From positions 4,387-68,386 of the forward strand of contig JADLAV010000084.1 of NCBI GenBank assembly GCA_020848075.1: 64,000 nucleotides of DNA, given 5' to 3'. The notes under the pieces were generated by a model. It was not told where the DNA came from, did not search any database, and worked only from the letters and a program-made list of their open reading frames with translations. Positions 1-64,000 of the stretch are shown one piece after another. Source of the stretch: Burkholderiales bacterium (GTDB taxonomy: Bacteria; Pseudomonadota; Gammaproteobacteria; Burkholderiales; SG8-39). Each line of letters begins with the position of its first letter. The first letter of the stretch is position 1. Both the position numbers and the translations under genes were made by a program.

Positions 1-922
1 ACTGCACGCGGTCCCTGGTCTTCTCGAGCATGTCGGGGCGCCCGCCATAGGAGAGGATGTCGAGGCCGCAGGGCGCGAGCACCATCGGGATGCCGGCGTT
101 CACCGCTGCCATGAGCCGGTCGGGTCCCGGGTCGCGGTTACCCTTGAACAGGTGCTCCATCACCCCGCCGATGCAGATGTCGAGCACGCCGTGGAAGGCG
201 CCGTCGCGGATCATCTCCTCCATCGCCTTGTCGCCCTTGCCCTGGGCATGGCAGACGATCGGCGTGAAGCCGGCCTCCTCCAGAAGGCCGAGCGCGGACT
301 GCACCGCCATCTCGCCGAAGCCGAACGACGAAACGGCGACGCAGGGCTTGTCGAAGCGGATATCGGTGCCCTGCGTCATCTCGACCATGCCGCAGATGGC
401 GCCCACCGCGTTCGTGATCTGCGCCTCGAGGAGCGGGTTCATCTTCACGATGTCGAGCACCGTGTGGTGCATGGTGATGTCGCGCGTGCCGACGTACTTG
501 TCGATGTAGGCCGGGTGCGCCGCCATCGGCGAGGCCATCACCTTGGGCATGCCGAAGGGCAGTCGCTGCATGATCGACGTGGCCACCAGCGTCGCGGTGC
601 CGCCGCCGATGCCGATAATGCCGTGCACGCGGCCCTGCTTCACCAGCTCGTCGACGATCGCCGCGGCGCCCTTGATCTGGTTCGCGGTCGCCGTGTCCCG
701 ATCGGAGCGGTACTTCTCGCGCACCACCTCGATCGGGAGCCCGCCCCGCGCGGCCACCTCCTCGGTGCGGATGTCGCCGGGGAAGGGCGGCGGCTCCTCC
801 ATGCTGAAGTCGAGCAGGATGGCCTCGTGCCCGCGGTCGGCGATCAACCGCTTGACGAAGACGATGTCCTCGCCGCGCGTGTCGAGATTGCAGACGACGA
901 CGATGCCTTTCCTGGGGCTCAT
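1..922 (-). CDS. UPF0261 / Tm-1-like ATP-binding domain protein (C-terminal part runs off the window)
   Basis: Hand translation of the minus strand from the ATG at 922 gives MSPRKGIVVVCNLDTRGEDIVFVKRLIADRGHEAILLDFS...HGIIGIGGGTATLVATSIMQRLPFGMPKVMASP..., which is typical of UPF0261. The start overlaps the UbiD stop (ATGA at 919-922). It is absent from the ORF track because there is no stop in the window. Confidence 0.7.
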   Translation of the reverse strand, partial: MSPRKGIVVVCNLDTRGEDIVFVKRLIADRGHEAILLDFSMEEPPPFPGDIRTEEVAARGGLPIEVVREKYRSDRDTATANQIKGAAAIVDELVKQGRVHGIIGIGGGTATLVATSIMQRLPFGMPKVMASPMAAHPAYIDKYVGTRDITMHHTVLDIVKMNPLLEAQITNAVGAICGMVEMTQGTDIRFDKPCVAVSSFGFGEMAVQSALGLLEEAGFTPIVCHAQGKGDKAMEEMIRDGAFHGVLDICIGGVMEHLFKGNRDPGPDRLMAAVNAGIPMVLAPCGLDILSYGGRPDMLEKTRDRVQ

Positions 923-2430
923 TTCGCCTTGGCCTGCTTCGGCGCCTCGGGACGCGTGAGCCGCGGGATCATGTCCGCTACCGGGCTCGAGCCCTTGAAG
1001 CCGTACTCGTTCCAGCGGTCGGACACCTTCTGCAGCACGGCGCGGTCCATGAAGATCTCGCTCGGCTTGTTCTTCCACTCGAACGGCGTGCAGGCGTCGA
1101 GCAGGATGCGGCTCGTGATCTCGCGCGCCTCGATCGGCAGCCCCGGGTCGAGGGGCGTGGAGCGCCCGCGGTCGATGATCTGCGCCGAGCGCTTCGGATC
1201 GAAGCGGGTGGCGAGCGCCCACCAGATGCGGTCCCAATCGTCGGCGGCGATGTCGTGGTCCACCGTGATGACGCCCTTCACGCCGTAGTGCCCGGTCGTG
1301 CTCGCGATCACCGCATTGCCGACGTGGTTCGAGTGGCCGGGATACATCTGCTTCACCGACACCACGACCCAGAACCGGCCGCACGCCTCCGGCGGGATGT
1401 AGACGCTCTGGACGCCCGGCACCTTCATCGTCTCGAGGTCGTACCAGAGCGTCGCCGTGCGGTTGAGCGACTGGATCATGTGGATGTCGTTGATCGGCTT
1501 GCCCACCGTGGTCGCCCAGAACACGGGCTGGTTGCGGTGGAGGATGCGCTTCACGCGCAGCACCGGCTTCGGATAGTCCTTGCCCTTGTTGCCGGAGTAG
1601 TAGCCGGTGTACTCGCCGAACGGGCCTTCGTCCATGAGCTCGTTCGGGTCGATCCAGCCCTCGGCGATGATCTCGGCGTGGGCCGGCAGCGTGAGGCCGG
1701 TGAGATCGGACTTGAACACCGGCACTGGGCGTCCGCGGAGCGAGCCGGCGATGTCGTACTCATCGGTCTGCGCCGACACGAGCGTCGAGCCGGCCAGGAA
1801 GAGCACCGGATCGCAGCCAACCACATAGGCCGCCGGCATGAGCTCGCCGCGCTCGGCGTACTTTTTCATGTGCATGTCGCCGTGCTTGCCCTTGATGATC
1901 TGCGAGCCGAGGATGTTCTTGTCGAGCACCTGCGCGCGGTAGGTGCCGAGGTTCGTCCAGCCCGTGTCCGGGTCCTTGGTGACGAGGTAGCCGGCGGTGA
2001 CGAAGAAGCGGCCGCCGTCGTCGGGGTAGAACCACGGCACCGGGAACGCCTCGAGATCGACCGCGTCGCCCTCGACCACGTTCTCCATCACCTTGGGGTT
2101 GTCGACGAAGCGCGGCTTCACCATCTGCCTGGTCGTCTGCTCCATCCACTTCTTGGAGAGCTGGCTCATCGAGAGCGCCGGATCCTGCTCGAGCGCGAGG
2201 GCGAGCCGCTGCGGCGTGGTGAAGGCGCTCGTGAACACCGGGATCTTGTAGCCCTTCACGTTCTCGTACAGGAGCGCCGGCCCCTTCTGCTCCTCGTTCA
2301 CCTTGGAGACGTGGCAGAGCTCCCACTTCCAGTCGACCTCGGCCGTCACCCGGTGCAGCATGCCGTGGATCTCGCAGGCCTCGATGTAGTCGCGCAGATC
2401 CTCGATCGGCTTCACTTCCAAGCGTTTCAT
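919..2430 (-). CDS. UbiD-family (de)carboxylase, PpcA/PpcB-like
   Basis: 503-aa ORF with UbiD hallmarks: NLGTYR, KGKHGDMH, TDEYDIAG and EGPFGEYTGYY. GAGGAGG RBS lies upstream of the ATG at 2430. Confidence 0.9.
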   Translation of the reverse strand: MKRLEVKPIEDLRDYIEACEIHGMLHRVTAEVDWKWELCHVSKVNEEQKGPALLYENVKGYKIPVFTSAFTTPQRLALALEQDPALSMSQLSKKWMEQTTRQMVKPRFVDNPKVMENVVEGDAVDLEAFPVPWFYPDDGGRFFVTAGYLVTKDPDTGWTNLGTYRAQVLDKNILGSQIIKGKHGDMHMKKYAERGELMPAAYVVGCDPVLFLAGSTLVSAQTDEYDIAGSLRGRPVPVFKSDLTGLTLPAHAEIIAEGWIDPNELMDEGPFGEYTGYYSGNKGKDYPKPVLRVKRILHRNQPVFWATTVGKPINDIHMIQSLNRTATLWYDLETMKVPGVQSVYIPPEACGRFWVVVSVKQMYPGHSNHVGNAVIASTTGHYGVKGVITVDHDIAADDWDRIWWALATRFDPKRSAQIIDRGRSTPLDPGLPIEAREITSRILLDACTPFEWKNKPSEIFMDRAVLQKVSDRWNEYGFKGSSPVADMIPRLTRPEAPKQAKAK

Positions 2431-2516
2431 CGGTCTTCCTCCTCGTTGCGATAGTCTGTGTTCCCTTCCCGCGCCCCGCCTCGGCTGCGCCTCGCTGGCA
2501 GGGAACCCCTTATTCA

Positions 2517-2592
2517 GTCATTCCCGCGCAAGTGGGAATCCAGGAAGTCGCTGATTGCCCACGAGCTGGATTCCCGCTTGCGCGGGAATGAC
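2517..2592. repeat. REP-like inverted pair (two 27-nt GTCATTCCCGCGCAAGTGGGAATCCAG units, one mismatch, 22-nt spacer)
   Basis: 2517-2543 and 2566-2592 are reverse complements with one mismatch. Each unit is itself a small hairpin (ATTCCCGC/GTGGGAAT). The pair lies in the ppsB-like / UbiD intercistronic gap. Confidence 0.7.
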
Positions 2593-2611
2593 GAGGTTCG
2601 TCCAGGCTTTC

Positions 2612-3760
2612 TTACGTCACGCGTTTCCCCTGCAGCATCCCGCTCAGGATGTGGTCGAGCGCCGTCTTTGCGGCGGGCCGGGCCTCGGCCGGCGGCTTGG
2701 TGCTCCACACCGTTTCCGGCCGCGCCTGCAGGATGAAGATGTTGCCGCCGGCGGGCAGGTCCTTGTCGACCGCCCACTCGATGTCCATCGGCCGGCCGTA
2801 ATGGCGCTCGATCGCCTTGCCCATGCGCGCGAGCTCGATCACCTCCTCGTCGATGATCGACTGGACGGTCTGGCGCTCGAACGGCACCTCCTGCGCCCGC
2901 GACTTCTGGGCGCTGAAATCGACCGTGTAGCAGATCTCCTTGCGCGAGATGGTGCGGCCGATGATGTCGAGCGACACCTTGTTCACCACGAAGTGATCGG
3001 GCGTGACCTCGCCGGACACCACCGACTCGCCGAATCCGAAATTCGAGTCGAGCGCGATCACCGAGCGGTCGCCGTTGGCCGGGTCGAGGGTGAACATGAC
3101 ACCCGCGGCGAAGGAGTTCGCCATCTTCTGCACGCCGACGCTGATCGCCACCGCGTCGTGCGCGAAGCCCATCTTCGCGCGGTAGGCGATCGCCCGCGCG
3201 GTGAAAAGGCTCCCCATGCAGCGGCGCGCATGCGTGAGCACGTCGTCGATGCCGCGGATCCAGAGATAGGTGTCCTGCTGCCCGGCGAAGCTCGCGCCTG
3301 GCAGATCCTCGGCGGTGGCGCTCGAGCGCACCGCCACGGGTGTGGCCGGCAGGCAGCAGCGCACGCCGAGCTTGCGGTAGAACTCCGCGACCGAGTCCTC
3401 GAGCGCCATCGAGAACGGCGTCGCCTCGACGAGGGCTCGAAGCTCGCGGCTGCGCGCCTCCAGCGCATCCATGTCGCGGGCATCGATGCCGGTCGTGAGC
3501 TCGCGGATCGCGTCTGCGATGCCGCCTTCGCGCACGAAGCGCCGGTACGCCGCAGTCGTCAGTGCGAAGCCCGGGGGCACGCGCACGCCGGCGTTGATGA
3601 GCTCGCCGAGGGAGGCGCACTTGCCGCCCACGACGGCAACGGCGCCCTTGTCTACCTCCTGGAACCAGAGGAGCTCGGCTGCGCCGTCGGGCGCGGCCTC
3701 GGCCGTGGTCCCCGGAAGGGTTCCAGCCATGAAGCGTTCCATGTCGCTTGGGTCGCGCAC
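2612..3760 (-). CDS. PEP/pyruvate-binding (ATP-grasp) protein, phenylphosphate synthase beta-subunit-like (PpsB-like)
   Basis: 382-aa ORF with ...VVGGKCASLGELINAGVRVPPGFALTTAAY...SSATAEDLPGASFAGQQDTYL..., the N-terminal nucleotide-binding module of the PEP synthase/PPDK family. The GTG start at 3760 is uncertain; in-frame ATGs at 3742 and 3733 are alternatives. Confidence 0.8.
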   Translation of the reverse strand: MRDPSDMERFMAGTLPGTTAEAAPDGAAELLWFQEVDKGAVAVVGGKCASLGELINAGVRVPPGFALTTAAYRRFVREGGIADAIRELTTGIDARDMDALEARSRELRALVEATPFSMALEDSVAEFYRKLGVRCCLPATPVAVRSSATAEDLPGASFAGQQDTYLWIRGIDDVLTHARRCMGSLFTARAIAYRAKMGFAHDAVAISVGVQKMANSFAAGVMFTLDPANGDRSVIALDSNFGFGESVVSGEVTPDHFVVNKVSLDIIGRTISRKEICYTVDFSAQKSRAQEVPFERQTVQSIIDEEVIELARMGKAIERHYGRPMDIEWAVDKDLPAGGNIFILQARPETVWSTKPPAEARPAAKTALDHILSGMLQGKRVT

Positions 3761-3761
3761 G

Positions 3762-3787
3762 CCCCGCGGCGGCTGCCCGCCGCGGGG
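3762..3787 (-). other. Intercistronic GC hairpin (11-bp perfect stem) between the ppsA-like stop and the ppsB-like start
   Basis: CCCCGCGGCGG-CTGC-CCGCCGCGGGG, read directly. It abuts the candidate GTG start at 3760. Confidence 0.4.
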
Positions 3788-3797
3788 CTGGACGTGG

Positions 3798-5630
3798 CTA
3801 CCGGGCGATGTTCACCGCGCCGGTGGAGCCGTCGACCCGGAGCAGCATGCCGGTCTTGATCACCTTCGTCGCGTGCCCGGTGCCGACGACGGCCGGCATG
3901 CCGTACTCGCGGCAGACGATCGCCGCGTGGCTCATCACGCCGCCGACGTCGGTGACGCACGCCTTGATCTTGGCGAACGCCGGCGCCCAGGACGGCGACG
4001 TGGTCGGCGCCACCAGGATCTCGCCCTCCTCGAGCTGGCGCACCTCGTCCACCGTCCGGCACACGCGCGCCCTGCCTTCGATCACGCCGGGGCTGCCGGC
4101 AAAGCCGTTCAGCACGCTGATGGTCGACGGGTCCTTCACCTGCTGCACCGCGGCCCAGTCGGCGAGCGACTTGTTGGTCACGCCCCAGAGCACGATGGTG
4201 AACGGCTCCTGGATGACTTCCGGCGCGGTGCCGATGGCGGGCGGTGCGTGCCACTCGCGGAACTTCTGCATAACGCCTTTGCGCCACGTGATCTCCTTCG
4301 GCCAGGTCTTGGTGCCGCGTGGCGTCGTGCCGGTGGCCCAGGCGGTGACGACGTCCCACAGGGCGGACTTCACCTCGTCACGCCGCAGGTACCAGACGTC
4401 CTCGATATCGGCGATGAGGCCGTGCTCCTTCAGGATCGCCGCGACCTCGCGCACCTTGTTCCAGAAGATCGAGTGGAACCAGTGCTCGACGTAGAAGAGG
4501 TGGTTCTCGACGTACGGGAACACGGTCTTCGCGGTGCCGAGCAGCTCGTCGAAGGTCTTGCGGTCCTCCTCGCGCTCGATGAGCGCGCGGTACTCCTTCA
4601 CGATGCGGTCGCGCTCGGCGCGCACCTGGTCCATCGGCCGCTCGATGTTGGCGCCCTGCTTGAGCTTGCCGATGTAGGTGGCGATGCCGGAGAGCGGCAC
4701 GTTCATCGCATCGTTCCAGCAGCGGTCGTGGTGGTACCAGCCGGTGCCGGTGGAGATGTAGAACCAGGGATCGCGCGCCTTGTCGAGCGCGGCGAGCCAC
4801 TCCTTGCCCTTCGGCAGCTTCTTCAGCGCCGGCTCGACCTCGCTCCACTCCTGGCTGAACGTGACCGCCTGCTCGATGCCGAGCTCGATCGCCTTGCGGG
4901 CGAGCTTCTTCAGCTCCTCGTCCGACTGGTACATGATGACGTCGATGCCGGAGATCATCTGCGTCACGCGCTGCACCGGGATGCTCGGGAACTGCTTCTG
5001 CACGAAGTCGAGGAAGAAGACGTACGCGGCGTAGCCCAGGTTCAGGAACTCGAAGTGGTACTGCCAGCACTTGATGCCGAGATTGATCAGGTCGTCGTAG
5101 GCCTTGATGAGGTGGAAGCCCTTCGACTCGCCGAGGCCTTCGGTCACCACGCGCAGGTCCTCCATCTCGGGCAGCGTCGGGATCGAGAGCCCCTGGAGTT
5201 CCGCGATGGTGTTCTTCATCTTCTGCTTCCACTTCTCTTCCAGCGCGTCCCAGTTCTTGTAGTAGTAGCCGGCGCGCTCCATGAAGTGCGGTGCGCGCGC
5301 CTCGATGTCGGCGGGATTCTTCACCGGGACCGGCGAGATGTAGACGTAGCCGTTGATGATGCGGTGATCGACCCCGCGCACCGGCGGCACCTGGAAGATG
5401 CGGTTGTTGTACTGCGACAGCGCCAGGAACCACGCCTCGTCCCAGATCGTGTCGAACGGATAGAGCGGCTCCGGGTAGTGCAGGCCGTCGTAGAACCAGA
5501 ACGTCTGCTCCTCGTAGGCCTTGCGCTCCGGGTCGTCCGTGACGAACTGGTACTGGTACGGGTACATCCGCTCCCAGCCCTCGGTGCCCGGAATGGCCTT
5601 GATGTCGTGCGGGTTCGGAAATGTCGGCAT
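3798..5630 (-). CDS. Phenylphosphate synthase alpha-subunit-like protein (PpsA-like; PEP-utilising mobile His domain at the C-terminus)
   Basis: The ORF 3798..5711 is trimmed to the ATG at 5630 (MPTFPNPHDIKAIPGTEGWERMYPYQYQFVTDD...), which has an AGGAGG RBS at 5635-5640. The C-terminus ...TTSPSWAPAFAKIKACVTDVGGVMSHAAIVCREYGMPAVVG is the phospho-His swivel domain. Confidence 0.85.
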   Translation of the reverse strand: MPTFPNPHDIKAIPGTEGWERMYPYQYQFVTDDPERKAYEEQTFWFYDGLHYPEPLYPFDTIWDEAWFLALSQYNNRIFQVPPVRGVDHRIINGYVYISPVPVKNPADIEARAPHFMERAGYYYKNWDALEEKWKQKMKNTIAELQGLSIPTLPEMEDLRVVTEGLGESKGFHLIKAYDDLINLGIKCWQYHFEFLNLGYAAYVFFLDFVQKQFPSIPVQRVTQMISGIDVIMYQSDEELKKLARKAIELGIEQAVTFSQEWSEVEPALKKLPKGKEWLAALDKARDPWFYISTGTGWYHHDRCWNDAMNVPLSGIATYIGKLKQGANIERPMDQVRAERDRIVKEYRALIEREEDRKTFDELLGTAKTVFPYVENHLFYVEHWFHSIFWNKVREVAAILKEHGLIADIEDVWYLRRDEVKSALWDVVTAWATGTTPRGTKTWPKEITWRKGVMQKFREWHAPPAIGTAPEVIQEPFTIVLWGVTNKSLADWAAVQQVKDPSTISVLNGFAGSPGVIEGRARVCRTVDEVRQLEEGEILVAPTTSPSWAPAFAKIKACVTDVGGVMSHAAIVCREYGMPAVVGTGHATKVIKTGMLLRVDGSTGAVNIAR

Positions 5631-5682
5631 GGCTCCTCCTCTCGATACCGGCGAGCGCGATGCGCTCGGGTGAGAGGCTGCC

Positions 5683-5698
5683 TGCAATCGCCGTGCCA
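5683..5698 (-). promoter_or_regulatory. Sigma54 (-24/-12) promoter TGGCACGGCGATTGCA
   Basis: The plus strand reads TGCAATCGCCGTGCCA, whose reverse complement is TGGCAC-N5-TTGCA, a perfect consensus. It lies about 55 nt upstream of the ppsA-like ATG and faces a divergent sigma54 activator gene. Confidence 0.8.
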
Positions 5699-5828
5699 CC
5701 GCAGCGCACAACGCCCCGCCGTCATTCTTGTCGACCGAGCCTGCCCGCGGAAAGTGAAGCTTGTCCTGCCGCGCCGCAGCATCATCATTTGGTGAATTGG
5801 CAGCGGCGAAAGCATCCGATACTCATCC

Positions 5829-5864
5829 TTTGATCAAATGGTGAAGTCGTGAGATGGATCAAAA
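5829..5864. promoter_or_regulatory. Candidate activator UAS (TTTGATCAAA palindrome plus a second GATCAAAA)
   Basis: A perfect 10-bp palindrome at 5829-5838 and a related half-site at 5857-5864, in a locally AT-richer tract about 135-165 bp upstream of the -24 element. Confidence 0.3.
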
Positions 5865-5913
5865 TGCGTTGTCCGTTGCGGCGATATAGACATCCATTCG
5901 GACGGAGGGCTCC

Positions 5914-7638
5914 ATGACGCGCTTGAAAAAGGTGGCGCATCGCGATGCCGGCGATCTGCGCTCGCAGGTCCGTTTCTCGGCCGAGAGCGGCCATATCTGG
6001 CTGCACGAGCACCGGATGCTGCTGGTGCATGCCGACGCGCAAGCATCGCTCCGCAAGGAGTTGATCGACACGCTCGGGCTCGCGCGCGCGCGGGGGCTCT
6101 TGACGCGCATGGGCTACGCGTCGGGCGTGCGCGATGCGGAACTGGCGCGAAACCGGATGCAGAGCAAGAGCGACCTCGACGCGTTCATGACCGGGCCGCA
6201 GCTGCACACCCTCGAGGGCATCGTGCTCGTCACGCCGATCAGGCTCGAGGTCGACCGTGCGCGCGGGAAGTTCTACGGCGAATTCCTGTGGGAGAACTCG
6301 TGGGAGGGGCAGACGCACCGGCGCGACTTCGGCATCCACCACGAGCCGGTGTGCTGGACCCAGATCGGCTACGTGTGCGGATACACGTCGGCCTTCATGG
6401 GCCGTCCGATCCTCTACAGGGAGGTCGAGTGCAGCGGCGCGGGCGACAGCCACTGCACGATCGTCGGCAAGCCCGTGGAAGAATGGGACGACGCCGACGC
6501 GGACATGCGGTACTTCAGCCCGGAGTCGATCGCGAATCAGCTGCTCGACCTGCAGACCCAGGTCGCGGAGCTTCGGTCCACGATCGAGGGGAAGGAGCGC
6601 CTGCCGGGCGACATGGTGGGCGACTCGCCGGGTTTCCGGCTCGCCTACGAGCTCCTGCGCAAGGCCGCGGGCACGCACATCACCGTGCTGCTGCTCGGCG
6701 AGACCGGCGTGGGCAAGGAAATGTTCGCGCGCCGGCTGCACGAGATGGGGCCGCGCGCGAGCGAGGCGCTGGTGGCCGTGAACTGCGCTGCGATTCCCCA
6801 GGAGCTCGTCGAGTCCGAGCTTTTCGGCGTCGAGAAAGGCGCCTACACCGGCGCGCAGGCCTCGCGTCCGGGACGGTTCGAGCGCGCGCACGGGGGGACG
6901 CTCTTTCTCGACGAGGTCGGCGACCTGCCGCTCGCGGCGCAGGCGAAGCTCTTGCGCGTGCTCCAGGACGGGGAAGTCGAGCGCCTCGGCGATCATCGCA
7001 CGCGCAAGGTCAACGTCCGGCTCGTCGCGGCGACCAACCGCAACCTGCAGGGGCTGGTGGCGCAGGGCAAGTTCCGCTCCGACCTCTACTATCGGTTGAA
7101 CGCCTACCAGATCCACATCCCGCCGCTCCGCGAGCGCCCGGAGGACACCCGGCTCCTGTTCAAGCGGCTGGTCGAGAAGTACTCGGTGATCCACGGCAAG
7201 AAGATCGCGGGCATCACCGACAAGGCGAAGAAGGCGCTGCTCGCGTACTCCTGGCCGGGAAACATCCGGGAGCTGCAGAACACCGTGGAGCGCGGTGTCA
7301 TCCTGGCCCCGCACGGCGGGCGCATGGAGATCGAGCATCTCTTCACGTCATGGGATGGTGGCAAGGCGGGCGAGATCGGCATCGACCGCTATGGCGCGCT
7401 CGACGTGCACGCCCGCGCGGGCGACGAGTTCTGCGAATCGGTCCTCGCCGGCACGATGACGCTCGACCAGGTCGAGGCCAAGCTGATCGAGATGGCCGTG
7501 AGCCGGGCCGGCGGAAATCTCTCGCTCGCGGCGCGCACGCTCGGGCTCACCCGCCCGCAGCTCGCCTATCGCCTGAAAGGGCTCCAGGCAGAGGCGCAGG
7601 GCGTCGTCGCACCGGCAGGCGAGTCGGCAACCGCATAG
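5914..7638 (+). CDS. Sigma54-dependent transcriptional activator, XylR/DmpR (NtrC) family with XylR_N + V4R sensor
   Basis: 574 aa. The N-terminal ...[36 protein letters not shown] is V4R-like. The AAA+ domain has [23 protein letters not shown] and FLDEVGDL. C-terminal HTH. GGAGGG RBS. Confidence 0.9.
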
Positions 7639-7659
7639 ACGCGACGGCGGCCGCGTTCC

Positions 7660-8721
7660 ATGAGCGAGCAGTTCGACGGCACGATGCCGGTCGCCGAGCG
7701 GCACCGTTTCGATGCTCGCGCGCTCGCGCGCTACCTCGGCGCCAAGGTGGCGGGCTTCGGCGGCGCGCTCGCGGTCGAGCAGTTTCGCGGCGGCCAGTCG
7801 AACCCGACCTACCTCCTGTCGGCGGGCGGCCGCCGCTACGTGATGCGCGCGAAGCCCGCGCCGGCCGCCAAGCTCCTGCCGTCCGCGCACGCGATCGAGC
7901 GTGAGTACCGCGTGATCTCGGCGCTGGGCCGCGCCGGCGTGCCGGTCCCGCGGACGTTCGTCCTGTGCGAGGACGAGAGCGTCATCGGGCGCGCCTTCTT
8001 CGTCATGGAGTACGTCGAAGGGCGCGTCCTCTGGGACCAGTCGCTGCCGGGGATGGGCCGGGACGAGCGGCGTGCGATCTACGACGAGATGAACCGGGTG
8101 ATCGCGGCGCTGCACGCCGTGCCGTATGCCGGCGTCGGGCTCGCGGATTTCGGCAAGCCGGGGAACTATCTCGCGCGCCAGATCGCGCGCTGGTCCAAGC
8201 AGTACCAGGCGTCGCAGACCGAGACGATCGCGGCGATGGACCGCCTGATCGAGTGGCTGCCGTCGCACGTTCCGCCGGGCGACGAGACGTCGGTCGTGCA
8301 CGGAGACTACCGCATGGACAACCTGATCTTCCATCCGAGCGAGCCGCGCATCCTCGCCGTGCTCGACTGGGAGCTCTCGACCCTCGGCCACCCCCTCGCG
8401 GATTTTTCGTACCATTGCATGAGCTGGCACATTCCGCCGGAGCGCTTCCGCGGGATCGGGGGTCTCGATCTCGGCGCGCTCGGCATCCCGAGCGAGCCGG
8501 ACTACGTCGCGCTCTACTGCCGGCGTACCGGGCGCTCGTCGATCGAGCACTGGGACTTCTATCTCGCGTACAACATGTTCCGGCTCGCCGCGATCCTGCA
8601 GGGCATCATGAAGCGGGCACTGGAAGGCACCGCGGCGAGCCAGCGGGCGCTCGACGCCGGCAAGCGCGCCCGCCCGCTCGCCGAGATGGGGTGGCGGCTG
8701 GTGGAGGAGCGTATCTTGTGA
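7660..8721 (+). CDS. Phosphotransferase (APH/ChoK fold), ACAD10/11 N-terminal-like / LvaA-like kinase
   Basis: 353 aa. QFRGGQSNPTYLL, HGDYRMDNLIF (HxDxxxxN) and LDWE motifs. Confidence 0.85.
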   Translation: MSEQFDGTMPVAERHRFDARALARYLGAKVAGFGGALAVEQFRGGQSNPTYLLSAGGRRYVMRAKPAPAAKLLPSAHAIEREYRVISALGRAGVPVPRTFVLCEDESVIGRAFFVMEYVEGRVLWDQSLPGMGRDERRAIYDEMNRVIAALHAVPYAGVGLADFGKPGNYLARQIARWSKQYQASQTETIAAMDRLIEWLPSHVPPGDETSVVHGDYRMDNLIFHPSEPRILAVLDWELSTLGHPLADFSYHCMSWHIPPERFRGIGGLDLGALGIPSEPDYVALYCRRTGRSSIEHWDFYLAYNMFRLAAILQGIMKRALEGTAASQRALDAGKRARPLAEMGWRLVEERIL

Positions 8722-8731
8722 TTCGAAAGGG

Positions 8732-8904
8732 CACCACCCCGGCCGCTTCGCGGCCACCCCTCCTCTCCGAGGCGGGGAAGACATCCTTTATCCCCTCCTT
8801 TTCAAGGGGTGCCGGGCGAAGCCCGGCGGGGTGGTTCGCGCGGACCGCTGGCGAAGCCGGCGGAGTGGTTCGCGCGGAGCGCTGGCGAGGCCGGCGGGGT
8901 GGTT
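8732..8904. repeat. GC-rich double-hairpin repeat cluster (inverted pair plus two extra 34-bp tandem units)
   Basis: CACCACCCCGGCCGCTTCGCGGCCACCCCTCCT... is followed by the opposite-orientation CCCCTCCTTTTCAAGGGGTGCCGGGCGAAGCCCGGCGGGGTGGTT. Tandem units follow at 8837-8870 and 8871-8904 (CGCGCGGAsCGCTGGCGArGCCGGCGGrGTGGTT). Confidence 0.65.
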
Positions 8905-8930
8905 GTGACGAGCGTGAGGAGTAGCGATCG

Positions 8931-10145
8931 ATGGACTTCGAATTCAGCCCGAAGGTGAAGGCACTCCAGGCGAAGCTCGCCGCGTTCATGGAGACCCACG
9001 TCCACCCCAGCGAGAACAGGTACTGGGAGGAGGCCGAGGAGAACCGCGCGCAGGGCAACGCGTGGGTGCCGACGCGAATCGTCGAGGAGCTGAAGCCCAA
9101 GGCGCGCGCTGAGGGTCTGTGGAACCTGTGGCGGCCGAAGGATCACGGCGGCACGCTCACGAACCTCGAATACGCGCCGCTCTGCGAGATCATGGGGCGC
9201 GTGACGTGGGCGCCCGAGGTGTTCAACTGCTCGGCGCCCGACACCGGCAACATGGAAGTGCTGCTGCGCTACGGCACGCCGGAGCAGCAGGACCGCTGGC
9301 TCGCACCGCTCCTCGAGGGAAAGATCCGCTCGGCGTTCCTGATGACCGAGCCGGGCGTCGCCTCGTCGGATGCCACCAACGTGCAGTGCCGCATCGAGCG
9401 GCGCGGCGTCGAGTACGTGATCAACGGCCACAAGTGGTGGTCCTCGGGCGCGGGCGACCCGCGCTGCCGGATCTACATCGTCATGGGCAAAACCGACCCG
9501 GACAATGCGAACCGGCACAAGCAGCAGTCGATGGTCCTCGTGCCGGCCGATGCGCCGGGGGTCAAGATCATGCGCGCACTGCGGGTGTTCGGGTTCGACG
9601 ATGCGCCGCACGGCCACATGGAGATCGCGCTGAAGGACGTGCGCGTGCCCGCGGCCAACATGCTGCTAGGCGACGGGCGCGGCTTCGAGATCGCGCAGGG
9701 CCGTCTCGGCCCGGGCCGGATCCATCACTGCATGCGCGTCATCGGCCAGGCGGAGCGCGCCCTCGAGCTCATGTGCAAGCGCCTGAAGAAGCGCGTCGCC
9801 TTCGGGAAGCCGGTGGCCGAGCACGGCGTCTGGCACGAGCGGATCGCCGAGTCGCGCATCAGGATCGAGCAGGCGCGCCTGCTCACGCTCAAGGCGGCGC
9901 ACATGATGGATACCGTCGGGAACAAGGTCGCGAAGGCGGAGATCGCGATGATCAAGGTGCTCGCGCCGACGATGGCGCAGCAGGTGATCGACTGGGCGAT
10001 CCAGGCGCACGGCGGCGGCGGCGTGTGCCAGGAGTTTCCGCTCGCGTGGATGTACTCTTGGAACCGCTGCCTGCGCCTCGCCGACGGCCCGGACGAGGTG
10101 CACCGGGCGCAGATCGCCAAGATCGAGCTGGGGAAGTATCTGTGA
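8931..10145 (+). CDS. Acyl-CoA dehydrogenase, ACAD10/11 C-terminal-like
   Basis: 404 aa. [26 protein letters not shown]...LWNLW...[12 protein letters not shown]...GGGG.. is a typical ACAD fold sequence. GAGGAG RBS. Confidence 0.9.
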
Positions 10146-10186
10146 GCGGCGAAGTATCCCTGAGCGGGGCGTCAGGCGACGGCTGG

Positions 10187-10292
10187 AACCACTCCGCCGC
10201 TCTCGGCGGCAGCCGTCCTTGAAAAGGCGGGGATCGGTTTTCTCCCCTCCTCCTTGAGGAGGGGTGGGACGCGAAGCGTGACGGGGTGGTGG
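10187..10292. repeat. GC-rich double-hairpin repeat, inverted pair (same family as 8732-8904)
   Basis: AACCACTCCGCCGCTCTCGGCGGCAGCCGTCCTTGAAAAGGCGGGGA followed by TCCCCTCCTCCTTGAGGAGGGGTGGGACGCGAAGCGTGACGGGGTGGTG. Confidence 0.6.
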
Positions 10293-10317
10293 CGGGTACA
10301 GCGACAGGGAGAGGCGG

Positions 10318-10968
10318 ATGGTGAAGCTCTGCGGAATCCGGATCAGCAACTACCACAACAAAGTGCGCCTCGCGGCGCTCGAGAAGGGCATCGCGTTCGA
10401 GGAGAACGACCAGTGCGCGCCCTCGCGCGACGAGGCTCACCTCGAACGCTCGGCGATGGGGAAGGTTCCCTACCTCGAGGTGAACGGCGAGACTCTCACC
10501 GAGTCGCAGGCGATCTGCGAGTATCTCGAGGAGGCGTATCCCGAGAAGCCGCTCTATCCGCGGGATCCGTGGCAGCGCGCCAAGGTGCGTGAGCTGATCA
10601 GCTACCTCGAGCTGCACGTGGAGCTCGTCTCCCGCCGGCTGCACAAGCAGGCGTTCTACGGCGGGGCGGTTTCGGACGAATCGAAGGCGCAGGTCGAGCG
10701 CGAGCTCACCCGGGGGCTCAAGGCGCTCGGCCGGCTGGCGAAATTCGCGCCGATGCTGGCCGGACCGGAGCTCACGCTCGCCGACGTCTGCGCCTTCGTT
10801 CATCTGCCTCTGGTAGCCACCGTGACGCGGCTCGTGCTCGGCCGCGACCTGGTCGAAGAACTGCTCCCGCAGGCGAAGCCGTATCTCAAGGCGCTCGGCG
10901 AGCGGCCGGCATTCCAGCGGGTCGCCGCCGATCGCAAGGCCGCCACGGACGCGCGCCGCAAGAAGTAG
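10318..10968 (+). CDS. Glutathione S-transferase family protein
   Basis: 216 aa with a thioredoxin-like N-domain (KLCGIRISNYHNKVRLAALEKGI...GKVPYLEVNGETLTESQAICEYL) and a helical C-domain. Confidence 0.85.
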   Translation: MVKLCGIRISNYHNKVRLAALEKGIAFEENDQCAPSRDEAHLERSAMGKVPYLEVNGETLTESQAICEYLEEAYPEKPLYPRDPWQRAKVRELISYLELHVELVSRRLHKQAFYGGAVSDESKAQVERELTRGLKALGRLAKFAPMLAGPELTLADVCAFVHLPLVATVTRLVLGRDLVEELLPQAKPYLKALGERPAFQRVAADRKAATDARRKK

Positions 10969-11251
10969 CGGGGGGGCGCGCCGAGCGCCGCTTGCAGCGC
11001 CATCTTCAGGGTATCGAGCTCGGCGGTCACGGGCGTCTGGGCGAGAGTGATGCATCGATGATAGTCGCAAGACCGTGCCGCCGCCCGATGACGAACGCGA
11101 TGAATAGCGCACAGCGACGCCCGCAATGCGCGTCCGGCTGTGACGAATTCGGCATGCGCTTCGGGCGGCCTGCCCGGACAATTTGCCGTGGCGGCGCACG
11201 GTGCGCCGCCACGACCGACCCCCCACAGAGACGGAGCGCGGCATTGGCACG

Positions 11252-11707
11252 ATGGCGGAAAGCGCGAGGACGTTCAACCCCGAGCTGATCGATCGGCTGG
11301 CGGAGATCCTGATGCCCTACGCCGGGGCGTATGCGCTCACGATGGTCCGGCGGGCGACGCGGGCAGCGCAGGATCCGCAGGGGCTCTGCCATGCGGTCGC
11401 GGCGCGTATCAACGACGACGCGAGCCGCCGCGAATTCCTGCGCCGGGCATATGGCGCCGCCAATCTGCCGAAGGCGCCCTTCGACCGGCGCGAATCCGGC
11501 CGCCCGCGTCCGGTCGATCAGACCATCGAGCGGCGCGCGCGCGAGGCGCTGCTCGAAGCCTTCGCGATGTACGCTCGCGGCCTGGTGGTGCTCGAGACCG
11601 GGCGGGCGTCGGGTCCGCGCGACTTCATCCAGCGACTGGCCGAAAAGATCCCGAGCGGCGCGGCGCGCGAGATCTTCCTCAAGAAATTTCGCGCCGACGA
11701 GCGCTGA
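11252..11707 (+). CDS. Hypothetical protein made of two copies of a ~55-aa helical repeat
   Basis: The ORF 11183..11707 is trimmed to the ATG at 11252 (MAESARTFNPELIDRLAEIL...). Third-position GC is high. The two halves align: LIDRLAEILMPYAGAYALTMVRRATRAAQDPQGLCHAVAARINDDASRREFLRRA versus IERRAREALLEAFAMYARGLVVLETGRASGPRDFIQRLAEKIPSGAAREIFLKKF. Confidence 0.55.
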   Translation: MAESARTFNPELIDRLAEILMPYAGAYALTMVRRATRAAQDPQGLCHAVAARINDDASRREFLRRAYGAANLPKAPFDRRESGRPRPVDQTIERRAREALLEAFAMYARGLVVLETGRASGPRDFIQRLAEKIPSGAAREIFLKKFRADER

Positions 11708-11891
11708 GCGCGCCGGCCGCACCCCTCACCGCGCCTCGAGCACCTGCTGCACCGGGCGGTCGACGCGAGGGCCGACGGGTGCCCCTGCGGCTCACGCACG
11801 CGTCGCCCGGGCGCGCCGATAGTGCGACGATGCCGGGGCGCAGCGCTCCGGTCCGATCCGCGGCGCGTCACCGCACTGGAGGACCCGGGCG

Positions 11892-12950
11892 ATGCGGAAG
11901 ATCAAGGAAATGCTGGCGTCGTTTGCGCGGCCGCGCTTCGACTGGCTGCAGATCGAGGTCGCGGGAGTCTGCAACGCCGCCTGTGGCTACTGCACGCTGA
12001 GCTGCTACAAGGGCGCGCGCGAAGGTGGCCTCATGGATATGGGGACCTTCGAACGCATCGAGCCGTATTTTTCGCGCGCGGGGCTGGTGTTCCTGCAAGG
12101 CTGGGGCGAGCCGCTGCTGCACCCGCAATTCTGGGAGATGGCGCGCCGCGCCAAGGCCTCGGGCGCGCGCGTCGGCTTCACGACGAATGGGATGCGGCTG
12201 GATGCAACCCACCTCGCGCGGCTGCTCGATACCTCGATCGACATCATGGGCGTGAGCATCGCCGGCACCACCGCGGCGACCTCGGATCGCTGGCGCCAGG
12301 GGTGCGATTTCACGCGCGTCGGCGCAGTGCTTGCCGAGCTCAAGCGCATGAAGGACACGCGCGTCGGCGAGGGGCCGGACGTGCATATCGCCTACATGCT
12401 GCTCGCCTCGGGCTGGCGGGAGCTCGAGGGGCTGCCAGCGCTGGCCGAGGCCTGGGGCGCGCGCGAAGTGGTGGTCAACAACCTGAGCTTCATCGCCGAT
12501 CCGGCCCAGCAGCAGGAATCGCTCTTCGAGCGCCCCGATCTATGGGCGCCGGTGCTCGAGCAGATCGAGACCGTGCGCGAAGAGGCGGCGAGGCGCGGCA
12601 TCCGGCTGCACTATTACCGTCCCGACCGAACAGAGCCGCATGCCCTGTGCACCGAGAACGTGCTCAACGCGTGTTTCGTGTCCTGGCAGGGCGACGTCGC
12701 GCCCTGCGTGCTGAGCAACCACAGCATCAAGGCGGGGGCCGCCCCGGTCCATTACTTTCGGGGGCAGAGCTACCCGGTCGCGATTTGTGTGTTCGGCAAT
12801 GTGAATGAAACGCCGTTCGAGGCGATCTGGAAGTCGGATGCGGCGCGTGCGTTTCGCGCCGCCTACGTGCGGCGCCAGAAGCGCGAGCATCCCGGCACCG
12901 ACGGCTTGCCCGAGCCCTGCCGGCATTGCTACAAGCTGTACGAGCCGTAG
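11892..12950 (+). CDS. Radical SAM protein with C-terminal SPASM/twitch-like Cys cluster
   Basis: 352 aa. CNAACGYC (CX3CX2C), GWGEPLLHP, and C-terminal cysteines (...CTENVLNACFVSWQGDVAPCVL...PEPCRHC). GGAGG RBS 9 nt upstream. Confidence 0.85.
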   Translation: MRKIKEMLASFARPRFDWLQIEVAGVCNAACGYCTLSCYKGAREGGLMDMGTFERIEPYFSRAGLVFLQGWGEPLLHPQFWEMARRAKASGARVGFTTNGMRLDATHLARLLDTSIDIMGVSIAGTTAATSDRWRQGCDFTRVGAVLAELKRMKDTRVGEGPDVHIAYMLLASGWRELEGLPALAEAWGAREVVVNNLSFIADPAQQQESLFERPDLWAPVLEQIETVREEAARRGIRLHYYRPDRTEPHALCTENVLNACFVSWQGDVAPCVLSNHSIKAGAAPVHYFRGQSYPVAICVFGNVNETPFEAIWKSDAARAFRAAYVRRQKREHPGTDGLPEPCRHCYKLYEP

Positions 12951-12952
12951 GG

Positions 12953-12973
12953 CGTGCGGCAAGGGGCCGCACG
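12953..12973. terminator. Hairpin between convergent genes (CGTGCGGC-AAGGG-GCCGCACG)
   Basis: Perfect 8-bp stem immediately after the radical-SAM stop. No clear U-tract. Confidence 0.35.
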
Positions 12974-13041
12974 GGCGGCTCTCGATCTCCTCGAAGTACT
13001 CGCGGCGGCAGCTGGCCCGTGCAGGTGCGCTCGCCGGCCTC

Positions 13042-13848
13042 CTACGCGGCGCGCATGGAGTTCGTGACCACCTGTGCGCTGAACGCGACGCGATCGGCGA
13101 GCAGTCGCAGCCGGCGCTCGCTCATCCCGGCCTCGGCCACCGTGACGCTCAGGCTGCCGAGGACGCTGCCCTCGCTGTCCATCACGGGCGCGGCGACGCC
13201 GATCACGCCGCGGGTCACCTCGCCGCGCGTGATGCAGTAGCCCCGCTTGCGGATCTCGCGCAGCGACGCTTGCACCTGCTCGATCGTCGTCCCCATCCCG
13301 GTGCGGCGGAACTCGGACGACTGCGTCACATAGAGCGCCTTCAGCTGTGGGGGCTTGAGGTGCGCGAGAATGACGCGCGACGCCGCGCCCCGGGCGAACG
13401 GCATCCCGCGCCCGCGCTCGTAGCCGCTGCGGATGCCAGTCGCGCCCGCCTCCTGGTGCACGCACAGGACGTGGCCCTTGTAGTAACGGCAGAGGAGCCC
13501 GATTCCGGGGACCTCCTGCGCGAGCGCTTGCAGCACAGGGCGGCCGTTGATGATGAGCGGATCGCTCGAGCGCATCGCATAGTCGAGCTCGGCGATGCGC
13601 GGCCCGAGCGTGTAGCCGATGTCGGGCAGCGAGATCACGAGGCCTGCGTCGGCGAGCACGCGCAGGTAGCGGTAGAGCGTGGATCGCGGGCAGCGCAACC
13701 GGGCCATCATCTGCTCGGGCGTCCAGCGCAGGTGGTCTTCTTCGAACAAGTCGAGGATTCCGATCATCTTCTCCAGGCTGCTGCGACGCACAACGGCCAC
13801 TTTGCGCGTGCGCCTGCGCCCGGGACGGGATCCTTGGATTTGTCTCAT
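13042..13848 (-). CDS. IclR-family transcriptional regulator
   Basis: Typical wHTH (TPEQMMARLRCPRSTLYRYLRVLADAGLV) plus an IclR effector domain. The ATG at 13848 is preferred over the GTG at 13866. Confidence 0.85.
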   Translation of the reverse strand: MRQIQGSRPGRRRTRKVAVVRRSSLEKMIGILDLFEEDHLRWTPEQMMARLRCPRSTLYRYLRVLADAGLVISLPDIGYTLGPRIAELDYAMRSSDPLIINGRPVLQALAQEVPGIGLLCRYYKGHVLCVHQEAGATGIRSGYERGRGMPFARGAASRVILAHLKPPQLKALYVTQSSEFRRTGMGTTIEQVQASLREIRKRGYCITRGEVTRGVIGVAAPVMDSEGSVLGSLSVTVAEAGMSERRLRLLADRVAFSAQVVTNSMRAA

Positions 13849-13931
13849 ATCACGAGACTTTAACACCCCGTTGGATCATCGAGCCCTTGGATGTACGATT
13901 CCAGGACTTTCCCGACCTGTTGGACTGCCAC

Positions 13932-15581
13932 ATGGATGCGAGAGCCAAACGAACCAAGCTGTCGTCCAGAGAAGCCGACCGACGGCCGATCCAGGACCTG
14001 CGCGAGTGGCTCGCGCGCGTGGACGCCATGGGTGAGCTCGTCCGCGTCCGCGAGCCGGTCGACCGCGATGAGGAGATGAGCGCCATCAGCTACCTCGTCG
14101 CCAAGCAGCATCCTTCGCCCGCCGTGCTGTTCGAGCGCGCGCGCGGGTTCGAAAAGAGCCCGATCGGCGCGCAACTGCTGTGGAACATTCTCGGCCCGAG
14201 CACCCGCAGGATCGCGCTCACGCTCGAGGAGCCGCCGGACACGCCCACGATCGAGCTCATCCGGCGCGTGAAAGACAAGCTCAAGCGGCGCATCGTGCCG
14301 CGCGAAGTGTCGCGCGCGAAGGCGCCCGTCTACGAGAATACGCTCACCGGGCGCAAGATCGATCTCGACGCGCTGCCGATTCCGCGCCACTGGCCGCGCG
14401 ATGGCGGCCGCTACGCGGGCACGGGCGATGCGGTGATCACGCGCGACCCCGACAGCGGCTACCTGAACGTCGGCACCTATCGGATGATGGTGCAGGGGAA
14501 GGCCGAGGCGGGCCTCTATCTCTCCCCGGGCAAGGACGCGCGCCTGCACATCACGCGTGCGTGGCAGCAGGGCAAGGCCATCGAGGTTGCGGCGGCCTGG
14601 GGCATCGATCCGATCTTCATGCTGGTCGGGTCGCAGACTTTCCCGAAGAACGTCTCGGAGTACGAATACGCGGGTGGCATCAAGGGCGAGCCGATTCCGG
14701 TCGTCCGCGGCGCCACTACGGACCTCCTGATTCCGGCGAACGCCGAGTTCGTCGTCGAAGGCATCATCCGGCCGAACTCGGTGAAATCCGAAGGACCCTT
14801 CGGCGAGTTCCCGGGCTACTACGGGCGGCCGGAGGCGGGCTGCCCGCTGGTGGAGATCACCGCCGTGCACCATCGCACGAAGCCCATCCTGACCAACGCG
14901 TTGATGGCGGATTACCCGTCGTGCGAACAGAGCGGGTTCTTCTCGATCATCCGCTCGGCCAAGATCTGGGACGACCTCGACAAGCTCGGCATCCCAGGCA
15001 TCTGCGGCGTCTACTCGCACCCGGCTGCCGCCGGCGGCTTCGGGATGACGATCATCAGCATCGAGCAGCGTCATGCGGGCCACGCGGCGCAGGCGCTCGC
15101 GCTCGCCGCGCAGGTCCCGGGCGGTGCCTACTACACCAAGTGGATCGTCGCGGTGGACGAGGATGTCGATCCCACCGACATGGACCAGGTGATCTGGGCG
15201 ATGGCGAGCCGCTGCAACCCGATCGACGACATCGACATCCTGCGCAACACCTGGAGCACCTGGCTCGATCCGACGCAGAACCCGCCGGAGAAGCGGCCCT
15301 ACGGCTCCAAGGCGCTGATCAACGCCTGCAAGGAGCATCGCCACCTGCCGGTCTTCTCGAAGCGCACCACGCTGCGCAAGCCCGTGTACGACAAGGTCGC
15401 GCAGCGCTGGAAGACGCTCGGGCTGCCGGGCGCGATTCCGCCCGTGCGCGCGTTCGAGGCCGAGGCCAAGGTCGCTTATCATGAGGTCGGCGGCTTCGAG
15501 CCCGGGCAGCAGCCCGGCGAGAAGAAGAAGGACAAGGGCCAGGGGAAAGACCAGCCCGCGGCGCGGGGCGCCAAATCGTGA
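13932..15581 (+). CDS. UbiD-family (de)carboxylase, paralogue 1 of a tandem pair
   Basis: NVGTYR, VSEYEYAGG and EGPFGEFPGYYGRP motifs. The ATG at 13932 is preferred to the TTG at 13887. C-terminal Lys/Gly/Gln-rich tail (GEKKKDKGQGKDQ). Confidence 0.9.
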   Translation: MDARAKRTKLSSREADRRPIQDLREWLARVDAMGELVRVREPVDRDEEMSAISYLVAKQHPSPAVLFERARGFEKSPIGAQLLWNILGPSTRRIALTLEEPPDTPTIELIRRVKDKLKRRIVPREVSRAKAPVYENTLTGRKIDLDALPIPRHWPRDGGRYAGTGDAVITRDPDSGYLNVGTYRMMVQGKAEAGLYLSPGKDARLHITRAWQQGKAIEVAAAWGIDPIFMLVGSQTFPKNVSEYEYAGGIKGEPIPVVRGATTDLLIPANAEFVVEGIIRPNSVKSEGPFGEFPGYYGRPEAGCPLVEITAVHHRTKPILTNALMADYPSCEQSGFFSIIRSAKIWDDLDKLGIPGICGVYSHPAAAGGFGMTIISIEQRHAGHAAQALALAAQVPGGAYYTKWIVAVDEDVDPTDMDQVIWAMASRCNPIDDIDILRNTWSTWLDPTQNPPEKRPYGSKALINACKEHRHLPVFSKRTTLRKPVYDKVAQRWKTLGLPGAIPPVRAFEAEAKVAYHEVGGFEPGQQPGEKKKDKGQGKDQPAARGAKS

Positions 15582-15619
15582 CCGCGAAGCGCGCGGACAA
15601 CCGGCGAAGGAGGTAGGAC

Positions 15620-17125
15620 ATGGACCGCAGCAGGATGATCGGTATCAGGAGCCTCGGCGACTGGCTGCAGCTGGTCGAGTCGATCGGCGAGCTGAAGCGC
15701 ATCAAGGCGAGCGTCGACTGGGATCTCGAGATGAGCACCATCACGTACATGGCCGGCAAGACCGTCGGCGGTCCGGCCCTCCTCTTCGAGAACATCAAGG
15801 ACCACCCGGGCGGAAGACTCCTCTTCAATCCGTTCGGCAGCAGCCTGAACCGCGTTGCGATCTCGATCCGCGAGGAACCGACCAAGGATTCGCTCGGCCT
15901 CGTGCGCAGCCTGAGCGAGAAGATGAAGAGGCGCGTGGCGCCGGTGGTCGTGGATCCGAAGGCCGCGGAGGTGAACCAGAACATCGAGACCGGCGACAAG
16001 GTCGACGTCACGCGGTTTCCCGCGCCGAAGATGTGGCCCCTCGACGGCGGCCGCTATCTCGGCACCGCCGATGCGGTCATCACCATGAATCCCGAGGACG
16101 GCCGCACCAATCTCGGCACCTACCGGCAGATGGTCCAGGGGCCGAAGCAGGTCGGCTTCTACTCCTCGCCCGGCAAGGACGCCACGCTCGACAAGCAGCG
16201 CTGGTGGGATCGCGGCCAGCCGGCGCCGGTCGCCGCGGTGTACGGCCTCGAGCCGCTCCTTTTCCTCGCCTCGTCGACGTCGTTTCCCAAGGACGTCTCC
16301 GAATACGAGTTCGCCGGCGGCATCAATGGCGCGCCGATCGAGGTGTTCCGGAGCGACATCACCCAGCTCGAGCTCCCCGCGCACGCCGAGATCATCATCG
16401 AGGGCTTCTGTCACCCGGGCAAGACCGCGCCCGAGGGCCCGTTCGGCGAGTTCACCGGGTACTACGGCCGCCCGGGCGGCGCGACGCCTTACATCGACAT
16501 CAAGGCAATCCGCTATCGCAACGATCCGATCGTCACCAGCGCGCTCATGGCCGACGGCTGGTCGAACGAGTGCGGCCTGATGTGGGGGATGGCGAAGGCC
16601 GCCAAGGTGTGGACCGATCTCAACGCGATGGGCATTCCTGGGATCCGGGGCGTCTGGTCGCCGCCCGAGGCCGCGGGCTGGGGCATGACGGTCGTGTCGA
16701 TCAAGCAGCAGTACGCCGGCCACGCCGCGCAGGTGGGCGCGCTTGCCGCGCAGTGCATGGGCGGTGCGTATTTCACCAAGTACATCGTGGTGGTGGACGA
16801 CGACGTCGATCCGACCGATCTCGGCGACGTGGCGTGGGCGATGGTCACGCGCTCGCGGCCGGCGCAGTCGATCGACATCCTGCGCGAGACCTGGAGCACC
16901 TACCTCGATCCGAGCCAGAACCCGCCCGAGATCCGGCCGTGGGGCTCCAAGTGCATCATCAACGCCTGCAAGGAGTACAAGCACATCAAGTCGTTCGCGC
17001 GCCGCAGCCAGTTGAAGCGCGAAGTGTACGAATCGGTCTGCGCGCGCTGGAGTGAGCTCGGCCTCGACGGCGAGCCGCCCCGCATCACCCACTTCGAGGA
17101 CTTCGAGGGCCAGGTCACCAGCTGA
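15620..17125 (+). CDS. UbiD-family (de)carboxylase, paralogue 2 of a tandem pair
   Basis: NLGTYR, VSEYEFAGG and EGPFGEFTGYYGRP motifs. Strong GAAGGAGG RBS. Clearly homologous along its full length to the preceding gene. Confidence 0.9.
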   Translation: MDRSRMIGIRSLGDWLQLVESIGELKRIKASVDWDLEMSTITYMAGKTVGGPALLFENIKDHPGGRLLFNPFGSSLNRVAISIREEPTKDSLGLVRSLSEKMKRRVAPVVVDPKAAEVNQNIETGDKVDVTRFPAPKMWPLDGGRYLGTADAVITMNPEDGRTNLGTYRQMVQGPKQVGFYSSPGKDATLDKQRWWDRGQPAPVAAVYGLEPLLFLASSTSFPKDVSEYEFAGGINGAPIEVFRSDITQLELPAHAEIIIEGFCHPGKTAPEGPFGEFTGYYGRPGGATPYIDIKAIRYRNDPIVTSALMADGWSNECGLMWGMAKAAKVWTDLNAMGIPGIRGVWSPPEAAGWGMTVVSIKQQYAGHAAQVGALAAQCMGGAYFTKYIVVVDDDVDPTDLGDVAWAMVTRSRPAQSIDILRETWSTYLDPSQNPPEIRPWGSKCIINACKEYKHIKSFARRSQLKREVYESVCARWSELGLDGEPPRITHFEDFEGQVTS

Positions 17126-17208
17126 CTCGTCCCCCCCGGGGGCGGCGTGCGCCCGGAGAAAGCCGCCCGCGCAAGAAGGCGGCATCCGCGGAAAGGAGGA
17201 GAAGGGCA

Positions 17209-19131
17209 GTGAGCGAAGGGCAACGCCGGTATTCGGCTTTCCGGCGGTTCGCCGAGAACGCGCTCGGCGTGCTCATCACCGGGCTCGGCCTGGTCGCGAT
17301 CCTCGACCTGCCGATGCAGGTGGCAGGCATTTCGGTGTTCCCGCAGCAGTATCTGGGCGCCTTCTGGGGACTGGTGACCTGCCTCGCGTTCATCACCTGC
17401 CGTGCATCCGCGCAGGGCGAGGGCGGCACACCTGGCCCGACGCCCTGGTACGACTACGTGCTCGCCGCGGTCTCGCTCGTGCTCGGGCTGTACGTCGCCT
17501 TCTGGTATCCGAGCATCATGGATACGATCGGCCTCTTGAGCCCCGATCGGACGCTGCTCGGCGTGCTCGCGATCGCCGTCGTGCTCGAGTCCACGCGGCG
17601 GGTGGCGGGATGGCCGCTGGTGGCGATCGTGGTCGTCTTCGTTCTCTACGGCCGCTTCGGTGACATGTTTCCCGGTCCGCTCGCGACCACCGGCCTATCG
17701 TGGGAGCGGCTGGTCAACCTGCTCTTCCTCGGAACGGACGCACTCTTCGGCTCGGCACTGCGCATCGCGGTCCTGCTGGTGTTCGCGTTCATTCTGTTCG
17801 GGCAGGTGCTCTTCGCGACAGGCGGCGGCGACATCTTTCTCAAGCTCGCCCAGGCCACCATGGGCCGGTACCGCGGCGGTCCGGCCAAGATGGCGGTGGT
17901 GGCGAGCGGCATGTTCGGCAGCATCTCGGGCAGCGCAGTCGCGAACGTCGCCAGCACCGGCGTCATCACCATCCCGCTGATGAAGCGCACCGGCTACAGC
18001 CCGACATTCGCCGGCGCGGTCGAGGCGGTCGCCTCGACGGGCGGGGCGATCATGCCGCCGGTCATGGGCGCCGCCGCTTTCCTGATGACCGAGTTCCTGG
18101 GTATCCCGTACAGTGCCGTCGTTCTCGCGGCCTTCGTGCCGGCGCTGATCTACTATGGGACGCTCCTCGTCCAGATCGATCTCCGCGCGATCCGCGAGCG
18201 GCTGCGGGGCTTGCCAAGGGATGATCTGCCGCCGGTACGCCCGGTGCTGCGCGAGGGCTGGGTGTTCCTCCTCCCGCTCGTCGTCCTGGTGGGAACCATC
18301 TTCTTCCTGAACACCGAGGCCGCGGAGGCGGCGCTGTATGCCGTTGCATCGAACATCGTCCTCGTCCTCCTGCGCCGGCGCGGGTGGCGTGCGCTCACTC
18401 CGCGCCGGCTGCTGGCGCTCTCCGTGGAGCTCGCCCACTCCATGGTGCAGATCACGGTGATCTGCGCCGCGGCCGGCTTCATCGTCGGGCTGGTCGCCTA
18501 CACCGGCCTCGGCGTCTCGCTCGCCGACGTGCTGGTCCAGTTCGCTGGACACAACCTGCTGCTGCTCGCCCTGTGCACCGCGCTCGCGAGCACCGTGCTC
18601 GGGATGGGAATGCCCGCCACCGCGTGTTACATCCTGGTCGCAGTACTGATGGCGCCGGCCCTCGTTTCGGCGGGAGTCCAGCCCCTGCTCGCGCACCTCT
18701 TCGTCTTCTACTTCGGCAACTTCTCCTTCCTCACGCCGCCGGTCGCGCTGGCGGTGACCGCAGCGTGCTCGATCGCGAGCGCGCCGTTCCTCGCGACCTG
18801 CTGGCAGTCGATCCGCCTCGCGCTGGCGGGCTTCATCGCGCCGTTCATGTTTCTCTACAAGCCTGGCATGGCGTTGATGGGGTCGCCCGGCGATGTCGCG
18901 TGGGCGATCTTCGATTCCGCGGTCGCCGTTGTGCTGCTCGCCGTCGCCGTCGAGGGATACTGGTACCGGCGGCTCGCGTGGTGGGCGCGCTGCCTGGTGG
19001 GTGCTGCGGCGCTGCTCATGTTCGTCCCCGGTTGGGAAACGCGGATCGCAGGGCTGGTGCTGGGTCCGTCCATTCTATATTTGGAGTACCGCCGATCGCT
19101 CTCCAGCGCCCGCTACCAGACCGCGCAGTGA
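17209..19131 (+). CDS. TRAP transporter fused (4TM/12TM) permease, TAXI-type
   Basis: 640-aa polytopic membrane protein. GTG start with AAAGGAGGAG RBS. Followed by a TAXI receptor gene. Confidence 0.9.
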   Translation: MSEGQRRYSAFRRFAENALGVLITGLGLVAILDLPMQVAGISVFPQQYLGAFWGLVTCLAFITCRASAQGEGGTPGPTPWYDYVLAAVSLVLGLYVAFWYPSIMDTIGLLSPDRTLLGVLAIAVVLESTRRVAGWPLVAIVVVFVLYGRFGDMFPGPLATTGLSWERLVNLLFLGTDALFGSALRIAVLLVFAFILFGQVLFATGGGDIFLKLAQATMGRYRGGPAKMAVVASGMFGSISGSAVANVASTGVITIPLMKRTGYSPTFAGAVEAVASTGGAIMPPVMGAAAFLMTEFLGIPYSAVVLAAFVPALIYYGTLLVQIDLRAIRERLRGLPRDDLPPVRPVLREGWVFLLPLVVLVGTIFFLNTEAAEAALYAVASNIVLVLLRRRGWRALTPRRLLALSVELAHSMVQITVICAAAGFIVGLVAYTGLGVSLADVLVQFAGHNLLLLALCTALASTVLGMGMPATACYILVAVLMAPALVSAGVQPLLAHLFVFYFGNFSFLTPPVALAVTAACSIASAPFLATCWQSIRLALAGFIAPFMFLYKPGMALMGSPGDVAWAIFDSAVAVVLLAVAVEGYWYRRLAWWARCLVGAAALLMFVPGWETRIAGLVLGPSILYLEYRRSLSSARYQTAQ

Positions 19132-19168
19132 AGGATCGTCAACCGAGATGACAGAGGAGGTGTTGACC

Positions 19169-20215
19169 ATGGGAACCCAACCGCTCGCTCGCCGCCGGAC
19201 GTTGGCGGCGGCCGCAGCCTTCGCTGCGGTGCTCACGATCGTGCCATTTGGTTCTGCCTCGGCGCAGGAGGTGCCGAAGGTGATGAACCTCGCGACGCAT
19301 GGCGTCGGCAGCGTGCTGAACGCCATCGGCATCGGGCTCGGTAAGGTGCTCACCACGAACCTGGACACGCAGGTCAAAGTCATGCCGACCGCCGGGCCGA
19401 CGCAGTGGCTCCCCCAGATCGCGACCGGCGAGATCCAAATGGGGGTCCTGAACAACTACGATGCGCTGCACGGCCGCCACGCCGATGCCGGCTACGAGAA
19501 GGCGTTGGCCGGAAAGGGCGCGCCGATCATGCTGCTCACCTCGGGCTCGCGCAACTGGATGGGGGCCGTGACCAGCACCGATACGGGGATCAAGGGCTGC
19601 GCCGACCTCAAGGGCAAGCGCATCGTGAGCCGCTACACCGGCAGCACGGGCGTCACCGCGCAAGTTGCGGCCATCACCGCCAACTGCGGCCTCGCTCCCG
19701 GCATGTTCAAGGAAGTGGTCGTCGCCGGCGCGCCGGACAAGGGCGTCCAGGCGGTCCTGGACGGCACGGCGGACGTGGCGGGCTCGGCCGCGGTCGGGAT
19801 GGGGATCATCGCCGAGCTCGACGCGCGCAAAGGTGCGCAGTTCGTGTCGCTCGATCCCTCGCCCGAGGCGTGGGCGCGATTCCGCGAGCACTTTCCCGCC
19901 TCGGTGAAGAAGGTCGATCCGGGCAAGGGCCGCGTGGGCGTGCGCGAGCCCGTGTACCTCGCCGAGTATCCGTTCTACCTGGTCGCCGGCGAGAAGCTGA
20001 GCGACGCGGCTGCCTACCGGATCGTCAAGGCGCTGTGGGAGCACAACGCCGAGCTCTTCCCGCTGCACGCGCGCCTCAAGGACTGGGTGAAGGAGAACTT
20101 CGTCGACGCGGAGGCCACGATTCCCTACCACCCGGGCGCCGTGAAGTTCTACAAGGAGATCGGCGCCTGGTCGCCCAAGATGGACGAGGTGCAGGCGAAG
20201 CTGCTCAAGCGGTAG
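19169..20215 (+). CDS. TAXI-family TRAP solute-binding receptor
   Basis: The ORF is trimmed to the ATG at 19169 (MGTQPLARRRTLAAAAAFAAVL signal). C-terminal ...IPYHPGAVKFYKEIG is typical of TAXI receptors. GAGGAGG RBS. Confidence 0.9.
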   Translation: MGTQPLARRRTLAAAAAFAAVLTIVPFGSASAQEVPKVMNLATHGVGSVLNAIGIGLGKVLTTNLDTQVKVMPTAGPTQWLPQIATGEIQMGVLNNYDALHGRHADAGYEKALAGKGAPIMLLTSGSRNWMGAVTSTDTGIKGCADLKGKRIVSRYTGSTGVTAQVAAITANCGLAPGMFKEVVVAGAPDKGVQAVLDGTADVAGSAAVGMGIIAELDARKGAQFVSLDPSPEAWARFREHFPASVKKVDPGKGRVGVREPVYLAEYPFYLVAGEKLSDAAAYRIVKALWEHNAELFPLHARLKDWVKENFVDAEATIPYHPGAVKFYKEIGAWSPKMDEVQAKLLKR

Positions 20216-20236
20216 CCGATCGCGGTCCGGGCCGGT

Positions 20237-20267
20237 CCGTCATCCCCGCGAAGGCAGGGGATGACGG
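20237..20267. repeat. REP-like hairpin CCGTCATCCCC-GCGAAGGCA-GGGGATGACGG between convergent genes
   Basis: Perfect 11-bp stem. Related in sequence to the units at 2517-2592. Confidence 0.6.
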
Positions 20268-20321
20268 CTCGTCCAGCGCGTCGCTCGAAACCCTGGCGCA
20301 TCCTCGATGAGGAGGGGCGAA

Positions 20322-21380
20322 TCAGCGCGTTCGTTGCCCGGCGCCGCGGACGCGCCGCACGCCGCCCGGCAGTTCCGCGTCCCGGTCGGCGCTGCGGCCG
20401 GGCTCCCGCGCCGCTTCCTCGTCGGCCGCTGAAGCACGCTGCACCTCTGGCGCCTCGGCATCGCGCAAGATGCGCACCGGCTTCGCCTCGCGCGCGTCGA
20501 AGTGGACCTGGAACTGCTTCGGCCAGTAGTGCCCCGTCGACTCGTGGATGAAGTAGTGCGGCACGGCCTCGTTCAGATCGATCTCGGCGTAGACGATACC
20601 CTCTTCGGTGGGCGGTAGCGGCCCAGCGACCACGCGACCCGATCCGGCCTCGATGATCGCCGTCCATGCCGACCCGGCGGGCAGCTCGATGCCGAGCCGC
20701 TTCCCGATGCCCGGATCGACCACCGACTGCGAGCACACCACGAAGGTGTTGTAGGCGATCGCGTGGTATCGGGAGCAGATCTCGGTGAGCGAGGTGTCGG
20801 CGAAGGCGAACCCGACCCACGCGCCGACGTGCACCTGCTCGCCCATGGCCGCGAGCGAGTAGCCGGGCAGCACCTGCGCGTGCTCGCCGCAGATGAGCCC
20901 GCCGATGCGCCCGAGCTCGGTCTCGTACACCCGGTGGGTGCTGCCGTCGCCCTCGCCCCAGACGAGCTTCTCCGCGCCGGTGGCCTTCAGCTTGCGCCGC
21001 TTGCCCAGCAGGCGCCCGTCGGGGCCGTAGAAGAGCAGCGTGTTGTAGATCGTCTTGTTGTCGCGCTCGTTGATGCCGATCACGACGTGGCACCCGGCAC
21101 GCTCCGCGGCTGCGCCGATCCGCGTCGTGGCCTCGCTCGGCACCTCGACCGAGTTGAGGAAGAGCTCGCGCGAGAACTGCATGCCCTTGCGCATGCCCAT
21201 GTGCCAGGCCCAATAGACCCCGCCCGGAATGAACACCTCGGGCAGCACGACGAGCTGCGCGCCGCCGGCGGCGGCCTCGGCGATGAGCTTGCACGCCTTC
21301 TCGGCGCTCGCCTCGCGGTCGAGAAACACGGGCGCCGCCTGCACGGCGGCCGCCCGGAACTTCGGCAGTCGATCTCCCAT
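20322..21380 (-). CDS. Nitrilase / carbon-nitrogen hydrolase family protein
   Basis: The real gene is the 3' third of the artefactual ORF 20322..23927 and starts at the ATG at 21380 (MGDRLPKFRAAAVQAAPVFLD...). E-K-C triad contexts: LVVLPE, RRKLK, GGLICGEH. Confidence 0.85.
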   Translation of the reverse strand: MGDRLPKFRAAAVQAAPVFLDREASAEKACKLIAEAAAGGAQLVVLPEVFIPGGVYWAWHMGMRKGMQFSRELFLNSVEVPSEATTRIGAAAERAGCHVVIGINERDNKTIYNTLLFYGPDGRLLGKRRKLKATGAEKLVWGEGDGSTHRVYETELGRIGGLICGEHAQVLPGYSLAAMGEQVHVGAWVGFAFADTSLTEICSRYHAIAYNTFVVCSQSVVDPGIGKRLGIELPAGSAWTAIIEAGSGRVVAGPLPPTEEGIVYAEIDLNEAVPHYFIHESTGHYWPKQFQVHFDAREAKPVRILRDAEAPEVQRASAADEEAAREPGRSADRDAELPGGVRRVRGAGQRTR

Positions 21381-21634
21381 GTTACCCCTCTCCCGCTGCG
21401 CGAGCGTTACGCGATTCCGTGCGCCCGGTAGTTCGATTGCCGCCGCCGTGCCGCTCCCCTTTGGTCGGGCGCGGATCCGGCAGGGCCTGGCGCGCCCACC
21501 TTTCGGCGGAGGGAACGCACGGTCAAAGCATACTCCCTTGTCGGACGATCGAATCCATGCCGTAGATTCATGTGGAGCCTTCGCGGATCGGCCTGCAAGC
21601 GCGATGCGCCCCGCGGGCGCCTGGGCCGCTAGAC

Positions 21635-24502
<2,868 letters not shown>

Positions 24503-24503
24503 G

Positions 24504-24896
24504 TCAGCCTTTCCCGGCCGCCTCGACCGCCTCTCGGTAGGCCGCGGCGTCGAGCAGCTTCGCGAGGTCGCCGGCATCCGCGGGCTTCAGCCGGAAGAGC
24601 CACGTGGCATAGGGATCCTGGTTCACTTTCTCGGGCGCGTCCGCGAGCGCGGTGTTCGACGCCACGACCTCGCCCGCGATCGGCGAAAAGACGTCCGACG
24701 CTGCCTTCACCGACTCCACGACGCAGCATGCGTCGCCCGCATTGAGCTTGCGGCCGACTTCCGGCACCTCGACGAAGACGAGGTCGCCGAGCTGCTCTTG
24801 CGCGTGCTCGGTGATGCCGACGGTCACCGTGCCGTCGCGCTCGGCGCGGACCCACTCGTGATCCGCCGTGTACTTCAGGTTCTCGGGTACGTTCAT
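24504..24896 (-). CDS. gcvH: Glycine cleavage system H protein
   Basis: 130 aa with lipoyl-lysine motif [11 protein letters not shown]. Confidence 0.95.
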
Positions 24897-24923
24897 CTCA
24901 GGCTCCGGGTTGGCAGAATCTCA

Positions 24924-25036
24924 TCCCCTCCTTCTCAAGGAGGGGTGCCGGCGAAGCCGGCGGGGTGGTTGCAGCTTCGACCAAGGCACGGCACCACCCC
25001 GGCGCTGCGCGCCACCCCTCCTCGGAGAGGAGGGGA
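24924..25036. repeat. GC-rich double-hairpin repeat, inverted pair, in the gcvT-gcvH gap
   Basis: CCCCTCCTTCTCAAGGAGGGGTGCCGGCGAAGCCGGCGGGGTGGTT ... CACCACCCCGGCGCTGCGCGCCACCCCTCCTCGGAGAGGAGGGG. Confidence 0.65.
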
Positions 25037-25050
25037 TCGAAAGCGGCGGT

Positions 25051-26151
25051 TCACTCATCCGCACGCACCAGGACCTTGCCATGCCGCACGAACGGCGGCT
25101 TCACGGCGCGCGCGGCGAGCGGCTTGCCGCGCACGTCCGCGCGCACGGTCTCCCCGAGCGCGACGCCCGCGGGCAGGCGCGCGAGTGCGATCGAGCGCTG
25201 CATGGTCGGGGAGAACGTGCCGCTCGTGATTTCGCCGACGCCATGTTCGGTGCGCACGGCCTGGTGCGGGCGCAGCACGCCGCTGCGCTCGAGCGCGACG
25301 AGCCCAAGGAAGGCGCGCGCGGGCTTGCCGGCCGCGACCAGGGCGCTCTTGCCGACGAAGTCGCGCGGGCCCGCGAGATCGACCGTCCATGCAAGTCCCG
25401 ACTCGAGCGGCGTCACCGTCTCGTCCATGTCCTGCCCGTAGAGATTCATGCCGGCCTCCAGCCGCAGCGTGTCGCGGGCGCCAAGCCCGCACGGCCGCAC
25501 GCTGGCGGCGGCGAGGGCGTTCCACGCGGCTTCCGCGCGCGCGGCGGGGACGAGCAGCTCGAAGCCGTCCTCGCCGGTGTAGCCCGTCCGTGCAATGAAG
25601 AGGCCGGCCGCGTCGGCCGCACAGAACGGCGCGAGCGGCTCGCTTGCGGCGCGCGTCTCCGGCAATGCGGCCCAGCACTTCGCGCGCGCGTTCGGGCCCT
25701 GCACGGCGATGATCGCGAGGTCGCGGCGAGGGGCGAGCGAAACCGCGGGTGCGCGCTCGGCGCGCAGCTTTTCGAGCCACGCCAGGTCTTTCCCGGCGGT
25801 GGCGGCGTTGACGATCGCACGGAAGCGGCCGTCGCCGAGAAAGTACACGATCAGGTCGTCGAGGACGCCGCCGTCTTCGCGCAGCATGCACGAGTAGAGC
25901 GCACGGCCGGGCTCGCGCAGCTTCGCGACGTCGTTCGCGAGCGCGTAGCGGAGGAGATCGCGCGCGTCGTCGCCTCGTGCGGCAAGATCGACCGCGAGCA
26001 TGTGCGAGGTGTCGAACATGCCGGCATCGCGCCGCACCGCGTGGTGCTCCTCGAGCTGCGAGCCGTAGTGCAGCGGCATCTCCCAGCCGGCGAAGTCGAC
26101 GAGCTTCGCGCCGGCCCGGCGGTGCGCCGCGGTGAGTGGGGTCTGGTGCAA
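25051..26151 (-). CDS. gcvT: Aminomethyltransferase, glycine cleavage T protein
   Basis: Best start is the TTG at 26151 (M)[28 protein letters not shown], with a GGGAGAG RBS. The longer ORF to 26424 would run through the riboswitch. Confidence 0.9.
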
Positions 26152-26167
26152 GGGCTCTCCCGTCCGC

Positions 26168-26206
26168 AAACGAAAAGGAGCGATGCCGGTCTCCCGGAAT
26201 CGCCCC
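26168..26206 (-). terminator. Riboswitch expression-platform terminator hairpin plus U-tract
   Basis: RNA sense: GGGGCGAT-TCCGGGAGACCGGC-ATCGCTCC followed by UUUUCGUUU. The 5' arm overlaps the 3' end of aptamer 2. Confidence 0.5.
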
Positions 26207-26418
26207 TCTGTCCTTTGACCTGAGAGTTTACGGCGCGCGCAGCCGGTCGGCTCCGTGCGCCGCGTGCCCCTTCGGTGGGCGAGCCCCGGGCTCGCCGCTC
26301 TCCAGAGTTGCGGGGCGATCACGCCGGCCCCGGTCGCGGAGTTCCTGTGCCTGAGCGATTGCGGGCGCTTGCGCCTTCGGCGGCGGCCGTGGAACGCCTC
26401 GGCCGCGCTCTTCCCCGT
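26200..26418 (-). ncRNA. Tandem glycine riboswitch (two aptamers)
   Basis: Reverse complement reads GGGGAAGAGCG...CGCCGAAGGCGCAAGCG...CUCAGGCACAGGAAC (aptamer 1) then CUCUGGAGAGCGG...CCCACCGAAGGGGCA...ACUCUCAGGUCAAAGGACAGAGGGG (aptamer 2). It sits directly upstream of gcvT. Confidence 0.85.
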
Positions 26419-26475
26419 GACCACGCGAGTCTAGCACCGTGAGGACGAACGGGGCAGGCCGCCCGGCGCGGGAAC

Positions 26476-26994
26476 CTACATCGGCTCGTCCTTGAGCACG
26501 CCGCCGTCGAGCCGCACCATGTCGAGCGTGATCTCCTCGAAGCGCAGGACGCGCCCGCCGTGCGCGCGCGCGAAGGCCTGCGCGCCCTCGATCCGCGCGA
26601 AGGCGGCGAGCGTCGGCCCCATGCTCCCTTTCATGCGGCTGCCGTGCACGAAGAACGCGGTCCGCGCGTCGATCCAATGTCCCTGCGGGCTGTTCCAGTC
26701 GGTCTTGCCCATGTCCTGGGTGAACACGCCCACCACGCGCTTTCTCTGCTCCGGCTGCAGGTAGATCGACACGAGCTCCATCGTGTCGCAGAAGAAGTCG
26801 GGCTCGCCGCGGTCGTAGACGATCTGGCCTTTCGGGCCGGGGTAGTCGGCGAGGATCATGCCGTCGAGCGAGCACGCGGTCTGCCGCGTGATCTCCTGCG
26901 GCTGCGCCAGCTGGCGCTCCTCGCCGCAGCCGGCGAAGAAAGCGAAGAGGGCGAGCATCGCGGCGAGCCGCACGCCGTTCGCGGATGCGCTCAT
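26476..26994 (-). CDS. nosL: NosL copper-chaperone lipoprotein
   Basis: Trimmed to the ATG at 26994 (MSASANGVRLAAMLALFAFFAGC lipobox). ATGA overlap with the nosY stop. Confidence 0.85.
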   Translation of the reverse strand: MSASANGVRLAAMLALFAFFAGCGEERQLAQPQEITRQTACSLDGMILADYPGPKGQIVYDRGEPDFFCDTMELVSIYLQPEQRKRVVGVFTQDMGKTDWNSPQGHWIDARTAFFVHGSRMKGSMGPTLAAFARIEGAQAFARAHGGRVLRFEEITLDMVRLDGGVLKDEPM

Positions 26995-27821
26995 TTGAAC
27001 CTCCATGTCGCAATCGCCAGCGGTGCGACGATCCAGGCGAGCATCGCCGCGCCGAGCACCCACGGATCGGCAAGCGCCGGCGGGACCACCGTCGCGAGGC
27101 CGTAGAGGGTCTTCACCCCTTCCATGCCGAAGACGTTGAGGATGCGGAAGACGTCCGCCGGGTTGGCGAGCAGCAGGTAGGGCAAGACGTCGCCGCCCAC
27201 GCGCCCCCCGGTGAAGACGAGCACGCCGAGCAGCCCGAGATCGAAGACCAGGACGAAGAAGAACCAGAGCGCGATCGCCGCGCCGCTCGCGCGCGCCCGG
27301 TCGGCCGCCATCACCGACACCATGACCGCCATGCTGAGGAACGCCATGCCCATGGCGAGCGCGCTCAGGACGAAGCGGGCGTAGTGGTAGAGCGCGGCGG
27401 CATCCGCCTGGTGCGCGATCGCCGCCCCGGCGAGGCCGAAGCCCGCGAGCGTGGAGACGGCGAGCGCAGCCGCGAGCCCGAGGAACTTGCCGAGCAGCAG
27501 CTCGAAGCGCGTCAGCGGAAGCGAGAGCAGCAGATCGAGCGAGCCCCGCTCGCGCTCGCCCGCGACCGCGTCGTAGCCGAGGAGGAGGACGATCACCGGG
27601 ATGAGGTAGATCACGAGGCTCGTCAGGCTGGCGATCGTGACCTCGATCCCGCGGAAGCCGATCGCGCCCTGCTGCGCGGCGCCGAAGTAGGCGATGAGGA
27701 GCGCGAAGGCGGCGAAGACGAGCGCCACCGCGAGGACCCAGAAGTCGCGGATCCGCTCGCGCAGCTCCTTCGCCGCGACGAGCACGATCTGCCTGGGGGA
27801 GATGCGCGCCGGCCGCCTCAC
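26991..27821 (-). CDS. nosY: NosY ABC-type permease
   Basis: Hydrophobic six-TM-like sequence. The GTG at 27821 overlaps the nosF stop (GTGA). No internal Met is available. Confidence 0.8.
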   Translation of the reverse strand: MRRPARISPRQIVLVAAKELRERIRDFWVLAVALVFAAFALLIAYFGAAQQGAIGFRGIEVTIASLTSLVIYLIPVIVLLLGYDAVAGERERGSLDLLLSLPLTRFELLLGKFLGLAAALAVSTLAGFGLAGAAIAHQADAAALYHYARFVLSALAMGMAFLSMAVMVSVMAADRARASGAAIALWFFFVLVFDLGLLGVLVFTGGRVGGDVLPYLLLANPADVFRILNVFGMEGVKTLYGLATVVPPALADPWVLGAAMLAWIVAPLAIATWRFK

Positions 27822-28753
27822 GGCTGCACCCGCGGCGGCTCGGACGCCGCATGGCCGAGGAAGATGTCCTCGAGCGATGGCTCGCGCAGCTGCACGTCCT
27901 CGAGATCGGCCATCAGCGGCGCGAGCGCGCCGAGGAGCGCCATCTTCTCGCGGCGCAGGCACACGATGCGCACCGCGCCGTCCTGCGGTTCGGCGGGCGG
28001 GAAGCCCGCGGCGGCGAGCGCCGACTGCACCGTGGGCGCGGCGCCCGGACGCACGCGGATGTCGGCGCGCAGCCGCAGGTCGATGCCGTCGCGCAGCCCC
28101 GCGAGAGTGCCGACCGCGGCGATGCGCCCGTTGCGCATGATCGCGAGCCGGTCGACGCGCTCCTGCATCTCGGCGAGCACGTGGGAGGTCAACATCATCG
28201 TCACCCCGCGCCCGCGCAGCTCCGCGAGCAGCACGTAGAACTCGCGCCGGCTCTGGGGGTCGAGGCCAGCGGTGGGCTCGTCCAGAAAGAGGAGCGCGGG
28301 GCGCCCCAGCAGCGCCTGCGCGAGGCCGAGCCGCTGGCGCATGCCCTTCGAGTAGCCGTGCACCTTGCGCTGCGCTGCCGCGCGCAGCCCGACGCGGTCG
28401 AGGAGCTCGTCGCATTGCGCGCGGTCGGCGCCCTTCAGCCCGGCGAAGAAGCGCAGCGTCTCGAGCCCGGTCAGGTTGTCCCAGAGGACGACGTTCTCCG
28501 GGAGGTAGCCGATCTGCCGGCGCACCTCGCGAAACGCGGCGCCGTCGACGCGCTTACCCTGGATCTCGATGGTCCCGGCGGTGGGGGGCGCGAGGCCGAG
28601 CATCAGCCGGAACAGGGTCGTCTTGCCCGCGCCGTTGTGGCCGATGAGGCCGAAGATCTCCCCGCGCGCGATCGCCAGGCTCGCGTCCTCCACCGCGCAG
28701 ACCTCGCCGAAGCGCTTGCCGACGCCGCGGAGCTCAATGACGCTGCTTGACAA
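27818..28753 (-). CDS. nosF: NosF ABC ATPase
   Basis: Walker A GHNGAGKTT, signature YSKGMRQRL, Walker B LLFLDEP. TTG start at 28753 overlaps the nosD end. Confidence 0.9.
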   Translation of the reverse strand: MSSSVIELRGVGKRFGEVCAVEDASLAIARGEIFGLIGHNGAGKTTLFRLMLGLAPPTAGTIEIQGKRVDGAAFREVRRQIGYLPENVVLWDNLTGLETLRFFAGLKGADRAQCDELLDRVGLRAAAQRKVHGYSKGMRQRLGLAQALLGRPALLFLDEPTAGLDPQSRREFYVLLAELRGRGVTMMLTSHVLAEMQERVDRLAIMRNGRIAAVGTLAGLRDGIDLRLRADIRVRPGAAPTVQSALAAAGFPPAEPQDGAVRIVCLRREKMALLGALAPLMADLEDVQLREPSLEDIFLGHAASEPPRVQP

Positions 28754-30023
28754 TCCACCTCTCCCAGTCGGCGCGAAACGGTCTCATGCGCGGGTGCGCG
28801 TCGACCACGCTCGGCGCGCGCAGCAGCGGGAACTGCCGCGCCGCGAGCCGCAGCGTCTGGATCGCCGGGCTGTTGAGCAGCAGCTTCAGCAGCGGATAGC
28901 GCCAGACGAGCCGGTCGACGACGTCGCTCGCCTCGTACGGGAGGTCGCCGACCCCGTCGCCGTCGCGGTCCCAGCCGGCGTAGTTGCTCCAGTAGTTGCC
29001 GGTCTTCCCGCCCCAGCGCTCGTCGCGCGAGGCGACGTAGCGGATCTGGTCGCGGTTCTGGATGAAGTCGTTGCCTTCGACGTCGTTGTGGATCGAGCCG
29101 GCCCACAGGTGCACGCCCACGCGGTTGCCGATCACCAGGTTGTCGCGCAGGACGTTGTACTCGGCGTCGTAGATGAAGAAGCCGCGGCTGTTCCCGGCGA
29201 CGACGTTGCCCTCGATCACCGAGTCCTGGATCGTGCGCAGCATGATCCCGTGGTCGGAGTTGCCCCAGGCGCGGTTGTTGCGCACCACCTGGTTGCGCAC
29301 CTCCATCAGCGCGAGGCCGCCGCGGTTCAGGTACGACTCGTTGTCCTCCCACAGGTTGAAGTAGGAGTTCATGTAGTGCGTGCCGTAGCGCAGGTGGTGG
29401 ATACGGTTCCCGCGGAACACCGCGTGGTGCGAGACGTCGACGTAGATACCGTCCCGCGCGAAGCTGATATCGTTGCCGCTGATCCTCGCCCCGGTGGTGT
29501 TGTAGAGCTGGATGCCGTTGCCGCGCTGCGCCGAGGCGAGATCGCGCTTGCCGGTGACGACGTTGCGCTCGACGCGCACGTCGTTCGCCTTCTCGATCCA
29601 GAGGCCGAACAGGTTGTAGACGATGGCGTTGTCGCGCACCACCGCGCGGTGCGCGCCCGGCTCGACGTAGATGCCCGCGTTCTGCGCGCCGAGATCCGCG
29701 CCGCTGTCGCGCACGATGAAGCCTTCGATCACGACGTCCGGCGACTGAACGCGGATGACGTCGCCCGCGCCGCCGGCGCTCAGCGTCGGGCGCTCGACGC
29801 CGATGAGCCGCAGCGGCTTGTCGACGACGAGGTGCTCCTCGTAATGGCCGCGCTCGACGACGACGGTGTCGCCGGCGGCCGCTCTCGCGACCACGGCGGC
29901 GATCGGTTCACCCGCGTGGACCCGCCACTCGCGTGCGTGTGCGGCAAGCGCGGAAGCCGCGAGCAAGACCGCGCAGCCCAGGTCCGCGGCGCGGGCGAGA
30001 ACGAGGCGGCGCCGCGCTCGCAT
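28734..30023 (-). CDS. nosD: NosD periplasmic beta-helix (CASH) accessory protein
   Basis: Trimmed to the ATG at 30023 (MRARRRLVLARAADLG... signal). Repetitive ..N.I..N..G... parallel beta-helix repeats. Confidence 0.9.
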   Translation of the reverse strand: MRARRRLVLARAADLGCAVLLAASALAAHAREWRVHAGEPIAAVVARAAAGDTVVVERGHYEEHLVVDKPLRLIGVERPTLSAGGAGDVIRVQSPDVVIEGFIVRDSGADLGAQNAGIYVEPGAHRAVVRDNAIVYNLFGLWIEKANDVRVERNVVTGKRDLASAQRGNGIQLYNTTGARISGNDISFARDGIYVDVSHHAVFRGNRIHHLRYGTHYMNSYFNLWEDNESYLNRGGLALMEVRNQVVRNNRAWGNSDHGIMLRTIQDSVIEGNVVAGNSRGFFIYDAEYNVLRDNLVIGNRVGVHLWAGSIHNDVEGNDFIQNRDQIRYVASRDERWGGKTGNYWSNYAGWDRDGDGVGDLPYEASDVVDRLVWRYPLLKLLLNSPAIQTLRLAARQFPLLRAPSVVDAHPRMRPFRADWERWIVKQRH

Positions 30024-30028
30024 CGCCG

Positions 30029-30490
30029 CTAGTGGAGCCAGCGCAGCGCCGGGTGGCCACTCAGGAAGCTCAGCACGCCGGCGGTCTGCAGCACGGCGAA
30101 CAGCACCGCGCCGATGATGACGTTCTTGGTCGCGACGTACGCCATGAGGTCCGGCAGCGACGCCGGCCGGAAATGGCGCCGCCACCATGGCCCTTCCTTG
30201 ATCCACGGCCGGTACACGTAGCGGCACGCGACCTCGTAGATGCTCCAGCCGATCCACCACGCCGACACGATCGCGGGCCCCATGTGCCCGGTGCCGGCCA
30301 GCATCCACGCGACGGTGACGAGCACGGCGAGGCCGATCTCGGCGGCGCGCAGCGCCCCCGCCTTGCGGCCGAATCCCGGCCCCCATGGCAACAGGTGGAA
30401 CTTGAGCTCCTCCCACAGCCAGCGCGGCAGCGGGAGCGTCTCGTCGGCCGCGCGCGGCAGCGGCGCGCCGGGCGTCGCATTCGGATTCAT
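30029..30490 (-). CDS. Unassigned integral membrane protein (153 aa) between nosR and nosD
   Basis: The ATG at 30490 overlaps the nosR stop (ATGA). Hydrophobic segments IGLAVLVTVAWMLAG, AIVSAWWIGWSIY and NVIIGAVLFAVLQTAGVLSFL. I recognise no family. Confidence 0.6.
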   Translation of the reverse strand: MNPNATPGAPLPRAADETLPLPRWLWEELKFHLLPWGPGFGRKAGALRAAEIGLAVLVTVAWMLAGTGHMGPAIVSAWWIGWSIYEVACRYVYRPWIKEGPWWRRHFRPASLPDLMAYVATKNVIIGAVLFAVLQTAGVLSFLSGHPALRWLH

Positions 30491-32733
30491 GACTCCGAGA
30501 CCTCCGTGCGGGGAGCATCGCGAGCGCGATCGTCCTTTTCGCGGGCGCGACCGGCGGGCGTCGCGGACCCGGCGTCGCCGGTCGGCCTGATGGGAATGAA
30601 GTAGCCGTCCGCGCCGACCGGCGTCGCCGGCAGGCCGAGCCGCGCGCGCCGCTTGCGCTCCTGGGCGAGCGGCGGGCACGCGTGATCATCGTAATAGAGC
30701 GTCTGGCAGTCGAGGCAGAGGAGGCATTCGCGCTGATCGATGCGGCCGGCGTCGTCGATCGCAAGCGACGAGCAGCCCTTCTGGCACGCATGACAGGCGG
30801 TGCACTCGGCTTTGCGCTTGAGGCCGTAGAACCGGAACGTCGAAGGAATCGCGAGCCCGGCGCCGAGCGGACACAGGTACTTGCAGAACGGCCGTTCCGT
30901 GAAGAGCGCCAGGACGAAGAGCACGCACCAGTAGAGGACGAACGGCCACGCGCGGTTCCAGAAGCCGCCGACGAGGAACGTCGACTTGAACGGCTCCACC
31001 TCCGCCATCCGTTCCGCGAGGCCGATCGAGTAGAACGACACGGCGACGAGCGCTACGAACACGGCGTACTTCAGCCACTTCAGCCGGTCGTGCCAGACGG
31101 GCGGCAGCGCGAACTGGAAGCGGCGCAGGCCGGCGGCGCGCGCGAGGCGGAACGCGAGCTCGGTCATCGAGCCGTACGGACAGAGCCAGCCGCAGAAGAG
31201 CCCGCGCCCCCAGACGAGCACCGTCGTGATGGTGAACCACCAGAAGATGAAGATCAGCGGATCGTAGAGGAAGAGCTCCCATTTCCACTTGAAGAAGATC
31301 GAGTGGAACCAGGTGAGCACCTGCGTGATGCTCGGCTGCGCCATGGCGTAGGCGCCGGCGAAGCCGAGGCTCACCGACCATATCGCGTAGCGCGGAAGCT
31401 CCACCCAGCGCTTGTCCTTGCGCGTCGTGCGGCGCACGAGCCTGTCGCGCAGCGCGTAGACCACGGCGACCGCCGCGAGGAACAGCGCGAATGCGGCGAT
31501 CTCCAGCTTGCGGTCCCTCCACACCCGCAGCCAGGGCGGCGCCGGCCGCTCGACCCGCGGGCGCCCGCCTTCCAAGTAGCGCGCGGGCAGCCAGTACTCG
31601 CGGTCGAAGTTGGCGAATGTCTTGGCGCCGGTCTGCTTGTCGGTCGTGCTCGCCAGGAACACCAGGCTCCAGGGGTAGGCGGCGCTGAAGTTGCTCCCGC
31701 GCACGAGGAAGATCCCCGATTCCTTGTAGGTCGGCGCGCCCGCCGCGCGCACGCCGTACAGGTTGAAGTAGTCGGTGTCGCGGAAGGTGAAGGTGTCGAC
31801 GTCCTGCGCCACCTGGATCCGGTCGTAGATCCCGCCGCGCACGAACCCGGACCCCTTGAACGAGGCCGCACCGCGGCCGATGATGAAGATTGCGTGCTCG
31901 TCCGGCTTGAGGTCGGCCATCAACCGCCGGTAGCCGTCGTCGCCGAGGATGCTGCGGCCGATCGTCGGCACGTTGAGATACCCGAACCACAGGTCGATGT
32001 AGGGCTCGCCCGTGTCGTCGGCGCCGACGTCCTTCGGCCAGACCGTCAGGCGGCCGATGCTGCCTTCCTTGACGAGGGCATTCCAGTCGAGCGACTCCGA
32101 GACCGGAGCGAATACGGCCTGCGGCTTCGGCGTCGCCTTGATGAGCCCGACCTGCCGCGCGATCTCGTAGCCGGAGCGAAGGATCACCTGGTTCTCGGCG
32201 ATCACGGTCACCGTGGCGCCGCTGATCGCGTCGACCCCGACGTAGCCGGCCTCCTCGCGCGCCTTGCCCACCTCGATCTTGTCGCCGACGAACTTGCCGA
32301 CGTACTGCAAGGTGAACCTGGTGAGCTCGGACTCCGGGATCCCCACCAGCAGGATCGGCTCGCTGTGCCGCAGGATCCGCACGCCGGTGATGATCCCTTT
32401 CGCGTCCATGCCGATCAGCGTCACCACCGGCTTGCCGGAGTAGGCCGGGATGTCGACGATGTCGGTGGAGAGGAAGACGTACCCGGCGAGCGACTTGTGG
32501 TCGCCGTCGGTCTTGTAGCCCTCGACGTACGACGGGCGCCCCTTGCGGTGCGAGAAGCTGTCCGCGCCGGGCAGCACGTCGCGGCACGGGGCATAGGCGC
32601 AGAGATCGGGGTCGCGCGAGAGCTCTGCCGGGAGCGGCGCCTCGTAGGAGGTCGTCTTCGCGAAGGTCCCGCCCGGCAGCGCGGCGAGGAGCCCGCAGAG
32701 CGCGAGGCAGAGCAGCGTCCCGAACCGTCTCAT
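30487..32733 (-). CDS. nosR: NosR membrane flavo/iron-sulfur regulator-electron donor
   Basis: Trimmed to the ATG at 32733 (MRRFGTLLCLALCG...). FMN-bind region (VDAISGATVT), CX3CP motifs (CGWLCPYG, CKYLCPLG), and C-terminal ferredoxin motifs (CTACHACQKGC, CLLCLDC). Confidence 0.9.
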   Translation of the reverse strand: MRRFGTLLCLALCGLLAALPGGTFAKTTSYEAPLPAELSRDPDLCAYAPCRDVLPGADSFSHRKGRPSYVEGYKTDGDHKSLAGYVFLSTDIVDIPAYSGKPVVTLIGMDAKGIITGVRILRHSEPILLVGIPESELTRFTLQYVGKFVGDKIEVGKAREEAGYVGVDAISGATVTVIAENQVILRSGYEIARQVGLIKATPKPQAVFAPVSESLDWNALVKEGSIGRLTVWPKDVGADDTGEPYIDLWFGYLNVPTIGRSILGDDGYRRLMADLKPDEHAIFIIGRGAASFKGSGFVRGGIYDRIQVAQDVDTFTFRDTDYFNLYGVRAAGAPTYKESGIFLVRGSNFSAAYPWSLVFLASTTDKQTGAKTFANFDREYWLPARYLEGGRPRVERPAPPWLRVWRDRKLEIAAFALFLAAVAVVYALRDRLVRRTTRKDKRWVELPRYAIWSVSLGFAGAYAMAQPSITQVLTWFHSIFFKWKWELFLYDPLIFIFWWFTITTVLVWGRGLFCGWLCPYGSMTELAFRLARAAGLRRFQFALPPVWHDRLKWLKYAVFVALVAVSFYSIGLAERMAEVEPFKSTFLVGGFWNRAWPFVLYWCVLFVLALFTERPFCKYLCPLGAGLAIPSTFRFYGLKRKAECTACHACQKGCSSLAIDDAGRIDQRECLLCLDCQTLYYDDHACPPLAQERKRRARLGLPATPVGADGYFIPIRPTGDAGSATPAGRAREKDDRARDAPRTEVSES

Positions 32734-32836
32734 CGAATCGCCTCGCGCGCGGACGCTCCGCACGCTTCCGGGGTCCGCCTCGTGCATCGCCGCGTCTTCA
32801 CCTCCGTGTTTGAGTCTTCGTGTGCCGGCCGCGGGC

Positions 32837-33673
32837 TCAGCGGCCCTGCGTCCTCGCCTGCTTCTCGTAGAGCGCCACCAGCCGCTCGGTCGCGGCGAGG
32901 ATCCGCTCGCTCGACTCGATCACCTGCGGTGCGGCACGCCGCAGCGCGGCCGCGTCGTCATGTGCGGCGAGCGCCGCACGATAAGCGATCCACTCCCGGT
33001 CGAGCTCGCCCAGCGCGGCCTTGATGCGCTCGTCATCGCGGGACGCGACGAAGAGCTGGTGCATCGCAGAGGAGAACTCGGCGCGCGCCATGTCGAGCTC
33101 CATCCGCGCCGCTTGAGCGTTCACGTCGAACGCCTTGAAGAGGAAGTATTTCGCCATGCGCTGCGACAGCATCCGCTGCCGGCCGGCGATGTTCACCAGG
33201 CGGTCGGCCGGTTTGCCGGTCACCCGCTCGTAGGACAGGGTCAATCGGTGCGCGGCTTCCTGCACGGCTTCGTTGAGATCGTACACCTCCCTTGCGCTCT
33301 GGGCGGTGGGAGGAGCGGCGAGGACAGGCTTGAATCCGTTCCAACTGCGCTTGAGCGCTGCGAGCGCCCGTCGCACGTCCTCGCTCGGAACGAAACCAGC
33401 GAGCTCGGCGAGCTGCGCCTCGAACAAGGCGACCGACTCGCCGAGGATCGTCCGGCCACGCTCGGGCTGCACGTCCTGCCAGACCATGAGGTAGGCCTTG
33501 GCGAGCCGCTGCGACAGCATGCGCTGGCGGCCCGCCTTGTCGATGGCGGTCGCGGGTGCGAGCACGGCGGCAGCAGGGCCGGCGGCCGTGCCTGCGCCCG
33601 CCGGCGGCTGCGCTCCGGCGAGCCCCGCCCAGGCGAACCAGCAGCAGAGGAACGCGCCCAACCTTGCGCTCAT
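32837..33673 (-). CDS. Secreted PilJ/NarX-N-terminal-type sensor-domain protein with no output domain
   Basis: Signal peptide MSARLGAFLCCWFAWAGLAGA. Two copies of the P-box-like motif (AGRQRMLSQRLAKAYL and AGRQRMLSQRMAKYFLF). 278 aa. An alternative ATG is at 33706. Confidence 0.7.
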   Translation of the reverse strand: MSARLGAFLCCWFAWAGLAGAQPPAGAGTAAGPAAAVLAPATAIDKAGRQRMLSQRLAKAYLMVWQDVQPERGRTILGESVALFEAQLAELAGFVPSEDVRRALAALKRSWNGFKPVLAAPPTAQSAREVYDLNEAVQEAAHRLTLSYERVTGKPADRLVNIAGRQRMLSQRMAKYFLFKAFDVNAQAARMELDMARAEFSSAMHQLFVASRDDERIKAALGELDREWIAYRAALAAHDDAAALRRAAPQVIESSERILAATERLVALYEKQARTQGR

Positions 33674-33756
33674 TCGCGGCTCCGTCCGATCGTCCGCCCG
33701 CGTCATCGTTGCCGCGCGCGCGACGAAACCGGCGCCGCCCGCCGCGCCGCCGGCGC

Positions 33757-35697
33757 TCAAGCCTCCACCAGCAGCACGCTTCGCATCTCGAGGTGCAGGG
33801 CGTGGCAGAAGTGCGTGCAATAGCACCAGAACGCGCCCGGCTGGTCGGCCTTGAAAGTGACCGACTTCGTCTCCTGCGGATTGACGATGAAGTTGATGTC
33901 GTAGTCCGGGATCCCGAAGCCGTGCGTCAAGTCCTCGACCTTGTCGTGGTTGGTGAGGATGATCGTCACCTCGTCGCCCTTTTTCACCGTGAAGTTCGGC
34001 AGGCTGTAGGCAGGCGCCGCCGAGGCGAGGCGGATGGTCACCTGGTGCCCCTTGCGCTCGGGCGGCATCTCCTTGTACTCGCGCACCGCGTTCGGGAAAT
34101 CGTCCATGTTGTAGATCTGGCGCGTCTTCACGATATCGCGCCGGACGATGATGGCGTCGTGCGGCTCCGGATAGGCCGTGTGGTCGTGGACGAGGCGCAT
34201 CTTGTCGCCGCCGATGTCGATCAGCTGCTCGGTCTCGACGTGCAGCGGCCCGACCGGCAGGAAGCGGTCCTTGGAGAACTTGTTGCCGGAGTTGAACCAC
34301 TTGCCGTCGGCCTCCTTCGTCTCGCCCATCGAGGTGTAGCCGTGGCCCGGCTGATAGTGGACGTCGATGCGGTCGAGCACCACCTGCGCGCCCTTGTCGC
34401 CCTTGAACTGCGCGATCGCCTTGTCGAGGTTCCACTTCACGATCTGGCTGTCGAGGAAGAGCGTGGTGTAGGCGTTGCCCCTGTTGTCGAAGCCGGTGTG
34501 CAGCGGCCCGAGTCCGATCTCGGGCTCCGCCACCACCGCGTCGCGCGGCTCCTTCAACCCGCCGTCGAACCACTTCAGCACCAGCGCGTGCTCGATGACG
34601 GTCGCGGTCGGCGAGAGCTTGCCCGAGCAGACGTAGTATTTCCCATCGGGTGAGATGTTGATGCCGTGCGGGTTCTTCGGGACCGGGACATAGCACGTGA
34701 GCGCGGCCTTCGGATCCTGGTTCGCCGCCTTGGTGCCGTCGACCACCGGGACTTTCGATGCGCCGATGGTCGTGAACTTGCCCGCCTTGACCGCCGCCTC
34801 GATGCGTTCGACATGGAAGAAGACCGCCGAATCCCGCTCCGCGGACATCATTTCGGCGTACACGACCCCGCCCTCGGTGTTGTACTGGTTGGCGCCGGCG
34901 AGCTTGCCGTCGTAGGACGTCGCGACCAGGTCCATGTTGCCGTCGATCCGGCACTGCCAGCGCACTTCCATGGAACCCGCGTCGACGCAGGTGAAGAGGC
35001 AACCCCACTTCTTCGGATCCTTGAGGTCGCGCCCGTCGTTCGGCAGCGGGATGTGGAACTCGTTGCCGCAGAAGACGCGCGTCGTATGATCGATCTTCGG
35101 GTCGACCGGGTCGCGCTTGTCGGGGAAGATGCCGTGGAAGCCCTGCACGTTCGGCAGCTTGGTGATGTGATCGCACTCCATGGTGTCCATGCGGATGCGC
35201 GCGAGCCGCGAGTGCAGCTTGTCGTTCACCCACAGATACTTGCCGTCGTAGGTGCCGTCCTTGTACGAGCCGTGGACGTGGTGCGTGTCGCCGGTCTTGA
35301 AGAGCGGGTTGCCGTCCGGCCGGGTGCCGAGGATGGCCTTCGACTCGTTGGTGATGCCCCAGCCGACCATCGGATCGATGTTGAACACCGGGATGCGCTT
35401 GATCGTGCGCCCGGAGGGCAGCCCGTAGATGCGCACTTCGCCCGAGTGCCCGCCGCTCGAGAAGATGTAGTAGTCGTCGAGCTGGCCGGGCGGCACCTCG
35501 ACCTTCGCCGGCGTCGGCGCGGCTGCCGCCTTCGGCTCCGCAGCCTTCTCGGGAGCCTGCTCGCGCTGCTCGCACGCGGCGAGGAGCGACAGTCCTGCAC
35601 CGGCGATGCCGGCCGCCGCCGCCTGGTTGAGGAACTTGCGCCTGCCGCCGTCTTGCGGCTCGGGCGCTTCGGAGGGCGATGGGTTCTCGGTGGTCAT
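33757..35697 (-). CDS. nosZ: Nitrous-oxide reductase, Tat-dependent (clade I type)
   Basis: Trimmed to the ATG at 35697 (MTTENPSPSEAPEPQDGGRRKFLNQAAAAG twin-Arg signal). CuA site CYCTHFCHALHLEM at the C-terminus. Confidence 0.95.
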   Translation of the reverse strand: MTTENPSPSEAPEPQDGGRRKFLNQAAAAGIAGAGLSLLAACEQREQAPEKAAEPKAAAAPTPAKVEVPPGQLDDYYIFSSGGHSGEVRIYGLPSGRTIKRIPVFNIDPMVGWGITNESKAILGTRPDGNPLFKTGDTHHVHGSYKDGTYDGKYLWVNDKLHSRLARIRMDTMECDHITKLPNVQGFHGIFPDKRDPVDPKIDHTTRVFCGNEFHIPLPNDGRDLKDPKKWGCLFTCVDAGSMEVRWQCRIDGNMDLVATSYDGKLAGANQYNTEGGVVYAEMMSAERDSAVFFHVERIEAAVKAGKFTTIGASKVPVVDGTKAANQDPKAALTCYVPVPKNPHGINISPDGKYYVCSGKLSPTATVIEHALVLKWFDGGLKEPRDAVVAEPEIGLGPLHTGFDNRGNAYTTLFLDSQIVKWNLDKAIAQFKGDKGAQVVLDRIDVHYQPGHGYTSMGETKEADGKWFNSGNKFSKDRFLPVGPLHVETEQLIDIGGDKMRLVHDHTAYPEPHDAIIVRRDIVKTRQIYNMDDFPNAVREYKEMPPERKGHQVTIRLASAAPAYSLPNFTVKKGDEVTIILTNHDKVEDLTHGFGIPDYDINFIVNPQETKSVTFKADQPGAFWCYCTHFCHALHLEMRSVLLVEA

Positions 35698-35802
35698 CGG
35701 GTGGCCCCTTTTCCGGATGCAAGGAGAAACGGAAAACGCGCCTGCATGGCGCGAAGCAACGTCACGATGAATCGAAACTACGCCCAGCGAGCGCAGCGCT
35801 TG

Positions 35803-35816
35803 TTGATTTCTGTCAA
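35803..35816. promoter_or_regulatory. FNR/DNR/NnrR-type box TTGATTTCTGTCAA
   Basis: TTGAT-N4-GTCAA, centred about 112 bp upstream of the nosZ ATG. Confidence 0.65.
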
Positions 35817-35848
35817 GCGCGGTCGCGCCGCGGCGTCGGCGAATGCAT

Positions 35849-35862
35849 TTGATCTGTGTCAA
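35849..35862. promoter_or_regulatory. Second FNR/DNR-type box TTGATCTGTGTCAA
   Basis: TTGAT-N4-GTCAA, 46 bp centre-to-centre from the first box, in the nosZ / kinase divergent region. Confidence 0.65.
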
Positions 35863-36051
35863 GCTCGAGCGGACCGAGACGCGCCACAGTTCATTTGACG
35901 GCGCGAGCGCTGGCATCTGACGACACGGGAGGCGGCGCCGGTGTCGCAGGACACCGCGCCCGTGAAGCTCGTGTGGGGCCGTCGCTTCCGAGCTCCCGGT
36001 TGCGGGAGCTTGCGCGTTGCATGTGGAGGCTGCATCCTCCATCCTGTTCGC

Positions 36052-37977
36052 ATGCATACGCTCGTCGTCGCCGCGGCCTACGTCGTCGCATACGTCGCTC
36101 TCGACTGGGTGAGCTACATCCACCCGCTCGGACCGTTCGCGATTACGCCGTGGAATCCGCCGCCGGGCCTCAGTCTCGCGCTGCTGCTCGTGTTCGGTCT
36201 GCGGCTCGCCCCTGCCGTGCCGATCGCCGGGCTCGCCGCGGAGCTCGTTGTGCGGGGCTGGCCCGCGCACCCCGTGCCGGTAGTGATCGCGACGCTGGTC
36301 ATCGCTGCCGGCTACACGGCGACGGCGGCGTTCCTGCACGCGAGAGCGCGTGTCGACCCGGCGCTGGCGACAGTACGTGATGCGGTCTCGTTCATCGGCG
36401 TCGTGGCCATCGCGACGATGGTGATCGCCGTGGCGTACGTCCTCGTTCACGCGGCGTCCGGACAGATCGCCTGGGGGAACTTCGCGGTCTCCGCGCTGCA
36501 GCTGTGGGTGGGCGATGCGATCGGCATCCTCGTCACCACGCCGGTGCTCGTCCATCTCCTCGGTCCCGGGCGCCGCGCGGGGATGCGGCGCGCCGGCCGG
36601 GAAATCGCCGCGCAGGCGGTGGCGGTCGCGCTCGCGCTCTTCGTCGTATTCGGCATCGATGCGGCGAGCGCGGCGAAGTACTTCTACGTCCTCTTCCTAC
36701 CGGTGATCTGGGTGAGCATGCGCCACGGGGCGCCCGGCGCCGCGGTCGTGCTGCTCGCGATCCAGCTCGGGACCATCGTGGCGGTGCAGAGCGGCGCTTA
36801 TGCGTCCGCGACCGTGCTGGAATTCCAACTCTTCATGTCGGCGCTCGCGGTTACCGGCCTCGTCCTCGGGGCGGTGGTGAGCGAGCGGAGCCTTGCCCAG
36901 GATGCGGTCGCGGCCCGCGAGGCGCAACTCACCTCGGTGGTGCAGACCGCGCCGGACGGCATCCTCGTGCTCGACGAGCGCGGCCGCGTCCTGCGCGCCA
37001 ACGAGGCGGCCGGGGTCATGTTCGGCGCGGCTGCGCCGGCACTCGTTGGTCGCGCCGTGGCGGAGCTGATTCCCGGCCTCGCGCTGCACGCGTCGCCTGC
37101 TGCACGAGTCGAGCAGGCGGCGCGGCGCGTCGACGGCACACTGTTCCCGGCGGAGATCGCGATCGGTCGCAGCGCGGGCGGGGCGGAGCCGCTTTGCATC
37201 GCCATCCTGCGCGACGTCTCCGACCGGAAGGAGATGGAGAGTCAGCTGCGCGAGCGGGAGTCCGAGCTCGCGCGCAGCCTGCGCCTCGCCGCGGCCGCCG
37301 AGACGGCCTCCGCGCTCGCGCACGAGCTGAATCAGCCGCTGTCGGCGATCGGCAATTACGTGCGCGCCTGCGCGCTGCTCATGGAGAATCCGGACGCCAA
37401 CCGCGAGCGCCTCGTTTCCACGATACGCGCGGTGGTGGGCGAGGTCGGCCGGGCAGGCGAAGTGATGCGCCGGCTGCGCGAATTCTTCCGCAGCGGCGCC
37501 TCACGCCTGGAGCGTGTCGCGGTGGCCGAGCTCGTGCGCGGCGGCACGGCGCCGCTCGCGCAGCGCCTCGCGCGGCACCGCATCGCACTCGATACCGAGA
37601 TCGAGCTCGGACTCCCGGACCTGCTCGTCGACCGCCTGCAGATCGAAGCCGTGATGCACAATCTGCTGGCGAACGCGATCGAGGCGATCGCGAGCGGTGC
37701 GGGCGCCGGCGGGCGCATCGCGGTCCGCGCGACCCTCGTGGGTACGACGGTGCGCATCACGGTCAGCGACACGGGTCCTGGGCTGTCGGCGGAGCTCGCG
37801 CACCGGATGTTCAAGCCGTTCACCACGACCAAGGCGGAGGGCATGGGTCTCGGACTCGCGATCAGCCGCTCGATCATCGAGAATCACGGCGGCCGCCTGG
37901 TGGCCGAGCCCGCGGCGGCGGGCGCCGCTTTCTCCTTCACCCTGCCAATCGAAACCGCGGCGGAGGCCGCCGCATGA
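36052..37977 (+). CDS. Sensor histidine kinase, MASE1-like membrane domain + PAS + HisKA/HATPase
   Basis: Trimmed to the ATG at 36052 (MHTLVVAAAYVVAYVALDWVSYIHP...). PAS region, H-box SALAHELNQPLSAI, N box HNLLANAIEA, and DTGPGL / GMGLGLAIS. Confidence 0.85.
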   Translation: MHTLVVAAAYVVAYVALDWVSYIHPLGPFAITPWNPPPGLSLALLLVFGLRLAPAVPIAGLAAELVVRGWPAHPVPVVIATLVIAAGYTATAAFLHARARVDPALATVRDAVSFIGVVAIATMVIAVAYVLVHAASGQIAWGNFAVSALQLWVGDAIGILVTTPVLVHLLGPGRRAGMRRAGREIAAQAVAVALALFVVFGIDAASAAKYFYVLFLPVIWVSMRHGAPGAAVVLLAIQLGTIVAVQSGAYASATVLEFQLFMSALAVTGLVLGAVVSERSLAQDAVAAREAQLTSVVQTAPDGILVLDERGRVLRANEAAGVMFGAAAPALVGRAVAELIPGLALHASPAARVEQAARRVDGTLFPAEIAIGRSAGGAEPLCIAILRDVSDRKEMESQLRERESELARSLRLAAAAETASALAHELNQPLSAIGNYVRACALLMENPDANRERLVSTIRAVVGEVGRAGEVMRRLREFFRSGASRLERVAVAELVRGGTAPLAQRLARHRIALDTEIELGLPDLLVDRLQIEAVMHNLLANAIEAIASGAGAGGRIAVRATLVGTTVRITVSDTGPGLSAELAHRMFKPFTTTKAEGMGLGLAISRSIIENHGGRLVAEPAAAGAAFSFTLPIETAAEAAA

Positions 37978-38603
37978 GCGACGCGACGGTGTTCATCGTG
38001 GACGACGACGCGGGAATGCGCGACTCGCTCGCCATGCTGCTCGAGCTGAAGGGGTTCCATACGCGCACCTATCCGTCGGCGGAGGAGTTTCTCGCACGAT
38101 ACCGACCCGAATGGCCCGGGTGCGTCGTCCTCGATCTCCGCATGACCGGCATGAGCGGGCTCGAGCTCCAGGCCGAACTCGCGCGTCGCGGCATGGCCAT
38201 CCCCGTAATCATCGTCTCCGCGCACGGCGACGTACCGACCACGCGGATGGCGCTCAAGGGCGGCGCGGTGGATTTCATCGAGAAGCCGATCGATGACGGC
38301 ACGCTAGTCGCCGCGATCGCTGCTGCGCTCGACCGCGACGCGCGCGAGCGCCGGCAAGCGGCGGCGCGCACGCTCGCTATCGAGGGGCTCGCGCGTCTCA
38401 CGGCGCGCGAGCGCGAGGTCCTCGACCTCGTCGCCGACGGCAAGCACAATCGTGAGATCGCCGCGCTCCTCGGGATCAGCCCACGCACGGTCGAGGTGTA
38501 CAAGGCGCGATTGATGGACAAGCTGCAGGCGCGCCGCGTGACGGAGCTCCTCCGGCTGGTTCTCGCGGAAAAGCAGCCGCCGGAGGGCGATCTGCCCCGC
38601 TGA
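37974..38603 (+). CDS. FixJ/NarL-type response regulator (REC + LuxR HTH)
   Basis: MSDATVFIVDDDAGMRDSL...VLDLRMTGMSG...LTAREREVLDLVADGKHNREIA. The ATG overlaps the kinase stop (ATGA). Confidence 0.9.
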   Translation: MSDATVFIVDDDAGMRDSLAMLLELKGFHTRTYPSAEEFLARYRPEWPGCVVLDLRMTGMSGLELQAELARRGMAIPVIIVSAHGDVPTTRMALKGGAVDFIEKPIDDGTLVAAIAAALDRDARERRQAAARTLAIEGLARLTAREREVLDLVADGKHNREIAALLGISPRTVEVYKARLMDKLQARRVTELLRLVLAEKQPPEGDLPR

Positions 38604-38667
38604 TCGAAGGAGACGTCGGGCGCCTGCGCCTCCGGCGTAGCGGTCTGGTGGCTCTCGTGAGCCGCAA

Positions 38668-38686
38668 CGTAAGGGCAGCCCTTACG
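38668..38686 (+). terminator. Hairpin CGTAAGGG-CAG-CCCTTACG downstream of the response regulator
   Basis: Perfect 8-bp stem. Only a weak T-rich tail. Confidence 0.35.
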
Positions 38687-38785
38687 CGTAGTTCCGGATT
38701 TCGCCTTGCCGGCCCGTGCCTATGATCGGCCGGGTGGCGATTGCCCGTCCGCGGAACACGGTGCGATCGCGTTCCGGGAGCGACC

Positions 38786-38977
38786 ATGGGCATCATCGCG
38801 GACCTCGTACTCTGGATCACCGAACTCGACGCGTCATTCGCGTTCCTGCTCGCACTCCCGTTCGTCGTCGCGGCCGTCGGCTTGCTGGCGTCGCACCAGG
38901 AGTCGCGCGGCGGGCGCCGCGAAGCGCGCGCCGGCGCGGCCGACCGCGCACCGGGCCACCCGGCTCACGTGCGATAA
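38786..38977 (+). CDS. Possible small single-TM protein (63 aa)
   Basis: MGIIADLVLWITELDASFAFLLALPFVVAAVGLLASHQ.... GGGAG lies upstream of the ATG. The Arg/Ala-rich tail may be noise. Confidence 0.3.
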   Translation: MGIIADLVLWITELDASFAFLLALPFVVAAVGLLASHQESRGGRREARAGAADRAPGHPAHVR

Positions 38978-38999
38978 GCGTCTGCTGGTGGCGGACCCG

Positions 39000-40400
39000 A
39001 TGCGCAGAGCCGCACCCCGCGCTTCGTCGGCGCTCGTCGCGTGCGCCGCGCTGGCGGCGGTCCTCTTCAGCAGCGACGCCTGGGCGGCCGGATCGGACGC
39101 GAGCGCGCGCAGCTTCCTCTGGATCGCGGTGATCATCGTCGCCGCAAAACTCGGTGCGCTCGTCGAGCGCGTGCGTCAGCCGGTCGTCCTCGGCGAGATC
39201 GTCGTCGGCGTCCTTCTGGGCGGCCTCGCGCTCGCGGGGTTCGGATTTGTCGACGAGATCCGCAGCGACGCGGTCGTGCGGTTCCTCGGCGAACTCGGTG
39301 CGGTCGTCCTCCTCTTCCAGATCGGACTCGAGTCGAACGTACGCAGCATGCGCCGCGTCGGTCCGCGCGCTCTCTCGGTGGCGGCGATCGGCGTCGCCGC
39401 GCCGTTCGTCCTCGGCACGTACCTGGTCGGCCCGGTTCTGCTGCCCGGCATGAGCTTTGCGACGTACCTGTTCCTTGGTGCAGCGCTGACCGCGACGTCG
39501 GTCGGCATCACCGGCAGGGTGTTCCGCGATGCCGGGATGCTGCAGCGCCCGGAGGCGCAGATCGTGCTCGGTGCAGCCGTCATCGACGACGTCCTCGGCC
39601 TGGTGATCCTCGCGGTCGTCTCGTCCATCGCCTCGAAGGGCGCGGTCGACGCGGCGGGTCTGGGAATCACGGTCCTGCAGGCCCTCGGGTTCCTCGCGGG
39701 GGCGCTTGCCCTCGGACAGGCCGGTGCGCCGTGGCTCAACCGCGGCTTCGCCGCGATCAACCGCGGCGCCGGAATGAAGTTCACGGTCGCAATCGCGCTC
39801 TGCCTTGCGTTTGCCTACGTCGCCCACCTGATCGGGCTCGCGCCGATCGTCGGTGCGTTCGCCGCGGGCCTGATCCTCGATGAAGTGCATTTCCGGAACT
39901 TCGATGCGCCGCACATCCGCGACGAGCTCATCGCTGCGGTCGGCGAGGCCGACGCGCGTACGCGCGACCGGGTAATGCGGGTCGTCGAGCGCCACCGGGT
40001 CCGCCACCTCGAGGATCTGGTCGAGCCCGTGGGTCACTTCCTCGTCCCGATCTTCTTCGTGCTCGCCGGCATGCAGGTGAACCTCGAGGTGCTCGACGAC
40101 CCGTCCACCGTGGCCTTGGCTGCCGCGCTGACGGCGGTGGCGATCGCGGGCAAGCTCGTCTCCGGGCTCGCGGCGGGGAGTGTGAACCGCTGGATCGTCG
40201 GCTGGGGCATGGTCCCGCGCGGCGAGGTCGGGCTGATCTTCGCGTTCGTCGGCAAGGATCTCGGGGTGCTCGACGACCAGCTCTTCTCGACCATCGTCAT
40301 GATGGTCATCGGGACCACGCTGATCACCCCGCCGCTGCTGGCGCTGCTGCTGCGCCGGGTGCCGAAGGAAGCGCGCGCGCTCGATGCCGCGCGCGCCTGA
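39000..40400 (+). CDS. Cation:proton antiporter (CPA2 / Kef-type Na+/H+ exchanger family)
   Basis: Trimmed to the ATG at 39000. Polytopic; ...LGEIVVGVLLGG...LLFQIGLES...GAALTATSVGIT...VIDDVLGLVILA.... Confidence 0.85.
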   Translation: MRRAAPRASSALVACAALAAVLFSSDAWAAGSDASARSFLWIAVIIVAAKLGALVERVRQPVVLGEIVVGVLLGGLALAGFGFVDEIRSDAVVRFLGELGAVVLLFQIGLESNVRSMRRVGPRALSVAAIGVAAPFVLGTYLVGPVLLPGMSFATYLFLGAALTATSVGITGRVFRDAGMLQRPEAQIVLGAAVIDDVLGLVILAVVSSIASKGAVDAAGLGITVLQALGFLAGALALGQAGAPWLNRGFAAINRGAGMKFTVAIALCLAFAYVAHLIGLAPIVGAFAAGLILDEVHFRNFDAPHIRDELIAAVGEADARTRDRVMRVVERHRVRHLEDLVEPVGHFLVPIFFVLAGMQVNLEVLDDPSTVALAAALTAVAIAGKLVSGLAAGSVNRWIVGWGMVPRGEVGLIFAFVGKDLGVLDDQLFSTIVMMVIGTTLITPPLLALLLRRVPKEARALDAARA

Positions 40401-40444
40401 TTCCCGCGTCGCGTTCCTGCGCTCTGACCCGCCTCCCGCTCGCC

Positions 40445-40535
40445 GTGGCCGCCATGCGAGCGCCTTGGCTGCGACGACGGTGGGGCCTTTCGACAGTCCC
40501 TCGGTGGCGCGCACGCGGTCGGGCGTGATGCACGT
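40445..40535 (-). repeat. Diverged extra copy (ghost 3) of the pepN 3' terminus
   Basis: The minus-strand reading ..DRVRATEGLSKGPTVVAAKALAW compares with the true pepN C-terminus ..ERVRDTEGLSKDTTEVVTKAMA*. About 40 of 47 core nucleotides are identical by hand alignment. TGG sits where pepN has TAG. Confidence 0.6.
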
Positions 40536-40685
40536 GCAGCGACGGTCGCGCGAGGCGACGCAGATCAAAGACTGCGACGCGCGAATGTCGGAGAGTCGAC
40601 TTTCTTGCTGCGGCGGGGAAGGCGTGATCACAGATTTCCCGGTGGACGAGCGCTTCGGGGCGCCGCGAGCGCGCGATCCCGGCCA

Positions 40686-40883
40686 ATGAGCGCCTGGAGC
40701 TGCCCTCACCTCGAACACGACGGCACTTGTTCGCGCGTGCTTGGACGCCCGTGCGAGCTCGGCATGAAGGGTTGTGTGCTCGCCGGGCGCTTCGTGTTCG
40801 CCGACGAGAGCAAGAATGTCCGGCGCCGCAAGGAGGCGTCGTCGGATCCGCCGCCTGAGTGCAAGGAGCAAGAAGAGCACTGA
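40686..40883 (+). CDS. Small cysteine-rich protein (65 aa; C-x8-C-x7-C-x6-C)
   Basis: MSAWSCPHLEHDGTCSRVLGRPCELGMKGCVLAGRFVFADESKN.... Third-position GC is visibly lower than in neighbouring genes. No obvious RBS. Confidence 0.45.
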   Translation: MSAWSCPHLEHDGTCSRVLGRPCELGMKGCVLAGRFVFADESKNVRRRKEASSDPPPECKEQEEH

Positions 40884-40952
40884 GGCGCCCCGCGCCGGTG
40901 GCGTGCGAGGCTCGCGCGGGTGCGCCGGACGATGGCGAGAGCACTCTGGCGG

Positions 40953-41024
40953 GGCCTTCGCCGCTACCTCGGTGGTATCCTTCGAACACCCCTCGGTACC
41001 ACGCACGCGTTCGAGCGCGGCGCG
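40953..41024 (-). repeat. Diverged extra copy (ghost 2) of the pepN 3' terminus
   Basis: The minus-strand reading is ..[23 protein letters not shown]. About 59 of 73 nucleotides are identical to 42411-42483 by hand alignment. Confidence 0.6.
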
Positions 41025-41042
41025 ATCGGCGGGAGGCGACCG

Positions 41043-42371
41043 ATGGAACGACTCGCAGACAAGCACTTCACGCTCCCGCCGGCGCGGCTCGCGGCGATGG
41101 TCGAGGAGGCGCACGCGCGCACGGTCGCCTGTGTCGCGGACCTCCACGACGCGCAGCTCGAGGTGCCGCTGCTCGAGGTGGTGAACCCGTTCCGCTGGGA
41201 GCTCGGCCACTGCGCGTTCTTCTACGACGTGTTCGTGCTGCGCGTGCTGGAGCCGCGGCGCGCGCCGGTGATGGCGCGCGGCGACGACCTGTACGATTCG
41301 TTCAGCGTCGATCACGACGAGCGCTGGCGGCTCGACCTGCCCGATCGGCGCGGCACGCTCGATTACATGGAGCAGGTGAAGGATGCGGTGCTCGAGCGCC
41401 TGGTGCACGCCGCCGAGGACCCGGGCGAGACTTACCTGCACCTCCTCGCGCTCACGCACTCCGACATGCACTGCGAGGCGTTCACCTACATGCGGCAGAC
41501 GCTCGGCTACCCGCCGCCGCGCTTCCGCGCCGGGGGCAGCGCGGCGCCGGCGAAGGAGGCTGGGCTCTTGCGCGGCGACGCGACGATTGCCGGCGGCACT
41601 TTCGCGCTCGGCGCCGGTCCGGATGCGCCGTTCGTGTTCGATAACGAGAAGTGGGCGCACCCGGTCGCGGTCGCGCCCTTCCGGATCGCGCGCGCACCGG
41701 TCACCAATGCCGAGTTCGCCGCATTCGTCGCCGACGGCGGCTACCTCGCGCGCGCGCTCTGGAGCCGTCAGGGCTGGGGATGGCGCGCGCGGACCGGGGC
41801 GCTGCATCCGGCGTACTGGCAGCGCACCGACGGCGGCTGGCTGCGCCGCGATTTCGATCGCATGGTGGCGCTCGAGCCGCATGCTCCGGTGATGCACGTC
41901 ACCTGGTACGAGGCCGAGGCCTACTGCAAGTGGGCCGGACGGCGACTGCCGACCGAGGCCGAGTGGGAATTCGCCGCGAGCGCAGCGGCGAACGGGGCGG
42001 GCGACGCGGCGGCCAAGCAGAGATACCCCTGGGGCGGCGCCGATCCGAATGCAGAGCGGGCGAACCTGGACGCGGCGGCGATGGGCTGCACCGATGTCGC
42101 CGCGTTCCCGGCCGGCGACAGCGCGCACGGCTGCCGCCAGATGATCGGCAATGTCTGGGAGTGGACCGCGACGCCCTTCTATCCGCACCCCGGATTCGTG
42201 ATCGATTTCCCGTACAAGGACTATTCGGCGCCGTGGTTCGGCTACCGCAAGGTGCTGAAGGGCGGCGCGTGGGCGACGCGGCCGCGCTTCGCCTACACGA
42301 CGCTGCGCAACTTCTTTCCGCCGCACCGCAACGACGTGTACGCGGGCTTCCGGACCTGCGCGCTCGCGTAG
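41043..42371 (+). CDS. egtB: EgtB-type sulfoxide synthase (DinB-like + FGE-sulfatase domains)
   Basis: Trimmed to the ATG at 41043 (GGGAGG RBS). [10 protein letters not shown] and HSDMH iron-ligand contexts. C-terminal ...[18 protein letters not shown]...GNVWEWT.... Confidence 0.8.
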
Positions 42372-42402
42372 GGCGCCGGCGGGGCGCCGCGCCCGGCCTC
42401 GG

Positions 42403-45141
42403 CTACGCCATGGCTTTCGTCACCACTTCGGTGGTGTCCTTCGACAGCCCCTCGGTGTCGCGCACGCGCTCGAGCGCGGCGCGGGCATGCGCCTGCCGGC
42501 CGGCGTCGAATTTTCTCCAGCGATCGAATGCGCGCGCCATGCGGGCGGCGACCTGCGGGTTGAGCCGGTCGAGCGTGACCACCTGGTCGGCGAGGAACGC
42601 GTAGCCGGCCCCGTCCGCGGCGTGAAAGCGCACGTGGTTCGCCAGCGTGAAGCCACCGATCAGCGCATAGACTTTGTTCGGGTTCTTGAGCGAAAACGCA
42701 GGATGCGCAAGGAGGCGTCGCACTTCGGCGAGCGTGGCGGGCAGGCGGGAGGTCGCCTGCACGCGCAGCCACTTGTCCACGACGAGCGGCTCGCCCTGCC
42801 AGCGCGCGTAGAACGCATCGAGCGCTCCGGGCCGCTCGGGGCAGTCGCAGTTCGCCAGGATGCCGAGCGCGGCGATGCCGTCGGTCATGTTGCCGGCACG
42901 CTCGAGCTGCGTCACGGCGGTGGCACGCACCTCGTCGTCGGCGAGCTCCATCAGATAGGCGAGGCACAGATTGCGCAGCGCGCGCTTGCCGGCGCTCGCC
43001 GCGTCCGGGCTGTAGGGCCCGTGCACGGCGTGTGTCCGGTAGGCGGCAACGAGCTCCGGCCGCATGGCCCGCGCGAGATGCGCCGCGAGCGCGTTGCGCA
43101 CGGCGTGGATCGCGTCGGGATCGACGACGTCCATCTGCTCGGCGAGATGGATCTCCGAGGGCAGCGTGAGCGCCTCGGCCGCGAACGCCGGGTCCCGCGG
43201 CGCGTCGGCGAGCACGCGCGCGAACGCCGACACGAACGCGTCCGGAACGTCGAGCGCGCGCCCGGCGCGATGCGCCGCGACGCCCTGCATCAGCAGCCCC
43301 GTCGCGAGGCGCTGGCCCGCTTCCCAGCGATTGAACGGGTCCGCGTCGTGCGCCATCAGGTGCGCGAGCGCGGCGTCGCTGTAGCCGTGCTTCAGGATCA
43401 CCGGTGCCGAGAAGCCGCGGAGCAGCGACGGCACCGGCGCGGCCGGCACGTTCACGAAGGTGAAGCGCTCGGTTTCGCCCTTCACCGAGAGCACGCGCGT
43501 GGTTCCCGCAGCCCGCGTTTCCCCCTCGATCTGGAGCGGGGCGTCGCGCCCATCCGGGCCGACCAGACCCAGCGCCACCGGGATGTGGAACGGCAGCTTC
43601 GTCGCCTGTCCGGGCGTCGGCGGGCAGTGCTGCCTAAACGAGAGCGTATAGCGCTGGGCGGCTGCGTCGTAGGCGCCCTCGGCTTCCAGCACCGGCGTGC
43701 CCGCCTGGTCGTACCACCGCTTGAACTGGCCGAGGTCGATGCCGGAGGCGTCCGCCATCGCCTGCACGAAGTCGTCGCAGGTCACCGCCTGCCCGTCGTG
43801 CCGCTGGAAGTAGAGATCCATGCCGCGCCGGAACGCGTCTTTGCCGAGGAGCGTGTGGATCATGCGCACCACCTCGGCCCCCTTCTCGTACACCGTGGCA
43901 GTGTAGAAGTTCGTCACCTCGATGTACGACTGCGGGCGCACCGGGTGCGCCATCGGCCCCGCGTCCTCCGGAAACTGCGCGAGCCGGAGCCCGCGCACCT
44001 CGCGGATCCGCTGCACCGGTCGCGAGTACATGTCCGCGCCGAACTCCTGGTCGCGGAATACGGTGAGCCCCTCCTTGAGCGAGAGCTGGAACCAGTCGCG
44101 GCAGGTGACGCGGTTGCCGGTCCAGTTGTGGAAGTACTCGTGCGCGACCACGCGGTCGATATTCTGGTAGTCGAGATCGGTCGCGATATCCGGCCGCGCG
44201 AGCACGTACTTGGTGTTGAAGATGTTGAGCCCCTTGTTCTCCATCGCGCCCATGTTGAAGTCGCCGACCGCGACGATCATGTAGCGGTCGAGGTCGAGCT
44301 CGAGCCCGAACACCTCCTCGTCCCACTTCATCGCGCGCTTGAGCGCGCTCATCGCGAAGCGCGCTTCCTCGAGCTTGCCGGGCTCGACGTAGATTGCGAG
44401 CTGCGCGCGCTTGCCCGACATGGTGACGAAGTCCTCCTCGAGGCGATCGAGCCTTGCGGCGACCGCGGCGAAGAGGTACGAAGGTTTCGGGAACGGATCC
44501 TCCCACCGCACCCAGTGCCGGACACCCCCCTCCTTTTCAAGGAGGGGTGGCCGCGAAGCGGCCGGGGTGGTTTCGTCGTCTCCTTTGGAAGGAGGGGTGC
44601 CCTGCGCAGCAGGCCGGGGTGGTTCGAATCCGCACGCCACCCGATTCCCGTTCGAGAGTAGGTGCGGGCAGCGCTCGCGATCGGCACGGATGGTGCACGT
44701 GTAGCGCGCCATGACGTCCGGCCGGTCGATGAAGTACGTGATGCGCCGGAAGCCCTGCGCCTCCGACTGCGTGAAGTAGCCGTCCTTGGAGGCGTAGAGC
44801 CCCATCAGCTTCGTGTTCTTCTGCGGCTCGATGCGCACTGCGGTGGCGAGGCGGAACGCGTCGGGCACCGAGGTGATCGTGAGGCGCTCCGCGTCGACGG
44901 CGTACTCGGGCGGCTCGAGCCGCCGCCCGTCGAGCGCTACCGAGACGAGGGTAAGCTCGTCACCGTCCAGCACGAGCGGCGCCCGCGCGTCGCGCGCAGC
45001 CGGGTTGCGGCGAACCGTGAGCGTCGCGCGGACGAGGGCATGGTCGTCGTGGAGCGCGATGTCGAGCTCGACCGCCGGGATCAGGAACGCGGGCGGCGCG
45101 TAGTCCTTGAGGAGAATTGCAGTCGGTGCCGGGTCGCGCAC
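42403..45141 (-). CDS. pepN: Aminopeptidase N (M1 family)
   Basis: GAMENKG and HEYFHNWTGNRVTCRDWFQLSLKEGLTVF (HEXXH-18-E). A GTG start at 45141 with an AAGGAG RBS fits the conserved N-terminus (..ILLKDYAPPAF). Confidence 0.9.
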   Translation of the reverse strand: MRDPAPTAILLKDYAPPAFLIPAVELDIALHDDHALVRATLTVRRNPAARDARAPLVLDGDELTLVSVALDGRRLEPPEYAVDAERLTITSVPDAFRLATAVRIEPQKNTKLMGLYASKDGYFTQSEAQGFRRITYFIDRPDVMARYTCTIRADRERCPHLLSNGNRVACGFEPPRPAAQGTPPSKGDDETTPAASRPPLLEKEGGVRHWVRWEDPFPKPSYLFAAVAARLDRLEEDFVTMSGKRAQLAIYVEPGKLEEARFAMSALKRAMKWDEEVFGLELDLDRYMIVAVGDFNMGAMENKGLNIFNTKYVLARPDIATDLDYQNIDRVVAHEYFHNWTGNRVTCRDWFQLSLKEGLTVFRDQEFGADMYSRPVQRIREVRGLRLAQFPEDAGPMAHPVRPQSYIEVTNFYTATVYEKGAEVVRMIHTLLGKDAFRRGMDLYFQRHDGQAVTCDDFVQAMADASGIDLGQFKRWYDQAGTPVLEAEGAYDAAAQRYTLSFRQHCPPTPGQATKLPFHIPVALGLVGPDGRDAPLQIEGETRAAGTTRVLSVKGETERFTFVNVPAAPVPSLLRGFSAPVILKHGYSDAALAHLMAHDADPFNRWEAGQRLATGLLMQGVAAHRAGRALDVPDAFVSAFARVLADAPRDPAFAAEALTLPSEIHLAEQMDVVDPDAIHAVRNALAAHLARAMRPELVAAYRTHAVHGPYSPDAASAGKRALRNLCLAYLMELADDEVRATAVTQLERAGNMTDGIAALGILANCDCPERPGALDAFYARWQGEPLVVDKWLRVQATSRLPATLAEVRRLLAHPAFSLKNPNKVYALIGGFTLANHVRFHAADGAGYAFLADQVVTLDRLNPQVAARMARAFDRWRKFDAGRQAHARAALERVRDTEGLSKDTTEVVTKAMA
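44525..44624. repeat. Two tandem double-hairpin repeat units inserted in frame inside pepN
   Basis: CCCCCCTCCTTTTCAAGGAGGGGTGGCCGCGAAGCGGCCGGGGTGGTT, then TCGTCG, then TCTCCTTTGGAAGGAGGGGTGCCCTGCGCAGCAGGCCGGGGTGGTT. Translated within PepN as ..PPRPAAQGTPPSKGDDETTPAASRPPLLEKEGG... Confidence 0.7.
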
Positions 45142-45356
45142 GGGTCGAGGCTCCTTGGTGCCGGTGATTTCGGGGCGTCGCGGCGCGCGCCGGCCACATG
45201 ACAATGCACACCATCGGGACCGCGGCGGTTCGCTCCGCCCGAATGTTGGCACGATCTCGCGCCGCGCGGGCAGCAGCGCGCGGGACTCCGGTCCGTTGCT
45301 GCCGCAGGATGCTGCGCGTATGCTCGGCCTGACACGGTCTTACGCCTCGCACGCCA

Positions 45357-46829
45357 ATGCTCCGGACTGGGCGATTTGCATGGATGCTTCGCGCGGCGCG
45401 CGCTTGGCCGCTGCTGCTCGTCCTGCTGAGCGCGGGCCTCCTCGCGCCGCAGCGCTTGCCCGCTGCGGAGGACCGGGCGAAGCCGCCGCCGAAGGTCGTC
45501 GTGCTGACCGTCGATGGGGCGATCACGCCGGCCACCTCCGACTACCTGGTGCGCGGCATGCGCCGCGCGGCGGAAGGCGGCGCGGCGCTCATCGTCGTCC
45601 AGATGGACACGCCCGGCGGGCTCGACACGTCGATGCGCGACATCATCAAGCAGATCCTCGCCTCGACGGTGCCCGTGGCCGTCTTCGTCGGGCCGAGCGG
45701 CGCCCGGGCGGCGAGCGCCGGGACGTACATTCTTTATGCGAGCCACGTGGCGGCGATGGCGCCTGCCACCAATCTCGGCGCCGCGACGCCGATCGCGATC
45801 GGCATCGGCGGCGAGCGCCCGTCCGGCGGTAACGGTGAGGCGCCCGAGAGGGCGGACGAGCGAAGCGCGAAGAAGGAGGGCGCAAGGCAGAAGACCGCCA
45901 AGGAGAAGGCGCCCGTGCCGCAGGACACGCTCTCGCGCAAGCAGATCCACGACGCCGCGGCGTATATCCGCGGGCTCGCGCAGCTGCGTGGCCGCAACGC
46001 CGACTGGGCCGAGCGCGCGGTGCGCGAGGCGGTGAGTCTCTCGGCGAAAGAGGCGCTCGAGCTCAAGGTGATCGATCTCGTCGCGAACGACGTTCCCGAC
46101 CTCGTTGCGAAGCTGGACGGGCGCAAGGTCACGGTGCAGGGCGTCGCGCGCAAGCTCGAGCTCGGCGGCGCGGTCACAGAGTTCGTGCGGCCGGACTGGC
46201 GCACCGAGCTTCTCGCCGTGATCACCAACCCGAGCGTCGCGCTGATCCTGATGATGATCGGCGTCTACGGGCTCTTCTTCGAGTTCTCGAACCCGGGCTT
46301 CGTGCTGCCGGGGGTGGTGGGTGCGATCTCGCTGCTGCTCGGCCTCTTCGCGCTGCAACTGCTCCCGGTGAACTACGCGGGGCTCGCGCTCATGCTGCTC
46401 GGCCTCGCGTTCATGGTGGCCGAGGCGTTCCTGCCGAGCTTCGGCGCGCTCGGCATCGGGGGCGTGGTCGCGTTCGTGTTCGGCGGGCTGATGCTCGTCG
46501 AGACCGACGTCCCCGGATTCGGCATCCCCGCGTCGCTCGTCGTCTCGATCGGTATCGTGAGCGCGCTGCTGATCTTCATGATCGCGGCGCTTGCCATCCG
46601 TGCACGCCGCCGGCCCGTCCTGGGCGGACGCGAGGAGCTCGCCGGCAGCTCGGGCGAGGTCGTAGACGATTTCACCGGCGAAGGCTGGGTGCAGACGCGC
46701 GGCGAGCTGTGGCGCGCGACTTCGGCGGTGCCGCTCGTCAAGGGCGCGCGCGTGCGCGTCAAGGCCGCCAAGGGGCTCGTGCTCGAGGTCGAGCCGGAGC
46801 CGGCCCAAACCAGAGGAGAGAGGACATGA
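45357..46829 (+). CDS. NfeD-family membrane-bound ClpP-class serine protease
   Basis: Signal sequence, protease domain ([16 protein letters not shown]...MDTPGGL...AASAGTYI), TM block, and C-terminal OB-like tail. An alternative ATG is at 45384. Confidence 0.85.
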
Positions 46830-47602
46830 CCGAATGGAACATCGGCTACGCGGGGCTCGCGGTGTTCATCGTCATCGCGATCGCGGCGTCGCTGCGCATC
46901 CTGCGCGAGTACGAGCGTGCCGTGGTCTTCCTGCTGGGACGCTTCTGGCGGGTGAAGGGCCCGGGCCTGGTCGTCATCATCCCCGGGGTCCAGCAGATGG
47001 TGCGGGTCGATCTGCGCACGCTCGTGCTCGACGTGCCGAGCCAGGACGTGATCTCGCGCGACAACGTCTCGGTGAAGGTGAACGCGGTGGTGTACTTCCG
47101 CGTGGTCGATCCCGAGAAGGCGATCATCCAGGTCGAGAACTACCTCGCCGCGACCAGCCAATTCGCGCAGACGACGCTGCGCTCGGTGCTCGGCAAGCAC
47201 GAGCTCGACGAGATGCTCGCCGAGCGCGAGAAGCTCAACCTCGACATCCAGCGGGTGCTCGATGCGCAGACCGACGCCTGGGGCATCAAGGTCTCGAACG
47301 TCGAGATCAAGCACGTGGACATCAACGAGTCGATGGTGCGCGCGATCGCGAAGCAGGCCGAGGCCGAGCGCGAGCGGCGGGCGAAGGTGATCCACGCGGA
47401 GGGCGAGTTGCAGGCGGCCGAACGGCTCCTGCAGGCCGCGCAGCAGCTCGCCAAGCAGCCCGAGGCGATGCAGCTGCGATACATGCAGACCCTCGGCCTG
47501 ATCGCGACCGACAAGTCGAACACCATCGTCTTCCCGATGCCCGTCGACATCATGGGCGCGCTCGGGCGCACGCTGGGCGGGAGCCGCGGCGCGGGGTCCT
47601 AG
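46826..47602 (+). CDS. SPFH/band-7 (stomatin-like) protein
   Basis: The ATG at 46826 overlaps the NfeD stop (ATGA). ...[16 protein letters not shown]...[23 protein letters not shown].... Confidence 0.9.
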
Positions 47603-47617
47603 GCCGAGTCGGAGCGT

Positions 47618-49114
47618 TCAGCGTGCGCGGTCCGCGGCGGCGCCGGCCGCGATCCGCTCCCGGATCACGGCGAAGAACGGATTGCTGCGCAGGCGCTCGA
47701 GCGTGCTCGCCGGGACCACCAGCGCGCCGGGCTCGCCGCGTGTCGCGAGGTTGCCGAGGCTGAAGCCGAGCGGACCGGCCGCGGTCGGCGCGATGCCGTA
47801 CAGCGGATCGTCCGGCGGAAAGGGCACCGCGACGTGCCCGAGCGAGAAGACGCCGAGCGGCCACGCGAGTCCGAGCTCCTCGACGTCGACCTCCTTGTGC
47901 TTCGCCTCGCGCGTGAACGTCGCGACCGCTGTCGAGTCCGGCCCGGTGCTTCCCACCAGCGTGAGGCGGAACGGCAGCGCGGGCGCCGCGACGATCCGAC
48001 CGAACGCCTCGCGCGGACCGCTTGCGATCAGGGCGTCCCAGCCCTTCCCGTGATTCACGTCGAACACGACGAGCTCGCTCCGGTCGGACGCGATCGGCAT
48101 GAAGAGGCGGCCGGCCACGTCGGCCGCGGTCACCGTCGCGTCGACGAGCGACTGGAAGGCGAGCATCGGCGGCATGCGCGCCAGGCTGCCGCCGGCCTGC
48201 GCCCGCGCGAGCTCCACTTGCAGCGTCTGGGTCAGGCCGTAGATCTGGTTCGCGGCGTTGACCGGGAAGGAGTTGTACTTGTAGGGGTCGTACTCGGGCA
48301 GCACGTCGAGCCACTTCGCCTTCTCGAAGTACGGCAGGAACGACAGGCCGGCGACCACGTTCGTCAGTACCGCGAAGCGCGAGATGCCGATCGCGGGCGA
48401 AAAGAGCAGCAGCCGGTCCGGCGCCCGTACGGACGGGTCCTTGAGCGAGCGCAGCGCGTACAGGACCATGAGCGCGCCGCCGGTCGAGTAGCCGCCGGCG
48501 TAGAACGGCTGCCCCGCGCCGGCGCGTGCTGCGGCGTGCCGCGCCGCGAGAGTGACCGCCGCCGACCAGTCCTCCCATTGGACGTCGCGCAGGGCGGCGG
48601 GCACGGTGCCGTGGCCGGGCAGGCGCAGCACGAGCACGTAGAACCCCTCGTCGCGCAGGAGCTCCGCTACCGCCCGCATGCTGTAGGGCGAGTCCGAGAG
48701 GCCGTGCACCAGCAGGGCGGCGCCGCGGATCTCCGGCGGGACGAGCTCGTAGGAGCGGTTGTAGGGGGTCTCGAGCGCGAGGCGCGCAGTGGGGCTGCGC
48801 GGGTTGTAGCGGCCGAGCGCGTAGGTGTCCGCGGCGGCGGGGTCGTCGAGCACGCGCCTGCGCAAGTCCGAGAAGAGCCGGTCCTCGAGCTTGCGGTAGT
48901 CGTCGAAGCTCATCGACGGCCCGTCGCGCCGCGCGCTGAACTCCTCCGCGAGCGCCATCGTATGCCAGGCATGCAGCTCCGGCAGCCGCACCCGCGCCTG
49001 GACCGCGAAGACGAGCACGATCGTCGCGAGCACGGCGAGCACAAGGACGCCGGCGTATGCCGCCCAGCGCACAAGGTGCATGCCGCCGGAGGTCAAGGTC
49101 GGTACGAGTTTCAC
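47618..49114 (-). CDS. Membrane-anchored alpha/beta hydrolase
   Basis: N-terminal TM (AAYAGVLVLAVLATIVLVFAV), LLVHGLSDSP, and nucleophile elbow GGYSTGG. Confidence 0.7.
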   Translation of the reverse strand: MKLVPTLTSGGMHLVRWAAYAGVLVLAVLATIVLVFAVQARVRLPELHAWHTMALAEEFSARRDGPSMSFDDYRKLEDRLFSDLRRRVLDDPAAADTYALGRYNPRSPTARLALETPYNRSYELVPPEIRGAALLVHGLSDSPYSMRAVAELLRDEGFYVLVLRLPGHGTVPAALRDVQWEDWSAAVTLAARHAAARAGAGQPFYAGGYSTGGALMVLYALRSLKDPSVRAPDRLLLFSPAIGISRFAVLTNVVAGLSFLPYFEKAKWLDVLPEYDPYKYNSFPVNAANQIYGLTQTLQVELARAQAGGSLARMPPMLAFQSLVDATVTAADVAGRLFMPIASDRSELVVFDVNHGKGWDALIASGPREAFGRIVAAPALPFRLTLVGSTGPDSTAVATFTREAKHKEVDVEELGLAWPLGVFSLGHVAVPFPPDDPLYGIAPTAAGPLGFSLGNLATRGEPGALVVPASTLERLRSNPFFAVIRERIAAGAAADRAR

Positions 49115-49282
49115 GGCCGCCTCTGCATCGCGTCATCGACGCGAAAGATCGTCACGCCCGAGCGCTCTCAACCGGTGCGAGGATTCGCTGCGTATCGCAA
49201 TGACCTCGGACTGGATTCCCGCTCCCGATGACTACACTCGGGGGCAAGCTTCGCGGCAATGACGGCATTCTTCGCGGATGCG

Positions 49283-49687
49283 CTAGCCGCCCGCCGCCGG
49301 CGGCACCGGCCGCGGCCGGCGGTTCTCGTCGGTCGCGACATAGGTGAGCGTCGCCTCGGTCACCTTCACCACCTCGACGTCGACGGGGCTGCGCTGCGCG
49401 TACACCTCGACCCTGATCGTGAGCGAGGTGTTGCCGACCCGCACCACGTCCGCGTAGAAGGAGAGGACGTCCCCCATGTACACGGGCTGCTTGAACTGGA
49501 ATGCGTTTACGGCGACGGTCGCGACGCGCCCGCGCGCGCGCTGCATCGCCGCCACGCCGCCGGCGAGGTCGACCTGCGCCATGATCCAGCCGCCGAACAC
49601 GTCGCCGTGGACGTTCACGTCGGCGGGCATCGGCACGACACGCAGCACGGGCTCCTTGCCCCGCGGGAGGCGTACGGGATCGCTCAT
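49283..49687 (-). CDS. Acyl-CoA thioesterase (hotdog fold, YciA-like)
   Basis: 134 aa. ...MPADVNVHGDVFGGWIMAQVDLAGG.... Confidence 0.85.
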   Translation of the reverse strand: MSDPVRLPRGKEPVLRVVPMPADVNVHGDVFGGWIMAQVDLAGGVAAMQRARGRVATVAVNAFQFKQPVYMGDVLSFYADVVRVGNTSLTIRVEVYAQRSPVDVEVVKVTEATLTYVATDENRRPRPVPPAAGG

Positions 49688-49732
49688 CGCGACGGCATTG
49701 TATAGCGCCGCGCCGGCGGGACGCGGCCGGAG

Positions 49733-51661
49733 CTAGGCGCCGCGCTGGGCGATGTAATGCAACGGCCCGCCGCGGAATGGCGCGAATCCCGTCCCGAAGA
49801 TGAGTCCCGCGTCGGCGAGGTCCGCATCGGCGACGATGCCTTCCTCGACCACCTTCTTCGCTTCGGCGAGGTAGGGCGCCATCAGGCGATCGATCAGATC
49901 CTCGCTCGGCTCGCCGCCGGGGCCCTTCTCCGGCTTGTCTCGGACCCAGCGGTAGAAGCCCTCGCCGGTCTTCTTTCCGAGCTTGCCCGCGTCGATCAGC
50001 GTCGAGAGGCTCGCCGGCATCGCGGCGCCCTCGCCGACGAGGGATTTGCCGGCCGCCGCGCAGATGTCGAGCCCGACCGTATCGGCGAGCTCGATCGGTC
50101 CCATCGGCATGCCGAACCGGGTCGCGGCGGCATCGACGGTCTCCTTCGCGACGCCCTCGTCGACGAGCCGGAACGCCTGCAGCAGGTAGGGGCCGAGCAC
50201 GCGGTTCACCAGGAAGCCGGGCGCATCCTTCACCGGCAGCGGCAACTTGTCGATCTGGCGCACGAATGCCGCGCCCTCCCGCGCCCACCGCGGATCGGTG
50301 CGCTCGCCGCGCACCACCTCGACGAGCTGCATCTGCGGGACCGGGTTGAAGAAATGCAGCCCGACGAGGCGAGCGGGGTTCGCGAGCGCGGTGCCGATAT
50401 CGGCGAGCTTCAGGCTCGAGGTGTTGGTGGCGAGGATCGCCGTCGGCTTGGCGACCTGCTCCAGGCGCGCGAAGAGCTCCCGCTTCGCCTCGAGGTTCTC
50501 GAAGATCGCCTCGATGATCACGTCGGCGTGGCGTGCGCCGTCGCCCGCCACGTCGGGAATCAGGCGATCCATCGCGTCGCGTGCGCGCAGCTTGTCGCGC
50601 ACTCGCTTGCGGAAGAGCTCGGCCGCGCGCTTCATCGCCGGCGCCAGCCGCTCGGGGCTCTGGTCCTGCAGCGTGACGGCGAGGCCGCGCATCGCGCATA
50701 CCGCGGCGATGTCGCCGCCCATCGTCCCGGCGCCGACCACGTGCACGCGCAGCGCGGTGAAATCGCTCTCCTTGCCGAGGGACTTCATGCGCTCCTGGAG
50801 CCCGAAGATCCGGACCAGGCTGCGGGTGGTCGGGTGCTGCGCGAGATAAGCGATGGACGCCGGGTCGTCCTTGCCCGGCCCGAACGGATCGCCGTCGTGC
50901 TTCAGCCACAGCTCGAGGATCGCGTAGGGCGCGGGATACTGCTCGCGGCGCGCCTTCTTCTCGAGCTGGCGCAGCGCGAGCCTGGCAACGACGGGCTTCA
51001 GCGGACCGTTCATCAGCCGGTCCTTGAGCGGCAGCTCGCGCGGCGCTGGGGCTTCGAGCACCATGATGCGCGCGGTGTTGTCCATCACGCGCGACGGGAC
51101 GCTTGCGTCGGCGAGGCCGATCCGCTTCGCGCGGCGCGCGTCGACCGGCCGGCCGGTCATCATCATGTCGAGCGCGGCGCTCGGGCCGACGACCCGCGGC
51201 AGCCGCATCACGCCGCCCCATCCGGGCAGGATGCCGAGCATCACCTCGGGCAGCGCGAAGCGCGTGCCGGGCTCGTCGACCGCAATGCGGTAGCGGCAGG
51301 CGAGGGCGAGCTCGAGCCCGCCGCCCATGCAGAATCCGCGCACCAGCGCCGCGGTCGGAAACGGCATCGCGGCGAGCTTGTTGAACGTGTCCCAGCCGCG
51401 CCGCACGATCGCGAGGGCTTCTTCGGTGGACGCGATCCGCGTGAACTCCTCGATGTCGGCGCCCGCGATGAACCCCGAGGCCTTGCCGGAACGGATGACG
51501 AGGCCGCGTGGCCTGCGCACGGCGAGCTCGTCCAGGACCGCGTTCAGTTCCTGCATGACCTCGGTCGAGAAGGTGTTGGTCGAGCTTCCGGCGCGATCGA
51601 AGGTGAGCCAGACGATGCCGTCGCGATCGGTCTCGAGGCCGAAGTGTTTGTACTCCCCCAT
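49733..51661 (-). CDS. fadB: Multifunctional enoyl-CoA hydratase / 3-hydroxyacyl-CoA dehydrogenase (FadB/FadJ-like)
   Basis: Trimmed to the ATG at 51661 (MGEYKHFGLETDRDGIVWLTF). Crotonase N-domain and NAD-binding VVGAGTMGGDIA. Confidence 0.9.
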   Translation of the reverse strand: MGEYKHFGLETDRDGIVWLTFDRAGSSTNTFSTEVMQELNAVLDELAVRRPRGLVIRSGKASGFIAGADIEEFTRIASTEEALAIVRRGWDTFNKLAAMPFPTAALVRGFCMGGGLELALACRYRIAVDEPGTRFALPEVMLGILPGWGGVMRLPRVVGPSAALDMMMTGRPVDARRAKRIGLADASVPSRVMDNTARIMVLEAPAPRELPLKDRLMNGPLKPVVARLALRQLEKKARREQYPAPYAILELWLKHDGDPFGPGKDDPASIAYLAQHPTTRSLVRIFGLQERMKSLGKESDFTALRVHVVGAGTMGGDIAAVCAMRGLAVTLQDQSPERLAPAMKRAAELFRKRVRDKLRARDAMDRLIPDVAGDGARHADVIIEAIFENLEAKRELFARLEQVAKPTAILATNTSSLKLADIGTALANPARLVGLHFFNPVPQMQLVEVVRGERTDPRWAREGAAFVRQIDKLPLPVKDAPGFLVNRVLGPYLLQAFRLVDEGVAKETVDAAATRFGMPMGPIELADTVGLDICAAAGKSLVGEGAAMPASLSTLIDAGKLGKKTGEGFYRWVRDKPEKGPGGEPSEDLIDRLMAPYLAEAKKVVEEGIVADADLADAGLIFGTGFAPFRGGPLHYIAQRGA

Positions 51662-51711
51662 CGCCCGTTCTCCCCGGAAGGCGCTGTCTGCAGGCTTCAT
51701 CGTCCTGCCCC

Positions 51712-53022
51712 TCAGACCGTTTCGACGAGCATCGCGCCGCCCTGCCCGCCGCCGATGCAGATCGACGCGATGCCGCGTCTGCCCCCGGTGCGCTTCAGCG
51801 CATGCACGAGATGGAGGACGATGCGCGCACCCGAAGCGCCGACCGGGTGGCCGAGCGCGACCGCACCGCCATCGATGTTGAGCTTCTCCATGTCGAGCTC
51901 GCCCGCGGCCGTTTCCAGCCCGAGTTCGGTCGTGCAGTACTCCGCGCTCTTCCATGCCTCGAGGCACGCGAGCACCTGCGCGGCGAACGCCTCGTTGATC
52001 TCCCACAAGTCGAGGTCGTTCAGCCCGAGGCCGTGCCGCTGCATGATGGGGGTGGCCGCGTGCACCGGGCCGAGTCCCATCTGCGCGGGGTCGAGCGCCG
52101 CCCACTGCGAGTCGACGATCCGGGCCATGGGCGCAAGGCCGTGGCGCGTCATCGCCTCCTCGGTGGCGAGGATCAGCCACGCCCCGCCGTCGGTGACCTG
52201 TGAGCTGTTGCCCGCGGTGACCGTGCCGTACTTGCGGTCGAAGAACGGCTTCAGCTTGGCGAGGTTCTGCAACGAGGAGTCGCGGCGCAGGCCGTCGTCG
52301 TCCTGGTAGAGCGTCCCCCGGTCGTCGAAGACCGGAGCGATCTCGGCCGGAAGACCTTGCGCGCGGTCTCCCGCGAACCATCCTGCGTCCTGCGCGCGCG
52401 CGACGCGCTGATGGCTGCGAACCGCGTACTCGTCCTGCTGCTCGCGCGTGATGCCGAAGCGGTAGGCGAGGTTCTCGGCGGTCTGGCCCATGATCAGCCC
52501 GACGTTCGGGTCGGTCAGTCCCTTCATGATTCCGAGCACCGGGGCGAGGTAGCCGAGCCGCAGCTTCGCGACCGCCGCAGCCTTCCGCGGCAGCGTCTTC
52601 GCCGCGTAGAAGTCGGACAGCCAGTTGACCATGGCCTCCGAGAAAAGGAGCGGCGCGCGCGAGAGCGCGTCCACGCCGCCGGCGAGGACGAGCTCCGAGC
52701 GGCCGATCATCATGTTCGCGATCGCCGAATCGAGCGCCTGCATCCCCGATGCGCAGTTGCGCATCACCGTCCAGCCGGGCACTTTCTGCCCGCAACCCAT
52801 CCGGAGCGCCACCACGCGCCCGATGTTGACCTCGTCCACCGAGGGCGCGGCGCAGCCGAGGATCACCTCGTCGAGCTCGTCCGGAGCGAACGGCTGGCGG
52901 GCGAGCAGCTGCTTCCCCGCCTGGGTGGCCAGGTCGCTCGCCGCGAACGGACCGGGCCGGTTGCGCGCCTTGAGGAACGGCGTGCGCGCGCCGTCCACGA
53001 CGAAAATGCTCTTGCGTGTCAT
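51712..53022 (-). CDS. fadA: 3-ketoacyl-CoA thiolase
   Basis: 436 aa. Active-site contexts VMRNCASGMQAL and ...NIDGGAVALGHP...CIGGGQGGA. Confidence 0.9.
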   Translation of the reverse strand: MTRKSIFVVDGARTPFLKARNRPGPFAASDLATQAGKQLLARQPFAPDELDEVILGCAAPSVDEVNIGRVVALRMGCGQKVPGWTVMRNCASGMQALDSAIANMMIGRSELVLAGGVDALSRAPLLFSEAMVNWLSDFYAAKTLPRKAAAVAKLRLGYLAPVLGIMKGLTDPNVGLIMGQTAENLAYRFGITREQQDEYAVRSHQRVARAQDAGWFAGDRAQGLPAEIAPVFDDRGTLYQDDDGLRRDSSLQNLAKLKPFFDRKYGTVTAGNSSQVTDGGAWLILATEEAMTRHGLAPMARIVDSQWAALDPAQMGLGPVHAATPIMQRHGLGLNDLDLWEINEAFAAQVLACLEAWKSAEYCTTELGLETAAGELDMEKLNIDGGAVALGHPVGASGARIVLHLVHALKRTGGRRGIASICIGGGQGGAMLVETV

Positions 53023-53118
53023 CGATGCTCTCCTCGCGTATCCCGTGCCGCCATCGGCGGCGCGTCGTCACGGGCACGGGTGTCGAGCCATCCGGCGTGA
53101 TGCCCGCCGCGCCGCGCC

Positions 53119-53364
53119 TCAGTTGCAGGCCCGCTGATAGTCCCATCCGGCGTTCAGACACCGGCCGCTGTAGAACTGGTCGCTGACCGGGATGGGCCTG
53201 CCGCACCAGAAGCTCGCGCGCCTCGCCGCGGCCACGCACTCGGGGGTCGCATTCGGGCGCACCTCGAAGCGCGGAATGATCTCCACGTTGTCGTAATCGG
53301 GCATCATCGAGCATGCGGCTGCCAGCGCGAGCGGCAGGAGCAGCGCGAATCGCGCGCGCCTCAT
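53119..53364 (-). CDS. Small lipoprotein (81 aa), Cys-containing mature part
   Basis: MRRARFALLLPLALAAAC lipobox. The ATG overlaps the fadE stop (ATGA). The mature part has further cysteines (..PECVAAARRASFWCGRP..GRCLNAGWDYQRACN). Confidence 0.5.
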   Translation of the reverse strand: MRRARFALLLPLALAAACSMMPDYDNVEIIPRFEVRPNATPECVAAARRASFWCGRPIPVSDQFYSGRCLNAGWDYQRACN

Positions 53365-55835
53365 GCCGCCGCCTTCCTGAGCGCGGGCTGCTTGACAAAC
53401 TCCGAGAGCCCGAAGTCCTGCGGAAAGTCGTCGACCCGGATCACGCGCTCGCGCAGCGCCTGCGCCCGCACGAGCTCGGCGTGCTCGCCGCTGCTGATGA
53501 TGCCTCGGTCGAGCGCGGTCCGCGCGAGCGCCTCGGGCGTCGCGCCAGCGATCTCGCCGGCCTTCTGCGCGGCGCGGATGCGCACCTCGATGCCTTCGGC
53601 GCGGATCGCGGCCACGAGCGCGACCTCGAGGCAGCCGACCGGGTCCTGCTCGTCGTGCGGCAGGTACATCCCGGAGGTCAGCCGGTCGCGCGTCGTCGAC
53701 GGTTCGATGAGCAGCGCCGCCACCTCGTGCCCGAGGCGGTCCGACGGCACGACATACGGCCGCCCGAGCGGGAAGATGCAGCGCGCGAGCATCCACCGCA
53801 CCGGCTTCGACGGGAAGTTCGCGATCACGCCCTCGAACGCATTCTGCGCGCTGAACATCGCGTCCCAGATCGCCCAGTGCATGAGGGGCGCGTCCGCCGC
53901 CTGCCGGCCCTCGTCCTCGAAGCGCTTGAGCGTCGCCGAGCAGAGATACATCAGCGAGAGGATGTCGCCGAGGCGCGCCGAGAGCTTCTCGCGGCGTTTG
54001 AGCGCGCCCCCGATCACCAGCATCGAGACATCGGCGAGAAACGCGAAGGCGCTCGAGAACCGGGTGAGCTGCTGGTAGTAGCGGCGCGTGCCCGGGGCGA
54101 CGTTCGCCGGCGCGCGCACCCAGTGCGAGCCGGTGATGCCCATCACGAACGTGCGCACCGCGTTCGAGAGCATGAAGCGGACGTGCCCGAAGAGCGCCCG
54201 GTCGAACTGCACCGATGCCTTGCCGCGATCGGGCTCGCGCGCGGCCTCCATCTCCTTCAGCACGTACGGATGACAGCGGATCGCGCCCTGGCCGAAGATG
54301 ATCATGCTGCGGGTCAGGATGTTCGCGCCCTCGACCGTGATCGACACCGGCACCTGCTGGTAGGCGCGACCGAGGAAGTTCGACGGGCCGAGGCAGATGC
54401 CCTTGCCCCCGATCACGTCCATCGCGTCATTGACGTTCCGGCGGGCGCGCTCGGTGACGTGGTACTTGACGATCGCGGAGAGCACCGATGGCTTCTCGCC
54501 GAGGTCGACCGCGCCGGCGGTCATGACGCGCGCCGCGTCCATCATGTACAGGTTGGCGCCGATCCGGGTGAGCGGCTCCTCGATCCCGTCGAACTTGCCG
54601 ATCGGCGTCTTGAACTGGACGCGCACCCGGGCATACGCGCCGGTCGCGCGCGCGGCGAGCTTCGACATGCCGACGTTGGAGGAGGGGAGCGAGATGGAGC
54701 GTCCGGCCGCGAGCGATTCCATCAGCATGCGCCAGCCGCTGCCGGCCATCTTCGGCCCGCCGATGATCCAGTCGAGCGGCATGAACACGTCCTTGCCCCA
54801 GTTCGGTCCGTTCTGGAACACGGCGTTCAACGGCATGTGCCGCCGGCCGATGTTCACGCCGGGCGTGTCGGTCGGCACGAGCGCGCAGGTGATGCCGAGG
54901 TCGTCTACCGGCCCGAGCAGGTGCTCGGGATCGTACAGGCGGAACGCGAGGCCGAGGAGCGTCGCCACCGGGCCGAGCGTGATGTAGCGCTTGTCCCAGC
55001 TGACGCGCATCCCGACGATCTCTTTCCCCTGCCACGTGCCCTTGCAGACGACGCCCCGGTCGGGAATCGCGGCGGCGTCCGAGCCGGCGTGCGGATTGGT
55101 GAGCGCGAACGCGGGGATCTCGAGGCCCTGCGCGAGGCGCGGCAGGTAGTGGTTCTTCTGCTCGTCGGTGCCGTAGTGCAGCAGGAGCTCGGCCGGGCCG
55201 AGCGAGTTCGGCACCATCACCGTCACCGCGGCCGCGCTGCAGCGCGAGGAGAGCTTCATCACGACCTGCGAATGCGCGTAGGCGGAGAATTCCTTCCCGC
55301 CGTAGCGCTTCGGGATGATCATGCCGAGGAAGCCCTTGTCCTTGATGAACTGCCACGCCTCGGGCGGCATGTCGTAGTTGTGGTGCGTCTGCTCCCAGTC
55401 GTTCGACATCGCGCAGAGCTCTTCGCACTCGCCGTCGAGGAACGCCTGCTCCTCGGCGGTGAGCGCCGGCCGCGGGAACGCGAGCAGCTTCGCCCAGTCC
55501 GGCCGGCCCGAGAAGAGCTCGCCGTCCCACCACACCGTGCCGGCGTTGAGCGCCTCCGATTCGGTCTGCGACATCGGCGGCGCGATCGCCCGGAACGCGG
55601 CGAGCAGCCGGTTGCTGATCAGCCTGCGGCGGAGCGGCGTGAAGTTGAGCGCGGCGGCGGCGAGCCCGAGGGCCACGAGCAGGAGCACGGTCGCGAGCGG
55701 CGGCAACCCGGTCGCCGCGGCGATTCCGAGCACGAACACGCCCGCGGCCGCGGCCCAGAGCCAGCCGGGTGCCATCGCGTAGGCGGCCGCGGCTGCAACC
55801 GCGACGAATCCGACGATCCAAAGTGCTGCCGTCAT
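53361..55835 (-). CDS. fadE: Large membrane-associated acyl-CoA dehydrogenase (FadE-type)
   Basis: Trimmed to the ATG at 55835 (GAGGAG RBS). N-terminal TM helices followed by the ACAD core (..IIPKRYGGKEFSAYAHS..TNPHAGSDAAAI..). Confidence 0.9.
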   Translation of the reverse strand: MTAALWIVGFVAVAAAAAYAMAPGWLWAAAAGVFVLGIAAATGLPPLATVLLLVALGLAAAALNFTPLRRRLISNRLLAAFRAIAPPMSQTESEALNAGTVWWDGELFSGRPDWAKLLAFPRPALTAEEQAFLDGECEELCAMSNDWEQTHHNYDMPPEAWQFIKDKGFLGMIIPKRYGGKEFSAYAHSQVVMKLSSRCSAAAVTVMVPNSLGPAELLLHYGTDEQKNHYLPRLAQGLEIPAFALTNPHAGSDAAAIPDRGVVCKGTWQGKEIVGMRVSWDKRYITLGPVATLLGLAFRLYDPEHLLGPVDDLGITCALVPTDTPGVNIGRRHMPLNAVFQNGPNWGKDVFMPLDWIIGGPKMAGSGWRMLMESLAAGRSISLPSSNVGMSKLAARATGAYARVRVQFKTPIGKFDGIEEPLTRIGANLYMMDAARVMTAGAVDLGEKPSVLSAIVKYHVTERARRNVNDAMDVIGGKGICLGPSNFLGRAYQQVPVSITVEGANILTRSMIIFGQGAIRCHPYVLKEMEAAREPDRGKASVQFDRALFGHVRFMLSNAVRTFVMGITGSHWVRAPANVAPGTRRYYQQLTRFSSAFAFLADVSMLVIGGALKRREKLSARLGDILSLMYLCSATLKRFEDEGRQAADAPLMHWAIWDAMFSAQNAFEGVIANFPSKPVRWMLARCIFPLGRPYVVPSDRLGHEVAALLIEPSTTRDRLTSGMYLPHDEQDPVGCLEVALVAAIRAEGIEVRIRAAQKAGEIAGATPEALARTALDRGIISSGEHAELVRAQALRERVIRVDDFPQDFGLSEFVKQPALRKAAA

Positions 55836-55884
55836 GACATTGCTCCTCGTACGCTCGCGCGTGCAGCGGGCTCGCAACCGCGGC

Positions 55885-56229
55885 TCACGCGGTCCCCACC
55901 GAGGGACGCGTCGTCGCAAACGGTGGACTCTGCTGCGCTGCGTGCACCGGTTTCTGGTCGTCGAATTCCGGAAGCGGCGCCTTCAGCCCGGCGATCAGGA
56001 ACGGGGCGAGCCGGCGCAGCAGCCGCTCGTCGTTGTCGGTCTCGACGGGATTGAGCGCCGCGATGAGCCGCCACGCGTCGGCGCCGGCGAGCGTGTACGC
56101 GAGCGCCCCCATCGTGAAGTGCAGGCGCCACGCGAGCTCGCGCCGCGGGCGCCCTGCCGGCGCTCGCAGGTGTCCTGTCCCTGCCCCGCCTCCGGCGCGC
56201 CGTTCCGGTGCATGCGGTTCCTCGTTCAA
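55885..56229 (-). pseudogene. Apparent 3' remnant of a TetR-family regulator (C-terminal ligand domain only, no HTH)
   Basis: ..RRELAWRLHFTMGALAYTLAGADAWRLIAALNPVETDNDERLLRRLAPFLIAGLKAPLP resembles TetR C-terminal domains. The frame closes at a TGA at 56239-56241. No HTH-coding frame lies upstream before the ABC gene. Confidence 0.4.
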
Positions 56230-56242
56230 ACGATCGTTTCAA
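56225..56242. promoter_or_regulatory. Palindromic operator candidate TTCAAACGATCGTTTCAA (PsrA/FadR-TetR-like AAAC-N4-GTTT)
   Basis: Perfect 12-bp core palindrome AAACGATCGTTT at 56228-56239 with symmetric TT/AA flanks. Confidence 0.45.
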
Positions 56243-56447
56243 GCATACGTTGGGATCCCTCCCTGTCAACCCTTCGCTGCGCTGGCGCTGCCGCGATTGC
56301 CTCACTCCCGCGTGCCGGGGCGCGTTCTAAATCCTTGGGTAAGCTTGATTTCCACGGGAGCGACGCAACCTTTAGAATCGTCCGCCTAACCATGACGCGC
56401 GCGGCAAGTTGCAGCGCGCCAATCGGCGATCCTGCCCCCCAGCACGC

Positions 56448-58271
56448 GTGAGACGCTCCACCCCTAGCGACGCCTTGCCCCTCCCGCCACCCGGGTCCGG
56501 CCGGCCGCGCAGCGACTGGCATGCCCTGGGGACCCTGCTCCCCTACCTGTGGGAGTTCCGGGGACGCGTGCTCCTCGCGCTCGTCTTCATGGTGGCGGCC
56601 AAGGGCGCCAACGTCGCGGTCCCGCTCGTCCTCAAGCAGATCATCGACTCGCTCACCGCGGAGCGCGCGCTGCTCGCGGTGCCGGCGGCGCTGCTCGTCG
56701 CATACGGGATCCTCAGGCTGTCGAGCACGCTCTTCACCGAGCTGCGCGAGCTCGCCTTCGCCAAGGTCACGCACCGGGCGGTGCGCCGCGTCGCGCTCGC
56801 GGTGTTCCGCCACCTGCACTCGCTCAGCCTGCGCTTCCACCTCGAGCGCAAGACCGGCGGTGTCTCGCGGGACATCGAGCGGGGCGCGCGCGGCATCAGC
56901 ACCCTGCTCGGGTACACGCTCTACAGCATCCTGCCGACGCTCGTCGAGATCTCGCTCGTGATCGGCATCCTGATCGCGAAGTACGAGCCGGCGTTCGCCC
57001 TGATCGCGGCCGGGGCGCTGCTCGCCTACATTGGCTACAGCGTTTCGATCACCGAATGGCGCACGAAGTTCAGGCGCGAGATGAACGAGCAGGATTCGCG
57101 CGCCAACACCCGCGCGATCGACTCGCTCCTCAACTACGAGACCGTCAAGTATTTCGGCAACGAGGAGCACGAGGCGCGGCGCTACGACGAGAATCTTCAG
57201 CGCTACGAGCGCGCCGCGGTCAAGAGCCAGACGTCGCTCTCGGCCCTGAACGCCGGGCAGAGCGCGATCATCGCCGTGGGCGTGGTGCTCATCATGTGGC
57301 GGGCGACCGCGGGCGTGATCGCGGGGACCATGACGATCGGCGACCTGGTGCTGGTGAACGCGTTCCTCGTCCAGCTCTACGTGCCGCTCAACTTCCTCGG
57401 CGTGCTCTACCGGGAGATTAAGCAGGCGCTCGCCGACATGGAGCGCATGTTCTCGCTGCTCGGCGAGCACCGCGAGGTCGAGGACAAGCCGGACGCCCCC
57501 GCGCTCGCGGCGGTCAACCCGGCGATCCGCTTCGAGCGCGTGAGCTTCGCCTACGAGCCGCGCCGCACGATCCTGCACGACGTGGACTTCGAGATCGGCG
57601 CCGGGAGGACGGTCGCGGTGGTCGGACATTCCGGCTCGGGGAAATCCACGCTCGCCCGCCTGCTCTTCCGCTTCTACGACGTGACGGCGGGGCGCATCAC
57701 CGTGAACGGGGTCGACATCCGCGACGTGGGCCAGGCGAGCCTGCGCCGGGCGATCGGCATCGTTCCGCAGGACACCGTCCTCTTCAACGACACCATCCGG
57801 TACAACATCCTGTACGGCCGCCCGGAGGCCACGCCCGATGAGGTGATCGAGGCCGCCCGCGCGGCGCACATCCACGACTTCATCGTGTCGCTGCCGGACG
57901 GCTACGACACGATGGTGGGCGAGCGCGGCCTGAAGCTCTCGGGCGGCGAGAAGCAGCGCGTGGCGATCGCGCGGGCGCTGCTCAAGCGCCCGCAGATCCT
58001 GATCTTCGACGAGGCGACCAGCGCGCTCGACTCGCGGGCGGAGCAGGCGATCCAGGCCGAGCTCGACCGCATCGCCAGGGGCCGCACGACGCTCATGATC
58101 GCCCACCGACTCTCGACCATCATGGCGGCCGACATGATCCTGGTCATGGAGCAGGGGCGCATCGTCGAGCGGGGGACGCACCGCGAGCTGCTCGAGCACG
58201 GCGGGCACTACGCGCAGATGTGGGCGCTGCAGCAGCGCGAGGCGGCCGAGCGCGAGGCGCTGGCGGCTTAG
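56448..58271 (+). CDS. ABC exporter, fused TMD-NBD, Atm1/HMT-type
   Basis: ..LLPYLWEFRGRVLLALVFMVAAKGANVAVPLVLKQIID... Walker A GHSGSGKST, signature LSGGEKQR, Walker B ILIFDEATSALD. The start is uncertain (TTG at 56409 or GTG at 56448). Confidence 0.85.
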   Translation: MRRSTPSDALPLPPPGSGRPRSDWHALGTLLPYLWEFRGRVLLALVFMVAAKGANVAVPLVLKQIIDSLTAERALLAVPAALLVAYGILRLSSTLFTELRELAFAKVTHRAVRRVALAVFRHLHSLSLRFHLERKTGGVSRDIERGARGISTLLGYTLYSILPTLVEISLVIGILIAKYEPAFALIAAGALLAYIGYSVSITEWRTKFRREMNEQDSRANTRAIDSLLNYETVKYFGNEEHEARRYDENLQRYERAAVKSQTSLSALNAGQSAIIAVGVVLIMWRATAGVIAGTMTIGDLVLVNAFLVQLYVPLNFLGVLYREIKQALADMERMFSLLGEHREVEDKPDAPALAAVNPAIRFERVSFAYEPRRTILHDVDFEIGAGRTVAVVGHSGSGKSTLARLLFRFYDVTAGRITVNGVDIRDVGQASLRRAIGIVPQDTVLFNDTIRYNILYGRPEATPDEVIEAARAAHIHDFIVSLPDGYDTMVGERGLKLSGGEKQRVAIARALLKRPQILIFDEATSALDSRAEQAIQAELDRIARGRTTLMIAHRLSTIMAADMILVMEQGRIVERGTHRELLEHGGHYAQMWALQQREAAEREALAA

Positions 58272-58509
58272 CCGGCGGGAACGCCCGCGCCGAAGCGCCG
58301 GGCGGTCGGTCCATGCGAGACAGTCCTCGCGGCGGCCTGTGGCACCGTGCGCGTTGGTATGCCATATGCATATCGCCGCGCCGGCGCCCGGTGTCGGAGT
58401 CCTGTCAAAACCTAGCCTTGGCGTGAGGTTGTTCACGTATCCTCTTATTTCCGTTGTCGATCGTGGCGAACGTCGCTACACTGACCCTAATTCCAAAGGG
58501 GGTAGCGAG

Positions 58510-59493
58510 ATGAGCGCGTGGATTGGACGCGTCACGGCGGCGCTCTTGTGCAGCGTCATGATCGGACCCGTCGCGGCCGGACCGAAGGCACGGGCCTCGG
58601 ATGCCGACGAGCCGAAGGTCCGCTCCGCGGCCGTGCTCGTGATGGACCAGGAAACCCGCGAGATCCTGTACAGCAAGAACGAGACGGCCATCGCCCCGAT
58701 CGCCTCGATCACCAAGCTGATGACCGCGCTGGTGACGCTGGAGGCCGGCCTGCCGCTCGACCAGGAAATCACGATCGGCAAGGAGGACTTCGCCGCCATC
58801 ACGGGTTCCCGCGCCTACACCCGGCTGCGGGTCGGCACGCGGCTCACCCGCAGCGAACTCCTCAAGCTCGCCTTGATGGCCTCCGAGAACCTGGCGGCGG
58901 TGACCCTTGGCCGGACCTATCCCGGCGGCCTCGATGCCTTCGTCGACGCCATGAATGCCAAGGCGCGGCAGATCGGCATGAGCGACTCGCGCTTCGTCGA
59001 GCCCTCCGGGCTCTCGGCCGAAAACGTCTCGAGCCCCGGCGACCTCGTGAAGCTGGTCGAGGCAGCCGAGCACCAGCCCCTCATCCGCGAGTACTCCACC
59101 GCGAGCTCGCACGAGATCACCATCGGCAAGCGCAAGGTTGCGTTCCACAACACGAACCGCCTGGTCGAGAATCCCAGCTGGGAGATCGGCCTGCAGAAGA
59201 CCGGCTTCATCCGGGCTGCCGGGCGCTGCCTAGTGATGCAGGCGAACGTCGCGGCGCGGCCACTGGTCATCGTGCTGCTCGACTCGGTCGGCAAGTACAC
59301 GCGAATCGGCGACGCCAACCGGCTGCGGAAGTGGCTGGAGGACTCGATCGGACTCGCCGATGGCGGCACCGACGTGCGACGGTCGGCCCCCGCCGGCGCG
59401 TTCACGGCCGGCTCGCGCACGGCGTACGATAGCGGCTCCGCGAACGCGAGCCGCGTCCATGCCCGGTACCCGTCTACGACAAGCTACTGGTAA
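58510..59493 (+). CDS. pbpG: D-alanyl-D-alanine endopeptidase (PBP7/PbpG-like, S11)
   Basis: Trimmed to the ATG at 58510. Signal peptide plus SITK, SEN and KTG motifs. Confidence 0.85.
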   Translation: MSAWIGRVTAALLCSVMIGPVAAGPKARASDADEPKVRSAAVLVMDQETREILYSKNETAIAPIASITKLMTALVTLEAGLPLDQEITIGKEDFAAITGSRAYTRLRVGTRLTRSELLKLALMASENLAAVTLGRTYPGGLDAFVDAMNAKARQIGMSDSRFVEPSGLSAENVSSPGDLVKLVEAAEHQPLIREYSTASSHEITIGKRKVAFHNTNRLVENPSWEIGLQKTGFIRAAGRCLVMQANVAARPLVIVLLDSVGKYTRIGDANRLRKWLEDSIGLADGGTDVRRSAPAGAFTAGSRTAYDSGSANASRVHARYPSTTSYW

Positions 59494-60490
59494 GACCATC
59501 GCCGCCGTCGGCGCGCCGCACGCCGCGCGCGCCGGCATCGTACGTTTCTACGACTGCCTCACGGGCGGCGCCTCCTTCCTCGACGACTGCGTCCGGGGGC
59601 TGTCCCTGCCGCGGAAGTCGCTCGCGCCGAAGTACTTCTACGACGAGATCGGCTCGCAGCTCTTCGAGGAGATCTGCGACCTGCCGGAGTACTACCCGAC
59701 GCGCACCGAGATGGCGATCATGGAGGCGAACGCCGCCGAGATCGCGCGGCTCATCGGGCCGGACGTCGAGCTGATCGAGCTCGGCTCCGGGGCGAGCGTG
59801 AAGACCCGCCTGGTGATCGGCCACGCGCGTCCGGCGCTCTACGTCCCGATCGACATCGCCGAGGGCCAGCTCAGATCCGCATCGGACGCGCTCGCCGCGC
59901 ACTTCCCGTGGCTGAATATCTGCGCCGTGCGCGCCGACTTCGCGCGGCCGCTCCGGCTGCCGAGCTTCATCGGCGCCCCGGTGAAGCTGAAGGTCGTCTA
60001 TTTCCCGGGATCGACGATCGGCAACTTCACGCCCGCCGAGTCGATCGCGCTCCTGCGTGGCGTACGCGACATGGCCGGCACCGGCGCGCGGCTCCTCATC
60101 GGCGTGGATCTGAAGAAGGACAAGCGGACGCTGGAGGCGGCCTACGACGACGCGCAGGGAGTGACCGCGCGGTTCAACCTGAATCTCCTGGCGCGCATCA
60201 ACCGCGAGCTCCGGGGCGACTTTCAGCTCTCGCGCTTCCGGCACAAGGCGTTCTACGACGAGGACCTCGGTCGCATCGAGATGCACCTCGAGAGCCGCTG
60301 CGCGCAGTTTGCGCACGTCGCCGGCAGGCGCTTCGACTTCGCGCCTGGCGAGACCATCCACACCGAGATCTCGTGCAAGTACACGGTCGAGGAGTTCCAG
60401 GCGCTCGCGCGGCGCGCGCGCTTCGAGCCGCAGCGGGTCTGGACCGACCCGGACGGGCTGTTCTCCGTCCACCTGCTGATCGCGATCTGA
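59459..60490 (+). CDS. egtD: L-histidine N-alpha-methyltransferase (EgtD-type)
   Basis: ..PKYFYDEIGSQLFEEICDLPEYYPTRTE..ELGSGAS..YFPGSTIGNF... The ATG at 59459 is the only plausible in-frame Met and overlaps the pbpG end by 35 nt. Confidence 0.8.
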   Translation: MPGTRLRQATGKTIAAVGAPHAARAGIVRFYDCLTGGASFLDDCVRGLSLPRKSLAPKYFYDEIGSQLFEEICDLPEYYPTRTEMAIMEANAAEIARLIGPDVELIELGSGASVKTRLVIGHARPALYVPIDIAEGQLRSASDALAAHFPWLNICAVRADFARPLRLPSFIGAPVKLKVVYFPGSTIGNFTPAESIALLRGVRDMAGTGARLLIGVDLKKDKRTLEAAYDDAQGVTARFNLNLLARINRELRGDFQLSRFRHKAFYDEDLGRIEMHLESRCAQFAHVAGRRFDFAPGETIHTEISCKYTVEEFQALARRARFEPQRVWTDPDGLFSVHLLIAI

Positions 60491-60522
60491 CCGGCAGGGC
60501 CGGCCCGGCACCCCAGTGCCGG

Positions 60523-60894
60523 CTATCGACCGAGCCAGGCGAGCGCCGCGGCCGGGTCGGTGAACGGCTGGAACTCGAAGCCGTGCGCGGCGGTGAAGAC
60601 TTCGAAGTAGCGGCCGAGATTGAGCTCGTCCGTGCTCGGGTGCAGCGAAGCGATCTTCTGGTCGCTGGTCACTTCGGGCACGTCGAGGTCGGCCGCGAGT
60701 TCGAACAGATCCGAGAGCGAGAGCGTGGCGCCGCCCACCTGCCGCCAGTCGATCAGCACGTGATGGCGCGGGCGTCCGGCACAGCCGCGGATGACCTCCG
60801 CCAGCGCGCGCCGACTCGGCTCGACGTCGAGGTTGCCTTTCAGGTCGGTGCGGAGGAAATCCGCGACTGTGACGATGCGGACGTCAAACAGCAC
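60523..60894 (-). CDS. Hypothetical protein (123 aa)
   Basis: GTG start. Non-repetitive, coding-like sequence (VLFDVRIVTVADFLRTDLKGNLDVEPSRRALAEVIRG...). I recognise no family. Confidence 0.5.
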   Translation of the reverse strand: MLFDVRIVTVADFLRTDLKGNLDVEPSRRALAEVIRGCAGRPRHHVLIDWRQVGGATLSLSDLFELAADLDVPEVTSDQKIASLHPSTDELNLGRYFEVFTAAHGFEFQPFTDPAAALAWLGR

Positions 60895-60949
60895 CGGCCG
60901 GCCCGATCGCGTGGGTGCTCTTCATAGCCTCATTCTAACGCGGGCCCGA

Positions 60950-61735
60950 TCAGGCGCGTGCGCGCTGCGCGCCGATCGCCCACGAGATCTTCTCCGCGGT
61001 CTCGCACACGAGCCCGGCCCACTGCGGCTTCATGCGCTCGGCAGGCGCCGAGAGCGAGAGGCCTGCGACCAGCTGCCCGGCATCGTCGCGGATGCCGGCG
61101 GCGATGCAGCGTACGCCCACTTCGGCCTCCTCGTTGTCGGTGGCGTAACCCTGCTTGCGCACCTTCTCGAGCTCCTTCTCGAGGGCCGGCAGCGCGTGCA
61201 GCGTGTTGCGCGTGTAGGCAACCAGGCCGGTCCGGGTCGCGTACGCGTCGACGCCACCCGACGGCTCCTCCGCGAGAAAGAGCTTGCCCACCGCGGTGAC
61301 GTGAAGCGGCGCGCGCGCGCCGATGATGTTCACCACCCGCATCAGCGAGCGGCCGCTCGAAGTGCGCTCCACATACACGATCTCGTCGTCGCGGCGCACC
61401 GAGAGGTTCACCGCTTCGCCGGTGGCGGCGTGCAGCTCGCGCATGAGCGGCAGCGCGTGCTCGCGCACGCTGATGCGCGACTTCACGAGGTTGCCGAGCT
61501 CGAGCAGGCGCAGTCCGAGACGATAGCTGCCCTGGTCGACGCGCTCGACCAGGCGGGCGTTCACGAGCGCGGTCAGAATGCGGTGGGCGGTGGAAGGGTG
61601 CAGGCCGGCCGCGGCCGCGAGCTGCTTCAGACCGACGGCGTTCGCCGATTCGCCGAGCACGTCGACGAGCCGCGTCATGCGCTCGATGACCTGGATCGAG
61701 CTCTTGGACTCCTTGGTCGCAATTCTGGGTGCCAC
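60950..61735 (-). CDS. IclR-family transcriptional regulator
   Basis: wHTH LKQLAAAAGLHPSTAHRILTALVNARLV plus an IclR effector domain. GTG start. Confidence 0.85.
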   Translation of the reverse strand: MAPRIATKESKSSIQVIERMTRLVDVLGESANAVGLKQLAAAAGLHPSTAHRILTALVNARLVERVDQGSYRLGLRLLELGNLVKSRISVREHALPLMRELHAATGEAVNLSVRRDDEIVYVERTSSGRSLMRVVNIIGARAPLHVTAVGKLFLAEEPSGGVDAYATRTGLVAYTRNTLHALPALEKELEKVRKQGYATDNEEAEVGVRCIAAGIRDDAGQLVAGLSLSAPAERMKPQWAGLVCETAEKISWAIGAQRARA

Positions 61736-61880
61736 TGTCGTCCGAGTTGACCCTTGGCAGGCTGCGCGATTGTAACCTGTGATCCGGAATCTGACGGCAC
61801 CCTCCGGCGGGCCCGGGGCGGGCGCGTGCTACCATCGTGCGACGGCCGCTGCGGCCGTCGCGACGAGAGCGAGAAGACCC

Positions 61881-62612
61881 ATGCGCGTCGGTCTGTTCGT
61901 CACTTGCCTGGTCGACCTCATGCGCCCGAGCATCGGTTTCGCGGCGCTTCGCCTGCTCGAAGCAGCCGGGTGCGAGGTGGTCGTGCCGCCGGCTCAGACC
62001 TGCTGCGGCCAGCCGGGCTACAACTCCGGCGACCGCGCCTCGGCGCGCGCGCTCGCGTGCAAGGTGCTGGACGAGTTCGAGCGCTTCGAGTACGTGGTCG
62101 CGCCGTCGGGCTCCTGCAGCGGCATGATCCGCACGCACTACCCGGACCTCTTCCGAGACGAACCGGTTGCGCTCGAGCGCGTCCGCGCGCTTTGCGCCAA
62201 GACCTACGAGCTCACGGATTTTCTCGTGAACGTCGCCGGGCTCCAGGAAGCGCCCGGCACATTCGACGGGAGGGTGACCTATCACGACAGCTGCTCAGGG
62301 CTGCGCGAGATGGGGGTGCGCGCGCAGCCGCGCGCGCTGCTTGCCAAGGTGGCGGGCCTGGAGCTCCTCGAAATGAAGGACAGCACGACGTGCTGCGGTT
62401 TCGGCGGCACCTTCGCGGTCAAGTTCGGCGACGTCTCCGCCGCCATGGTCGAGAAGAAGTGCGAGAACATCGCGGCGAGCGGGGCGGACGCCGTGGTGCT
62501 CGGCGACCTCGGCTGCATGCTCAACATCGAAGGCCGGCTCCGCCGGCGGGGCGACGACCGCACCCGGGTGCTGCACGTGGCGGAAGTGCTGGCCGGCGAG
62601 CGGCACGATTGA
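61881..62612 (+). CDS. lutA: LutA-type (Fe-S)-binding CCG-domain protein (lactate utilisation A)
   Basis: Trimmed to the ATG at 61881 (MRVGLFVTCLVDLMRP...QTCCGQP...TTCCGFGG). Confidence 0.85.
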   Translation: MRVGLFVTCLVDLMRPSIGFAALRLLEAAGCEVVVPPAQTCCGQPGYNSGDRASARALACKVLDEFERFEYVVAPSGSCSGMIRTHYPDLFRDEPVALERVRALCAKTYELTDFLVNVAGLQEAPGTFDGRVTYHDSCSGLREMGVRAQPRALLAKVAGLELLEMKDSTTCCGFGGTFAVKFGDVSAAMVEKKCENIAASGADAVVLGDLGCMLNIEGRLRRRGDDRTRVLHVAEVLAGERHD

Positions 62613-62617
62613 CCGGC

Positions 62618-64000
62618 GTGCAGCCCCAATCGCTCCACTTCAAGGAACGCGCGGCGGCCGAGCTCGCCAACACGCAGCTCCAGTCGAACATGCGCCGCTT
62701 CGGCGGGCGCTTCGTCGCGGCGCGGGCGAAGGTCCTCCACGAGCTCGGCGATTTCGAGGGCATGCGCACCGCGGCGGCGGCGGCGCGCGACCGGGCGCTT
62801 GCCGATCTCGACGTGTGGATCGAGCGGTTCGAGCGCGAGGCAACCCGCCGCGGCGCCACCGTGCTCTTCGCGGAGACCGGCGCGGAGGTCGCCGACCTCG
62901 TGCTCGAGCTTTGCCGCCGGCACGGCGTCCGGAAGGTCGCGAAGTCGAAGTCGATGCTCTCCGAAGAGGCTTCGCTCAACCAGCGCCTCGCGTCCGCCGG
63001 CGTGCAGCCGGTCGAAACCGATCTCGGCGAATACATTCTCCAGCTCGCGCACGAGCCGCCCTCGCACATCATCGCGCCCGCCATCCACAAGAGCACCGAG
63101 CAGATCGCCGATCTCTTCGTGAAAGCGCACGGCCGGGCGCGCACGCTCGACATTCCCCAGTTGACGCGCGAGGCGCGCGAGGTGCTGCGCGGGCACTTCC
63201 TCACCGCCGACATGGGGATCTCGGGCGGCAACTTCCTGATCGCCGAGACCGGTTCGCTCGCGCTCGTCACGAACGAGGGCAACGGCCGCATGGTCACCAC
63301 CTTGCCGCGGGTGCACGTGTGCATCACCGGGATCGAGAAGGTGTTGCCGACGCTCGAGGATCTCTCGCTCCTCATGCGCCTGCTCCCGCGGTCGGCGACC
63401 GGCCAGTCGATCTCGAACTACTTCACCATGGTCACGGGGACCCGCCAGCCCGGCGACCGCGACGGTCCGGACCACATGTACTTCATCCTGGTGGACAACG
63501 GCCGCACCAACCTGGTGGGCGGCGACATGCAGGAGATGCTGCGCTGCATCCGCTGTGGTGCCTGCATGAACCATTGTCCCGTCTACCAGACCATCGGCGG
63601 GCACGCCTACGGCTGGGTGTACCCGGGGCCGATGGGCTCGGTGCTGACGCCGACTTTCATCGGGCTGGAGAACGCGCTCGACCTTCCGCACGCCTCGACG
63701 CTCTGCGGCGAGTGCGGCGTGGTCTGCCCGGTGAAGATCCCGCTGCCGGAGCTCCTGCGGAAGCTCCGCGAGCAGCAGGTCGACCGCGGTCTGCGCCCGA
63801 AGAGCGAGATGCTCGGCATCCGCGTCTGGTCGTGGCTCGCCTTGCGTCCGCGGCTCTACGCGCTTGCGACGCGCATCGCGGCGCGCTATCTGCGCTTCCA
63901 GGGCGGCGGGCGACGGATGATCCGCCACCTCCCGTTCGGCGCCGCCTGGACCAGAGGGCGCGACATGCCGGCTCCCGCCGGCAAGACGTTCCGCGAGCTC
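62618..64000 (+). CDS. lutB: LutB-type iron-sulfur lactate utilisation protein (3' end beyond window)
   Basis: Hand translation: ..QPQSLHFKERAAAELANTQLQ...HIIAPAIHKS...CIRCGACMNHCPVY...CGECGVVCPVKIP... Start is the GTG at 62618 or the TTG at 62609. The frame is open to the window end. Confidence 0.85.
   Translation, partial: MQPQSLHFKERAAAELANTQLQSNMRRFGGRFVAARAKVLHELGDFEGMRTAAAAARDRALADLDVWIERFEREATRRGATVLFAETGAEVADLVLELCRRHGVRKVAKSKSMLSEEASLNQRLASAGVQPVETDLGEYILQLAHEPPSHIIAPAIHKSTEQIADLFVKAHGRARTLDIPQLTREAREVLRGHFLTADMGISGGNFLIAETGSLALVTNEGNGRMVTTLPRVHVCITGIEKVLPTLEDLSLLMRLLPRSATGQSISNYFTMVTGTRQPGDRDGPDHMYFILVDNGRTNLVGGDMQEMLRCIRCGACMNHCPVYQTIGGHAYGWVYPGPMGSVLTPTFIGLENALDLPHASTLCGECGVVCPVKIPLPELLRKLREQQVDRGLRPKSEMLGIRVWSWLALRPRLYALATRIAARYLRFQGGGRRMIRHLPFGAAWTRGRDMPAPAGKTFREL

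Follow-up and report, generated by a model that had tools for sequence, protein, structure and literature searches.

Two head-to-tail copies of a REP/REPIN-type repeat very probably entered the aminopeptidase N gene (pepN) of a Burkholderiales bacterium stepwise and in frame, and are tolerated there as a loop predicted to be disordered. In the window (the whole 64,000-nt stretch of DNA analyzed here), two same-orientation copies of a 46–48 nt two-hairpin repeat lie in frame in pepN at 44525–44624, which confirms the position and two-unit composition given by the first-pass annotation and resolves them into units A and B (Table 1). In-frame palindromic repeats are already known as a kind from Rickettsia RPEs and intragenic REPs, and the pepN case is a further member. 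It offers a clean and datable example of repeat DNA becoming protein, with the empty, one-unit, and two-unit states all preserved. Our literature search found no report of PepN with a repeat insertion, and the matches to the repeat's sequence words were irrelevant primers only.

Table 1. Positions in the window of pepN, of the repeat units inside it, and of the intergenic copies of the same family
Feature	Position	Strand	Details
pepN CDS	42403..45141	minus	912-aa M1 aminopeptidase N, intact (ORF and homology)
Unit A (presumed older)	44577..44624	minus, reads 44624->44577	sequence AACCACCCCGGCCTGCTGCGCAGGGCACCCCTCCTTCCAAAGGAGACG; peptide (E)PPRPAAQGTPPSKGD
Unit B (presumed younger)	44527..44572	minus, reads 44572->44527	sequence AACCACCCCGGCCGCTTCGCGGCCACCCCTCCTTGAAAAGGAGGGG; peptide TTPAASRPPLLEKEGG
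Net insertion relative to empty orthologous site, 93 nt (31 codons)	44521..44613	minus	codon alignment columns 176-206; boundaries can slide by a few nt
Intergenic inverted doublet between co-directional genes	8732..8838	unit 8732-8777 +, unit 8792-8838 -	DNA fold z -4.2
Tandem 34-nt partial units, 2.6 copies, appended to the preceding doublet	8815..8904	+	hairpin 1 plus GGGGTGGTT block only
Intergenic inverted doublet	10187..10292	unit 10187-10232 +, unit 10244-10292 -	DNA fold z -3.2
Intergenic inverted doublet between gcvT and gcvH	24923..25037	unit 24923-24970 -, unit 24993-25037 +	DNA fold z -6.7

Both units open with the block AACCACCCCG, followed in unit A by hairpin 1 (GCCTGC-TGC-GCAGGGC) and hairpin 2 (CACCCCTCCTT-CCA-AAGGAGACG, decayed at its base in the window) and in unit B by hairpin 1 (GGCCGC-TTC-GCGGCC) and hairpin 2 (CACCCCTCCTT-GAAA-AGGAGGGG(GGTG)). 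The units share 40 identical of ~50 aligned positions with a start-to-start period of 52 nt, and are translated in different frames, so their origin lies at the DNA level and not at the protein level. Folded alone as DNA, unit A reaches −10.4 kcal/mol (z = −2.3) and unit B −18.4 kcal/mol (z = −4.0). The insert hairpins include an internal AAGGAGG, and Tandem Repeats Finder did not call the two-copy array in pepN.

The host gene appears functional. Its ORF is unbroken from stop to stop (42403–45252, with 912 aa counted from 45141), its product is 100% identical to the NCBI protein "MAG: aminopeptidase N [Burkholderiales bacterium]", and it matches TIGR02414 (pepN_proteo) over its full length with 1246.5 bits against a cut-off of 718.2. 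The motifs GAMEN and HEYFHNW...E are both present, and both are invariant across 52 homologs. Structures of Escherichia coli PepN match it at E ~1e-260, and this alignment breaks at the insert, where query residues 209–241 (949-aa numbering) face only three E. coli residues, in agreement with the short turn that the first-pass annotation gave for the E. coli enzyme. Outside the insert, pepN has dN/dS of 0.11–0.22 relative to its orthologs (dN/dS pairs of 0.049/0.361, 0.098/0.482, and 0.137/0.632), as expected under purifying selection; the open ORF and this constraint speak against a pseudogene, an outcome that the first-pass annotation had named as fatal to its reading.

Structure prediction also fits an added loop, as had been suggested. 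In an AlphaFold2 model of moderate quality (mean pLDDT 76), residues 177–205 lack secondary structure and score below 50 in pLDDT, flanked by strands 166–172 and 208–214; the 31 added residues are accordingly predicted to form a disordered loop, located in the N-terminal domain on the tip of a beta-hairpin. This loop of ~31 residues, rich in Pro and Gly, would be surface exposed and harmless to catalysis. It is tolerated and not used, and with no protein-level constraint its amino-acid sequence can change freely.

Alignment to PepN orthologs, which delimits the insertion to the 31 codons of Table 1, reveals three states of the site. The pepN neighbors NfeD and Band_7 are conserved, which indicates true orthology, and among these syntenic orthologs the site is empty (with the turn GELPGG), holds one unit (+51 nt), or holds two (+93 nt). 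The empty state is that of P0006–P0015, at 75–77% identity; orthologs carrying the same segment would have counted against an insertion, and these have the native short turn. The DNA of the empty site is that of L002 (GGC GAG CTG CCC GGC GGA CGG), where the repeat family is nonetheless found between gcvT and gcvH. One unit, shared between them and equivalent to unit A, is present in L001 and L209 (orthologs P0004 and P0005), while two units occur in the window, L207/L208, and L003 only, to which unit B is limited. These states point to lineage-specific, stepwise insertion, and with the intact ORF and purifying selection they uphold the earlier view of a REP/MITE-like dispersed repeat that a functional pepN tolerates as a loop.

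The distribution suggests an order of events. The first unit, of 51 nt, would predate the separation of the window lineage from the P0004/P0005 lineages. The second (net +42 nt) would predate the divergence of the window, P0002, and P0003 lineages, and probably went into what was left of the native turn, directly 3′ of the first. Neither insertion would have shifted the frame or created a stop codon, leaving the enzyme with no more than an extra loop, and the insert has since been kept across dS ~0.4–0.6 in three lineages. In a neighbor-joining tree the one-unit orthologs P0004 and P0005 are basal to the insert-free P0006–P0015 clade, which implies either a precise later loss in that clade, a wrong tree, or a unit gained twice. 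The units may have transposed into the site or may have been copied there from another member of the family, guided by microhomology; the sequence of the native site (GA[AG] CCC GGC GG) resembles the 5′ end of the element (GAACCACCCCGGC).

The same repeat is dispersed over the window. With three or fewer mismatches, the core pattern CACCCCTCCTTNNNNAGGAGGGG has 11 matches at four loci (8755; 10210/10244; 24925/25013; 44527/44577), compared with 0.00 expected from shuffles, and four loci in 64 kb vs. 0 expected agrees with the short imperfect palindromes, dispersed mostly between genes, that are called REPs and REPINs. All three intergenic sites are inverted pairs whose arms end AACCACCCC...GGGGTGGTT and which fold into long hairpins (3/3 sites, DNA-fold z from −3.2 to −6.7), again as in REPs and REPINs, whereas the pepN pair is direct and not a doublet. 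This contrast between intergenic inverted and intragenic direct units had been seen at first pass, and it extends to every two-unit PepN insert for which we inspected DNA (L210, L212, L004, and L005), all of which are direct. The accompanying explanation was selection against a long hairpin, but repeated insertion in the same orientation accounts for the pattern equally well. The gcvT-gcvH doublet has a counterpart at the same position in L002 and a decayed remnant in L003, and among these copies the conserved blocks are kept while the stems differ. Rfam in gathering mode placed no family at the repeats, its only matches in the window being two glycine riboswitch aptamers elsewhere, and in E-value mode it returned only sub-threshold generic hairpin matches at the repeats.

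Beyond the window, we found the family in at least 120 metagenome stretches and used 85 metagenome units for counts. A unit consists of the single-stranded 5′ block AACCACCCCG, a short hairpin, the block CACCCCTCCT, a loop, and AGGAGGGG, which closes the second hairpin. The four nucleotides that follow the 5′ block are CGTC in 47/85 units (55%), CGGC in 19/85, and CGCC in 13/85, the window units having CGGC. The stem of hairpin 1 is 3–8 bp long (mean 5.2), GC-rich, and followed by CCA; its sequence is free yet always self-complementary, and covariation over 38 units gives a score of 0.298, compared with 0.099 in shuffles (0/500 reached 0.298) and at most 0.088 in slid controls. Inverted doublets also occur in L002, L098, and many metagenome loci. 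At least six of the 85 units lie in frame inside Pfam-verified ORFs, a count based on long-ORF and Pfam checks, as a GC3-based version of the census missed cases, many host contigs not being GC-rich; across different hosts, units are read in at least five frames. Genes with an intragenic copy include those for GltX, an acyl-CoA synthetase, and a xanthine dehydrogenase-like protein. The conserved blocks are present in contigs of Burkholderiales, Acidobacteriota (Pyrinomonadaceae), and Bacteroidales. Such a cross-phylum spread is not usual among REP-type repeats, and no enzyme is known to mobilize the family.

Previous studies describe several systems with which these repeats can be compared. 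REPs are short GC-rich stem-loops that mostly occupy the spacers of gene pairs in co-directional or convergent arrangement, frequently as inverted dimers, with a minority wholly within ORFs (Di Nocera et al. 2013, PMC3733652), and our units are alike in all of these respects. Intragenic REPs with GTAG or CGTC tags encode ~20–30 aa as single, dimer, or grouped units (PMC3733652); the intragenic units described here differ in being direct and not inverted, and in conserved blocks that span three phyla. The CGTC families, for which no dedicated transposase is known, have an unpaired CGTC end, an 8–9 bp stem starting with A/T pairs, a 4–5 nt loop, and a CCA tail (PMC3733652). In contrast, the window unit is a composite of two hairpins and a single-stranded conserved 5′ block, and its hairpin-1 stems are 5–7 bp and GC-rich. 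We therefore rejected membership in the CGTC REPs on stem length and composition and on the second hairpin. The Rickettsia RPEs are palindromic repeats inserted in frame in unrelated housekeeping genes, a classic case of selfish DNA in coding sequence in which the added peptide segment was judged compatible with fold and function (PMC10969869). They are ~100–150 bp, AT-rich, and restricted to Rickettsia, with a conserved peptide and a fixed frame (PMC10969869), whereas our units are 46–51 nt, GC-rich, and read in at least five frames; by description the two are set apart and the resemblance is functional only.

REPINs come closest in arrangement. They are inverted REP doublets with a short spacer that are mobilized by RAYT transposases (Bertels and Rainey 2011, PMC3116915), and parts of the literature describe REPIN populations as vertically inherited and lineage-specific. 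Our intergenic inverted doublets likewise form long hairpins, and relatives retain an orthologous doublet at the corresponding intergenic position. However, no RAYT gene was found near any copy, hairpin-1 stems differ between copies within one genome, and the repeat blocks occur in Burkholderiales, Pyrinomonadaceae, and Bacteroidales. A tblastn search with the single Y1 domain from L110 found no Y1/RAYT-like domain in the window or the other fetched loci, and no RAYT gene flanked by the repeats was found in either. The Y1/IS200-like gene of L110 is flanked by its own 30-nt inverted repeats, which are unrelated to the repeat unit, and because this sole Y1 gene encountered is unrelated we did not adopt the label of RAYT-mobilized REPIN; a single-copy RAYT could still lie elsewhere in the genome. 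Bacterial MITEs such as ERIC, Correia, and Nezha are short, nonautonomous elements bounded by inverted repeats that sometimes form in-frame fusions inside genes. Compared with these, the ~50-nt unit is much shorter, no parent insertion sequence of the repeat was found, and no target-site duplication is visible between the filled pepN site of L001 and the empty site of L002.

Insertion at this loop of PepN is recurrent. In an alignment of 120 PepN homologs in which internal inserts of at least 11 aa were scored, such inserts occur only at consensus columns 173–176, so that one loop of an 880-residue enzyme takes essentially all large insertions across many lineages, a pattern that gives a handle for telling targeting and selective filtering apart. 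The loop is longer by 11 aa or more in 31/119 close homologs scattered over at least nine clades, while 75 homologs are insert-free, and in other clades its inserts are unrelated peptides of 6–43 aa. The inserts are unrelated and probably the product of several independent events, and judging from their palindromic, repeat-like sequence they would derive from the repeats of each genome itself; a self-BLAST of other lineages' inserts against their own short contigs returned extra copies only in L003. Outside close relatives, the native loop has a fixed length of 29 residues between LLSNGN and WxDPFPKP among the genome-collection matches listed, which are mostly distant homologs (49–70% identity).

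One possibility, to which we give somewhat less than an even chance, is that the DNA of the native turn (GGN GAN GAR CCN GGN GGN; GAACCCGGCGG at the pepN site) is a preferred landing site for strand- and sequence-specific single-strand transposition, or for microhomology-primed copying from another copy, either of which would bring elements to this loop repeatedly and in a single orientation. Beyond the confinement, frequency, and scatter of inserts described above, such targeting is favored by the same repeat superfamily at the loop in L210, L213, L212, and L211, always in sense orientation and at different offsets and frames (PP-, HP-, and TTP- readings), which marks these as separate events. 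Unit B appears to have landed in a GAACC-CGGCGG remnant 3′ of unit A that is retained in L001, GltX of Pyrinomonadaceae is a second gene hit at one site, and different REPs are reported at about the same site of Xanthomonas recB (PMC3733652). However, unrelated repeat families occupy the loop in L004, L008, and L006, a pattern that fits a selection filter at least as well, and the native-site DNA is not strongly conserved across insert-free homologs. Furthermore, no transposase or cleavage motif was identified, and what looks like repeated gain could also arise from turnover of an old insert or from precise excision.

The substitution pattern raises a second possibility. Within the insert dN and dS are about equal (0.08–0.25; dN/dS ~1), and divergence is 0.10–0.20, compared with 0.26–0.40 at four-fold sites of the core (binomial P from 3e-3 to 3e-6), statistics that rest on 51–93 nt and on nonindependent pairs. 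The insert thus evolves 2–4 times more slowly than synonymous four-fold sites, with changes spread over all three codon positions, and variable sites avoid the family-conserved blocks (3/56 vs. 11/42 elsewhere in the insert, P = 0.007). Compensatory stem changes include a T.A to C.G difference between clades in hairpin 1 of unit A and a C.G to T.A change in unit B of L207; disruptive changes in hairpin 2 of the window's unit A and in unit B of L003 indicate that hairpin upkeep is not strict. The copy inside pepN keeps the nucleotide conservation pattern of its family and not a codon pattern, and either constraint at the nucleic-acid level or homogenization still acts on it.

These observations would fit retention of the pepN copies for an RNA or DNA effect on the host, for example a pause in translation once the N-terminal domain has been made (through the hairpins and the internal AAGGAGG), mRNA stabilization, or a binding site for a conserved factor, as would the gcvT-gcvH doublet with its kept blocks and differing stems and the conservation of the same blocks in three phyla. 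We nevertheless consider such a function rather unlikely. The close relatives P0006–P0015 do without the insert, other lineages have quite different sequences at the site, hairpin 2 of unit A is decayed in the window, and the 141-nt RNA context around the insert does not fold significantly better than shuffles (z = −1.5); the counts are small, and slow divergence could also stem from gene conversion by other copies. A broader and equally tentative reading is that of an old or horizontally moving two-hairpin element that is shared across phyla and colonizes certain loops in housekeeping enzymes, in frame and with a single orientation (the PepN beta-hairpin and, in Pyrinomonadaceae, a GltX linker), while staying constrained in sequence and structure as nucleic acid even within ORFs. 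If true, insertion would be directed to specific sites, and the blocks AACCACCCCG and CACCCCTCCT...AGGAGGGG would have a role at the level of the host or in binding a factor.

The first-pass annotation had called the element "tolerated, or even exapted", and only the first half of that phrase has held. Exaptation would mean that the 31 residues gained a role in PepN, such as substrate access, partner binding, or localization, and the persistence of the insert across dS ~0.5 in three lineages and the many homologs with some insert at the site would be consistent with it. We consider it very improbable: with dN/dS ~1, compared with 0.11–0.22 in the core, the inserted codons lend it no support, the insert is predicted to be disordered, units A and B are read in different frames, and the peptides of other clades are unrelated. 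Least credible of all is a repeat misassembled into pepN or a gene in decay. The window belongs to a metagenome-assembled genome, and misassembly is classically caused by repeats, but three further independent assemblies (L207, L208, and L003), obtained from other samples, carry the two-unit insert too, with substitutions of its own; this excludes an assembly error, and strong purifying selection on the core of an open 912-codon gene with intact catalytic motifs argues against a pseudogene.

Translated inserts give recognizable Pro/Gly-rich peptides (e.g., TTPxxxxxPPLLxKEGG), which can mislead homology and structure pipelines; a peptide encoded within the pepN insert is TTPAASRPPLLEK. A 90-nt direct repeat in three copies near the 3′ end of pepN (40436, 40928, and 42387; 61–70% identity) gave no coherent translation and was dropped as a probable chance similarity. 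Finally, a TTCGAA created by Phe-Glu codons contributes much to a sub-threshold 22.8-bit tRNA-Sec match on the plus strand.

The repeat within the window's pepN gene is real. Read directly, minus strand 44521-44626 is GAACCACCCCGGCCTGCTGCGCAGGGCACCCCTCCTTCCAAAGGAGACGACGAAACCACCCCGGCCGCTTCGCGGCCACCCCTCCTTGAAAAGGAGGGGGGTG and holds two units in the same orientation (unit A, probably the older, and unit B, probably the younger), identical at 40 of about 50 aligned positions. In each, block AACCACCCCG precedes a short hairpin (hairpin 1); then come block CACCCCTCCT, a loop and AGGAGGGG, with which hairpin 2 closes. The unit starts are 52 nt apart, so the translation frame differs between A and B (PPRPAAQGTPPSKGD and TTPAASRPPLLEKEGG). 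With up to 3 mismatches allowed, the hairpin-2 pattern has 11 matches at four window loci, where shuffles lead us to expect none, and single-strand folds of the doublets (inverted pairs of units) and of unit B greatly exceed shuffled sequences in stability (z = −3.2 to −6.7). The first-pass annotation thus described and placed the repeat correctly, including its arrangement as inverted pairs between genes and as a direct pair in pepN. A tandem array of partial units, with hairpin 1 and the GGGGTGGTT block only, is joined to one full doublet. Another doublet occupies the same position between gcvT and gcvH in the window and in loci L002 and L003 from other assemblies, with conserved blocks kept and hairpin-1 stems that differ yet are each complementary (GGCGC/GCGCC, GGCTGC/GCAGCC, GCCGGC/GCCGGC). 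This doublet is old yet undecayed as to its blocks, although in L003 the copy as a whole is decayed.

Positions of repeat units and other features in the window and in related loci
Feature	Sequence	Position	Strand	Remarks
pepN open frame	window	42403-45252	minus	single unbroken ORF holding the repeat segment
Unit A	window	44624->44577	minus	same orientation as unit B
Unit B	window	44572->44527	minus	same orientation as unit A
Intergenic inverted pair	window	8732-8838		same family
Partial-unit tandem array	window	8815-8904		period 34 nt, 2.6 copies, 91% matches; joined to doublet 8732-8838
Intergenic inverted pair	window	10187-10292		same family
Intergenic inverted pair	window	24923-25037		same family; between gcvT and gcvH
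gcvT-gcvH doublet	L002	14855-14975
gcvT-gcvH doublet	L003	14568-14640
PepN loop insert	L006	10514-10627		93 nt
Inverted doublet	L098	4658-4795		27-nt AT-rich spacer
Y1/IS200-like transposase domain	L110	~2600-3400		Pfam PF01797, E = 1e-9
Inverted repeats of that domain	L110	2621-2650, 3366-3395		30 nt
Glycine riboswitch aptamers	window	26198-26315, 26329-26425	minus	48.7 and 50.1 bits
Diverged long direct repeats	window	15021-15335, 16661-16975		193 and 105 nt, 73-84% identity, 1640 nt apart
Inverted matches	window	1597-1720 vs 16342-16465 and 14718-14822		105-124 nt

Orthologous sites show that the pepN segment is an insertion and suggest that it arrived stepwise, one unit after the other. 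In the 120 best-matching PepN homologues, with loop length taken between the anchor motifs LLSNGN and WxDPFPKP, P0002 and P0003 (90% and 84% identity to the window) carry the same two-unit segment, P0004 and P0005 (79% and 78%) only unit A, and P0006-P0015 (75-77%) the native turn (GELPGGRHW and similar). NfeD and Band_7 genes adjoin pepN in all of these, as in the window, indicating true orthologues. At the DNA level, the empty site in L002 reads GGC GAG CTG CCC GGC GGA CGG CAC TGG; the one-unit site in L001 has 51 additional nt, with GAG GAA CCC GGC GGG retained downstream of the added DNA; and where two units are present (window, L207, L003), this remnant is replaced by DNA that adds another 42 nt net. 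L002 has no pepN insert yet carries a family doublet between gcvT and gcvH, so its empty site is not due to a missing repeat family, and the earlier reading as an insertion stands. In an NJ tree the one-unit lineages are basal to the clade that has no insert, which requires precise loss, a second gain or tree error. An artefact is all but ruled out, since the two-unit insert, with its own substitutions, occurs in contigs of three other samples (L207, L208 and L003).

The host gene encodes a 912-aa product from start 45141, identical to NCBI aminopeptidase N of a Burkholderiales MAG, which matches the proteobacterial PepN equivalog (1246 bits) and E. coli PepN structures (E ~1e-260). The E. coli alignment breaks in two exactly at the repeat, where 33 query residues stand opposite 3, bearing out the short turn that the first-pass annotation gave for E. 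coli, and the zinc-site motifs reported as intact (GAMEN and HEYFH...E) are found. Outside the insert, pepN is under clear purifying selection (window versus L207, dN 0.049, dS 0.361; versus L003, 0.098 and 0.482; versus L001, 0.137 and 0.632; Nei-Gojobori), which rules out a pseudogene and supports the claim of a functional gene. Within the insert dN is about equal to dS (both 0.08-0.25), so the peptide is unconstrained and an adapted loop is very unlikely. In an AlphaFold2 model (52 homologues, mean pLDDT 76), a mapping the first-pass annotation had suggested, residues 177-205 have pLDDT <50 and no secondary structure; their position between strands 166-172 and 208-214 predicts that the insert enlarges the turn of an N-terminal-domain beta-hairpin. 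Of the proposal that the element is tolerated, or even exapted, as a surface loop, tolerance therefore holds and exaptation is not supported. A REP/MITE-like repeat inserted in frame and tolerated in a functional pepN is supported by the empty, one-unit and two-unit orthologous sites and by purifying selection.

The PepN loop is an insertion hot spot. Insertions of at least 11 residues are confined, in the alignment of the best 120 PepN homologues, to consensus columns 173-176, the remaining indels being of 8-10 residues at three sites. Among 119 sequences with both anchors, the loop is native in 75, longer by 2 to 6 residues in 13 and by 11 to 43 in 31; it almost always has native length in 80 more distant homologues among the matches listed (Pseudomonas, Massilia, alphaproteobacteria and others). 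Proteins with inserts occur in at least nine clades and their inserted peptides are unrelated; nearly every member of one clade has a different insert. Loci L210 and L212 (two units each), L211 and L213 carry inserts of the same superfamily, always in sense orientation; they differ in frame and in how far from the conserved Gly codon they start, which argues for separate insertion events. Other loop inserts include a related two-hairpin family (L005), quite different palindromic repeats (L004 and L008) and an 18-nt palindrome (L007). Two-unit inserts are direct repeats in every lineage whose DNA was examined. Either the loop is the sole permissive place in PepN or its site attracts repeat elements. 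Attraction would fit the resemblance of the native GA[AG] CCC GGC GG to the element's 5′ end (GAACCACCCCGGC) and the landing of unit B exactly in the remnant of that motif, but native-site DNA is not strongly conserved. The L006 insert in this loop (PepN P0029; also P0036), HPSPMSAPAPAERVAVNLINPVRSAAHAASMG, is unlike a simple palindromic repeat.

The translated copy also changes slowly as DNA. For the same gene pairs, total divergence is 0.10-0.20 per site in the insert versus 0.26-0.40 at four-fold degenerate sites (binomial P from 3e-3 to 3e-6, with small numbers and non-independent pairs), and changes are distributed over all three codon positions. Across the three two-unit orthologues, only 3 of 56 sites vary in family-defining blocks versus 11 of the 42 other insert sites (P = 0.007). 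Within the ORF, two double changes in hairpin 1 are compensatory: in unit A, the window clade has CCTGC/GCAGG where L001 and L209 have CCCGC/GCGGG; in unit B, the window has GGCCGC/GCGGCC where L207 has GGCTGC/GCAGCC, at the price of Arg-to-Gln. A few disruptive stem changes are also present. The insert is likely subject to constraint at the nucleic-acid level, or else is homogenised by other copies.

An exact-pattern scan of metagenome contigs returned at least 120 stretches, and the 80 loci fetched range in GC content from 0.34 to 0.69; judged by the proteins encoded nearby, one group belongs to Pyrinomonadaceae (Acidobacteriota) and a low-GC locus to Bacteroidales. The search pattern fixes the blocks of the 85 metagenome units and leaves hairpin 1 free; the latter has 70 distinct sequences with self-complementarity retained. 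Its covariation score in a 38-unit alignment is 0.298 versus 0.099 for shuffles (0/500 reach the observed value) and at most 0.088 for slid controls, and two of the pairs each occur as four pair types. At least 6 of the 85 units lie in frame within genes, with Pfam matches around the unit (both sides in 5/6): an acyl-CoA synthetase C-terminal domain (L110), a xanthine-dehydrogenase-type FAD domain (L099), GltX (L142), a pyridine-nucleotide-disulfide oxidoreductase (L103), a DUF6580 membrane protein (L111) and a TPS-domain giant protein (L117). Among GltX homologues of Pyrinomonadaceae (P0121-P0240), 38/120 have 6-16 extra residues at consensus column 458, where the catalytic domain gives way to the anticodon-binding domain; the peptides derive from repeats and are of several types (PPYEGGVAEGR, SSPTLREG..., LQKPAREQG...). 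GltX is a second hot spot confined to a single site, in a different phylum.

Two metagenome loci show further features. A Bacteroidales-like contig (L098, GC 0.40) holds a GC-rich inverted doublet in AT-rich intergenic surroundings, showing that blocks are kept against host base composition. In a Pyrinomonadaceae-like contig (L110), a transposase domain bounded by its own inverted repeats lies in frame and stop-free mid-gene in the ORF of an AMP-binding enzyme, the same acyl-CoA synthetase that carries a repeat unit.

The pepN insertion event is ordinary in kind, in-frame palindromic repeats being already well documented (PMC3733652, PMC10969869). In several species REPs lie inside ORFs, where they often form dimers that encode 20-30 residues, and Xanthomonas recB is struck at about the same site (Di Nocera et al., PMC3733652); Rickettsia RPEs are the classic in-frame palindromic repeats (PMC10969869). 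The present unit works like an intragenic REP or RPE, a resemblance in behaviour rather than evidence of membership of a named family. It falls outside the CGTC-tagged REP families, from which its second hairpin and its too short, GC-rich stems of free sequence set it apart. A Y1-domain search of the window and other fetched loci found no RAYT near a unit, an Rfam search no family matching the units, and a literature search no paper with the unit sequence. Three results are worth pursuing: that one PepN loop is used recurrently, that conserved blocks with a covarying hairpin are shared across phyla, and that the translated pepN copy is conserved at the nucleotide level.

Elsewhere in the window, two tandem glycine riboswitch aptamers (Rfam RF00504) lie upstream of an apparent gcvT-gcvH-gcvP operon on the minus strand. 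The diverged long repeats, with their inverted matches, probably reflect paralogous genes.
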